Assembly (NCBI GenBank): GCA_965113315.1 | Contig: OZ220374.1 | Direction: 5' to 3' (one strand) | Length of the DNA: 64,000 nucleotides | From: Podarcis vaucheri | Lineage: Eukaryota | Shown: positions 1 to 64,000 of the stretch, piece by piece | Numbering within the stretch: the stretch's first letter is position 1 | Layout of the letters: each line of letters starts with the position of its first letter | Position numbers and translations under genes: made by a program | Notes under the pieces: generated by a model | Told to the model about the DNA's origin: nothing | The model's database searches: none | The model's input: the letters and a program-made list of their open reading frames with translations, nothing else

Positions 1-2236
1 AGAGGTTTCACATTTTTTATATTATATTATTTTAACGTCGTCCAGTAGAGAACAGATTTCGCCCGTATTATACGCACTCATCTAATATTCATGGTCAAGC
101 CCTACGGTTTTCCTGCTTGCTAGGCTCGTCGCCAGGTAGTTTTTAGACCATGCAAAAAGCAACGTCCGCATCCAACCTCGCTTTTTTGTGCATGCTTCTT
201 TCTCTAGCACCTATCTGTTGGCTTTCACTGGGGACCTCCAGCTGAACTCTTTGGACGCTTCTCTTGATCCCAATGACCGGAGAAGCAAAAACTGTGCATT
301 GGACCGACGGCGATAACCGCCCCATGTTTTTATTCCTCAGAAATCCATTTCTGAACCAGACAAATGGAGACGCCCCTAGAAATGCTCATTCTTTCATCCG
401 CGCAGCAGGTCAGGCTGAGTTTGAAGAAGCTTCTGTTCTGATCAGTGTCCAGCAAAACTCGGCCATAGCAATGATTTAAATATAGCCTCATCTTTCTCTC
501 TCTCACACCCCCCTGTGTTTTTGTTTTTTTATCATCAGAACTGGTCAAGCAATGAAACTGGTCAAGCAAGGAAACAAACGAACATCATATAGCATCCCCA
601 CCTCTATTGGTACATCTTTTGATTTATTTGCTTGTTTGCTTGTTTGTTTTGCATCGTGCTTCACCCTCAAAGAGTCACAGTTTCAGACAAGTTCTCCGTA
701 ACCAGAAGAGGGAAGGGTTTGTCTGGAAAGTGACAGACAGAAAGGCCGAAAAGGACACAGGGGGGGGGGTTGGAAAGGAGTAATTGGCTGCCCCCCTCTT
801 CTTCTTCTTTGTAGCAAATCAGACAAGACTCCTCCGGCTCTGAATGACCATCCTGGCATTGGCTAGGTTGCCGCTTTCAACTTGACCTTGGCCTCTAGTC
901 GTGTCTCCCCTCCCTCCCCAAAAGAGCGCTGCCCTGTTAGCCTTTTGCTGGGGTAGGTTAATGAATTGAATGAGTTGGGGAAGGTTGAGTGTGCTGTGTT
1001 TTGGCTCCGCTGCAAGGCGTTTTGAGAGAATGAGATTCCCCAAAAGGAAAGGGAAGGCGAAGGGAAGCTCCCCCCCTCCCCTCCCTGCCAAATAATGGAA
1101 AGACTTCGAAGGCCACATTTTTTCTAACGGCTGAAGCCCGGAAAGCGGGGTGGTGGGGTGTGGGGATATGAAAATATGCCAGGAATAAATATTTGCCTTT
1201 GGCCATGAGGAGGAATGCGGAAAAGACCATCCAAGAGGAGAAGTAGGCTGAGGCTGGAGAGGAAAGGAGCCCTTTATTGGTTACAATTAAGAGAATTCGC
1301 TGAAATATTGTCCGGTGACAAGAGTCCCCTCTGTCGCATGCCATTCTCAGCGAAAAGGGCCAGGGCAGGGCAGACTGGGGGACGGGCAGGCGAACTGACA
1401 GATCTGTTCCTTCCTACATACAAGGGACTGGGAGTCTCTCCAAACAATGCACGATTTAGAATTCCATCCTTGTAGCACTGCAGCGAAAACAATGTTGCAA
1501 GCCCCAGCCGCTCGCACAATAGTTCATAAATACCTGTCAAGCGTGCATCAAACAAGCAGACAGAGGTTTGGGTGTGGTGGGTTTTTGGTTTTGTTTTGTT
1601 TTTCCTTGCTTTTGCTTTTGTTTACAAAGACATATTTACTCCCTTCATTGCGGTCGGAGGTCAGTAAGTCTCAAATCCCCACTCTCTCGCGTGATTATAT
1701 TACCATGAATTAACTTCTACAGTACTTGCGTTTTGCAGAATGCATATAAATCCTTAAGCAGTCGTGTCTGCATAACATATACTCGTTATAGAGTATGTGA
1801 CAATGATAATAACAATAAATTATTAATTTATTAATTAATTAATAATAATTAATTAATATAAAATACTCCAAGGAAGTGCCCTTTTATTGACATAGTGGCT
1901 TTCCGTGTTGGTGCATGTGCTTACGCAGAGCGTTTCGGTGCAAAGGGTTTGCTATTAACGATGATAAGGGGGGAGTCCCTATGGTCACTCTTTGACAATA
2001 AATAATCCCACGCAATATTTTTATGGTCGGGGATGATTCATGCAAAAAATTGTAGGCTGCGCGTTTTATTGTTGCAATAACAAATAATACAGGGAGGGCT
2101 GATTCATTTCTGAGGTCTGCTTAACTCTTTCTCTTCCACACCCTGCCGTGGCAAATCTGCTGCCTACGTTCTGGATTCTGCCCCTCTTTTTCAGATGTAT
2201 TTGTCCAAAGGAGGAGTGATATCATTCAAAATGCAC

Positions 2237-2237
<1 letters not shown>

Positions 2238-2282
<45 letters not shown>
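2238..2282. repeat. (TG)n microsatellite
   Basis: Pure dinucleotide run upstream of HoxA13. Confidence 0.95.
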
Positions 2283-2284
<2 letters not shown>

Positions 2285-2689
2285 CTGGACTGGTCAGGAG
2301 AAGATGTGAAATACCCGGCGTTGACAGGCGTTGTGGTTTTAGAAAGAGGTGTTTTGACCTCGTAATGGTACAAGCAGTTTGCAGTCCTATGACACGAGAA
2401 AATACGAGTTTAAGTCTAGTGAGGGAGTGAGGGGGAGGGGAGGGCGGTACGTTCTCCAGGAAAAGCCAAAACCAAACCCCCCCCCCACACACACACCACC
2501 AACCACCAGTTGATGAGCAAGAAAAATACAGAAAGTCAGAAGGCTTTGACATTAAGACCGTGGAGTGAGAGCCTGTTGAAATAATTTCCTAGAGGCAATG
2601 TGCTAGAGGGAGTGGAGGGGGAGGGGGAGAGGGAAGAAATCCACACTTTGCAGAGCGGGGGGTGGGGAGGGAGGCGAAATACCTGCTCT

Positions 2690-3008
2690 TCCTTTGCACC
2701 CGCGTTGGCGCCTCCCTCGCCACGCAAAGTCGTGAGTGGAAGGGGCGGCCGCGCGCGCGGGCGAGTGCCGTCCGCCGCTGGCATTCCAAGCCGTGGCGCG
2801 ATTAGGCCATTATTTAATTATCTGCCCTTTATTCCTCAGATGTTTATCAGCTGCTTTGCATATCACGTGGGGGAGGGCGGTCCAATGAGCGCCGTCGTGG
2901 CGCGACACTGGCGCGTCAGCCCTGGTCAAGTCTGGGAGATTTAGTATCTCTTTTTTCAGTCTTTGGGGCTTTTAAAAAAGAGCCACTAGTCTCAATGCGG
3001 ATCGGGCT
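2690..3008 (+). promoter_or_regulatory. HoxA13 CpG-rich promoter and 5' leader
   Basis: CpG-dense; E-box CACGTG 2864-2869 and CCAAT 2882-2886 directly upstream of the CDS. Confidence 0.75.
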
Positions 3009-3717
3009 ATGACAGCCTCCGTGCTCCTCCATCCCCGCTGGATCGAGCCCGTCATGTTCCTCTACGACAACAGCCTGGAGGAGATCAACAAGAACATGGA
3101 AGCCGGTTTCCACGCGGCGGCGGCGGCGGCCGCAGGCACCAACTTCGCCGCGGCCAACCAGTGCCGGAACCTGATGGCTCACCCAGCCTCGCTCGCCGCC
3201 CCGGGCAGCGCCGCCGCCTACACGTCGAGCGAGGCGCCCGCCGCCGCGGGCATGGCGGAGCCCGGGGCATCTGTCAAGCAGTGCAGCCCCTGCTCGGCCG
3301 CCGTGCAGAGCTCGTCGGGGCCGGCCGCGCTGCCCTATGGCTACTTCGGCAGCGGCTACTTCCCGTGCCGCATGAGCCACCACAACGCCGCGCTCAAGTC
3401 GTGCGCGCAGCCCGCCGCCTCCTTCGCCGACAAGTACATGGACACGTCGGTAGGCGCCGCCGGAGAGGACTTCACCTCCCGAGCCAAGGAATTCGCCTTC
3501 TACCAGGGCTACGCCGCCGGACCCTACCAGCCAGTACCGGGCTACCTGGATATGCCCGTGGTGCCCACCATCGGAGGCCCCGGGGAGCCCAGGCACGACT
3601 CGATGCTGCCCATGGAAGGCTACCAGCCCTGGGCTATCACCAATGGCTGGAATGGGCAGGTCTACTGCCCCAAGGAACAGAACCAGCCGCCCCACCTCTG
3701 GAAATCCACTCTCCCGG
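3009..3717 (+). CDS. HOXA13: Homeobox protein Hox-A13, exon 1
   Basis: [24 protein letters not shown]...[11 protein letters not shown] is the HoxA13 N-terminal region; donor G|GTAATG at 3717/3718 (phase 1). Confidence 0.98.
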
Positions 3718-5360
3718 GTAATGCACCTGCATGACCCTTCTTTTCTACTCCGGAGTATGCTTACTTAGTGCCTCACTGTCTGCCTTGCCCCAGTAGAATT
3801 AACAACGCCCGTTCTCCTCCTAAGCCTCCACCATCACCCCTCACTTATTAGCAACAATATGGTCGCTTCCCTTAAGAGACAGAATTCGCCCCAGTTAGGC
3901 TGCAAATCCACACTGATCTGGGAGTGAGTCCCCTTCAGCTCAGGAGGGTTTCTGTCCGAGCAGACGCGCCCAGGATGGCTCTGCACCTATCCGTACTTCT
4001 CATAGTGCCCTCTTGGTTATTTCGCTCACAGCAGGGTCAGCCCCTTGCTCTGAGAAGACTAGCGATTTACTTGGCTGTCCCACCAATCATCGTGGTAGAA
4101 GTGAGAGTTGTGTTTATTGCCAGTCTCTTACCTTCTACAACGTGGTTACCTATATATGAGCCATTTGTTCTTAACTTTCACAGGGAGAGAGTGCGTGTGT
4201 TTGAATCTATAGAAAACAGTAGGGTTTACTTGCGAGTAATGCATGAAAGATCCGATTGTTGCTTTGCGATCATCTCTCTCACCAAGCGCGTTCCTGCTTC
4301 TTTCTCCGTCTATCCAGCCAAAATAGGGAAGATGTCTGGTTTACTGGTATATTAATATTTACCTCTTTTGCAACATCACCAACCCAACTAGCATAAATTA
4401 TAATAATACTTATAATATTGTAGCGTTTGTCCTCTTATTCATACTCTCCCAATACTCGTTAGATCAAGCCTCTCATAAGTAATTTGATTATGATGATTAA
4501 GTCCCCTCTTCCTTAGTGCCACTGTTGCCATTTCTTACGCCGCTACCACCCAGTTTAGTTCCTCGGTTTGGGCTATATAATAAAACTTAGAGTGTTGTTG
4601 TTTTTTACTTGCTCCATTACTAGCCTTCTGATTAACATAAAGCCTTCCTGGTGAAGCATGAACTCCCTTAGTCAGATTATTCCTCTACGACCAGCGGCTT
4701 TAGCAATATATACTGTATGTGTGTGTGTATATATATTGCTACTGCACCAGAGAAGTACTAGAAGCTGCAATACTGTACTAGTAGCTGTCTAGCTTCAAGT
4801 CAGGAGATTGTTACTCGTTCTGACTGCTCTGCTTCCAAATTATTTCGACCATCAGTCTCCGCTTCTCCGCACCCCCTCCCCTTCTTCAGCGGTACCAGAA
4901 CTAAGTTTCGGGTACCTCAGCTCTGCTGGATCTAGATTCTAGAACATATGCACGATTTGTTTGTTTATATATTTATTTCCGAGGAGCGAATCGGCTTGAA
5001 CCAGTCTGCCAAGGGGCATCAAGTCTTCCCGGTTAACAAGAATTTTCCACCGAGGCTTCAGCTCGCACGCTTCATCGGTTATTATAACTGCGTATAATTT
5101 TCCTACAGTCTTTTGGTGTCACAGGGAAAAGAGCTTGCAGCGAAGCGCTTGCTAGCAGCAGAAAAGCAAAGCCCGCATTTCTGGGCGATGACTTAGGAGC
5201 CAAGGCAGGCCTGTTGATTACAGTCCATTTTAGCTTGTCACTGCGTGAAGGGGGAAGGCATGGTGAAGAGTAATAAACTGATATCAGTTGATGGTCGTAA
5301 TAATGCTAATGCCCGCCTTCCTGTTTTGATTTTTTCCTTTTATTATTATTATTATTCTAG

Positions 5361-5605
5361 ACGTGGTTTCGCACCCTTCGGATGCCAACTCCTACCGGCG
5401 TGGGCGAAAGAAGAGAGTGCCTTACACCAAAGTTCAGTTAAAGGAACTGGAAAGGGAATATGCTACAAATAAATTCATTACCAAGGACAAGCGCAGAAGG
5501 ATATCGGCCACCACGAACCTCTCAGAGAGGCAGGTCACAATCTGGTTCCAAAACAGAAGGGTGAAAGAAAAAAAAGTCATCAACAAATTGAAGACGACGA
5601 GTTAA
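5361..5605 (+). CDS. HOXA13: Hox-A13, exon 2 (homeodomain); spliced product 317 aa
   Basis: Acceptor ttctag|AC restores DVVSHPSD; paralog-13 homeodomain [20 protein letters not shown]...[11 protein letters not shown]; TAA at 5603-5605. Confidence 0.98.
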
Positions 5606-6906
5606 CGGATTAAATGAAAGCGCAGCTGCCCAGAGGCCTAAAAAACCAACTCTCTTTCTCTATATTTTTTTGGTCCAGATTATAATAATAATAATAAGTA
5701 AATAATAAGTAATAAGAAAATAAGAAAAGACAATGAACCTCTTCTTTCACCAGAACTCTCTGTCTCTTTGGAATTATGGCTTTTGGAGAGAGCGAGAAAG
5801 AGAGAGAGAAAGTATGGGTTCTTGAGAAATGCTTTAAGACTTGTCAGTGCTCCCGAAATCCAGAAGAGGCCATTTCAGTGACTGAGTCTGAGAGCCCAAA
5901 TGCCCAATCCAGAAATATTTCAGTTAAGAAAGATAAACATTTTGTCGAGAAAAGCGTGTAAGTATTACTGTGACTGTTGTAGGACACTATTTAGGACTGT
6001 AATCTGAAAGATGGCTTTTTAAAAAAACACACACGCGCGCGCACACACACACGCACACACTTTGCGATCCAATTTCTTGCGTTGCTTCCCAAAAGCATGT
6101 TTGAATGGTTGCTCAGGTAAACACGGGGGTGGGTGGGGTTGTACAATTACTGTATGTTAAAGCAATGCCTTTTGTGTTTTCTGTTTTATTTTCTTTCTGG
6201 AGGAAGGTACTAAGTACCAAAGACAGCAGAAATGAAGGATGAACCTTGAAAAGAAATTAAAACCAGTCTAAACTACCGGGTGTAAAAAGGGGAACCTTAC
6301 CAAAAAGAAAATTGATTTACTTTCCAATCGCTCATTTCTTGATCCCTAAACTCAGTGATAATAGAATACTCCAGAGATTTGTAAAGGGACTCTATAGCTT
6401 TTCAGTATCAGCGACATTAATCAAGTAACAAATGGTGTAAATCCCATAAATGACTGTTTTCCAAACTTGGAGAGAAACAGAGACATGAGAGTTATAATTG
6501 TGATGTAACAGAAATCCCTTTCTAAGAGAAACAATCTTAAAGGACCTGATAATGAAAATATATTTTGCTTCCCAGAGATATCTTGATTTCTATATTCTAT
6601 AGTTTGAACTATGAGTAAGTAGACATTTTTCCTTCTTCGTTTTCAGTTATCAGGCTGCATTAGTAAGTATAGGAATTCATTTTACAGCACTTTCACCCCT
6701 TGAAACAAATCAGTCTGCAACTTCAACCAGCACATTATTATCCCCCCCCCCTTCACAAGGAGAGGCTATCTTGTAAATATTTTTTTTTTTAATCAGCACA
6801 CTGTGAAAATGTATTGGTGCACCCTTGGTTTGTTTTTTGTTTTTTTATATTTTTACTGAAAATGAAAATCTAAGAGCTGTAGATAGATACTAGTGTTAAT
6901 ACTGTT

Positions 6907-6931
6907 AATAAAAAATAGTCACTGTAATAAA
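6907..6931 (+). terminator. Likely HoxA13 polyadenylation signals
   Basis: AATAAA at 6907 and 6926, about 1.3 kb past the stop codon. Confidence 0.55.
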
Positions 6932-7435
6932 GCCTGCTTAAACCCTCCTTTATTTCGCTCCCTCTGATATATACATATACGTGAATTTCAGGACGAATGT
7001 ACTTATCCTGCAGGCCTAATGTTTTCTCCTAAATTGCTGATATGGTCCATATTTTCCCCGTAAATTACCTAGCCCAGAAAGCGAATGCGTGATAACTAAA
7101 CTATAAATGTTTCAGTAAGGTTAAAGAGTCAGGTATTCTGAAGGGGGGGGCGAGAGATATAAACGTTGAGCCGGAGCACCCCTTCCAGAATGAAAAACAG
7201 TTGTTAGAGACCACAAATGCAAGAGTGTCATATTTAAGGTTTATTGGCAGGACCGGTTAAGAGTTTTTTTGGGGGTGGGGGGAGCAAGGAGAGAGAGAGG
7301 TTTTGGTATTTGTTGAAATGACAGGACTAGGAAGGCCTTAAACCTTGACCTTGATGGGGGGGGTGGAGAAAAGACAATTTGTGACTTTGACTTTTGACAG
7401 CTCATGAATAGCCTTCTTCTGGATTAGTAGATGAA

Positions 7436-7454
7436 GGGCGCCACCTCGTGTTTC
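7436..7454 (-). promoter_or_regulatory. Putative CTCF site 3' of HoxA13 (11|13-type)
   Basis: Minus strand GAAACACGAGGTGGCGCCC resembles the CTCF core. Confidence 0.55.
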
Positions 7455-10400
7455 CACTTCGGCTTTGTCGGCACTGCTGCTAAGGATGGAAACCCAGCGA
7501 GGCCTGTCACCTGGCGCCTGCTTCACCAGGCGGGCGTCAGCCGAAGTAGTCAGGATGCAGGAAAACACACCGGGCGGCATTAGTCTACGGCTCATTTCAC
7601 ATCCCCGTCTCTTGGGCTTGTCTCGGAGACCAGTACATATTAAGACGTTTCTTCCTTGACTGGGCGTTGGCTCCTGAGAGCGCCTTGAATTTTGTTTATA
7701 TATATATCTCCAAGAGCTCTTTGCTGCCTGTTCGCCACCCTAATTAGAGCGGTCAGGCAACTTTTAAGGCGAATAATAATATTAATAATAATAATTTATT
7801 ATTTGTACCCCGCCCATCTGACTGGGTTTCTCCAGCCACTCTGGGCGGCTCCTTACATATATAAAGACATAATAAATAAACGCTAATACTTTGTCCACTG
7901 ATCGTAACTTATCACAGGCGACCCTGAGGTATTGGCTACGTCTTCGATCTTTTCAGAAACGTCAGGACTCGTAGGTCTATCTCTCCGCCACCAGTCGAGA
8001 TATATGGATGTGCACGAGTGTGCATATGAATGCCGCCATAAATCTGTTCGCCTTTAACGTGCTACAAAGGAAGGACTCTCTTTCTGTGATAGGCAGGGGG
8101 AAATGTGTCTGCATGCTTGGGCGTATTTTTGATAGGGAGGGCAGGCCTTTTGTTAGGGGGGAGTCCTTTGTGGGGGGCCAGAACCTTAGTTTGCTATGTA
8201 TTTTTATTGAATTTTATTGGCTACGCTCATGTGTGCATGTACATCCATGCGCGTATGTTCGCATATGTGCGCACATATACACATACGCATACACGTCCTG
8301 TAGGAGATTACATAACTACCAATGTATATTTCACTTTTGCTCGTCTTCAGGGGGTCCTCCAAGGCTCAATAAATGTATTAGTCTTTAAGATATCACATGA
8401 CCTTTTCTTTCTTTCATTTTTTTTTTAGCTATTTGAAGTGACTCTCTGGGACAGTGGGTGGTACCCAATAAGTTTTACTAAGAGTAAATCCATTGAAATT
8501 AATGTGCCTAAGTTATTCATGGCCCTTAATTTTAATGGGACAACTGAGCACGGCCAACAACCCAGTAAAGTGGTCTTCTTAATACAGTATAAATTGTTAA
8601 TACCTTCAGGTAGTATTTCAGAACGCGAAATGATCTCCTAGAAAAAGGAACTGTTTGAAGGATTTTATTGTGGACTCTTTTTTTTTTTTTTTGCTCGGTG
8701 AAATATAGAATGAATGAATGAATGAATTGAATTGAAAGGCTATTTTAATGTATCTGGCAGAAATCTCTGGCAATCCCATAATGAGCCTCTCCAAAAATCT
8801 TTTCTTAAGGCCTCCTGCCACCTCAGTTCTCAAGCTACTGAGACTGAGATGCTCAGATAGGTTGGTCCTTCCCTTCCCAATGAGGTCCAAGTTCACTGCT
8901 TTACTTTGAAGACGGACGGAGCTAAAACTCTCAGACAACAGAGATCTTATGCAAGCGAAAACCGGCTATCTTTAAACTGAGAATAAGGGGGATGCAAGTA
9001 TAAATAAACTGATGTTTTGGTTCTGTGGAAGGGCATTTTCAAAACAGCAACCGGAATTTGTTTCCTAATATACAGAGCATTTTTTTGCTTTTACAGAGAG
9101 TGTTTATATGGCGTTAGTGAGGACTTAGGGGGCTTCTGGGTGACTTTAGCGATGGATGCTAGACGCCTTGACGGGCTCTCCACACCTGGAACTATCCAGG
9201 ATAGGGAAAGGGCAAGAGTTGCGAACTTTGCGGCGCTGCTGGGAAAGTAATTCGCTACTTGTTTCCTGCATACTAATTGCATGTTAAGAGCTGTGACCTT
9301 GGAAAGTGCGCCTCAGTCTCAGCTTGCCCGCTGCACGTCAGAACTCATCTTCCTTGAACAATGCGAATAGGGATTTTGGCTTCCCTTGAAGTCTGTGGTC
9401 AAACTCCCTGACCTTCGCGGGGCTAGGTGCCCCACTGTCCTTATCCTCTTGGAAAGAATCCCAATGTAGGAGTTCAGATGATCTACCACTGCCCGAGGAC
9501 ACTGAGGGCACAGATTGGGTTGGATAATACAATATCGCCCAGTTACCTCTCTTAAATTCTGGACCCTAGTTTCCAAGTTGCTTTCCCTACTGACCTCACT
9601 CTTTACTATTTATTATATAGGCTGTGGCGTTAGGTACAATTCTGAGTGTTTTCAAATAAGTTCCCGGACGTTCCAATAATTAAAAATAGTGATTAAAGCC
9701 TCACCAAAAAATGTGACTAGACAATTAATTGGAGAACATGATGGCACATATTATTAGTTTACACGTGTGTAATTTGGCGTGTGAGTGTATGGCATTTAGT
9801 GGCACATAAATGTATGCTAACGTATGCTTGGATTACAGGTGGATCCCGTGCATTCTGCAATACGCAAACCAATGTGAGCATCTTTTGTTAATGCAGCTTG
9901 TATATCATGTATGGAAATGCGTAAACTATTATTCAAAACACTTATTTCAGGTATGGGAATATATGTGCATTGTATGGAACGAAAATGCCAAAATATGCAT
10001 AAATCTGTGCCTGTGGATATACTCAAGAGGTGCAGTCGTGCACTTCTGAGAACATTCTTAACAATTATATAACCAATATCGTCTTCCAAATCAAGACAAG
10101 GAACCCAGATTTAATCCGTAGGAGTTCAGTGGGACTGCTACACGAACTCGTTGGAGATAACTGAGTTGAGAATCCATCTGCTACATACTTTGGCACTTTG
10201 CTTTTAAAGTTTACCCATGCCACGTTAAACCAATAAATGCAATGCTCTTTAATGTGATATACACACAGAGCGATATATATAACTGAAGCAACAACAACAG
10301 TAAAAATCCTTCCAATTCTGCACCCAGGCAGGAGCCATCGTATACTCTAAACATTCGCATTGTAGGTTGGCACCTACACACAGAGGTAACTTCAGTTTTC

Positions 10401-13400
10401 TTAAAAATATCAGCAAGAGGGATGGAGTGAGACAAAAACCTCTTTTTACATCTACTCCGTGTGAAATCTCCTCTGATTAACTAAGACGAGTGCAGACTGA
10501 AAATGAGTTCTCCTGTTTTGAAAGCACAACATTCCTGCTAATTGCAGACTGAGTTATTTTTTAAATTATTTTTTAAGATATCCGTGTACATTTCTAGTCC
10601 CAAACCAGGACTCCTTCGGCCTTAATTCTAAATATAGACGAATGTTGCAATAATATTGGGAATGGTGGTGGCAGTAGTAGTAAAAGTAGTAGTAGCTGCA
10701 GCATGAGCAATTGCGTGGCCAAAAGGGTATTTGTATCCAACGGAGTATTGTTCTTCCCTCCCGCGCCCCAACTAACAATCCCAAGAAGGCTTGTGCGTTC
10801 CTGGGCCCGTTGGGAAGCCATTGCAAAATGCCTCCATGGGAAGTAAAATGCGTAAGAAGCTCAGTCAGCCAGCTGGTCTCTGGTCATCACGTTTTCTGAG
10901 TTCGACTGCGAGTCTGCGACACCCTGGAAATTCAGCCATGGGCGAATAAAGAGGGTTTGTTATCCTTTTCTCCCTCACCTCGCAAAATGACTTTTTAAAA
11001 AAGGAAACGCAGCCCATGTGATATTTTCTCCTCTTCTCGGCTGCAGTCATTGTCAACCTCATCCCTGAGAAATGCAGGGGAATAAAATCGGACGCAGGCT
11101 GTGCGGTGCATGGTGAATTCTCTACAAAAGGTCACGATAACAAATCAGAACCCTTCGGATGCGGACCCTGAATTTCGAAATTTAAGTTCCTCGATAACTA
11201 GCCGCATTATAGTTTAAATTCTGAGCCTCCTAAAACGCATATATGGGATATTAGTAGATTTGCACCCCCGATCCTAAAATTGTTTGTTAAGGAGCAAATT
11301 CTGTTATTCCAAACGTGCTTAATTTCCATATGAAATATTTCGGATTCTGGTATTCTTCCATGAACTTCCCCGGGTTTCTCGCTTGATTAAAATAGCTCAA
11401 GAAGCTTCCGATTTCAGGGCTAGATTTTATTAGTGCTTCAACTTAACATTTCACGCGCGTATTTGTTAAGGAAATCATATTCTGATGTGTATAATCTCCA
11501 GCGATTTCTCAGACATACCATGAAATTCAGGCCAAGGGGAAATGGTTCATTTTGCACAAATCCACCGCCCATTTAAACAGGCTGCTTAGACTTACTCAGA
11601 TTTACACCGTGGCTCTAAAAACATTGACTTGGGAGTAATTCCAAATGGTTGCGAGAGATATGACTCCCCGGTCACTGATTTTTAGGATCTCAGCCTTAGG
11701 TGGGAAATGGGGCTAAATCCTGCTACTGTAGGTTCAGTGGACTGGGTCCACCTCAAGACCAATAACAATCCCACCTTGCTCTGCCTTGTCCTCACAATCT
11801 ATGACTGTATACTGGATTACGATGAGACCCGCAACACTCTTATTTATAAATGTATGTGTCTACTCGGAAGTAAACCCCACTGCGTTCAACGGAGCTAACA
11901 CTTAGCGTAGATACGATTTCAGCCTGAGATGCAATGTTCTATTATATTGTATCAAGATTGGAGAGACCAGGCCGCTTGATAAACTGTGCTTGAAGAATGA
12001 ACTTCCATTTTCTTATTCGTTTTGCATCCATTAAATCCCCTCATTCATTCTCTTTTGCTTCAGTAATAGGAATGCCTAGATGTTCCGGTAGGGTGTGGTG
12101 CCTGTTATTTATGGCCTTCATTTACCCCTAAACTGTTGGCACATATATTTCCAGGTTACAAATTGCTGTTGGGTCACATTTCCCCCCCTCTCCCCATCTG
12201 CCGCCTTCGTTCTGAAATATATGCGTAATATCTGCTTTATAAGAACATCTATCACTAATGAAATGCGTCCGCCACTACGAATGCCTGCCTTGAGTTCGCG
12301 GCGAGTTCCCACGCAGCATTCGTGCCTTTCCAAAGAGCCTGGCGCTAACGTGGACCCTTCCACTTGTCCTCCTTCATTCTGCCATAGAAACACCAGGATG
12401 TTTTTTGTTGTTTTTTGTATTAATTTCAATAAGAAAATCTCTGTTACTTCTCAAAGCAAACGGGTTTAGCACACCAATCTAGTTTTAAGAAGCTTCCCTT
12501 CCCTGCGTTTAGCATGGGGGTGTGTGTCTGTGAGTATATACTGCGCTCCACACCCACCCCTTTTCTTCTTCCTCTAAAACGGAAACATTCCTAACCACCT
12601 TGGGTATTAAACTTTGTCCCTAACTAGGAAAAACAGTAATGTGGGGAAACGATTAGCGTTTATGCATATTGACTTTTAATGGCGGTAGGGAACGGCGAAG
12701 TAAGATTAACTGTAAACTCAGATGGTGCCAATCCTGGGAAAATTAGAGGTGCATCACGTTCAACTGCAAGCTCCTACATAATCACCTAAAGTAGAAGGAA
12801 TATATATAGGACTCCAGAATATAATCCGCATTCTAACCTCTCAAACTGCTGGCAGCAACAAATGTGTTTTTCTCAACAGGAAATAAAATTTGACAGCAGT
12901 GTGTTTCCTAATCAGAATTAAAGTAATACTGCGAGTCTATAACTTAGGCCATTTCTCCCCTCGAACATACTTCCGTTTCAAAACACCAAACGCTTAGTGC
13001 TTCGGATTGCAATGATTGGGATATAAATAGCTTGTGCTATCCAGGAAAAGACTTAGATTTCTAGAAATATATATATCGGGCAACTATTTTAGGGCCCAAC
13101 TGTAAATGAAAGTTAAATGTCAGTGGGTGTTTTAAAATATTTGGTTTTTTAAAAGGCATCAGTGTGTGTTAACTGAAATACGTTTCAGTATCTTAATCCC
13201 TCTGCAAATGGAGACGAGTAACTATTTTTTTAACGTGAGGAAGACCTAAAGAGACCTAGTCTGTTGGATCCGGACAAATGGAAAACACGGGCTTCCTGAG
13301 CAGTGCGCGGAGGGGGAGAGCCTCTTAGGCACAGGGGAAAAGCAGAATCGTGGATAATAGTTTCCAGCCGCTCATTCTGCGGTACTGAAAGATTGTCCCG

Positions 13401-13484
13401 CAGATTTGAATGGAGCTCGAGCTATCTCTGAAGGTCCGAGATAAATTGTGTCGCTATCTCTTTAACACCCTCCCCTCGCCTGCG

Positions 13485-13488
<4 letters not shown>

Positions 13489-13526
<38 letters not shown>
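13489..13526. repeat. (CA)n microsatellite
   Basis: Pure dinucleotide run. Confidence 0.95.
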
Positions 13527-13530
<4 letters not shown>

Positions 13531-16500
13531 GCTCCTGGATTCTCTCCCTCCTTCCTTCCCTCCCAAAGACCCCACTGGTTGTTTTATGATAGGTGGGGGC
13601 GGGGGGAGGAAGGGGAAAGGCGCGTCAATAATGAAAGTGGATGTTTCTAATCTATTGACGAGGATAGAGTTCGTTTCGTTTTAGTTTTGTAGCGAAGCAG
13701 AAGTCTTTCCTGGATATTTCCACACACACACACACCCATTCCTGCGTTGCATACGTTTAATTCTTAAACTCCAAGCTCCGGGGAGGAAACGGTCTTGGCT
13801 GGTTTTCGCTGGCGAAATAGACCAAATATGGCGTGCAGGAAAAAGCCAGTGGTTTTTGCCGCTCTTGCTTCTGATTTCCGATTAAAGATCCCCGAAGAGC
13901 GCATCTTTTCCTCCGCCCCCTCTCCCTCCCTCCCTCCTCCCTCCCTCCCTCATCTCCTCATGCAGAGTGAGAGAAAAAGCCCCTCTTCGACGTAGTAAAG
14001 GTCAAGTCCTACAACGCACAAACCACGGTCATTACTGTACGGTGACCCATGGTGAATTGGGGAGGGAACGTCAGGGTGTCCCGCCATCAAAAACATTTGG
14101 ACTTTCCCTCTGGTGGGACTAGTGGGGGGAGGACACGTATGGGATTCCACCGCCCTTGAGTCTCGTTCCCTCACTTTCGTTGGCCTGATCCTCTCCATCG
14201 GAACTTTAAGCAGCGGGATTTGAGAGGAGGAGAAGTCAACGTGAGATTTTGGGCGCATGTTCTGGCTCAAGTTCGTAACGAGGAGAAGCAGACTAACCTT
14301 AAGGGCTCTGCTTCCCTATCGTCGGATGATTCAAAACCCGGAGGGGGTCAATCCAGCTTTATTAGCATACCGGCTCTCCCGGTCTCCCTCCTCCCTTAAC
14401 ATCCGAGTGGATCTGGAGCTTGAGAGGCGAGATCCGAAACCTGCTGGTCCAGTTCCTCTTTGATGTTTTGCGCCGGTAGACTGGATCTTGGAGAATGGGG
14501 TAAGATTATTCTGATAATCTCCACGCCCGTGACAATGCCATGCGAATATGAATATGTATGTATTCATAAAATTTCTGGTGCCGCTGCTGAATGCGTGGCT
14601 GCGATCGGTGTAGTCTAAATTGTCTTTCTATGAGTTTCTGTCTTTCCTTTTGTGGGATGTATTGCAGTATTATTCCCACACCTTCACCCCAAAGCCGTTA
14701 TTTCTTCACCACCCCTCTGCTTTGACGTTTCATATCTATCTGTCTATCGATGAATATAGATTAGATATAGATAATATTTGAAAAAGCACCAACATATTTC
14801 TTTTTACTAACCGCCCCCCTCCTTACCACCACCACCCCAAAAAACCATTTATTGGTTGGTGTTTATTATCTGGAAAGAGGGAAGCAACATTCCCTCTTTC
14901 CTGCAATTCGCCTACAATTTTATTCACGCCACAATTCGAGGTGCAATTTCAGCAAATCCCACCTCCCTCTCCCCACGCCGCCCCAAAATCTATTTGCCGT
15001 CAAATAGGAAGCTTTCGCAATGTGTGCCTGAATTTATTAATACAGCTTTTATTACAATTATTTATCTTTGGGACAGCATTCCTAGGCACAACAGGGAACA
15101 GCCCCGCTTTCTATAGTTCTGCTTAAGCCGCCTTCCATTTTGAGTATTTGGAACATCAGAAATATCCTCGTGGGGGTACCTCGTGGTTTAAAAGCCTTTT
15201 TTATCCGACCCTGGACTTTGGCGAGGGATGCCTCAGGGAAGATTTAGATGGCAATCGAAGACGCCTTGGTTTTTCCCCTGGTCTATAGTTAATGGTTTGC
15301 GTGTGACTAAATATAAACAAGGTTTACCGCAACAAGGAGACCCACTAGGGTGGACAGCTGTGTGGAGATAGGGACGGGGATGAGGAAATGTTAGATGAGG
15401 GCGCTGCCCCTCCGTGTGTATTTTTAGCCAATTTCTCCTGGCTGCTATTTTTCCGCTCGTTGCTGATGCAAAGACAGGATTATCAATCCGATTCAAACCC
15501 AGAGCACTACAGAGCAATTAATACGCGCTCTTATTGTTAACCTATTTATTCTGCTTGTTGTTATTCCCGCCCACTCTCTCATTATTGATGCAAATGATAC
15601 CAAAGTAATTGTGCGCGTGTGTAGATAGATACAGATACAGTTCAACCTCAATGCAGCTAAAGGGCTATAGCTATTTTCTCCGGCCCTGCAGCTCATTCGA
15701 ACGAGTTTATTCTGGCTATTATTATTTTTCGGGGCATTACTGAGGCAGTCTTGATGCAAACGATGCAGAAGAGCATAGGCGGGGCCAGAGCGGGACAAGA
15801 GCCCCCCCCCCAGTAGACCCCTCCATTCCCTATCATCCTTGCTTGACGCCCGTGGGAAAAGCGTATTCTATAACCCCCACCCCACCCCGCAGTGGGGTTA
15901 AGATTCCTTCCCATTCCCCGAATCCCTGTTTTAAACCTGTTTATCAATATGTTCATGCTCCTTTCTGGTGAAGACGATGCAAATGGTGCAGAAATGGACC
16001 TGACGGCCATACTAAATATTTGCAGTCACGCAGCTTTGCTTTGGTTCTTCGGGAAATAAATGCTCCTCCTTTCTGCCCCTTCCTATAATAATAGTATTCG
16101 GTGAGCAGCGAATGTATATTTAATCAGCGTGGTGAGAAAATGATATTCAGTTCTATCTTAGCCACGTTTACCCAGAATTAAGTTACAGTGAGATGAATGG
16201 AACCTTAGTCTCAAGTCAAAGCTCCTAGGATTGCGGGACGACGAGGCCCAATGAGAATACAGTAGTCTTATTCCCTTCTACTCCAGCTTAAATGGTCCGT
16301 GGTTTGCATTTTTCTCCAGTATTGCAGAGTAGCATTGCAAAAACGCAGGCAATTTGTTTGTTTGAAGGCCTTCAAAAATCTGAAGTTCGTATTCTGAAGC
16401 TACCGAGAAACTCTGGAGACGAGAAATATTGTATGTTAGGTGAATATGGCGATTATCAAGAATGGCTTTTACAGTGAGTTTGCAGCACAGAATAATGAGA

Positions 16501-19500
16501 AGCTTTGTGTCATCGCTTGGTGATTTAGGGAAAATAATAAACGTTTTCTTATTGGAACAAAATGTTGTTATAACAGGTCGTACTAATTCTACAGTTGTTT
16601 AAAAGCATATATTTTACCTCCCATGTGGGGAGTTAGAAAAGCATATATGTTATTGTACTTATTGTACCTAACAGGTGATTCAAATAATAACCGTTTATCA
16701 AATTACTTTTCTGTATCCAAAGAACAATATTAGTGAAATCACTGAAGGTACAACAGGTATAATGAAATAAAAAAATGTTTGCTCAAATATACAGTCTTGA
16801 ACAAGAAATAAATTTTCAATGTTGGGAATAGAGAAATGAAAGAAATTGAACGGTTTTTCATCCATTAAGTAAATAATGAAACAGAGCACGATCATTGCAT
16901 TAAAATGTTTTATTTTCGTGGATTTTGTTGATTAACAAACTTAAGGTCAAGTTCAAGGCATCACCTGTGACAATACGTCTAAATATGTCAAACTTGAAAT
17001 GTTGTCCTGCGGTTGTTTTGGTTGTTTATAAACGGGAATGGTCTCCTTTGCAGACCAGACATTGACCTCACGGTCTTTAGGAAAAACCACCAGGTTCAGA
17101 ATCCGTGGCTGGACTTCTCATTAGGATGTCAGAGGGTATTATGTATTTGAAATTTACAAGAGCGGTGTCCGTGTGTTTTACTCTCTTGAAGCAGCAGATC
17201 TGCTGGGGCAGATCCAGAGGCAACCTTGAAGGAAAAAATGCTAGAAATATAAATTCCAGTGCTGTGGTTTAACCGGCTGATGCTTATTACGTTCTGCAAT
17301 GGCTGATTTGTTAGGGATTTCGCGGATATGAACCGGGTGTGTTTTGTCCATTAAGGAACGTGCAGACCTTTCCACCTCTCCCGCTGCTGCTTTTTCTTCT
17401 CAAACCAAGTTAGCCGCTCTAAACACCTTGAGAACCTTGCATCTGGACGCTTTATGTATTGGGACTCAAAAGAAGACTTGTGAATCCTGTAATTGTGTGC
17501 GCTGCCCATATTTTCATTTAGTGGGGGAAGGAGAGTGGTCAAATAAATGTACACGCCAGAATGCACACGCAAAGCACAAGAGCATGAATATGTGGCTCCT
17601 TCTCCGGCCAGCCAGTCGGTTACAGAAACACCGACTGCAACATCTAAAGTAATACCTCAATTTTATTTGCAAACGTTTACGCAACGCTATGGAGTGTACA
17701 GTACAGTCGCCCTGTCTATCACAGAAGCTGTTGCTGAGTGCTATCATGAAACAAACGCTGCACTGAGGTGGACGAAAGGCATGCAGAAAATTCACATCTA
17801 CGACTGCCGTCTGTAAGCGGTATATTCGTATCTTGAAAGCACATGTAACACTGTTCATAGCTCCAAGGGTACTTACTTGGAAGCAGATTTCGTGGAAAGC
17901 GATGGGGCTTGCTTGGAAGCAAACGCAGTTTAAGATAGGGAAAGTGACAGGCGGGTTGGGGTGTCTAATAATCTTAATCAGGAAAGTCTATCTTTCTTGC
18001 TTAAACTAATGGCAGCTAAAAACCCTTAACTTGAACCTTGCCATTGTTTCCGGTGTCAAAGAAAGACTTCCAGTTTTAGATAGGATCGGGCCCATACTTT
18101 ATTTCTAATCAAATATGTATAGGGTCGGAATCAGTTAGCGCCATCTCATCAGGCAACAGAAATACATTTTCAAATGCATTTATTTGCTTTAATTTTTAAA
18201 GTAAATACTGACACCAGTATCTCTAGGGCAAATTGCAAGAAAAACCAGCACCTTACTCCACAATCTGTATTTTGTTAATATCCATTCACTGTTAGGGAAA
18301 TACAACCGAAGCTACTGTTTTAAACATATATTTCTTTTCAATATTCCTAATAATTGCTTCCAGGGACATGATCCAGTGTACAAGTGATTCTAAACCCCAG
18401 TGAGTTGAGTGGCAGAGAACAGGAGAAAATCTCTCACCACTGAAATAAGGGAGAATGAAAATGCTTAATTTTATCTGGTTCATGCCCTGTGAATTTATTT
18501 ATGTATTTCTGGGCCATTTCTATAACAGCAAGTGTGCATTTAAGAAGAACAGCAAATAGAGGGAAAATATTGGCCAATGGGACAGAATACATTTACAAGC
18601 ATAGTTTATAAATGGTTTTACAGCAATGGAACTTCGTTTACATAGCTGCTTTTGTTTTAAGTAATGGAAAATTCAAAGCCAGGAGTCACTTGCAGCATCG
18701 ACAACCCCACACCAACATCTCCCCTGATTGTCCATTTAGGTGCCATATGCAATCTACCTAGCTAATAGAGGGCATATACCCACAGTAACATGACAAATCC
18801 CACAGACCTAAACCCCATTTAAGTTCAGCGACGTGTACCGCCGTACATCTGAACTGAAGTTGAAAATAAAATAAAATTCTGCAGCATGGGCCCAATGGCA
18901 AAACACATTATACATTAAGAAAAAGACGTGATAAGCGAATTTTCACAAACATCTGCCAAATATATACCCATAAAGAAGCAACCGTTCTCTATAATATCGT
19001 ATACATCTGAGCGTCGGGCGCCTGGCATATAACCATACTAGACAATTTATAGGTAAGAAAGCGAAGAGGCATTTAACATATAATAAAGCGAGGTCTTTAG
19101 AGAACAAAGGGAGCATTTCGAATCTTTCTTCTTGTGCTCGTTACAAGGACGAAGAGAAAGCCTATAATCTTCCGGAATGGAAACCGTTCTTCCTCGTTTA
19201 GTGGACGCATGTGTTTTCCTATTTCCCCCACTTACGTGCACTGAATCCTTAAATCCTTAAATTGAGACCCTCGGTTTCTAACCCCAAACTAAACACCTCC
19301 GTGGTATCTACGTGGCTTTCGCACAAGGTGAATTGTGGGGATGGCGCAGGCTCAGGGGATGATCCTCAGCTCCTTTTCCCTCCTCCTACTCCGAATGTCA
19401 GCAGAGGAAGTCGCGGATATTGCATTCAAGGGGGGCCTTTTTTAAAAAAAGGAGAGCAAACAACTAAGCCCCTAAAATAGCCACCTTAACAGCAGGCTCA

Positions 19501-22500
19501 CCATAACTGAGGGCCCATTTGGAGGAGTTGGAGGCACACATTAGCGGCCTATCACTTAGCAGCAAATAAAGCAGAGATAAGTGTGCCTTGGGTGCCTACT
19601 AATTCTGAGACTAGCGGCACCCTTAAGTCTTGTCCCTTTGCATAATAGTCTTTAATGGCTTCACAAATGTAAGCGGTTGCCAGGAGTCAATGCATAGTGT
19701 GTGTCCCCCACCCCTCCTCCACCACACACACCGCCACCTCTTCCTTTGCACAAAAATGCAACTGCCCCCAAATCTCCGAGTATCTAATTCGTTTCCGAAA
19801 AACGAAAACCCATCACTAATATCCCAAGCCAGACAGGAGATGGCTGAAGGTGCAGACAACTGGACAGGCTTCCTTCATCCTATATCCTCCTCGCCGCCCC
19901 ATCTTAATTTCCCCTTTGTCTGAAAGGATTTGAACATGCAAGACTCTCGGTCACCCAAAGGACCTGGAGTCCTTCCGAACAACAAACCTTGGGCTTCCAA
20001 ACCTGCCCCCTTTTCACCTAAGGCTGCAGCAGACTTATTGAAACCAGCGAGGCGGGGAGGGGGGGGGAAATCCGTGTAGGTGGTTGTCTGTCTCCTGGCT
20101 TTCAGTCGGTCGGATCTGGCATGTCCGCTCAGAGACAAGCTGAAGTTGACTGCCAAAAGTGCCATAAAACCCCAGGCCAGTCTAGAACTGTTTTCGGTTC
20201 TCCTAGACGCGCCGGGTTCAATGAGAGCCTGTAAAAGTCACCCGCCCCCCACCCTCCATACAAGTGCAAGAAAGTTGTTTGCTAAGGCAGGAGAGGCGGA
20301 GCGAGTCTGGGCAATGGTGGCGCCTTTGTTATCACTGGGGAGGAAAAGGGGGGAGCCTTCAGAAACCCACTCTTGTCCAGTTGGAAGGGAAAGGAATCAA
20401 GCAATCTTTTCATAAATATATATGGTTTGGGTCCTGGGGCAGGGGATCTTCATTATGTATTTTCTACCATATGTATATATGGTACAAATGTAAGCTAGAT
20501 ACAGTTCTCAGGTACCTTGTTTTATTCGGGACGGAGGGAAAATAAAATCAAAAGGCTGTCGTTAAGGCCAATTTGGCAAGCATCAGTGTTGCATATTTCT
20601 GCACCTTACCTCCCCCCCTAAAAGAAAAGAAATAAAACAGTTTTATAGTCCCACACAGACCCAAGCAATCTGTAACTAGCCCTTTGATGACACGCTTATC
20701 TCTTATTTCCATCCACTCTCTTGGCAAATGCGACAAGGAGGGAGATTAATTAATAATTTCAAGTTCAGCTCACAACCGTTGAAGGCCCATAAAAGTTATT
20801 CCAGCGATCCAAAATAAAGAGTTCATTAAAGGGATATGTCCAAAGCGTTTGATTTGTGATTGGTAACCCTTGTAAAAAAAGAAGAAAAAGAAGAGGGGGG
20901 AGAGAAAAGAAAATAGGGAGCCAGAGAAAGAGAGAGGTAAAAGGCATATAAACATTAATGTTAATAAATTAGTTTACTCCGCTACAAAGTAATTACTAGA
21001 TATTATTGATATTTGCAGCTTCGTACAGTTAAATCGAACGCAGAGAAAATACATAATGAGGATTTTTTCCCCCTCCCAGGACCCAACATGATTAGATTTG
21101 TTATTGAGTCAGTTACGATAAGTTCAGCAATAAATAAACAAATCGATCTTGACATTCAAATCCCCGGATCTCCAGCATGTACAGTAGAACTTTGAGCTTC
21201 TGATGTATTAAAAAAAAAGAGGTTACATGGGTGGGTGGGTGGTAAAACAGCAATTTAAAAAAGGTACCCCCAAGAGATCATGACATCCCCTGGAATGATA
21301 TGTGCGCGGGGTTTTCTTTTTACACCAATTCCATAGTGAGTTGTCTGTGGCCTTGTGGTAGCTCTGTTCTCCCCACCCCACCCCCCGCTATAATCAGATC
21401 CAGCCAAAACATGGATCTTCCTAAAATTAAGCATAGTAAGAGGGCACACATAGGAAAGGGTGGGACATGGTTGCTGTAGGTTTTCCTGTCGCTTGGCAGG
21501 ATTATTCCACACACAGACACACACCACCAGCAGCACTTCCACCTGGTTTCCTTTTACTCTTGGGTGTGGACGCTACTTCTACACACAGCCAGTTGCCTTT
21601 TTTTCCTGCGCATGCTTCCTCGGAAGTAAGCTCCACTGAGCTCAATGAGCCTAAATCCTGAATCGGTGGAGTGGCCTTCCAGCCCTGATCACTTCTCTAT
21701 ACAGTCTTCCTCTCTATAAGGCCGCCTTTCCTCCGACTATAGTCAAAGCTTTAAAAAAAGAGGTCTTTCTGTAGACTGGGGTTAGTGCTATACAGTATAG
21801 AGCCACTAAGCAGTTAAACGTTAACGCTGAGATTCGGACCCGCCGAAATCCTGGCTCGTCTGCCTCCTATCCCTGCTAATTTTGCATATTTCTTGCTCGC
21901 AGATATATGTCTGGATTGGTGCATCTGACCAAGTGATTCCAGTCCACGCCAGTTTGTGCCATCGTGGAAACGCGTTGGCCTTAGAGGTGCCGCAAGATTC
22001 TTTCTTGCTGCGGCTCACCCGCTGGAATTCTAATGCTCCTCACGAGTCCCTTGCAATGAACGGCACTTACTTCCGAGGAACACCTTTCAGGATGGGGAGG
22101 GGGGCGCGCCTTGGGCTCATCCAACCTCGCTGTGGGTTTCTCAGGTAGGCAGCTGCCCTTAGGTCGCACGCTGCTCTTCCACCTGATGGGTTGCAATCCA
22201 AAGACGTCCTGGCATTGCATGTAATAATGGACAAATTTTTTTTTTAAAAAAATCGAGCAACTGGGGTTTCAAAGCGAGAGGAGGCCGGGGATGGGGAGGG
22301 AGTGTGTGCGCGCGGATCGGAGAGGAAAAGCCTTGTTAAGGGAGCATAAAAGACCGTGAAATGCCTAGAGCAGAGCTAGGATGAAGCAGCCCAGGCTCTC
22401 TGAGGTTAGTACGTAGGAAAGGAAGGCGTTTAAGCGCCTTCGGAAGTCGAACATGAACGCGAGCATGTCATCCATTCACCATGAAAATCAGTACAGACTT

Positions 22501-22827
22501 CGCCCTGGCACATTCTTCCCCGACCATGCCTTCGGAGAGAGAGAAAAACAAAAACCCCAGCAAGGATTGGCGAGTACCTTCCGGAAGAGCCCTTCCCAAG
22601 GACCCCGTCGCTTGCGGAGAAGCGCTTCCCAGAAGCCAAGATCTGGGCAGAATTAGGAGATTACACGGCATCTCATGAAAGCGACTCAACGTGCTTTTAA
22701 AGGGGTGGGGGTGGAAGGGAAGAGATGGTGCGGGGGAGAGGGAGAGAGATCCGTGGGCACTTCAGCGGGCTAATAGGCTCAAGATAGCTTGACTGCGCGC
22801 GCGGGTGGGAAGAGAAGGGCTGCAGGG

Positions 22828-22855
22828 CGAGAGAGAGAGCGAGGAAGGAAGAAAG

Positions 22856-22925
<70 letters not shown>
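22828..22925. repeat. (GAAA)n/(GA)n purine microsatellite upstream of HoxA11
   Basis: About 13 GAAA units flanked by GA repeats. Confidence 0.95.
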
Positions 22926-23149
22926 CCGGACAGAGGCCAGCAGTCTTTTCTGTCCTCCTTACTGTCCACGAGGCCCGCGTGAGTTGCACTTTAGATCTCG
23001 TGCTTTTTAGCCAGAAGACCAAAAGTGACGATCTGTTGCTTCCCCTGAGATGGCTACAAAAGAGGAGGGGGCGGGAAAAGCGGGGGGGGGGACAGGAGGG
23101 AAGGAGGGAGGGAGGGAGGGAGGGAGGGAGGGAGAGAGGGCCCATACTC

Positions 23150-23329
23150 GCAGCTTGTCAATTTCAACATTTGGTCACGTGACCAGCGCCTCCTTGCTAA
23201 GGATGGGGATAGATTTCCACGTCAGCTTTACGTCTCCAAATTTCTTACTTCACGGATCTGCTTCAAAGAGGCAGCTGCATTAGAGAATCATGTTAAGCTC
23301 GGCTAATGCGGAGAGCCCGAGGTAGCCTA
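23150..23329 (+). promoter_or_regulatory. HoxA11 proximal promoter and leader
   Basis: Perfect 14-bp palindrome TGGTCACGTGACCA at 23172-23185 (USF-type E-box) upstream of the CDS. Confidence 0.75.
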
Positions 23330-24113
23330 ATGATGGATTTTGATGAGCGTGTCCCTTGCTCGTCTAATATGTATTTGCCAAGTTGCACGTACTACGTGTC
23401 GGGTCCTGATTTCTCCAGCCTCCCTTCTTTCCTGCCCCAGACCCCGTCTTCTCGCCCCATGACATACTCCTACTCCTCCAACCTACCCCAGGTCCAACCC
23501 GTGCGGGAAGTCACCTTCCGCGAGTATGCCATTGATCCGGCTAGTAAATGGCACCACAGGAACAACCTCCCGCATTGCTACTCGGCCGAGGAGATCATGC
23601 ACAGAGACTGCCTGCCCGCCGCCGCCGCCAACACGGCCGCCAGCATGAGCGAGATGTTCGGGAAAAACACCGCCGCCGTCTATCACGGCCACCACCCGGC
23701 TACGACAGCCACCGCCGCCGCAGCCGCCGCAGCCGCCGCCAGCGTCTCCTCCAATTTCTATAGCACCGTGGGCAGGAACGGGGTGCTCCCGCAGGCTTTC
23801 GACCAGTTCTTCGAGACGGCTTATGGCACGGCCGACAGCCACTCGGACTATGCAGGCGAGAAGAACGGCGAGAAGATGCCCCCGGGAGGGGGAGCCGCTC
23901 CCGGGCCGGCCGCCGCCGCCGCTGCCGTCGGCGCAACGTCAAGTTCGGACGGGAGCTGCGCCAGGGACGCGGCATCCGCGGCGGCGGCGGCGGCGGCTGC
24001 AGCGAGCGCCGCGGCCTCGGCTGCGGAGGAGAAGGAGCGGCGGCGGCGGACGGAGAGCAGCAGCAGCCCGGCTTCGTCTTCCGGCAACAATGAGGAGAAA
24101 TCCAGCAGCTCCA
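23330..24113 (+). CDS. HOXA11: Homeobox protein Hox-A11, exon 1 (start at 23330 or 23333)
   Basis: [44 protein letters not shown]... is the HoxA11 N-terminus; donor A|GTACGT at 24113/24114 (phase 1). Confidence 0.97.
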
Positions 24114-24400
24114 GTACGTATAAAGGCAGCGCCCTGGCGCTTTTATGAAGCGGACTTGGAAATCTTAGCGCACCGCCGCTGTTAAATTTTTATATGCTGT
24201 TTTATAAGCATATAAGGTTTATGGAAGGGCCTGTAGATTTCCCCCAACAAAACTTTGTTATAAAAGGAGAGATCACGTGGCGGGGACTGAAATTGGCCGT
24301 GAAATACCCACCGGCCAATGGATGCCTTTTTAAAACAAAAAAAGGGAAAAAGGAAAATTCCCCCCCCCCTTAAATCATAAAAAAGAATAAAGAGAGAGAG
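24114..24400. promoter_or_regulatory. HoxA11 intronic element, candidate antisense promoter/enhancer
   Basis: Dense TTTTAT/ATAAAA/TTTATGG motifs plus CACGTG (24274-24279) and CCAAT near 24315. Confidence 0.55.
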
Positions 24401-25580
24401 AGAGGATGTTGGGGAGAGAAAGGCTCTGTGGTCAAACTCTTGAAAATATAATAACGCACGTTTTGCGCCTGTAAATGTACCCAAAAGGGGATTTCTGAGT
24501 CCTTTGATATCCATGTAATCCTGTGATTATTTTTCTTCTCTCTTTTTTTGGATTTTTTTTTTTATAAAAGCCATGTGTTGCCCCAGAAGCCTAGTTAGAA
24601 ACTTGGATTCAAAGCCATCCCAGTTTTTTAACGATTGCCCGGGAATAGCGTTTAGCAGAAAAACTAGCTGCCTGTACTGTAGCAATATAGTTAAAGCAAC
24701 AGATTAACCTAAAGCTGGCCTTTTTTTGTCTAAAGGAAGCCATTTTCCTAAGACAATGTGGCAAGTATGTGTTGCCTTCTGCCCAACAGTTTGCTACTTA
24801 CAATTGCTATTCAACCTGTCACTGCCTGGTTTTATTTTTTTAATGTAGATTTTTCTTGCTCCTCACCCCCTCACCTTCAAAAGCCTAGGAAAATAGCCTT
24901 GTAATGAGCTGTAACAGCAAATGGGGACGTGTTGTATGTGTGTTTGCAAGGAAATATAGCACCAATATTTAATGTAAAAAGCCTTTAAACATTAAAGGAG
25001 GGGGGCTATTAACCCCAGTGTGGCTATGAAGGAGCGAAAGGACTTGAGAGAATATAGCAGAGGGGTTAATTTTAAAACACCCCCCCCCCCAGATGCGAGT
25101 GATAAGATGTAATGAACTAGTGGTTGTCCAAGGCGCTGGGGTACTGTTTTGTTATTTTTAAACAAAAGGAAGCTGCACACAAAAGCAAAACCAAGTTTAA
25201 GATTAAAAAAAATCCTCGGTCAATGTACAGGAGCCCATTTGGCTTCTCAGATCCTGGTGTCATAATGTCCTTCAGGGGTGAAACAAGCGATGAAGCTCCC
25301 TATGTCCTCTCTTAAAACTGAGTTGCAAAACTGGGTTGCAAGAACAGTGTCACAGCTGGGTTAGGTCACAGAGAGTCTGCCATCAGCCTTCTTAACCTTC
25401 CCGCGCCAAGCATTGTATTATTCGGAGACTGCTTGTGCGATGTCCATCTAGATCTTGTGCATTCTGCTGACTAGAGAGTCAGTCGTTTGGACACCGTGGG
25501 TTTTAATTTCATAGCATAGCGCCTCAGGTGTACTGCCTGAAGTGATGCTTCGAAGTGAAGATGTTGGGATTTTGGAATAT

Positions 25581-25630
25581 TACATGCAAATATGTTCCTC
25601 AAATACATGCAAATATGTTCCTCAAATACA
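25581..25630 (+). repeat. Perfect 23-bp tandem duplication in the HoxA11 intron
   Basis: TACATGCAAATATGTTCCTCAAA x2 + TACA. Confidence 0.95.
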
Positions 25631-25812
25631 GGTCAGGCTAATACAGCCGCAGAACGGAACAGAGCGTCAACTTTACGTAGCTAATAAACAGGCCTTTTCT
25701 CAATGGTTCAACCCAAGAATGTCCCTTTATTAAATATGAATTGCAGTCGTCCCCCAGCCCTATCTGATCCCAGACTTAATGGCTTCTGCCTTTTATTTTT
25801 GTCATTCCACAG

Positions 25813-26045
25813 GTGGACAACGCACCCGTAAAAAGAGATGCCCATACACCAAATATCAGATTAGAGAATTAGAGAGGGAATTCTTCTTCAGTGTCTATAT
25901 AAACAAAGAGAAACGCCTCCAGCTCTCCCGAATGCTCAACTTGACCGACCGTCAAGTAAAAATATGGTTTCAAAACAGAAGAATGAAAGAGAAAAAAATT
26001 AACAGGGACCGATTACAATATTACTCAGCTAATCCACTACTTTAA
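25813..26045 (+). CDS. HOXA11: Hox-A11, exon 2 (homeodomain); spliced product about 338 aa
   Basis: Acceptor ccacag|GT; [29 protein letters not shown]...[13 protein letters not shown]. Confidence 0.98.
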
Positions 26046-27854
26046 AAAACTCGTAGCGTTTTTCAAGATGAGATTAAATTCAGATCTCGCCCATGACAAG
26101 GTCAAGCCACAGGGTTACCTATGAGAAGGAGGTGTGCAAAGTGACGGAGGACGCTGGGAAAAAACACCACACTAATATTTTTTTTCGTCCCCATAAAAAT
26201 GTAAACCAACCGGGGTTTCCCGCTACTTTTCCCTCCCCCCTAAAAAAAGTTCTTCTTAAAGCTCTTGACATATCAACTGGAAACGGTTTACACCCTGGAC
26301 CCGCATTTCCAAACACGCCACCCCCATATTTTGCTCTGAGGGCAATTTTATACCTCTTACCTATGACACTGCAACTCATCCCAACGCGGGTTCACACGTG
26401 AAAAAGCGGGGAGTGAGTTATTGGATTCGTGTCGTTCTAAAACTATGTTACTTTGGTTTTACTGTGGAACATTGCTTGAAAGGCTACCCATGGCTGCACC
26501 GGAGCCTGATGGACTACTGCAAAAGAAAACCTACAGGAGCCCCCCGCAACCTCTAAACGCACAGCCGCCGTCCCATCACCTTCCCCTCCTCGACCCTTAA
26601 AATGACAAACCTTCTTCCGCAAGAGCGGTTACCCTCTTGACCAAGTTCAAAAAAATTAAGCAGTTGCAAGGCCAATCATAAATGTTTGTAGAGGTGTAGT
26701 AGTGTTGAGTCTAACCGTGCTGTTGATAGGGAGTTATGGCGTGGAAGGTTTGACAGTCTCCTTTTGAAACCATTTCAGGTATTAATTCGCCATATATGGT
26801 AAGGAAACAATCACTGAAGAGTCAAACACATAGCCACGTGCATTAGCTCTCGTTTAAAAAACCCCAACAAAAATGAACAACAACTGTCGAAAAGTGGCCA
26901 TCCCTTTGGAGACAAATCATTATGTTCTTATTTAAATGCTTAAAGAAAATTAAAAACCAAACAAATAAATAAAAGTGCACGGTGGGGTGGAAAGAGAGGG
27001 AGAAAGAAAGACTAATCTAATAGCTCCAAAGGGGGAAACCGTAAAAGGAAGCTTCTGGCTTCTGTCTCACAAACTTTCTTCAGGAAATACCTGTGGAGAA
27101 GGACAGTTTGGCAAATACCACACAACACTTAATTGGACCCTGGATGTGTGCAATGCACTGAGATCAGATCATTAAAATAACTAGCGTTTTCTTTCCCTTA
27201 GAAGCCCAAGCAGAAGGCAAACAATGTAAATATGGTGGATTGGTTTTCAGATCTCTTTGTTCACTATTAAGTGTCGAAAGCCCTACTTAATCGCTCAGGC
27301 GGCAGAATCAAAGAACGGAGAGTTCCCTGGAGTTATTTTAAATATATATAAAAGAAGTATATTTCCCTGCAGGAACCAAAGCGAGAGTGAGAAATAGAGA
27401 GAGAGAGAACAACGAATTTTAAAAGAAAGAACTATTTAAAAGTCTATATCAGTTTACAAAGGATATTGTGTTTTATTGTAAAAGTCGCTTGCTGTCGAGA
27501 ATATCTGAATGTATATTTCATACGAGAATGGTGTTTTACAAGACTTGTACATTTTTAAATGATCCGTTTTGGTTGGTATATGTTTTTTTAACGGTCCTTT
27601 TCCTTGGAAAATGTCGAGTTTGTCCTTTTTTTAAAAAAAAAAAATTATGTGCAAGAAAGATAAGGTGACTAGAATGTTGTAAGAACCACCAGCTTCGAAA
27701 AGGGACACGATTTCTTTTACACGGTTCACAAAACGCAATACCTTTATATTCCAACACTGTTTGAAGATATGTATCGTCATATATGTAAATACGGTTTCTT
27801 TTACTATGCGAAGGTCTTTCGTGGCATGTATACAGTGGTACGGCGCACAACGAA

Positions 27855-27860
27855 AATAAA
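27855..27860 (+). terminator. Likely HoxA11 polyadenylation signal
   Basis: AATAAA at the end of an AU-rich 3' UTR block, with TGTGTTGT downstream. Confidence 0.5.
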
Positions 27861-29237
27861 CATGTGGGAAATTTATAATAATAATAATAATAATTTTTTT
27901 TAATCCTTGTGTTGTATTCATGGATATTCCTTGATCTGGGCTCTGAGAGTTTGAATCATGGCTCCTGAATGGGATGCTTTCATGGAAATTCCATTCACCT
28001 ATTGCTTCTGGTCCTTCAGGATAAGGCAGTGCAACATGTCTGGTATTTATGAATGCGTAGGCAGACTGCAGCGAGCTTGAGGCCAGGTTTCACCGGTTTG
28101 TAGAAGTGGGAGGGGGTGAGGATCACTCCTTCATGTAACTGCAGATTACAGGCTTTATACATTTGCTCACAGGTGTAAAACCTATTAGAAAAGCTGGTGG
28201 TTTTTTCTGGGCTCGTCCGCTCTTGTTTATCTCGGGCGCCATGTTTCTGAACACACTCCTTTAAGTGCTAAGAAATGTTTGTGGCAGGATCTGATCCCCA
28301 AAACGCAATGATAGAGAGGCAGAATGAAGCATACTGGTTGAAACGTGTTGGCTCCTATGTGGTGACTCCTAAGGGAAGAGGATGGGGAGGCATTCCTCGT
28401 GTGAGTGAGGCCCAGATGGGCTGTGTGTGGTTTTCGTTCTTAATCTCTCGAGCGGGGGTGGAAATTAATTTTTTTTAAAAAAAACCACCGAAGACCTTTT
28501 TGAGGATGTGGCATGAGGTTGATTTTCCTCTCTTACACTTAATCAGGAGAGAAAGTACATACTGTTTTCTCCTATTGTTTATTGGCTTTGAACTTCTGTA
28601 TTGCTTTGGACATCACCCATAACCTTGAGGTGAAGGGCTAACTGGCTCTGGGCTTTTGCTGACAACCCCCACCTAAGCCAGACAGCGTCTGGTCAAAGGA
28701 AATGTACAAAGATGAAGCGCAGGGGGAGAGAGGAGAGAGAGAATGGAGCTCACTTGCTTGCTTGTTTGTTTATTTGGCTAGCATGCTACAAAGGAATGCA
28801 ACTCTTAAAAGGGAGAGATAGAAAGATAGATAGAGAGGGAGGAGAGAAAGAGAGGGAGAAGACAGGGAGAGGAATAGGCGGGTGGCAATAAATGTTCAGG
28901 CAGCAACTTCCTTTGCTAGTTAAAAATTAACTGGTTATTCATCTCTAGGTTGACTCATGGAGTTTCTCCAGTTTTGTGGAGAGGCTGCTGGTGATTTCCT
29001 GGCCCAGTTAAAAAAAGGTGGGGGGACATCCCATATGTGTTGCCGGGACAATGCAGCTATAAAAGTGCCCTCGACTCCCCCCCCCCACTTCTATTTGCAT
29101 ACTGGGAAAGCTGGGCTATAAACGAGACCGAGGTTTGTTTCAGCCATCTCTGAGGGTAGATCCGCGAAGGGCAATTGTCTGCGCTAGCATCCGTTCGTTT
29201 AACGCGGGGCATTTGGAAACCGGCTGGCAGGTCAGCT

Positions 29238-29272
29238 CTGCGGAGGAACGCTGTTGCCACAAGATGGCGTTC
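29238..29272 (+). promoter_or_regulatory. Putative CTCF site between HoxA11 and HoxA10 (10|11-type)
   Basis: Core TTGCCACAAGATGGCGTTC 29254-29272 with a CTGCGG upstream module 6 bp before it; also contains YY1-like AAGATGGCG. Confidence 0.7.
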
Positions 29273-30881
29273 TTCAGATCAATGTCAAAGCCGCAGTGGG
29301 AGAAGAGGGGGAGAGGAAGGGGGGGGGTTGAAATCTTGGCCTTTGTTCCCCTTGCGTTCTAGGAGCTGCACATTATATTATTTCACTTTCCACGCTCAGA
29401 TTTGCAAAGGTAAGGTGAAGCCGATTGCTCACTCCTTCACGGAGAAGCACAAGCGTTGAGCCAAGGAGGTTCTCTCTCACACACACTCTCAAGGCTGACT
29501 ACTCCGGGCTTCCAGCGCTTCCAGAGGGTGAGTATTTCCTTTGAGGCTAAGTTTGGTTGATTAAAGAGGAAGCAAGCTCTTATCAAGGTGCAGCTGGAGT
29601 GACCTCTGGTCTACTTGCTCTCGATTAAGTCCTTTCACGTTTATTTTAATTTCTTTTTGGAAGTGGAACTCCAGGGGTGTGGTGTCTTTTCGGAAAGCCA
29701 GTCATTAAAAGGTTGGCTGTGGAAAGTATTGTTTGAAGGCTTGCTAAGTTTAGAGAGCAACTCCTCGAAAGGAGTGGAGAAAAGGTTTTCAGGTTGAAGG
29801 TCTGCCAAGCAGTTCACGCGGTGGTGAAACAAGCGTAGGTAGGCCAAGACGGCGGCTTTCTTATAAAAGCTGCATCCCTGGGAATACAGGATTATGGATG
29901 TCCACGTTTGTCTGGAGGACGCTAGGTGTCTTCTATCAACTAGATCTATAGCGGCGTAGACTGAAAATGGCAGCTATTGGACTTGAGCTGTGGTTTGCTC
30001 ATTCCAGTTTGGCCGAGTTCGCCCGCCTATGGTTGGTTTACAGCGATATTTATTAAATGCCTTTTTCTTCCGAGGCAGCGTCACTCTCCTCCACTCTAAG
30101 CAGAAGAAGCTGGAAATCGATATAGCTGGATGTAGAGTAAAAGCTCCTTTCGCTTAACACCCCCACCTCGGAGCGATCTCATGTAAAGCCAATTCCTGGG
30201 TGGAGGCTGAACTTAAAATATCTCTGTTGATCCTGTCTCTATTGATCTGCAGTGTACTTGCTGTAGAAATATTCTGAGAGCGGAGCCATAATCTGGAAGG
30301 CCTAGCCCTTGTACACAATAACAGGAAATTTACTTGACACTTGGAGCTACGGTCATCAACATACTTGCTGCAGCGAATTTGCAGGGATCTCGTGTTATGA
30401 TTATTCTGAGCGGGCCAATTACTTATATAGGATTGAGGGATATCTAGTTTTCTCTAGATTGCTGCCTATTATACAACATCCAGAGGGGATATTCTTGAGC
30501 TTCCTTTTGCATAAAGCGCCTGGGATCAGATGCTAACGGTGAAGAGTTACCAGTGTAGCACCCAGGATAGATTAGGAGGAGCAGTCCTGATTTCTTAAGC
30601 AGTCGACGAGTTGACCTTGGGATAAATTACAGATTACAGAAGCTCGCGATGAGATTGTCCCCCTCCACTTTACCGCATTCAGATAGGCCCAACTTTATTC
30701 GAGCAGTCTGCCTGTGGCATTAACTTCTTCGGCTTGCATATTTTGGTCCGAGTCATGTGTTATGTTAGAAAGTCTCTTATCTTGGCCACGCACCGCCCTA
30801 GTGAACTATGATTTCTGAAGTCCAGTGTTAAAGCTTTACTCGGTTATTATGGTGGGGTGGAGGAGGCGAGGCGGGAAGACG

Positions 30882-31219
30882 GAGGGAACTTTCCTTCAGT
30901 GTTTATGGAAACAAAGGCAACCGATTCATAGGAGGGAAACGTTCCGCCCAGGAACTTTCTTGCATTTATTTAATCAATTTCTTAGGTCTCATTATCAAAT
31001 AATTTCACCAGCCAGCTCGTGCTTCTGTAGTAGTAGCATGGTGTCCTCTTCTCCGAGGGAACTTTCCTCCAGTGCTTATGGAAACAAAGGCAACCGATTA
31101 ATAGGAGGGAAACGTTTAGTCCAACAACTTTCTTGCTTCTATTTAATCAATTTCTTAGGTCTCATTAGCAGATCACGTCACCAGTTACCTCGTGCTTCTG
31201 TAGTAGTAGCATGGTGTCC
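30882..31219 (+). repeat. Two-copy direct tandem duplication, period 173 bp
   Basis: GAGGGAACTTTCC...GTAGTAGTAGCATGGTGTCC at 30882-31046 and 31055-31219, with scattered substitutions. Confidence 0.95.
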
Positions 31220-34200
31220 ACAAAAAAATGATAAAAATTTAAGCATAGCAAACTCAAATGAGAGGTTTTCCCCTTCATTTTAACAACAACAAGAAGAAAG
31301 AAAAAGAAACCAGCAAAAATGAATAAATACGTGTATTCAGAAGCATACCTTTTTCGTTTTGGTTGCTTCTCTTTCTTTCATTTCATCCAAAAATATAAAT
31401 AATAATCAGGTTTCCACAGTGGTTAGTCTCTAGATATCCTCTGGTGGTAAAATTAAGTTTGCTGTAGATCTAGGTCAGAAAGCAACCTTCCTTGTAGCTG
31501 ATTCCTTATATTCACTCTTCCCCACCCGCTTCGATATCTAATAAGCTGGGATAGTGTGCTTGGGGGAAGAGGGTGAAAATGACTCTACGTTTATAATATG
31601 CTGCGATTGCTTTTTCGCACACAAGCACGCCTAAGGGTCTTTAAAGAGGCGTCTTCCACTTCGACGTCTCCTTCGGATATCGTGTATTCCCCATCCCACC
31701 CCAAATCTGTGCAAAGGAAATGCCTCTGAGAACGAACCATGGCCGAGCTTCAATATAATTTTATATTATAATTTTACGTTGTAACTTAGAAATGCAAATA
31801 GATATCCCTCCGCGAACAGCTGCTGCCTCGTAGTTTGAAATAGAGTGCCAAACCCACGTTGAAAAGAAAAGAAGCATAGGTTCAGACATGCGCCTCGCTT
31901 TGACTTCAATATTATTGCCTAGCCTAAATTATTCGAAGGGAGAAATCCAACTTTGCTGGAGTCAGATCAATGCACTCTCTCCAAATTTCGTTGCTATGTG
32001 CACAACATAATAGGCTACTAGAACCAGACGGGAGTCTACGACACAAAATGCTAGATACGTGTCTGCTAGCCTGGAGCTAGGCTTGCAGACCCAGAAGTGA
32101 GTCGCATTAAATTCAATAGGGCTTCAAGTCTCAGGTTAAGTGTGCGCAGAACTGTAGTATTTAATAACTTTCTTATGCTCCGGGATCCTCTAACTTAGGC
32201 CTTGGAATGGCCTTATTTTGAATGTGAGCCCCACTGAGACCTGAAAAGACTTGTGCTCTGCTCCCATTCCTTAGGAGACGTTAATTTGGGAGAGATGCCC
32301 TTGACTTCAACTGAATTTACGTCCAAGTAAACACGCATTCATATACGTCTGTGGTCCCAGCCACTCTCGCGCGGAAGGATGTGCTATTGAAACCAGCAGG
32401 ACTTCCTTCCCGACCGACGCGTTTAACACTGGGGTGCCAGGCTGCGATCCTGCGCTCGGTTGCCCGCACATAAATCCCATCCCTATCAGAGAGAAGAAGG
32501 AAGGTAGTCACCAGCAAACCGGTGAGCAGGATTTCAGCCAGACCAGAATCCCAGCTGCCAGGAAAAAAAATGGGCTTAAGGTGCAAACGAAGTCCAAATT
32601 TTAAAGGAAATAAATCTCCCAAACCCGATCGTCGCTCACTCTTTACCCTTCAGGCCCTCTCCCCCCTTCCCCCCTCCTTTTAACCTGAAAGAATTTCGAA
32701 GCGAAGATAAAAAATTACTTCGGTAGTCGTTTGACACCTTTTCTTGGCGCAGAGATGCAGTTCTTAAAACGCCTGATGGAAAGCCGCCTGTTTGGAAATT
32801 TTTCCAGAGGGAAAACTGCCTTGGCACACAGTCACATTCTTGACAACTGACACTTTTAATATTAAATAAGTGCGCACTGATTGTATTAATTTGGGTGGAG
32901 ATTTACAAAATGCAATCTGCGGCTATATATTTAAAGGCAGGCAGCCTTCCGACTCCCATGATAGCTTTTACACTTTTTCCTTCCTCTCCGCGCACCCCCC
33001 CCCCGCCACCGCCAGCCCCTTTCCCGCAAAACCTCAATTTACCCATGTCAGAAATATAAAGCCCGTTTTAATTACCGGTAGCATACAAAATAGCATCCCT
33101 TTCTTAACAATGTTGTACCTTTTTAGTTCCTCCTGGAAATAAGGAGTGGATAAATCATTCTCTTCAGCGAGTGGGATTTTAAAAGAAGAGAGACAGAAAG
33201 TGGTGTGTGTGTGTGGGGGAAATCCCTCCTTCGATCTAACTTGGCTTAAGTTATTGTGTCTTCCTTAGCCCTTCCAGTCTTTTTTAATTTTCAGTTCAAA
33301 CTCATAAAACAGCCTAACGACTGTACTAATGCAGCCATTATATTTCTCTTGGACCAATAACTGTGGTGTTGTTGTTGTTTAAAAAATTAATAGGATATCT
33401 GTGTCTCCGCAGTGTACAAAAGCTCGTCTCCCCACCCCTCACCTCAAACTACCAGCCCTTTGGGTGGCTTCTGAGAGTCTTCGGTCCATTCCATAACTCA
33501 ACTAAGGAGACTCTAGGCTTTGCCGACCCACATGTTCCAGCGCAACCTGGTTGTAGAGCTGGCTGGTTGTTTGCTGGTGCTTAACCCGCCAACCCTCCAC
33601 CCACCCACTTCCCAATCTCCCAGACGAATTTGTTGGCAGGAGCAGAATGAAAAAGCAGTCATTTCTCTTCTCCCCCCCCCCCCGCGCCCTGCATAATAGT
33701 CTCAAGAAATGCTATAAAGTCCTGGTTAATGTCCGAGACACATTGTTAAGTGTTTAAAATGTTACCGCTACACACAATGCACGCCAAAGTAGTTTAGTTT
33801 GCTCTAGAATTGACCATTATCTTTTATAGTTAAAAATCAAGTGCACATTATTAGTTTTACTTCACTGGCTTTGACGATGCTTTTGGCCTTGTTAGCGATT
33901 AAAGAAAAAGGCGCCGAGAGCCGAGTTCACGAGCTCCTCCTCGCGCGGTCCAAAAGCTTCCCCGAGTCAAATGCTAGCCTTCTCTTTACCATTGACCTCC
34001 CCGGGCTTTGGATCCGGCCCTGGGTGCCTTGACCATCAAAGCCCAGACGCTTTGGGTCCCACAAACGCAACCATAAAAGGGGGCCCTGGATACGAGGGGC
34101 CGCTTCCTTATTGCCTTATACTTTGAGTGAAAAGGAACCAACAGTACCCTTCATTGCAGAGGGTGTGTGTGTGTGTGTGTCCAGCTGCAAGCGGTTCTAA

Positions 34201-36564
34201 CCTGAAAGAGAAGAGGTTTCAAACCATTTTCCTAGCCCCGCTCCTCTGGTTTCGACCGCCGGTTTCCCCTTCGAGTCTTCTCTTGAATCTTAAGAGCAGA
34301 AACCGAGTCTTGCTGGGATGGATCCGACCAAAGGTCCAATTGACCTCCAAAGTGGCCCACGGGATGCCCCTGGACCTCTTTGAAACGGGAAATGGTCAGT
34401 CGCCCATGCACTTATGAGGTGCGAATTCCCGTACTGTATCTCCAGGTTTTTCGCCTTCGCTAGACTCACGAATCGGCTCGACCTTCACTGTAGCACTTAT
34501 TTAAAGAGAGGAATGGCGGAAGGGAATTCTTTCCATTGGGATCTATAGATTCGCAATCTTTTTATTTGAACTGGGGGGTGATTATTATTTTTAAACAGAC
34601 TTGTAGTATCTTTTCTTTATTCGCCAACGGACCCTTCCCCAGGTAGACGGTTGTTGTTGTTGTTGTTGCATAAGTAGCAAGATTTTTCAAGGCATGCGCT
34701 TCATTTCTTTTGGATCTGGCAGATGAGGGGTGAAGGCGGGGATCAACACACAGCACAGAGGGAGGAAATTCCCCCTCCTCGAAGTTTTGATCTACCTGAT
34801 TTTAGCCCCACCAAGTCCTGGGAAAGGCGAAGGTGGGCCGTGCGCGCGGGTCCCATTTCATTGCTCGGAGATCTGCTGTTACAACTCTAAGCCCATTGAT
34901 AATACGTTTCCAATGTGCTAGCCCATAAAAGTGCTCCTTATATGGCATTAATTTTGCTGGAAGTCATATTGCCCTCCTAGGAATCTGATAAGAACTTGTT
35001 CCTCACACATTAACACAGTGTAAGTTAAGTCGAGTTGGGGAAACACGGACAATATTACTCCAGGGTGTGGGGAAGGCTGCTGACTCCCTGCCTCTTGTTG
35101 TTCTGCCTCCATGCTTAACCTGTGCTGGAAGCCAGCAGAAGTGAAAAACCCAGGGTGCAATTCTTGGCTGGTGGGAGAGGAGATGATAGGTGAGGGTGAT
35201 GGGTATGGCAGCGGTGGAAGTGGCTTAAGAAGGACGTCTTGCCTTTCCATAAAGATTTTACGGGCCCGGCAAAGTTGCAACTATCTCTGCCAGGCTTCCC
35301 ATCCGACAAGCCAGAAACCTCAGGAGGCCCCCTTCGCGTTAACTTGCCTAGGAGAAAACTCGCGTTCTGTGTCCTGCTGTCTTCTGAATCTTTTAGAAGC
35401 TAAGCGGAGGGGAATCCCAGAAGAAAGGGAGGGAATTTCCCCACTTTTGTAGGCAAAACCAGCCCTCCGTGGAAAGGGGGAAATGTGCGGAGTGGCATAT
35501 GAGCATTTTGCAGGACTCGCCCTGCATTGTATGAAAGCCAAGGGTAAGCCGTGCCAGAGAGAGAGGGTATATCTGAAAGCCACCCTCTCTGCTGCACTCA
35601 CTACACCGAAGGCTTGGTCAGGAAAATAAGGCAGCGCCTTTGCCTCCCGATTCCCTTGGCATTCTTAGCGCTTTTGAGGGCTTTATGGACGAGGGAGTGG
35701 GTGCCAAAACGGAACCGAGCAGAAGATTTACAGCACAATATTGAATTGTTCAAAAGAATATTCCTACTCGCTTGGGAGCAGAGACAGGCGATCATTTAAA
35801 TCCTACCAGCTGGGGCGGTTTGGAAGAAGAGATACTTAACGCAGGGATTTGTAACCTAAAAAAAAAAAGTTAAACAAATATTTGTTTTATTTTCTTAAAA
35901 AATAATAATTCTAAAAGACTCCATGGGCAATAAGAGATGTTATTTCTCTCAAGTTTTTATTATTTCCAAACAACGCGTGCCAAGAACATGAGAGACAGAG
36001 AGGCAGAGAGAGAAGTGGAGCCATTCTTTCGCTCTCTCTCTCTCCCCCCCCCAATTAAAAAATCTGTCTATCTGCCCCCGTCTGACGGGCTCACTCTCTT
36101 GTCTGCTAGTTGTCTACCACAATTACGAACTGGCTACACAGTTTTGTCTGACAGTCCTTTTTAGCCTTTTATGGGTTGAGAATGAGGATATTTTGAGATA
36201 ATTTGCTTGTGGCGCACTTTTGAATCTATAGTGGGTGTGCGATTATTATTATACTCCCCCTTGGGGGGAAAAGAAACAATTCCGAACACTAACCATTAGA
36301 ATTTAATGTTAATCTGAGGATATCTCGCATCCACGTTCTGTGAGACCTTTTGCTATCCTCGTCCCTACAAGGCACACCAGATATTTCTGCTTCGCATGTT
36401 AGTTTAAGACCAGATACGGAAAACTTCGATGCAATGCTTGCTTGCTGGGTCAACAAAGATGGACTCATATTGTTACTGTTGCTTCTGCGGCGCTAGACAG
36501 GAATATTTCACAGTGGCGCTCCTCAGCCTCTCTGCCAGGCGGGGGTTCACTTCTGAGCCGGTAT

Positions 36565-36652
36565 TTCTATATGTACACTTAGCTGAAAGTAAACCCACCC
36601 ATCCCACACTGAACACAGTGGGACTTGCTTCCGCGTAAAACACGTATAGGCC
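36565..36652. mobile_element. Degenerate copy of the same repeat family upstream of HoxA10
   Basis: AAGTAAACCC...CACTGAACACAGTGGGACTTGCTTCC. Confidence 0.5.
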
Positions 36653-37457
36653 AATATTCAAAGATGGGAGCCAGGCTTGAGAATTTTCTTCATTAGTGTC
36701 GTTGTCATCTTGAGGAGACATTGGGTGACTTTATGATGTCCGTAAGCCTTCGGTGCTAGTGAGGAGGTCAGACTGGTTTAGAACTTCCAGTGGCCCATGA
36801 TGCCATAATCACCGCCACTAAAAATAGGTAAGCAAAAGCGTGTCCCAGGGCTTGACAATAAATACTGAGGTTTTAATAATTTCATCACAGCCATGGGCTG
36901 TATGAGATGGGACTGGGAGAGCAAAAGGGGGAGGGGGGAATGTTGGTGGCGAGGTGGCAGAAAGAGAGAGAGGAGTTGGGATGTTGAAAGGTTCACTTAC
37001 AGCTCGCTTTACGACCTGAACGCTTAATATGCTCCTTTGCAATTTTATATTAGCGCATATACTTAAAGAGGAAGCCTGGCTAAATTATGGGTTGCATTAA
37101 AATCGGGGCAAATTGTTTTCTATTGTTTGTCTCCCCTTTCTCCTCCGTGTGCGCGAGAGCCCACGCGCGCCTTTCCCCCTCCTTTGCTCACACGCAGGCA
37201 AAAGACAGCCTATATGTGGCAACATCAATTGTACCCCGGGTACCTAGGCAAGGGCAGCTATGTGGCACCATCGATTACACACACACACACATACACACAC
37301 ATATATATAAAATTCAGCAGTGGACCTGAGAGCAGCTCATTGCCTACGAAACCAAACGGGGAGGGGTTGCTGGCGAGGGCTGGGATTCCATTGGCTGCAC
37401 GCACTCGCCGTGGCGCGGGGGTATCTCTAATCATATCCAGCATGTTTTGCACAAGAA

Positions 37458-38430
37458 ATGTCAGCCAGAAAGGGCTATCTGCTCTCTTCGCCAAATTATT
37501 CCACCACGGCCATGGCATGCTCGGAGAGCCCCGCTGCAAACTCTTTTTTGGTGGACTCCTTGATCAGCTCAGCCTCAAGCAGAGGGGAAGGCGGAGGAGG
37601 CGGAGGCGGGGGCGGCGGAGGAGTTGGAGGAGGAGGAGGCGGAGGAGGCGGCGGCTACTATCCCAACAACAGCGGTGTCTACCTGCCACAGGCGTCGGAT
37701 CTGTCCTATGGGCTGCAAAGCTACGGGCTTTTCCCGGTCCTGAGCAAACGCAATGAAGGCCCTTCTCCAAGCGTGGCTCCGGCTTCTCACGCCTACATGT
37801 CAGGGATGGAAGTCTGGTTAGATCCCCCCAGGTCCTGCCGCCTGGAAGAGCACGAGAGCCCGCAGGCGACCTCCTGCTCCTTCGCTCCCAACATCAAAGA
37901 GGAGAGCTCCTACTGTCTCTATGACTCCGAGAAGGGCACCAAAGAGGCGGCGGCCACCGACTTGTCCGTTTTCCCAAGGCTGAGCTCGGAGGTCTGCTCC
38001 ATGAACAACGTGACAGCCGCCGGGGTGCCCGTCCCAGGCTACTTCCGCTTGTCTCAAGCCTACGGCACCAGCAAGAGCAGCGGCAGCAGCAATGGCAGCA
38101 GCTACAGCAACAACAGCAACCACCACCACCAACATCATCACCAACAGCAGCAGCAGCAGCAGCAGCAGCACCATCCGGGGCGGATGGTGGTTCCTCCCCA
38201 GTTCGCCCCGCAACCTCAAGTGCGCTTTGAAACTCCGCCAGCGTTGACTCCTGCAGTCCCACCGCCGGATCCGGGGAGGAAAGACAGCGAGGATTCATCC
38301 CCGCCCAGCACCTTGGCTTGCGTGGCCCAAAGGGGTGAGGAAGAAGGACAAGCTTCCTCTTCGGCCCCCGAAGAACTCTCCCCGGCTCCTTCAGAGAACA
38401 GCAAGCCCTCTCCAGAGAAGGAAACGCTAG
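37458..38430 (+). CDS. HOXA10: Homeobox protein Hox-A10, exon 1
   Basis: MSARKGYLLSSPNYSTTAMACSESPAANSFLVDSLISS, plus IKEE and VPVPGYFRLSQAY Hox10 motifs; donor G|GTAAGC at 38430/38431. Confidence 0.97.
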
Positions 38431-39627
38431 GTAAGCAATAAAATAAAATAAATAAATGCACTACTCTCTACCCGCCTAGCTCCCCCGCCCCAGCGCACGG
38501 CAGCCGGCCCCGTTGCCACAAAAACCAGGAGGGGTGGGATGCGATAAGGGGGTGAGAATCTCCCAGAATACTGGAAGCCCCCTTCGCTGGCCAAAATGGC
38601 CATTCATAGAGCGGCTTAGCTGAGCTGCCATTCATATCTGGACGCTGGGATGCTGTAAAGATAAATAAATAAATAAATAAATATTGATATATCCACCCCT
38701 TCGAGTTTATGAGCCATGCAAAAAGAAAAGAAAAGCTGAGTATGGGTAAAATCCTAAAGGCAAAGGGCTTGAAAAGAGACAAAATAGGAAGAAAAGGAAA
38801 AAGAGATAAATACAGCTCTGTATTTCCCCGCCTCAAGTGATGCTGAGGTGACTGCAGAGATAACATAGATGTTTGTAAAGCGTCCAAAGTAAGCAAGGGG
38901 CCAGCGCCAATAAATAAGCCCATTAACAGGCTAAGTTCTAGTTTACGATCCTGGATGCCTTAAAAAAAAAAAAAAAAAGGCAGCTGGGTTAAAATTCTCT
39001 TCTACGAAGCACTATCAAATTAGACTGCTGGAGACTGCGCTGCGAGAGGCTCTCCAGAGCGCCACAAGGCTTCTGTATTGTAATATATACGCAGGGTCAC
39101 TGGAATGAATGGGAGCTGTACAAGAATGCCAGAGTTCCTGGTCGGTGCTCAGTCATTCATTTCAACGCGCGGGGATGGCGAGTGGCTTTTGCAGAAGAAT
39201 TTTCTATTTCATGATGCCATTAAAGGGAATAATAAAATAATAATAATAATAAAGCCGGGAACTCCGCAGGGTAAGCTTACAGTTGTTGTTTCTCCCACAA
39301 TTCTGAAACAGGATGCAATGAAGCATGTTACGTGTGTGCACACATATATGCATATGCATATCGTTATCTAAATGCACACAGAGAGAGTTGGATTTCCCGC
39401 CCCAATCCCACCTCCAGCTACATGTACTTCCAAAAAATAAAGAGAAATGCATATGTGCTTTAAAAAAAACAACGTGCATCATCAGTGTGTGCTTGTAGGA
39501 AGCATCTCAGCGCTAAACTGCCCAACGGCTTAGATTTAATTTGAATTTGGAAACGCACAGCCCGTTCTTATGCTTGCTTGTTTGCTGCACCACTGAATTG
39601 AACGAGCTTGATTCGCAGTAACGCAAC

Positions 39628-39700
39628 ATTCCTATACCTGCTTACCGGGGAGTAAGCCGCACTGAACACAGTGGGACTTACTTCTGAGCGAACATGCTCT
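39628..39700. mobile_element. Degenerate copy of the same repeat family in the HoxA10 intron
   Basis: GGAGTAAGCCGCACTGAACACAGTGGGACTTACTTCTGAG; shares CACTGAACACAGTGGGACTT with the copy near 36607. Confidence 0.55.
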
Positions 39701-40258
39701 GCAAGGGTGTGCGGAGTAGTTTAGATGGGATTGCAGCCCTCATTCGCCAGAAATATTAGGCATAACAATTCGAAAACGACCCCACCCCCAATAAAAAAGC
39801 AGCCACCCAGGGCTCCTTCTTTTTTTAATCGAGCGCTTCGGCAGCGTCGACCACATTTTCAAATAATCTGGATTTAGGGGAGGGAGCAGGGGGCGGTCTC
39901 GCAACGAGTGTTTTGAGAACAAACGGCCAGGACTGAAGCAGAGGCAAAACCCTGCAAGACGCCACTGCCAAAGGCATTTGTGCGCATCGGTGTCAACTCC
40001 AAAAGCGATCCAATCTCTCAGACCAGCGAGATGCGGCAAAGTCAGGGAGTGTGTTGCAATGCTCGCTCTCCTTTGGGGCTCCCAATTTAAGAGGGACCCG
40101 AACCCTGAAGGAAGGCCAGAGTGCCCTTCTCAAATTTATATTCGGTACTAAGTACGGAAGCGTTCCCCAGCCCAGCCCCGCTACGCCGCCCAAGTTTTCC
40201 TGGTGTCGTTCTGGTAACCTTCCCTTTTTTTTCCTTATCCCCCCCCCCTTAAAACTAG

Positions 40259-40533
40259 GCAATTCCAAAGGAGAGAACGCAGCCAGTTGGCTCACCGCAA
40301 AAAGTGGCAGGAAGAAGCGGTGCCCTTACACCAAGCACCAAACTCTCGAGCTGGAAAAGGAGTTTCTGTTCAACATGTACCTGACTCGTGAGCGTCGCCT
40401 AGAGATCAGCCGCACAGTCCACCTAACAGACAGACAAGTCAAAATCTGGTTTCAGAACCGCAGGATGAAACTGAAGAAAATGAACAGGGAGAATCGAATC
40501 CGGGAGCTCACAGCCAACTTCAATTTCTCCTGA
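40259..40533 (+). CDS. HOXA10: Hox-A10, exon 2 (homeodomain); spliced product 415 aa
   Basis: Pyrimidine tract then ctag|GC; [24 protein letters not shown]...[15 protein letters not shown]. Confidence 0.98.
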
Positions 40534-41795
40534 TGAACCCTAGGCACGCATCTTGTCGGTCTGAACAGCTAGGACGGTTCCACCCCCCCCCACGAGTCTC
40601 CTCCCCACCCCCTAAGCCTCTAGCTACTCGCACCTGTGTGCGTCCGAGCCTTTCAATTACATCCTCAGCCTCTCCATGGCCTCTTGGTAATTGATTTCGT
40701 TGGGATGAAGCCATAACTGATGCACACTACCCCATCCATGTCCGCTGCTGCCCTCAGTCAATGCCCGGTCTGGAAAGTCTGACGCTGAGGGGGGGGAATG
40801 GTTTTCAGAACCCTAGATGCCTATTGTCCCCCCCCCCTCTCAACACCCTTCTCCCAAACTCCATTTTCAGAAAATTGAGCCAAATAAGACTGAAGGCAAC
40901 TTCCCACCCCACTGTAATGGTAGCTGGTGTTTTGGATCTGAGCCGAGGATGGTTTTGAATAATTAAAATCTGGCCACGCCGCTGCTTAATAGGAAGCATG
41001 CGTCTAGCCGATCCAGATAAAATCAGGTTATAGAATATGGTGTCAGGAGCCAAGGCTGGCGCACTTATATGTTTGTGCCCAATCCCCCGCGTACCCAAAA
41101 ATCCATATTTAATATTGCAACTTTTTAAATTGCCACGAAAATGAGACCTCTTCCCCCTCCTCCTCCCCCCCCCCAAAGGAGAGAGGAAAGTCTTTGTCTG
41201 CTTTATTGGCTAAAATCTTACACTTTCTGGTTGTAGGTAATGACTTGAGGTAGTTTTTGCTTTGGATACCTTTGGGTTACCGCTAGTTACGCTTGGCAAG
41301 CACATGAAAGGAAGGAAGGAAGAAATCTCCCCGCTTTGGAGAGGAGAAACGACTTTGTCCACGGAGAGGTGTGTTATTCTATGTATATTGGACCACCAGA
41401 TGAATTTTTCCCCTGACTTGACTGTGGGGGACAGCAAAGGAGGTGAAAGTTTCCCCCCTGGTTTCCTTGATACTGTGAAGTTACATGCGTTGAAAAGGTC
41501 AAGCGTGTAGTGCAAAGAGAAGTTTTTTTTTAAAAAAAGAAAAAATATCTATGAATACAGAATATGTATAAATGTCTATTAATATTAATATTATTAATAT
41601 TATTAAAATGCCGATACTGTTGCAAGCAAAGCATTCTATAGCGTTATTCTCGATGTTAGCTCTATCTCTCGTCCATCCCCTCCTTACCTTAAAACCAATG
41701 AATTGTAATGCTGCCCTGCGTGGAAGTAAAGCAAAACAAAAAAACAAAAACACAGGACAAAATGGAGGTGCTGTTTATGTTTCTCTTGGAAGAAG

Positions 41796-41801
41796 AATAA
41801 A
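41796..41801 (+). terminator. Likely HoxA10 polyadenylation signal
   Basis: AATAAA followed by GT-rich sequence downstream. Confidence 0.5.
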
Positions 41802-43121
41802 AGGCATGGAATGAACCACCCTCTTAAAAAAAAAAAAAAAAAAAACCTCGTTTGTGACTGTTTATTCTCATGGTCCTACTTTCAGATCTCCAAGAACTTT
41901 TACAACAGGAATAGTTTGCCCGAACCCCCTGCAATTACTTTAGGAATCTATTTAAATATTACCTAGACGGTCGTAATTTGTCTGGGCCATATAGCAATGG
42001 TGCTGTAAGGTTTGTCGGCTTTTGTTCAGTTTTATGACTTGCTAGTATATCTGGATTGTTGCTGTCTTGGACGAGTGGTTTTAGTTGACTGAGGGACTGC
42101 ACAGGCAGAGGAAGCCAAGGGCTGCTTATTTGCGAAGTTAGAGGACTTGGGCTTCTCTTTATTTATTTATTTTATTAAAATAACTCGGTGGTTAACTCAC
42201 GAGGAAGGATCCACTATTATTATTTTTTATTTTTATTTTAAACCAAACAAAACTACCCCACTAGACGCTCGGAGCTCTTTTCAACTCCAGAGGAAAACCT
42301 AGATGCCCCCACATACACAAAAAGGCGATTCTGAAAAGGTGAGCACGTGGGAACGAGGATCTTGAGCCTTGTTCTCCTTGATCGATCAGCTTTTCCGCCA
42401 TGTTTATTCCTCCCTTCGCTACCTGCCTGCTTGCGGATGCGCTTAAGCGGAGAATGTTTTGGCATTAAGGTTCTGTATCATTGCACGTTGATCAGCTCCA
42501 GAATCCAGACAAAGGCGAATCGGGTGGGGAGGGAAGAGAGAGGGGGAGATTGGAAGGGGGGGGGAGTGGAGGCGGTGGTGATGGGAGCCTGAAAGGGCTG
42601 TGTAGCCATTTCTTTTTCCAGACTTTGAACCCGCGCATCTTGATCGTCTTCGATAGCCTATGTATACAAGGATTCTTGCCTCTCGAGGCCTCCCTGGCCC
42701 CGCTGCCCCCTTCTCTAAGTTGCATTTTAAAAAGGCATTCATACCTAATTCGATCCGTGGCTAAGTTAGAGAACTATGATGGAACGTGGAGAGTAAGATT
42801 AAACGGAGTGACTACAGAGGGGGAACAATGATTTGGCGGGTCCAGAAGAAGAGAAAGAACTTCATTTTTTAAAAAAACACACAAGAATGTGGAAAGTTTG
42901 TAGACGGAGATGGAGACTTTGGTGGAGAGGGCGGAGGGGAGCGGTGGGAAGGGTGAGGTCTTGTTGCTGTTCGGTTTTTTTGGGGGGAGGGGGCTTTCCC
43001 CACCCCACCCGCTCGGAATCTGTTTCTTTGGGGCATTGGTGTCTCTCCATATTTATTCGAAGCGGGATCCTGTTTCCTAAGGAAAGCGGCAGTGGGGAGC
43101 CCTCTTAATTAGGAGCCTGAG

Positions 43122-43210
43122 AACTGGTCGGTGGTTTAGGTAGTTTCATGTTGTTGGGGCTGGATCTCAATCTCTCTCTACAGCACGAAACTGCCTTAAT
43201 TACTTCAGTT
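43122..43210 (+). ncRNA. MIR196: miR-196 precursor hairpin (HoxA-linked, orthologous in position to mammalian miR-196b); mature 5p at 43137-43158
   Basis: TAGGTAGTTTCATGTTGTTGGG on the 5' arm, complementary 3' arm CTACAGCACGAAACTGCCT, closing stem AACTG...CAGTT; located between HoxA10 and HoxA9. Confidence 0.97.
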
Positions 43211-43805
43211 TGAAATCATCAACCGGGTCTAATAAGAATAAGAATAAGCGCCGGAGTCCTTCCGTAGCAATAGCGATACAATACTAATAATACCGCCTTT
43301 TACCGAAGAAATATGGCAAGCTACCTTTCCTCGGCAGGCGTTAAGTCCCAATGCCATTGGTTTGCCTTCTGCGCGCCGAAAAACCCCGCGCCTTTCCAGC
43401 CGCCTCAATTAATCCATTTCAGCCAAGTTGGAAGAGGGGGGAAATGTTTCAAGGCGCTATTGAAGGAGACCTTCAAGCTTAGCTAGGATCGGTTGTCTTC
43501 GGGTTTTCTCATGCAGGTTTCCTTCAAGGTCAGGTGCACTCTGCCAGTTTAGGAATGTCCAGATTTTATTGTCTAATCCGTATCAATGGATACTTTGATT
43601 ATTGTTGCTGGTGATATTATTCGCATTATTCGCAAAAATGTCTGTTGCCCTGGTGTTTTCCTCCCTATGTATTGGGTGTGTTTCAGTTACTCCGCTGTAA
43701 AGAGAGAGAATCTGGTAGCAATTTCCATCCCTGCTTACTGGTTCTATCTCATTATATTTTATTGAGCTATATTGTGTTATGAGGTCTCGCCGCCGGCCCG
43801 TTTGC

Positions 43806-43809
<4 letters not shown>

Positions 43810-43842
<33 letters not shown>
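43810..43842. repeat. (CA)n microsatellite
   Basis: Pure dinucleotide run. Confidence 0.95.
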
Positions 43843-43843
<1 letters not shown>

Positions 43844-44864
43844 CCCTTGCTCTCCCTTTACTTACAGTAGTGGCCTTCAGAATCACTCTGTTTTCTCTCC
43901 GCTGTTTCTCCCCCCACCCCGAAGCTAGAACAGTCCTTCCAATGTCTGCAGGGAATGCAGACCCTAAGGGCATAAGGGGCGGAAAGAGGGAGCCCGGGGA
44001 GGCAGGAAAACTCGGGAGGGGGGACCCCAAGGATTTCTCCGTAGCTCACAAGGCCTCGGTTACGATCATTATTGGAGTGTGTCCGGGCGCCTGCATTCCA
44101 ATGAGGGGGAATAAGCAACAGCGACCTCGCTTGGGCTCGAGGCTGCGCTGTGCTGTCGCTTTGCCTTTCATGCGCAGCAGCCCAGCGAGAGGCGAAGGAG
44201 CGGCAGCGCCTTGTTTACACCGGATACACACATTGTTTACAGCTATTGTAAATGAACAAGACCTCTCCCTTCCATGTCCTGCGGTGGGTACGGGTGCGTG
44301 GGTATTGGGAAACGCACGGGAATATCCTTTATATTCTTTTTTCCCCCTCCCCCACCCTTCAAGTTTCCGAACGTTTCAGAGAACAATTAAAAAGGCTGGA
44401 GAAATCAGATTTGTTTAATTCTGCCTCCCACAAACACACACCGTCCCGTCAATTTTGGGGGGAGCCTTTGCCACGGTTGAATAATTTAAATGGCAAGTTC
44501 ACACGATAAGTGCTTCGGGGGCATTGCTGCTTATAATATGGACATTGTGTGGTTATGTATGTGTCTGTGTTTGCACGAATGCACGTGCCTACGGCTTGGA
44601 TCTAGAGGACGTACATGTTCCCACCACATGAACACAGAAAGAAGGCATTGCTGTATGCAAGCAGCTACCATGGCCAGCCTTCTGTATGAAGTCTGTGCTT
44701 CTTCTGAATCATTCTATGATTGTGTGGTCACTTATCTCAAGCAAAGCTTATTTAAAAGCTAAAAACACAACAAAACAGACAAACCCAAGAACCCGGAATG
44801 CTCCATATCAGTGCGCAATACATTACCTCCTACAGAATATTATCCAAATCCTATTAGGACTACT

Positions 44865-44866
44865 TT

Positions 44867-44909
<43 letters not shown>
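44865..44909. repeat. (TTTC)n microsatellite
   Basis: Tetranucleotide run. Confidence 0.95.
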
Positions 44910-45809
44910 AAAAAGAGAAATCTCTATATGTCTCTGTGTGTACACACATATATATGTTTGCATGAATGAGAGGGAGAAGGGGGTGGACTATATGTGGGGG
45001 GAGGAGAGAGAGAAACATTATTCAATTATATTGCTTAGATATGTTTAGGAACATACTGATTACTTCAGACTCTGTGTAAAATAAGTAAATAAAGTGCGAG
45101 CACACAGTTATAACCCTTAAACGGCGTTTTTATTTTTCCTTTGATCTGTCTGGTAGGCAGATTCAAGGGTTAAAACCTAATAATGTGTGTGTGTGTGTGT
45201 GTGTGTGTAACCAGATATAGTTATTAAAACTCTGAAGCTGCGACCATATATGCACACTAACTTGAAATAAATACTGTTGAGATCAGTATAACATTTTTTA
45301 ACCTGGGCGAAAATTTCCCGAAATGGGCGAGACAGTGTATATGGGTTGTTTATATGTCACGGCTACCGTTCTGCACACACTTACTCGGGAGTAAGTCCCA
45401 AATTTATGTGTTCAGGGTAATGTCCAAAGACTGGTAGCCGCCTTATTCCAACCCGAAGCCTATTTCATTGGAGCTAATTAACAGTTCAAAGAAAGCAGGA
45501 ATTCGGCTAATGAGGAGGCTTTCTCCATTTTCATATTATTTGTCACTAAATGGAAGTCAGCTATAGGTGCTACAAAGCCGAGCTATTAAAAAAAAAGATT
45601 CCTGTTTATACTGAAAATACAATATGTGCACCAAATGAAGAAAATGGCGAAGTACTTTGTATTTATCCTTTTCTATCATTTCGAAGGTGGATGTAACAAA
45701 TCATCTTTAAATTCTTTAATTTTAATGGTTCAGCAGCCAGCTTTTTTAAGGGAACTCTGAAATGTTTAGTCCTTTATTGTAACGCGAGCCTTACATTTCA
45801 AATTTCTAC

Positions 45810-45962
45810 ATGTCTACTCAAAAGTAAGTCCCACTGAGTTCAATGGCGCTTCTAGGTAACTGGGTAAAGAGACTGCAGTTTTAGACTGCAATTTTACCCA
45901 GAAGTAAGTCCCACTGAGCTTTAATGGGACTTACTCTGTAGTAAGTGCCGGGGATTGCAGCT
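45810..45962. mobile_element. Two adjacent copies of a short palindromic MITE-like repeat
   Basis: AAGTAAGTCCCACTGAG occurs twice; second copy has an 11-bp perfect inverted repeat AGTAAGTCCCA (45903-45913) / TGGGACTTACT (45925-45935). Confidence 0.6.
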
Positions 45963-47093
45963 GGATCATTCCCGTTGTTTCCCACTCTCAAAGGCTTAAT
46001 CCGGAATGAAAAGTCACTACCGCCTCCGAAACCCCAAAAAGTCATAAAAACATTTAGGAATCCTGCTGTTAAGATTATTTTTCTCCTTCGAGGAGGAAGG
46101 AAGTTCTGCCAGCATATTTCACAACAGCTGACTCTCGATTTTAAACAAAAATGACGTAAGACTTCCGTCTTTCCAGGAGAGAAACCGACTAATAATAATA
46201 TTTTCCTCTTCTCTCCTGTTGAGGATATCGCACTAAGGCGATCACATACTTTAGCTGTAATTACATAGGAAGACATTTGTCTACATTTTTTTAAAAAAAG
46301 AAATGGCTTTGTTGAGGCATGGGAAGAGATTTCCAGCAACGCCCCTGCGAAATTGTTTCTGCTGAGGATCTGTGAAATATTAATTGTTTCTTGTAATCTC
46401 GGGACCTTATGTCAAAAAAAGAGAACTGACTGCTAATTTAAGTTTTTCTCAAGACTCAGCTATTGGAGAAGTATGAAAGGGGAAAAGAACGCTGACGTGA
46501 TGTAAAGCTAATGAGAACCATACTTTTTGCGCTCACAATATTCACAGACGAATTTCATTAGCACGCGGTTTCCTTGCTATTTGCCCCGTCTCTAGCCTGA
46601 CGAAGAGTTAAAAAAAATAAAATAATAAAATAAAATACAGAGATCCTTATTCTCTTCCCCCTCCTCCCAGTAGCAGAACACAGCATTTCTTTCCAAAGAA
46701 AGAAAGAAAAAAAGAAAGAAAGAAAGAGAAATAAATAGGGGGGGGGGGGAGAGAGACGTTTAGAAATCCTCCGGAGAAAGACAATGAATGCAAATGTCAC
46801 CGACAATCCACCATTTAGTCATAACTTTAATCCACAACACTGGACTTGATCTGAGACCGTATCACCTTCTCCTTGTTTTTCCTAGACGGCGGTAACCCTC
46901 CGCCGCTTACAGAAGCCATATAAGAACGTGCCAGAGAGTAAATAACTATTTGCCCCTCAAATCCGACGGCTCGGGAATGCGATCTTCCAGCGGGGATACT
47001 GCATAAAAATGCAAGGGCGAAAGAGGGTGCCCCTTTAAAGGCAGGCGACAGACAGGATTTTTGCTCCTATTTTGCTTTCATGCATGCTTAGGA

Positions 47094-47240
47094 NNNNNNN
47101 NNNNNNNNNNNNNNNNNNNNNNNNNNNNNNNNNNNNNNNNNNNNNNNNNNNNNNNNNNNNNNNNNNNNNNNNNNNNNNNNNNNNNNNNNNNNNNNNNNNN
47201 NNNNNNNNNNNNNNNNNNNNNNNNNNNNNNNNNNNNNNNN
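47094..47240. other. Assembly gap
   Basis: Run of N. Confidence 1.
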
Positions 47241-48209
47241 CTGTGCTTTATCCGGTTCTTGACAGAATGTGTAGTTACACTTCAGAGAGAGAGAGAGAGA
47301 CAGAAGGGATAAAATGCCCAGTGGCCGTGGATCCCGCCGCAGTCAACTTGATCGAGGGGGATGTGTCCGCTCAGTTTTTCTCCCGCATAAAAGTTCTCTT
47401 CTGCATTCCTCCTCTTGACTTGGTCTCTTCCTTTTACCAAAATAAAATAAAATAAAATATAAAGGTTATCTAGTTGTCAAACCTGCATCCAAGAACAGGG
47501 CATCAAACAACTTCTTGATAAAATGTCACAATATTATTTAAAAGAAAAACAGCAAGAAGGGTAATTGTCTCCCACACCTGCACGTTAAGCTAGTACTTGT
47601 GGCAGAATTTAAATGTGTCTGCGGTTCCTTGCCTTATTCTGCTGCTGGAATTATTTCGGGGGCTGTGCTGGGGGTGAGGGGAGGGAGAGAGAAGAGAAAG
47701 AGATTACTGAGGAGCCAGAAGGTGGGTGTTTTGGATTCCTAGTTGTGGGATCGGAGGTGCAGATAAAGATGCAAATTTCGATATCGATTTGAGATCTCTC
47801 GCCCCCAACCCCAGTTATCCTCCTGCTCTGTTCGGCGGTGGGCAGATTCCCTTTTGGAAAGGGGAATCGTGTTGGATTTGACTTTTCCCTGCCAGCCCCA
47901 GTTAGCTCTGAACTCAACGGCACAGTATTATTTACAGTGAGTTCCCAAACTAAACACAATAGTATAATTTAACCTTTCCAGGCACTCGTAAATTTTTACT
48001 GCTGTGAAACACAGCGATGCAAATGAATATGCTCGTAGTTACTGACTTAATAACAACCCCGTGGCTCCCGAAACAATAACTCCTTATGAAATATAATAAA
48101 TATATATTTAAATACAGTATGCCGCCAATGTTATTTTGCTTTTTTATTGCTTCAATTATTGTATAATTTTATGTGAAGGTCTCCGATCACAAGGAGGGTA
48201 GCCTGTCTT

Positions 48210-48251
48210 TGTGTGTGTGTGAGCGTGAGTGAGTGAGTATGTGTGTGTGTA

Positions 48252-48290
<39 letters not shown>
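48210..48290. repeat. Compound (TG)n/(GA)n microsatellite upstream of HoxA9
   Basis: Interrupted TG run followed by GA run. Confidence 0.9.
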
Positions 48291-48454
48291 CTTGGTGTTT
48301 TTTTTTTTTTTTTGCAAGGAACACGGACCATTGATGGGATGATTAATTATGATATAAAATAGTCCGCTTTAGAAAGGTGGCCATACCCAAAATTCTGATC
48401 TTTTAATCTCGATCAGCCACAATTAAAACAAATATTGCCGTACAAGTCGTCTAT

Positions 48455-48728
48455 CCCTTTGCATAAAAACATATGGCTTTGCTATAAAAATGATGACGGG
48501 AAAACACTGACCCATTAATAGCCTGCGGACTGATTTATACTTTATTGTTCTGCTGCCCGGCCATGTGACGCGAGGCAGCCAATGGGCTGACAGGCAGCCT
48601 TCAACTTATTAGGTGACTGTACTTCTTCGTGAGGACCAAGTTGTTACATGAAATCTGCAGTTTCATAATTTCGCCAGGTCTTGCCTCTCCTTTTTTTGCA
48701 CTGGGGCTGGGGCTGGGGCTTGGCTTGG
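48455..48728 (+). promoter_or_regulatory. HoxA9 proximal promoter and leader
   Basis: CATAAAA/TATAAAA Cdx-Hox-type sites, E-box variant CATGTG 48562-48567, CCAAT 48579-48583; resembles the conserved HOXA9 upstream block. Confidence 0.75.
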
Positions 48729-49281
48729 ATGGCTATGTCTTCTTCGGGGACGCTCAGCAACTACTACGTGGACTCTTTCCTCATCCACGACAGCGAGGAG
48801 CTGGTGCAGTCCCGCTATGGCTCGGCTTCTCTAGGTCAGCCGGCCAGGCAGGCGACCCTTGGAGACCACCCCGAGTTCACCCCGTGCAGCTTTCAGTCGA
48901 AAACCTCCGTCTTCAGCACTTCCTGGAACGCCGTGCACCCGCCGAGCGCTAACAATGTGCCCACCGTGTACCACCCGTACGTGCATCACCAGGCACCAAT
49001 GGCAGCGCCCGACGGCAGGTACATGCGCTCGTGGCTGGAGCCCATGCCGGGCTCCTTGTCTTTCCCGGGCTTGCCGGCCAGCAGGCATTACGGCATTAAA
49101 CCTGAACCGCTCACGGCCAGGAGGGGTGACTGTACCACCTTTGACACGCACGCGCTCTCTCTGACTGACTATGCTTGTGGTTCTCCTCCAGCTGATAGGG
49201 ATAAGCAAGGCAACGACGGCGCGTTCTCGGAAAACAATGGCGAGAGCGAGGCGAACGGAGACAAGCCCCAGATCGACCCAA
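48729..49281 (+). CDS. HOXA9: Homeobox protein Hox-A9, exon 1 (start at 48729 or 48735)
   Basis: M(AM)SSSGTLSNYYVDSFL...DGRYMRSWLEP...YGIKPEPL...DKPQIDP; donor A|GTAAGT at 49281/49282. Confidence 0.97.
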
Positions 49282-50665
49282 GTAAGTGCCATCCGCCTGG
49301 GCTTGGGCGGGAGGAGGGTGGGCGGGTGGGTAGGGGGCTGGGTGTCGAGAGCCACCGTCTACCGCGAGCTATGCGGCAATGGCTGCTGGGTGGGTGACTG
49401 GGTGGGGGCTTCTGTGGTCATAGAAGAACGTCCAGCGGCACCACTGAGCTTCTCTCTATCTCTCTGTGTGTAGAATTGTGTGCGTAAAACGGGAAGATGG
49501 TTGCGCATGCATATACGCGTGTATGTACATATTTGGTGCCACAGTCTTTGTAGGTTCACGGTCTATGCAGCCAGCTAGGTCTGTGTGTGTTTCTCAGCGT
49601 CAAGGTGCCAGCAAAGTCCAGCATGACCTCCCTGTCGCAACAGTGTGCAGGGGCGCGTCACCAGCGTGTTTTCCTGGGCGCACGCTTCAGCTACAAAGCC
49701 ACATTGGGGGGGATGGGAGGAGAGAGCCGGGCGGTGTAAGGGGGGGCGGCGTGAGAGGGTGGTGGTCGCGCACAACCCAAGTTACTTGGGAGAGGCGAGG
49801 AAAAACAAAACATTGGATGTGAATCTGATCCCTTTGTGACGACTGAGCTAGGAAAGCCAAGAACGACAACTGTGCATGTGTGTGTGTGTTTTATCTAACT
49901 TCATTTTAGCACTCTCTTTGGCGACTGTTTATTCCAATCCTTTGCTTGTTGCTAACACCTTCACTTGCCTTTAGAACTGAGCTAGCGGATCAATAGTGCA
50001 GGCACGGCAAATAATGCCAAATGCAAATGTGTGAGTGGGTGTTTTCCTACCTAAGCAAGCCAGGCTTCGCCCGAAGAGAGGGCCGGGTGGGTGTGTTCCC
50101 TTATCTCCTTGAAAGCGCCCAGTGGTTATATAATAGAAGGTCAGAACTGGAAAGTGAAACATTTTCCGTATGACACTTATTCTCAGGGGTTGTGCACCGG
50201 TCCTATATATTTTTTTTCGGAGGGGGAGAGGAGAGAGAGAAATCAGGGGGCTTGGCTGAGAGGAGGGTAAGCAGCAAAAGCAGGCTTTGAAATTACACCC
50301 TATATAAACACTATGAAGAAGTGAGGCGGTGGCCAGTGGGGTTCCCCCCTCCCTTTTTCTTTTTCTTTTTTTACTACGCGTAATTCTACGTGACCTTTTC
50401 CATGTGTCTCAGTTTGGAGTCCATTGTGTCTGACCCCATCCTGTATGTCTGTCCAAAGGAAAGGAATGTCGTAAACCACCAATATCAGGGCATCCATGCT
50501 CTTCAAAAGGAAGGTGGTGGCTTGGGGGGTGGGGGGTGGGAGGAGGTGCTGTTTGTGTGCCTATGGGGTGGAGATGCAGTCATAATAGCAGTACGGGGGG
50601 GGGGTGTTGGTGCGGGGTTCTGTCCTTCGCCAACTTAACCCTCTTTGGCGTCCTTTTCCTTGCAG

Positions 50666-50904
50666 ACAACCCGGCCGCGAATTGGTTGCACGCGAGATCC
50701 ACTCGGAAAAAACGGTGCCCTTACACCAAGCACCAGACGCTGGAGCTGGAGAAAGAGTTTTTGTTCAACATGTATCTCACCAGGGACCGACGGTACGAAG
50801 TGGCCCGGCTCCTGAATTTAACCGAGAGACAAGTGAAAATCTGGTTTCAGAACCGGAGGATGAAAATGAAGAAAATCAACAAAGACCGAGCGAAGGATGA
50901 ATGA
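50666..50904 (+). CDS. HOXA9: Hox-A9, exon 2 (homeodomain); spliced product about 263 aa
   Basis: Acceptor ttgcag|AC; [20 protein letters not shown]...[10 protein letters not shown]. Confidence 0.98.
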
Positions 50905-52176
50905 TGCTCGGCTTCCAGGTTTAATCACGTTTCAAACAGCAAAAATCTCCCCTTCCAGCGCAACGCAACACAATCCTCCCCTCTTCTGTTCCCAGCATAC
51001 CCCGAGACTGTGTCCAGGCCTCATGTTTTGTTGTTATTATTATTATTATTAATATTATTTGGGGTTTCCCACCCCCCTGGGGTTGTTGCTGTTGTTTTGT
51101 CCTTGGCCAATTCAGCTCTTGAATGTATCTCGCCAGCGTGCAGGGAGATATGGCTGTGCTCCGGTGCTATTATGGAGGTACCCAGATTTATCATTTTCTA
51201 ATCATAGGAAAGGAAAGGGGGGCATTAAACTCGGAAGGCTGATCTGTTGGCTTGTCTAAATCTACCTGTCCTTCACGAAAGAAAGAAAGAAAAAAAGAAA
51301 GAAAGAAACTACCTTTTTAATGCACAATTCTTTACAGACTGTATAGGTTAGTCGACGTAGTTAATTTTATTTGCTCTTTGCGCGGCAGAGAGAGGTCTGC
51401 TCTAATACTTGAACACTGTGTTTTATTGTGGTAATTATATTTGTGACTCAATTTTTTGTGCTTGGGTGCTGTACCAGATGTGATTGTGTAAGCTAGGATT
51501 CAATTTGAACTCAGGTTGTTTATTATAAAGGTTGCATAGAGTATAGCTCGGTAGTGTAAGGAGTCCTTTTTTCTGTATCATTATTAGACAGTGAACCTTG
51601 GATTGTACCCGGGGGGAACCAATTCGTTCGCTCTCTTTCTATCCCAGCTTTTAAACACAAAAGTGGGGGCATGATCTGGGATAGCCAAGGACTTGTGGAC
51701 CCCCCAGTTCTTTTGAAGCAAGTCATTTTCGTATGCACACCTGATCGATCTATCTATCTATATATATATAGTACAGTCTTCGTCGGTTGTATATATCATA
51801 ATCTATATATTAAAGAAAGAAACCCTTAATAATCAGGCTAGCTTGAATCTTGTTTTTGCACCCGTGAGCAATTTTGAGATAACGGAGCTATACCTATATG
51901 TGAAAAAGAAGGTAACTACCTATGGTTTACGTTTTGAGTTTAATCGAATTTAATTGATTCTTATTGTAATGAAGTTTAATTTTATTGATAATAAATTATA
52001 CACTCTAAAAAAACCTACCTTTTGGTTATTGTAGATTTGTATCGATTATTAACATAAAAAATAAAAAGTCCTGGACGTTATGTTTATGCAGAAGCTACAC
52101 TGTATATTTTGCAATAGTTACCTCATGGCCTACTGACCAAATAGTTGTGTCCAGAATGATATTTAACTTTTTGCTA

Positions 52177-52182
52177 AATAAA
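52177..52182 (+). terminator. Likely HoxA9 polyadenylation signal
   Basis: AATAAA followed by TTGTGCTGTTTTT. Confidence 0.5.
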
Positions 52183-52543
52183 ATATATATTGATTCTTTT
52201 AAAAAAAATATTGTGCTGTTTTTAAGATTATTAAGAAGGCAAAACCTGCCCATCTTTACCTTTGGAGAGCAATCAAAATCCTAACACTGGTCCTTTAACA
52301 CGGTTACTCAAAAGGAAGACCCACTCATTTTGATGGAACTTAACTTCCAAGCAGTTATGGTTCACATGGCAAATCCTTCTCCCAAACGAAAACGCGAGTG
52401 GAATCTGGGAGAAGACGACAGTGGAGTAACTCGGCCAGGCATGTTGCGCCCAGGCTATCCAACGATTGCAAAGAACCCTGAACTGGAAACTAAGGATAGT
52501 AACTAGTGTGGGTGTCTTTAATTAGTTAAGATGCTGTGAAATG

Positions 52544-52544
<1 letters not shown>

Positions 52545-52608
<64 letters not shown>
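52545..52608. repeat. (AAT)n microsatellite
   Basis: About 21 AAT units. Confidence 0.95.
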
Positions 52609-52609
<1 letters not shown>

Positions 52610-53975
52610 GAATTGATAAACATAAACCAAAGCAGCAGGACAAAATTTCGGTGACCTTTTGCAGGAATAATCTAGTCAGTACCCGCCCCCCTTTCAACTC
52701 TCATTTTTTTTAAAAAAACAGCTTGGCTTCCAGAAGCAAATAATCCATAGAGTATGAAATTTCATCCATGTCTCTTCATAGAGAAAGCATTCCCAATGTA
52801 AAACCCATTCCAGCTGCTTTCTGTGTCCTCCGTGCATTCTCGCCCGCGAAATAAACACACCGCATTTGACGCAGCCAAAGATGGAGGCTGATCGGGCAAC
52901 AATGGACGCTAGAAAGGTTTTTTGGTCGTTGTTTATAAAGTTCAGGTTAGAAAATCGGGCTGGTTGGCAAAGGGGAGTTGGTGATGGAGATTAACCAACA
53001 CTTTAACGAATACATGCAGGCGATGGAGTGGGGGTGGGCATTCCGAACGGATGAAGAATAAAAGGAATTCTGACGCGTTGGGAGTTTAGTCGTGCCTCGG
53101 GCAGGCTCGGCTCTCCGCTCTGAAATTATTATCCTCCCCCATAAAAAAATATACCAGTTAGAGCAGAGTTGTGCACAAGACCAAACAGGGACTCCTCTGT
53201 AGCTCATTGCAGAAGAGTTTATTTTAAAGGCACAAACAAGCCCGCACACTTCCAGCTAACAAGTCTTAGCTGAAGAAGCTGTTAAGAAAATTCAGAGCCA
53301 TAGTGTGCCATAAAAGAAAATGACTGCTGTAACCGTTTATGGGGTGTAAAATGCTGCAGGGCTGAAGGCAAGAACCTTCAGTATCTCAGGCTTTGAAAAT
53401 GTTCGAAGGTCCAGAGAGGCAGGGGAAATCACTTGGAGTTTTGTTGGCCTTTTTAATTTTTATTTTTAAAAATAAAGAAATCTCTGGTAAATTGCATTAA
53501 ATTAACACAAAGCGAAACAGTTCTTGTCTGCAAAAACAAGGGTGGGGGAGTTCTAATTAATGCCTGTCCCAGTGGTTTGGGATGTTGCGACGCCCTCTGT
53601 TGTTGCAGACAGTGGGGACTTCAAAGAATCCGCATTGGAAGTGCGTAATAAATGGCAGGTCTGCAAACTGTCTGGAATTCGGCCCTTAATGAGTTTACAA
53701 CTGTCCAGCCACAATTAAGATTTTCTACAAAAGCCCTTTCATTTGTTTTGTCTGGCTGTTTTAGATAAAGCGGCTCTGCGGAAATAGCTCGTTTTTATTA
53801 GCCCTTTCCCCTCTGAAATGTAGGCTGTAAGGTGAACGTTTATCTTTAATGAATATACCGCTGGAACCTTTTCTATAATTGCTACTGCATGGCAAAGTAG
53901 ATTACCGAAGCGTTTGCAGGGGTAGATATCAGCTATGTTTACACGTTCGTCAGATTCCTGCACCTATTTTATTGC

Positions 53976-54010
53976 TTGCGGTTACCAGGACGGAACAGCA
54001 GATGGCAGTG
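53976..54010 (+). promoter_or_regulatory. Putative CTCF site between HoxA9 and HoxA7 (7|9-type)
   Basis: Core GGAACAGCAGATGGCAGTG 53992-54010 with upstream module TTGCGGTTAC at 6-bp spacing. Confidence 0.75.
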
Positions 54011-55282
54011 TTGTTCCACGAAAACAAGGGCGATTTCCGCCATGAAGCCAATGGAAAAAATTCTAAAATGTCGACTTCCTAGGAGCAGCATATGCGGTTT
54101 TGAAACTCCTGATTTGACATTAACAAAAGGCGATATTATATATGTCCCCACTACTAAAAGGAATACCTTAATGCTTCAGTATTTCGTGTTTCCATATTTA
54201 ATACTCTTAAAAGTCAATAACTGCAATGGTAAAGTTCTCCGTCTGTAACTATTAGTATTAGTATTAGTATTATCATGCCAGTTCTGTACAGATTTATATT
54301 TTCCCCTCTCAGCTTGAAGCCTGCTTCAAGAATACTGTTAATTTGACCGCAGTAAGAGCAAATAATATGTCGTGCGCCTGAGTGCACGTATCAAACACAT
54401 GTACAGTGAGACTATATTTAAACAGTTTAAGCTTATACAGATGCATTTGGGTTAAACATCCCGTGTATATTGTAATCGACTAATGAAAATGCATAACGGA
54501 TATATAATGTAAAGATATATAATGCACAAAGTCAAAGCAGATATTCTCACACAATATAATCGTTTGTATTAACCCGTTCATGGCTTAGGCAATCTACCTG
54601 GGAATCTGCCCCAATGAATGCAGCAAGGCTTCTTACTTCAGAGTAGACCTGTATAGGACTGCACTACGCTATACTGAGGCCGCATAAGCAATTTTTATAG
54701 CCGGGAATCTCAAAGCGCTTGGAATGCGGATGCTGGTGATTGAAACGCGGCGGAGTTGTTAAAGAAACATGCTCAGTGTGTATTTAAAAACAACAACAAC
54801 ACACAGTTAGACGTGGGTTTTTTATTTTATTTTTTAAAAAATGCTCCGATCAATTTTTTAAAAAAGTATTTATTAGGAGCAAAGAGTTTTCACAATGCAA
54901 TGGGCGAGCTTTTGAGATGCTGAATATGGATGGCTCCATCTTAATCTCTTATTCAGCCAAAGATCCCCTGCCTTTGGTTCTATTCTGCTCTGAGCCAGAA
55001 TCTTTCTGAAACAACGTTCTTTTCGCCGGGCCGAAACAGAGGCTCTAAGTTGGTGGCTTGGCAACAAAATTTAATTTGAAAATTATTTACCGGCCACTGA
55101 ATTCCTTCACCAGATGTCTTTGAGGCAGTTAAAGGCTCCCGCTCGCTTTCTTAAGCAATCTCATCTCTGTGGGACCCGGTTTAATTATGCAGTGCAGATG
55201 ATAACAGTTCTACTACAGCGCATGACTAAGATGCCTGTACGAATCTAGGCTGGAACTCTTACGGCATTTTATTTACTCTTTC

Positions 55283-55314
<32 letters not shown>

Positions 55315-57494
55315 TTATGTATATATAGTATATATTGTATATATATACACACCTCTCCTTCACTTCTGAATTCTACGGCTCCATCGATTAGTAATTGAGC
55401 CATATACACAAACATACATACGGAAGATAGATGAATGGACTCGATGTTTGTGAATAAATAAGACAATTAAACCACAAATGTGTGCCTACTGTACCGAAAT
55501 TAAGATCCAAGAAAGACAGCATTATTGGGGAAAAGCTTTAAGTTTGCGTCTTTTTTCCCTGCAAAAAAAGAAAAAGAACGTTTAGCAGTCAAACGTTTCC
55601 CACTAAATGTGATTATCAAAGGTATTTCATTGTAATTCCTTAGTAGGAATCCAGGAGGATTCCTAAAAAAGACTGGAAATTTATTGTGCATTTATTTAGG
55701 ATGGAACTTACATAAACTCTACTTAATACAAATCCCCAGTAGAAAATGTCGTTTATATGAACGAAGGACTGGTCATGGCAGCTTTTAATGTTAATTCTTA
55801 TTGTCTCGTGTGTACTTTTAATGTAGCTTGTCCTCAATGGCTTCAGCTACAGTGAAATGCAAACACAAATATATACATTTGTTGTAAGTAATTTGGACAA
55901 TGGGTGATCAATGGAGGGAATAAAGGAGGAAGAAAGCAGCTGAAACAGCGGAATAATACCTCAAGTCCAAATTGCAGAAAATTCTTTGCTTGATCCCAAA
56001 ATAAACCACCCTGCAGAATGGCCAGTTGGTGTGTGTGTTTTTAAATCATCCTCGTTATTTTTAACTTTTTATTCTGTGGGTGGAGGTAGTTTTTAAACGA
56101 GGTTTGTTTAGAGAAACCTAGAAAGCAGCAGTTTCCAGGTTACAATTTTTTAAAGGGGGCGGAGAGGGCACTTTGGATGGAATGAGTGACCTAGGGAAAA
56201 CTTTAAATAGTTAAGCAGTATCCATTCCAACGTATCTTTTATTTTTATTTTTAAGTGGGATGGAGAATAGAGGCATCTTCGAAAACTGGACACCATTAAA
56301 TTTCCGCATTCATGTACCGGTAATATGTCCAGGAAACATGGCTTAGAAGTGAATAATCATTTTTTCCCTCTTTTTTTTGCTATTTATACTGGAAGTCTAT
56401 ACTTTGGACGTGATTCGGGGCTCATTGCGAAGGGACATTCCGTTTAGCGAGGGTTAGTCCTGAGACTTTATTATAAAACGCCCTATTTCCTGGAGGGGAG
56501 GCCGTGGACAACGTGTGTGTGTGTGTGTGTGTGTGTGTGATGGTCTTCTCAATGTAAGCAGCGTTTCCAAGAAGTGACTTTAGGCAAACGCGATTTTAAA
56601 ATATATTTATATAATCCCAGCAGAACTGAGACACGCACACGTCTAAGAAAGCAGTGTGCGGTTTGATCCTCCCAGACCTCGGCCTCAAAGCTAGTTGCAC
56701 TTAACGGTGTCCTTTAAAGACTCATCGATAAAATTCTGTCTTGCTCTTATCAATACCCAAGTCTAGACTGTCGGTTCTGTTTGCTGCTGCTTTCCTCTGG
56801 CATCTTGGCTGCGTTGTCACCAGAGGAGCAATTTATTGGCCGAATGCCGTCTAATTCCGCTTCTTTGATCTGGCTCGTCGTCTTTGGCAGGTTTTCTTTC
56901 GCCTTCCCTTCTAACTTCTTAGTCCTCTTTTATTTTTCTCAGGAGGCTTTTCTTTCTTTCTTAAAATTTCAAGGTTATTTTTTAAAGGGGGTATTATTAT
57001 TATTGTAGCCCCTCAATCTTGCATCACACGCCTCTCCCCCCCCCCCAACACACACATTTTCTTCCTTTGGGTTTGACAGCCATCTTGGTGCCTTGACCGA
57101 TCTTGGCGGAATGAAAACCAAAGACGTCTGTCGATGCAACCAGACTGTTCTCTCCCAGGAATAGCAAAGCAAACCTCGAAGGGCGGTCTCCGCGCCCAGG
57201 ACCGGCTCCAGTCCATATCACTGATTGTGAAGACGAGTTCATGATAATAATGTTCTTCCTTTCCAAAACTGTACACCAACACCTCTCTCCAGCCCCTGTT
57301 GCACCCGGGCCTCCTCAGGCCCCTTAGCTGAGTCCTCCCCCCTTCCCTCCCATGGGTTGCCAAAATGTGCCCCTCTGAAGGGTCCCTGCGAAATATGGGC
57401 CAGGCATAATTTTAAACTGGTGAGAACCTCTTTGTACACACAGGATACCAAACTCTATAATCTAAAGGGAGAATTTCCGGGGCAATCTCATTGT

Positions 57495-57600
57495 CCTCCT
57501 TCCAGTTTATGGTGTGCAATATAGCAGGGCAGTAAAAGCTGTCTTTACCAAAACTCCCCCGTCTGAGGGAAGGAAACTAGTTTTACGATCCGTTTTAAAG
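57495..57600. promoter_or_regulatory. Candidate HoxA7 upstream Cdx-type enhancer
   Basis: GTTTATGG, CAATAT, CAGTAAAA and TTTTACGA clustered about 1.8 kb upstream of the HoxA7 ATG. Confidence 0.5.
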
Positions 57601-58085
57601 GAAGGGTAGGGCGCAACATCCTCAATGGCGTGTCCTCTTATTGCTTAGTGGGGGCCGAGTGTTTAGAAATTAAGGAGCTGCCTTATCCGAGATCTGGGAC
57701 GGACACGCACACACACACGCACACACATGCCACCGCTCTCGCCACCACCAACACCACCACATAAAGTCAGAGGTAGGTATTTATTTACCCCGGGGGCGGG
57801 GGAGGAGAAAGAAGAAGCCAGGATGAAACAAAGAAACCTGAGTCCGCATCCCAAGTCTCTTCGATTTTATTTTTTTTTTAAATAAGAGGTGCTGAAAGTC
57901 CGTTTGTTTTTATTTTATTTCCCACTGTATCATTTTTTTTGAGGGGGGGAGTGGCTGAAATATGCATGCTAATGCATAGAAGAAATCCGCACCAGTAAAG
58001 GCAGACCGGCTGCATTATCACCGAAAAACAAAAACAAAACAAAACTCCCTCCTGGATATAAACCTTCCTGGAGTAAAAGGAACAG

Positions 58086-58262
58086 NNNNNNNNNNNNNNN
58101 NNNNNNNNNNNNNNNNNNNNNNNNNNNNNNNNNNNNNNNNNNNNNNNNNNNNNNNNNNNNNNNNNNNNNNNNNNNNNNNNNNNNNNNNNNNNNNNNNNNN
58201 NNNNNNNNNNNNNNNNNNNNNNNNNNNNNNNNNNNNNNNNNNNNNNNNNNNNNNNNNNNNNN
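58086..58262. other. Assembly gap
   Basis: Run of N. Confidence 1.
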
Positions 58263-58540
58263 CCACCCGTCCTCCCTCAGATATGCTGTTCTTTTTCTCT
58301 ATTTGTGTTTTGTTGCTGAGGAAGAGAATTTGGCAAAAGAGGGAGAGAGAGATGATAGAACACGTATTTAGCAACCCTTCACTCATCTCGCCAGCAGCGA
58401 TTAGCCGAATATGTCTGTCAATATCTTAATAAATCTGCGAGCAAATTGGGAAGCCTCTCATATAAATATTTCATTCTTTCCTTTCCTGAGGAAAAATAAA
58501 TGTGAGCAGGATACAGAAGGATTTGCCAAATGAGTTCATT

Positions 58541-58544
<4 letters not shown>

Positions 58545-58577
<33 letters not shown>
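58545..58577. repeat. (CA)n microsatellite
   Basis: Pure dinucleotide run. Confidence 0.95.
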
Positions 58578-58580
<3 letters not shown>

Positions 58581-59184
58581 AGATAGACAGACGCAGATAA
58601 CACATCCTGCATAATGGTGCTGGTGGTTTTTACTATGGGGGTATTTTTATGGGCACCTTGCCTTTGTATTTTTTTTTTTTAATGTGCTTTCCCTCCCGCA
58701 GTTCTACCCCTCCCCTTTCGGAATATGGAAGAGCTGAAAGGCGGAGAGAGATAAGAAACAAGAAAAACAAACAGGAAACATACATGGAAACTCAGAGTTG
58801 TGTTTGTGGTTTATTTCCAGCTCTGCAGGAAATATGACTGAGGAGTGGGCTATATGCAGGAGCAAAACAGAAATGCCTTTTCCTCCCCTTAAAAAAAGAA
58901 AAGACGAGGAGAAAAGGGGCAGAGAGAATAAAGATGCAAAGAGGAAAATGTGTATTTCAAAACACTGGGTTGACGTTTCTTCTTCTAGCTCCCTCTGCCT
59001 CGGGGCTGATCTCGGCGCTCCCTCGGCTCTCTCCGGAGCCTCTCCGGGAACCCGGGCCCCGTTGGAGCTGCCCGAGCGGCCAAGTCTCCCCCTCGCCTTC
59101 GAATCGGCCAGGCGTCGGCTCGATCCTCTTCTCCTTCCATCATAGGACCTTGTGAGCCACCCTGATCTATACCACCTGTGATGC

Positions 59185-59354
59185 AGGAGGAGATTGGAGG
59201 ATGGGGTCATATGACTGGTCACGTGGTGGAGGCAGCTCAGTCCAAAAGAAAATGGGGTTTGGTGTAAATCTGGGGGTGTAATGTTATCATATATCACGCT
59301 ACCTCGTAAAACCGACACGGAAGCCTACCGGACCACAAATCACCGGTCAAAATT
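59185..59354 (+). promoter_or_regulatory. HoxA7 proximal promoter and leader
   Basis: Reverse CCAAT (GATTGG 59191-59196), GTCACGTG 59218-59225, then the conserved Hox7 leader. Confidence 0.75.
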
Positions 59355-59733
59355 ATGAGTTCTTCGTATTATGTGAACGCTCTTTTTAGCAAATATACGA
59401 CGGGGGCTGCTTCTCTCTTCCAAAATGCGGAGCCCACGTCTTGCTCCTTTGCTACCAACTCGCAGAGAAGCGGCTATGGACCAGGCGCTAGCGCGTTCAC
59501 CTCCTCCATGCCTGCCTTGTACAACGTGAACAGCACCATATATCAAAGCCCGTTCTCTTCCGGATACAGCCTGGGCTCCGATGCCTACAACCTGCATTGC
59601 TCCTCTTTTGATCAGAACATTCCCGTCCTTTGCAATGACTTAACCAAAGCCAGCTGTGACAAAGCGGAGGACAGCAACCTGCACAGCCAGGCGGAGAGTA
59701 ATTTCCGGATATACCCCTGGATGAGATCTTCAG
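59355..59733 (+). CDS. HOXA7: Homeobox protein Hox-A7, exon 1
   Basis: MSSSYYVNALFSKYTTGAASLFQNAEPTSCSF...FRIYPWMRSS (YPWM hexapeptide); donor G|GTATGG at 59733/59734. Confidence 0.98.
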
Positions 59734-59959
59734 GTATGGGGGAGGAAGGAAGGAAGGAAGGGGGGTGGGGGACAAAACCGAGATGCGGGCGGGGAAGGCC
59801 GGGCTGGGGGGGGGGGGCGTTGGATTGAAAGCGCCGCCAAGCAGGCGAATGGCAACTTCCACGCGGGTGCGGGGGCAACTTCCACGCAAGGAGCGCGCGC
59901 GCGCCTGCCCTGCCTGCCTGCTTTTAATTAGAGCAAGCGGCGCCATTGCGCAGAAAGCC

Positions 59960-60040
59960 CGTGGCATTGTATGTAAATGAGTCTCATAAAACTTTTTATT
60001 GCCCAATTAATGGGTTCTAGCCTCGTAAATTTATTTAACT
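59960..60040. promoter_or_regulatory. HB1-like homeodomain-site cluster in the HoxA7 intron
   Basis: CATAAA, TTTTATTG, CAATTAATG and TCGTAAA within 80 bp; an HB1 element is known in the Hoxa7 intron. Confidence 0.6.
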
Positions 60041-60779
60041 CTCTCTCCCTCTTTCTCTTTCCCTCCCCTGATATGGAATGGGAGCGTTGGGTTGAATTTT
60101 TGGTCGGGGCCCTAGGGAAATATGGGAAGGGTGATGGCGAAGGTGCCCCGAGACTGGTAGGGGGAGAGCCTCGCTTCTCCTCGCCCGCACTGGCGAAGGA
60201 GGGGGGGGAGTAATGCTGAGTGAGAGAAGAGCCGGGGGTAAGGACTGGGGTGGGGGACGTATCAGAGAGAGAGAGAGAAAAATATATATATATGGGGGGA
60301 AAATGGAGCTTTCTCTTGGAGTGAGCGAGAACGTTTGATTCCCTATTATTAATCTGACCCACCCTCCGCAAGAAATATAGACGGTCAGTGGTAGGCATGT
60401 CAATAAAGAAATGGGTTATTGGAGCGATGCAAACCCGAACCTGCAGTTAATTTTGTGCGAGGACAGGAAGACCTGCTCTTTTAACTGGGAGTAAAAGCGA
60501 GCCCTGAGTTCCAGACACCGCTTTGACTTCCGCCAGAGTCTGGAATGTGGCGGGCAAACCGGAGAGAGTTTGCTTTCAGTCAATCGCCCTCTTTTCCCCC
60601 CGCCTGGTTTTATTTATTTAAACTACCTGGTTAAAACCCGAATTCCTCCACCCACCCGGTTTGTCGCCTTTGCCCCGGGCACTTGAGGGAAAGCTAAGCC
60701 TTCAGTTTTTAATATACTGTGCAGGAAGTCGGTGGGATTTGCTTCCGAGTAGACGTGTCTCAGAATTGGACGGACAGCT

Positions 60780-60862
60780 TCTACCCACTGGCCAGGAAGT
60801 TACGCCTTGCTGGACTCAATGGAGCTTACTTCTGAGTAGGCATGAGCAAGATTGAAGTGCTG
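60780..60862. mobile_element. Degenerate copy of the same repeat family in the HoxA7 intron
   Basis: GGAAGTTACGCC...ACTCAATGGAGCTTACTTCTGAGTAGGCATG. Confidence 0.45.
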
Positions 60863-60909
60863 CTGTCCTGTTCCGAAATATATATACATTTATTTATGGG
60901 GGGGGATTC

Positions 60910-60949
<40 letters not shown>

Positions 60950-60960
60950 ATAGGAAATAG

Positions 60961-61383
<423 letters not shown>

Positions 61384-63017
61384 ACGGACAACTCCCCCCC
61401 CCTCCCGGGCTCTCGCTCGCCGGAGCCCAGCGCTCGTCTTCTGTATGCACGTGACATTGTAAACGCTCTCTTCAAATAATAATTAAAATCTATTTAAAAA
61501 GGAGACCCTTGCAATCACCAATTCCAATTATAAGGGATGGGGGGAGAGGTGAGTTCACCTCGACTGGCCCTTCCGCATTCCCAGAGCATCCGAGACACAG
61601 CTCTGTGTAAACTAAGAGTAAAATTACCACTTGAACACCCGGACCAGTTTGGCTGTGAATGTCCAGACCTGTTGTATTATTATTTTTTGTTACATGATAG
61701 ACGGATAGATTTTTCTCCCCGCCCTGATATCTGTGAGGGGAGGGGGGGTGTCGTAACTTGCACATAATAAGAAAAAGAAAAAGGGGCAAAAACGCTGGGG
61801 AGCCGCATATAGTTTAACTTCCAAATAAACTACCTGACTGTACTGGTCCCAATCAATCGCTAAGGGATAAGTGCATTAGGCTCACACTCAAACTACCTAA
61901 TTTACGCTGAGGATCGATGTACTTCCAGTTACTGAAATTTTTTGTTGTTGTTTCTTTGTTTAAAATAAGCTGAAGAAGGATTTGGGGGGTGGGTGGGGAA
62001 TTTCGAATTCCACGCGGGAGAAAACAATGACTAAACCACTACACACAGCTGCAGTGATTTGTACTACCTATTTTCCAAACTACCTATTATCTAGCTCCGC
62101 CTACCTATCTTCAAAATTATGCTGTATTTTATTAATGCAAAAAGGAAAGATGACAATACTTAAAAGCGGACTTCCTTGCAGGACCTGAAGCGTAGCGCAT
62201 AAGGTATAAAAGGGAAAACAATTGAAAAGGGAGGCCTTCCCAAGTCCGCCACAGGATTTGATGCCTGGTATTGTTGAGTATAATTTAAAGTTTTTAAATA
62301 ATAATAATAATATATTTATTCTAAGGCTGTTATTAAGTGGAAACAATATGCTGCAATGTAAGCTTTCGTCACACAAGTCTTCGCTAGGCCGAATTTGATG
62401 GAGGTTAAACCATCGCAATGGATTTGTACAAAGCGCTTTCGTCGCGTCCTTTTTGTGCGGCTCTGCTCAAGGCCGATTTAGTGTTCCCTTTTGAGTTTTC
62501 TACCATTCTGCTTGATGCAACTGAAAAACACACAAAGCAACAAATTGAAAAAAAAAAGATGTGAATTTAAGCACCGGCCACATATACCTGTTCTCAGCCA
62601 CCTTATTCTCTGCTCCCTATTGCCAGAATGTGTTAAGTCGGAAGCAGCGTTGATTTTCATAACAAAGAACGAATATTGTATATTGGGTCGAGGGAGGCTT
62701 GAGCCATTTCTGATTTTCTTGGACCTCATTGATAAATATACCATGTCATCTGCTGGGAAGCCTGTACTTGGTTAGGCAAACTTTGTAGCATGAAGCAACG
62801 TTGGCAACTGTGTATAAATAAATTCTGCCTTGAAAGTTTTGGCTAAACTTTATTCATAAAATGTACGTTACAATGTGTTTTTCCACTGTGAACATTGAGG
62901 TATCTCGTGTTAAAATTGAAGGGGGCGGGAAGTGCGTGTGTGTGTGCGTCTGCGTGAATACTCTTCGGAGGTGCTGTCGTGTATCGCCCACGTTCGATGT
63001 GTTTTATGTTACACAGA

Positions 63018-63023
63018 AATAAA
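63018..63023 (+). terminator. Likely HoxA7 polyadenylation signal
   Basis: AATAAA followed by TTGTTG and T-rich sequence. Confidence 0.45.
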
Positions 63024-64000
63024 AAATGCTTGTTGACAAAATATCCTCTCTTTTTTATTATTAAAAGTTACATATCTATATAAACATTTATCTACACGTC
63101 TAGGCACACATGCAGACCCGCATCCAAATGCGAAAGTCCCGAGTATATACAAAACAACCCAAAGCAACTAACGATAACTCTCTCAACCTGGTACTTGGAA
63201 ATGAATGTTAATATAATCACTAAGATCTGCTCTCTCACAGTGATCTACTTTATATATGAGAATGAGCGAGCAGGCTGCTAGCCACCCAGCAAGCAACCCA
63301 AATATTACTTGGGCGGAAATCTCGTGGATTCCAATCAGAGTTCCTTCCCCATAGTATAATGGGGATATAAAAGAGAGATTTTGCTTAAGATGAGTCTACT
63401 GGTTCGTTGGAAAACATACATCTGATTTCGAAGTAGGTCCTAATTAACTAATTCATGATTTGTTTTTCAAACGCATCTCGCGAGGTATATATAAGCTGGT
63501 ATAGTCCGCACTTTGGAGAGGAAGTCACTGAAATTTCTGGAATGAAATGACTATAAGGCGCTTTAAGGCGCCGTCTGGAGGGTGCACGGTAGCCCCCGGA
63601 ACACGGAATTAAGGACAATGCCATTAGCAAAGATATAACACGTATAGAACCTATTTCCATAGCATATTCCCAAAATATTTCTCCTACGAGCAATTTTTCT
63701 CCCCGCCCCCTTTTTATTCATTTAAAGCAAAACTGAGTGCTATCTCTCATATATATATATATGGAAAGATAAATAAGAGTGGTGAATGAATAAGGGCAGA
63801 TTTCCTGCTGCTCTGTTAAAAGCGTGTGGCACAGTTTTAATATTCCCCCTATTATAAAATACAATTCAAAAATTGTCCAGACTGTGGGTCCTTTAAAAAA
63901 TCTAGAGCTTGCCTCTCTGGTAAAATGGCGCCTCTCTAAGTCCTGCCTCTTTCTTAGTGAGGAGGAAAGAGCCATAAATCCGTTGTTGTTTATGAAAATT

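What the first reader, a model, noticed from the sequence alone, without database searches (positions are those of the whole stretch)
59252..59358. Chained stop-start uORFs in the HoxA7 leader, possibly encoding a conserved 25-aa peptide
Seen: uORF1 59252-59281 (MGFGVNLGV*) ends in a TAATG overlap with uORF2 59281-59358 (MLSYITLPRKTDTEAYRTTNHRSKL*), whose TGA overlaps the HoxA7 ATG as ATGA. Two successive stop/start overlaps resemble termination-reinitiation coupling. As I recall the human HOXA7 leader, it has the same frame and length with mostly third-position differences, which would suggest constraint on the peptide. Inhibitory Hox uORFs are known in general; a peptide-dependent or coupled function here is inference.
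Basis: partly seen in the sequence, partly recalled or inferred. Interest (0 to 1): 0.75.

Follow-up and report, generated by a model that had tools for sequence, protein, structure and literature searches.

The report
Conserved HoxA7 leader with overlapping uORFs
Two short upstream reading frames overlap each other and the start of the HoxA7 gene, but the sister gene HoxB7 keeps the same DNA without either start codon, so the stretch is likely conserved as promoter or leader sequence, and the frames would act at most as ordinary translation dampers rather than as a conserved peptide or a ribosome relay.

Summary
In detail: uORF1 (59252-59281) overlaps uORF2 (59281-59358) as TAATG, and uORF2 stops on the HoxA7 start as ATGA.

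The peptide and relay readings are not supported. The paralog HoxB7 of this genome keeps 57 of 74 bases of the uORF2 stretch without an indel, yet has neither ATG and has a stop at codon 3. Differences fall 6/5/6 over codon positions. Only 1 of 14 shared-residue codons differs synonymously, against 36 of 57 in the homeobox (p=0.0002), so the constraint is on nucleotides. ATGA is automatic: 9 of 9 group 5-8 Hox starts examined begin so. The full chain arises in 1.6% of shuffles. There is no TURBS core.

CCAAT and E-box promoter motifs lie just upstream. A mouse leader of about 112 nt (PMC9456764) would contain both uORFs. However, a CAGE-based survey of all 39 Hox leaders does not list Hoxa7 among its 13 with conserved uORFs (PMC8892498).

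Best reading: a group-7 promoter/leader element. In long-leader mRNAs uORF1 would shield the HoxA7 start from inhibitory uORF2. HoxA7 orthologs could not be compared. Interest 0.3.

The parts
59252..59281 (+). uORF1, 9 codons plus stop, strong start context; its stop overlaps the uORF2 ATG; ends 73 nt before the HoxA7 ATG
59201..59281 (+). longer version of the uORF1 frame from an upstream ATG (26 aa); it starts among the promoter motifs, so it is likely not in the main mRNA
   Evidence: position against motifs
59281..59358 (+). uORF2, 25 codons plus stop, weaker start context; its stop overlaps the HoxA7 ATG
59258..59357 (+). group-7 conserved leader/promoter element shared with HoxB7 (80 of 103 columns identical); identical blocks at 59258-59271, 59289-59298, 59300-59318, 59335-59344 and 59352-59357; both upstream ATGs lie outside these blocks
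59193..59197 (-). inverted CCAAT box, 162 nt before the ATG (HoxB7: 160 nt)
   Evidence: function inferred from the Hoxa9 promoter layout in PMC9456764
59208..59225 (.). two E-boxes (59208-59213 and 59220-59225); HoxB7 has one CACGTG E-box 143 nt before its ATG
   Evidence: in mouse Hoxa7 a double E-box mutant eliminated promoter function (PMC9456764); orthology of the two pairs is inferred
59243..59260 (+). projected transcription start zone, not measured: 59243 from the mouse ~112-nt leader; 59258-59260 from the HoxA9 CCAAT-to-start distance
   Evidence: inference
59355..59733 (+). HoxA7 coding exon 1
61061..61383 (+). HoxA7 coding exon 2 with an Antennapedia-class homeodomain

Best explanation
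The stretch is a roughly 100-base element shared by HoxA7 and HoxB7 and conserved letter by letter, likely as core promoter and leader sequence, and its two HoxA7-only upstream frames would act, in mRNAs long enough to carry them, as an ordinary peptide-independent scanning control. Shown: the element, its paralog conservation, the loss of both ATGs in HoxB7, the absence of codon-type conservation, and the CCAAT and E-box motifs just upstream. Inferred: ribosomes that start at the strong, short uORF1 terminate on top of the uORF2 ATG, skip it, and reinitiate 73 nt downstream at the HoxA7 ATG. Ribosomes that leak past uORF1 and start at the weaker uORF2 stop one base beyond the HoxA7 ATG and are mostly lost. 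So uORF1 would shield and uORF2 would dampen, with the balance set by start-site choice and start-codon stringency.
For: HoxB7 keeps 57 of 74 nt without an indel, lacks both ATGs and has an in-frame stop. Mismatches are 6/5/6 by codon position, and 11 residue changes match the 10.9 expected from random placement. Synonymous change is 1 of 14 shared-residue codons, against 36 of 57 in the homeobox (p=1.7e-4) and 26 of 54 in exon 1 (p=0.005). A7/B7 is the most conserved of 17 same-group leader pairs (77 of 101 columns, z 16.2; next 7.3). The mouse Hoxa7 upstream region is a promoter that needs its E-boxes, and its leader is about 112 nt, which by projection holds both ATGs (PMC9456764). Occlusion of a downstream uORF start by a one-base-overlapping short uORF, followed by reinitiation at the main ORF, is the described mechanism of plant AdoMetDC leaders (PMC2811004). 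Reinitiation after short uORFs needs a minimum distance, which a direct overlap does not give (PMC5972666).
Against: No start site or ribosome data were obtained for this species. Hoxa7 is not among the 13 of 39 mouse Hox leaders with conserved uORFs defined by somite CAGE and ribosome profiling (PMC8892498). HOXA7 is absent from a human Ribo-seq list of 6,617 uORF and 1,209 overlapping-uORF rows that does contain HOXA1, A9 and A11; whether HOXA7 was expressed in those cells is not shown (PMC4739776). At a 112-nt leader the uORF1 ATG is only 9 nt from the cap, and the HoxA9-calibrated start falls just downstream of it, so the shield may be absent from many mRNAs. One paralog pair cannot show what selection acts on HoxA7 alone. 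A pure promoter reading does not explain why spacing to the ATG is fixed over 74 nt.
Confidence: 0.5

Rival explanations
1. Passengers. The two ATGs are letters of transcription-factor or core-promoter sites. Most transcripts start downstream of them or too close to them, and the uORFs have no translational effect.
For: Hoxa7 is omitted from the CAGE-based list, while all 8 listed genes that I examined here have upstream ATGs in this genome. There is no HOXA7 row in the Ribo-seq uORF lists. The mouse region holds 3 internal refTSS sites (PMC9456764 Dataset S3 row). The uORF1 ATG sits in an AAnATGG word resembling a YY1 site (motif recalled).
Against: The reported ~112-nt mouse leader would include both ATGs. 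The omission may have other causes; SI Tables S1 and S2 could not be read. The ATGs lie outside the blocks shared with HoxB7, so they are not needed for the shared element.
Confidence: 0.3
2. Peptide-dependent uORF2. After the A/B duplication HoxA7 gained a conserved 25-residue nascent peptide that stalls ribosomes at the main start, gated by uORF1 as in plant AdoMetDC.
For: The layout matches the tiny/small uORF pair. The shark note gives the same 107-base span (unchecked).
Against: Synonymous sites are as frozen as the others in the paralog comparison, and the two other frames look the same. The indel-free length is also kept in HoxB7, where the peptide cannot be made from an ATG.
Confidence: 0.12
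3. Termination-reinitiation relay. Ribosomes pass from uORF1 to uORF2 to HoxA7 through the two stop/start overlaps, as in calicivirus and influenza B mRNAs.
For: Both overlap types (UAAUG, AUGA) occur here; UAAUG is the influenza B arrangement, and a few cellular cases exist, some without a TURBS (PMC5972666). UGGGG near-matches to the TURBS core lie 102 and 84 nt before the main ATG. The chain occurs in 1.6% of shuffles.
Against: There is no exact UGGGA core in 200 nt, and folding is no better than shuffles (z -0.16; two-sequence consensus z 0.02). ATGA is present at 10 of 19 Hox starts examined, and the published HoxC8 uORF ends the same way. Leaky scanning and ordinary reinitiation reach the main ATG without a relay. 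HoxB7 is expressed from the same element with no uORF (expression assumed, not tested).
Confidence: 0.05
4. A shorter non-AUG uORF shared by both paralogs starts at the in-frame ACG 59 nt before the main ATG and ends on it.
For: Both A7 and B7 have an in-frame ACG at -59 with A at -3 (B7 also has G at +4), and the frame is open from there in both.
Against: There is no codon-type conservation in that frame. The ACG lies inside a longer identical block, so its conservation needs no separate cause.
Confidence: 0.03

Closest known systems
Conserved inhibitory Hox uORFs (Ivanov et al. 2022, PMC8892498: Hoxa1, a9, a11, b9, c4, c8, c9, a6, c10, d10, d11, c13, d1)
   Same: Short AUG uORF in a short Hox leader; uORF2 has a suboptimal context by their definition (no G at +4). 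The window's own HoxA9 and HoxA11 uORFs match their 7- and 12-codon lengths and contexts.
   Different: Hoxa7 is not on their list. Here there are two chained uORFs, the first in strong context. Translation and transcript inclusion are not shown.
Plant AdoMetDC tiny/small uORF pair (review PMC2811004)
   Same: A short upstream uORF overlaps the next uORF's start by one base and would occlude it, allowing reinitiation at the main ORF.
   Different: There the first uORF is 2-3 codons with the weaker AUG, and the second is 48-55 aa, peptide-conserved, sequence-dependent and polyamine-responsive. Here the first is 9 codons with the stronger context, the second stops on the main ATG, and no peptide constraint or ligand is evident.
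Hoxa promoters once read as hyperconserved leaders or IRESes (Akirtava et al. 2022, PMC9456764)
   Same: CCAAT and E-box motifs lie directly upstream of a short leader; mouse Hoxa7 is one of their tested cases.
   Different: They dissect the E-boxes upstream; the conserved 100 nt next to the ATG and its uORFs are not addressed in the passages I read.
TURBS-dependent termination-reinitiation (caliciviruses, influenza B; cellular GAD and SLAMF1 candidates; review PMC5972666)
   Same: Stop/start overlaps; SLAMF1 has a 29-codon uORF whose stop overlaps the main start.
   Different: No UGGGA core and no motif 2/2* structure here; the upstream frames are short uORFs that need no special reinitiation signal.

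Membership tests
Conserved inhibitory Hox uORF (Ivanov 2022) | AUG-initiated uORF ahead of a Hox main ORF | tested here: met
Conserved inhibitory Hox uORF (Ivanov 2022) | uAUG in suboptimal context (no purine at -3 and/or no G at +4) | tested here: met
   met by uORF2 (G/T); not by uORF1 (A/G)
Conserved inhibitory Hox uORF (Ivanov 2022) | lies downstream of the major CAGE start | not testable with these tools
   no start-site data for this species; the mouse papers point both ways
Conserved inhibitory Hox uORF (Ivanov 2022) | present in at least 90% of placental orthologs, with ribosome footprints | not testable with these tools
   no ortholog DNA obtained; absent from one human Ribo-seq list, HOXA7 expression there unknown
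Conserved-peptide uORF (CPuORF) | excess of synonymous over non-synonymous change in the uORF frame | tested here: not met
   paralog comparison only: 1 synonymous and 11 residue-changing codons, random expectation 10.9; orthologs untested
Conserved-peptide uORF (CPuORF) | start, frame and stop kept in homologous leaders | tested here: inconclusive
   lost in paralog HoxB7; an unchecked note reports the same layout in a shark HoxA7
Conserved-peptide uORF (CPuORF) | sequence-dependent repression in reporters | not testable with these tools
   bench test
TURBS termination-reinitiation | overlapping or close stop and restart codons | tested here: met
TURBS termination-reinitiation | [quoted passage not shown] | tested here: not met
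   0 exact matches in 200 nt; 3 UGGGG near-matches
TURBS termination-reinitiation | motif 2/2* stem presenting motif 1 | tested here: not met
   folding energy no lower than shuffles; a weak stem is not excluded
Hoxa CCAAT/E-box promoter | E-box and CCAAT box upstream of a short leader | tested here: met
   in both A7 and B7
Hoxa CCAAT/E-box promoter | promoter activity that depends on the E-boxes | not testable with these tools
   shown for mouse Hoxa7 in PMC9456764, not for this genome

The most novel reading that the evidence does not exclude
HoxA7 carries a vertebrate counterpart of the plant AdoMetDC switch, kept since early jawed vertebrates: a strong 9-codon uORF masks the start of a 25-codon uORF whose nascent peptide stalls ribosomes on the HoxA7 start codon. 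It is overprinted on a promoter element that HoxB7 kept without the switch, so the two group-7 paralogs respond differently to translation state.
Probability: 0.12. Interest if true: 0.7.

Novelty: new member of a known kind. Interest (0 to 1): 0.3.

Why it matters
If the uORFs are translated, HoxA7 joins the Hox genes whose dose is tuned by start-codon stringency. It would add a shield-and-trap layout not among the 13 published cases, and the A7/B7 pair would be a natural experiment (same element, uORFs in one paralog only). More likely the lesson is ordinary: deep conservation next to a Hox start codon is nucleotide-level, and an ATGA overlap there carries little information. The open point worth a test is what fixes the sequence and spacing of the group-7 element, the most conserved of the 17 paralog leader pairs compared.

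Tried and rejected
Reads: no RNA holder was listed. Four runs laid on the 334 bases upstream of the uORFs gave nothing in 4 of 4, which is no test. The start site and expression in this species stay open.

Orthologs: one metagenome scan with the A7/B7 exon-1 alignment gave 104 pattern matches and 0 confirmed relatives. The scan's look-alike and nearby look-ups were empty.

RNA structure: single-strand z -0.16 and -0.22; two-sequence consensus z 0.02, with 2 of 24 pairs changed on both sides; no Rfam match in the HoxB7 locus (the A7 locus was not scanned).

TISU-like reading of the uORF1 start: 8 of 12 letters of a recalled consensus, not pursued.

A shared module in other Hox groups: of 18 other leaders only HoxB7 aligns (z 21.3; next 2.9). 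Starts of A5, C4, C5 and D4 were not located in the fetched stretches, so these genes were left out. Start assignments for A10 and D9 are uncertain.

The first 14 codons of the CDS are too few to calibrate codon bias. The four-fold-site test alone is not significant (1 of 7 against 10 of 15, p=0.063).

Papers without a Hoxa7 hit in the main text: PMC13060157 and PMC12048685. The 2026 RAPPL-Seq preprint mentions only HOXA7 CDS footprints. Unreadable supplements that may bear on the verdict: the SI PDF of PMC8892498 (Tables S1 and S2, per-gene CAGE starts), the SI PDF of PMC7530721 (list of 1,517 animal conserved-peptide uORFs), and the 3' part of the mouse Hoxa7 leader cell in PMC9456764 (cut at 400 letters).

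Full report
Observation. The gene is HoxA7: the window holds the homeoboxes of A13, A11, A10 and A9 before it, A6 and A4 follow on the same contig, and the spliced frame gives 234 aa with an Antennapedia-class homeodomain. The uORF1 start is in strong context (A at -3, G at +4), the uORF2 start has G/T, and the main start has A/A. The uORF1 frame is also open from 59201.

Is the layout more than chance? Of 19 Hox starts located in this genome, 10 begin ATGA, including 9 of 9 from groups 5-8. Any uORF in that frame that reaches such a start must therefore stop on it. The HoxC8 uORF, which is on the published list, does the same. In 20,000 dinucleotide shuffles of the 112-nt leader, 28% had a uORF stopping on the main start and 1.6% had the full chain. 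The chain is uncommon for one leader but not for a pattern noticed after the fact.

The paralog test. A DNA search of the genome found one other match, the HoxB7 leader (locus L002). Over the uORF2 stretch B7 keeps 57 of 74 bases with no indel, but it has ATT in place of the ATG, a stop at codon 3, and no ATG at the uORF1 site. Differences fall 6/5/6 over the codon positions. Among codons with the same residue, 1 of 14 differs synonymously, against 36 of 57 in the A7/B7 homeobox (Fisher p=1.7e-4) and 26 of 54 in exon 1 (p=0.005). The 11 residue changes equal the random expectation of 10.9, and the other two frames look alike. The four-fold-site subset alone is weaker (p=0.063). Identity is concentrated in five blocks, and both ATGs fall outside them. 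Among 17 same-group leader pairs A7/B7 is by far the most conserved (77 of 101 columns, z 16.2; next 7.3), and no other of 18 Hox leaders shares the element. So the conserved thing is a nucleotide sequence older than the A/B split, which does not need the uORFs. Limit: one paralog cannot show what selection acts on HoxA7 alone, and no ortholog DNA was obtained. Even if it is right, near-identity at synonymous sites over that distance would itself call for nucleotide-level constraint (inference).

Promoter context and the start site. An inverted CCAAT box (-162) and two E-boxes (-147, -135) precede the uORFs; B7 has the CCAAT box at -160 and an E-box at -143. In PMC9456764 (passages; supplement passages) the mouse Hoxa7 upstream region is a promoter, a double E-box mutant eliminated its function, and the leader is about 112 nt. 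Projected here, that start is near 59243, 9 nt before the uORF1 ATG, so both uORFs would be in the mRNA. Calibrating instead on HoxA9 (CCAAT at -150 here, mouse leader 83-85 nt) gives 59258-59260, which drops the uORF1 ATG and keeps uORF2. Against inclusion or use: PMC8892498 (passages and section 6; four spreadsheets searched; SI PDF unreadable) examined all 39 mouse Hox leaders with somite CAGE and lists 13 with conserved uORFs, and Hoxa7 is not one of them. All 8 of those 13 that I examined have upstream ATGs in this genome, and the window's A9 and A11 uORFs match the published lengths and contexts, so the omission is notable. A human Ribo-seq list (PMC4739776; supplements searched; passages) has HOXA1, A9 and A11 uORFs but no HOXA7 row; HOXA7 expression in those cells is not shown. 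Several start sites may coexist (3 internal refTSS sites in the mouse row), which would reconcile the papers; that is inference.

Mechanism. A relay of the calicivirus or influenza B type needs a UGGGA core and a presenting stem (PMC5972666, passages and section 16). There is no exact core within 200 nt, there are three UGGGG near-matches, and folding is no better than shuffles. Under ordinary scanning the layout predicts something else. A ribosome finishing the 9-codon uORF1 sits on the uORF2 ATG with no distance to reload initiator tRNA, so it would skip that ATG and could restart 73 nt downstream at HoxA7. A ribosome that starts at uORF2 ends just past the HoxA7 ATG and would mostly be lost. 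This shield-and-trap logic is described for plant AdoMetDC leaders (PMC2811004, passages), where, unlike here, the second uORF is peptide-conserved. I give it 0.5, the passenger reading 0.3, a HoxA7-only regulatory peptide 0.12, a relay 0.05 and a shared ACG-started uORF 0.03. All translation steps are inferred.

Known and new. Inhibitory Hox uORFs and Hoxa promoters are published. I found no paper describing the HoxA7 uORF pair in searches, in a library that lacks most subscription papers. From recall, two Nature letters of 1987-88 (Burglin, Wright and De Robertis; Kessel and Gruss) discussed conserved leaders and upstream frames of group-7 homeobox mRNAs. I saw only the reference line of the second and nothing of the first, so prior description is possible but unverified. 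An unchecked note of this scan reports the same 107-base layout in a shark and also rejects a relay (e1-9851589). It is a lead for deep conservation of the ATGs, not independent support.

Verdict: a real feature and a new member of a known kind at best; interest 0.3. The bold reading (a peptide switch overprinted on a promoter element) has probability about 0.12 and would deserve 0.7.

Noticed in passing
window 48648-48668 and 23290-23325: The published HoxA9 (6 aa plus stop) and HoxA11 (11 aa plus stop) uORFs are present with the contexts described in PMC8892498; used as positive controls.
   Followed up: partly
window 59258-59357 and L002 1540-1641 (minus strand): The HoxA7/HoxB7 leader pair is far more conserved than any other of 17 same-group Hox leader pairs and keeps fixed spacing to the ATG; its function is unexplained.
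   Followed up: partly
L012, 11 nt before the HoxC8 ATG at 2452 (minus strand): A 4-codon uORF also stops on the main start as ATGA.
   Followed up: no
L002, 59 nt before the HoxB7 ATG at 1542 (minus strand): An in-frame ACG in strong context opens a 20-codon frame ending on the HoxB7 start; the same ACG is in HoxA7.
   Followed up: partly
window about 61255-61380: The HoxA7 C-terminus has a glycine/serine/alanine-rich stretch ahead of the acidic tail.
   Followed up: no
G000:C10:16094178-16094357: The Hox cluster on contig C10 (taken as HoxC) has a homeobox match at the position where a group-3 gene would lie, which the mammalian C cluster lacks (recalled).
   Followed up: no
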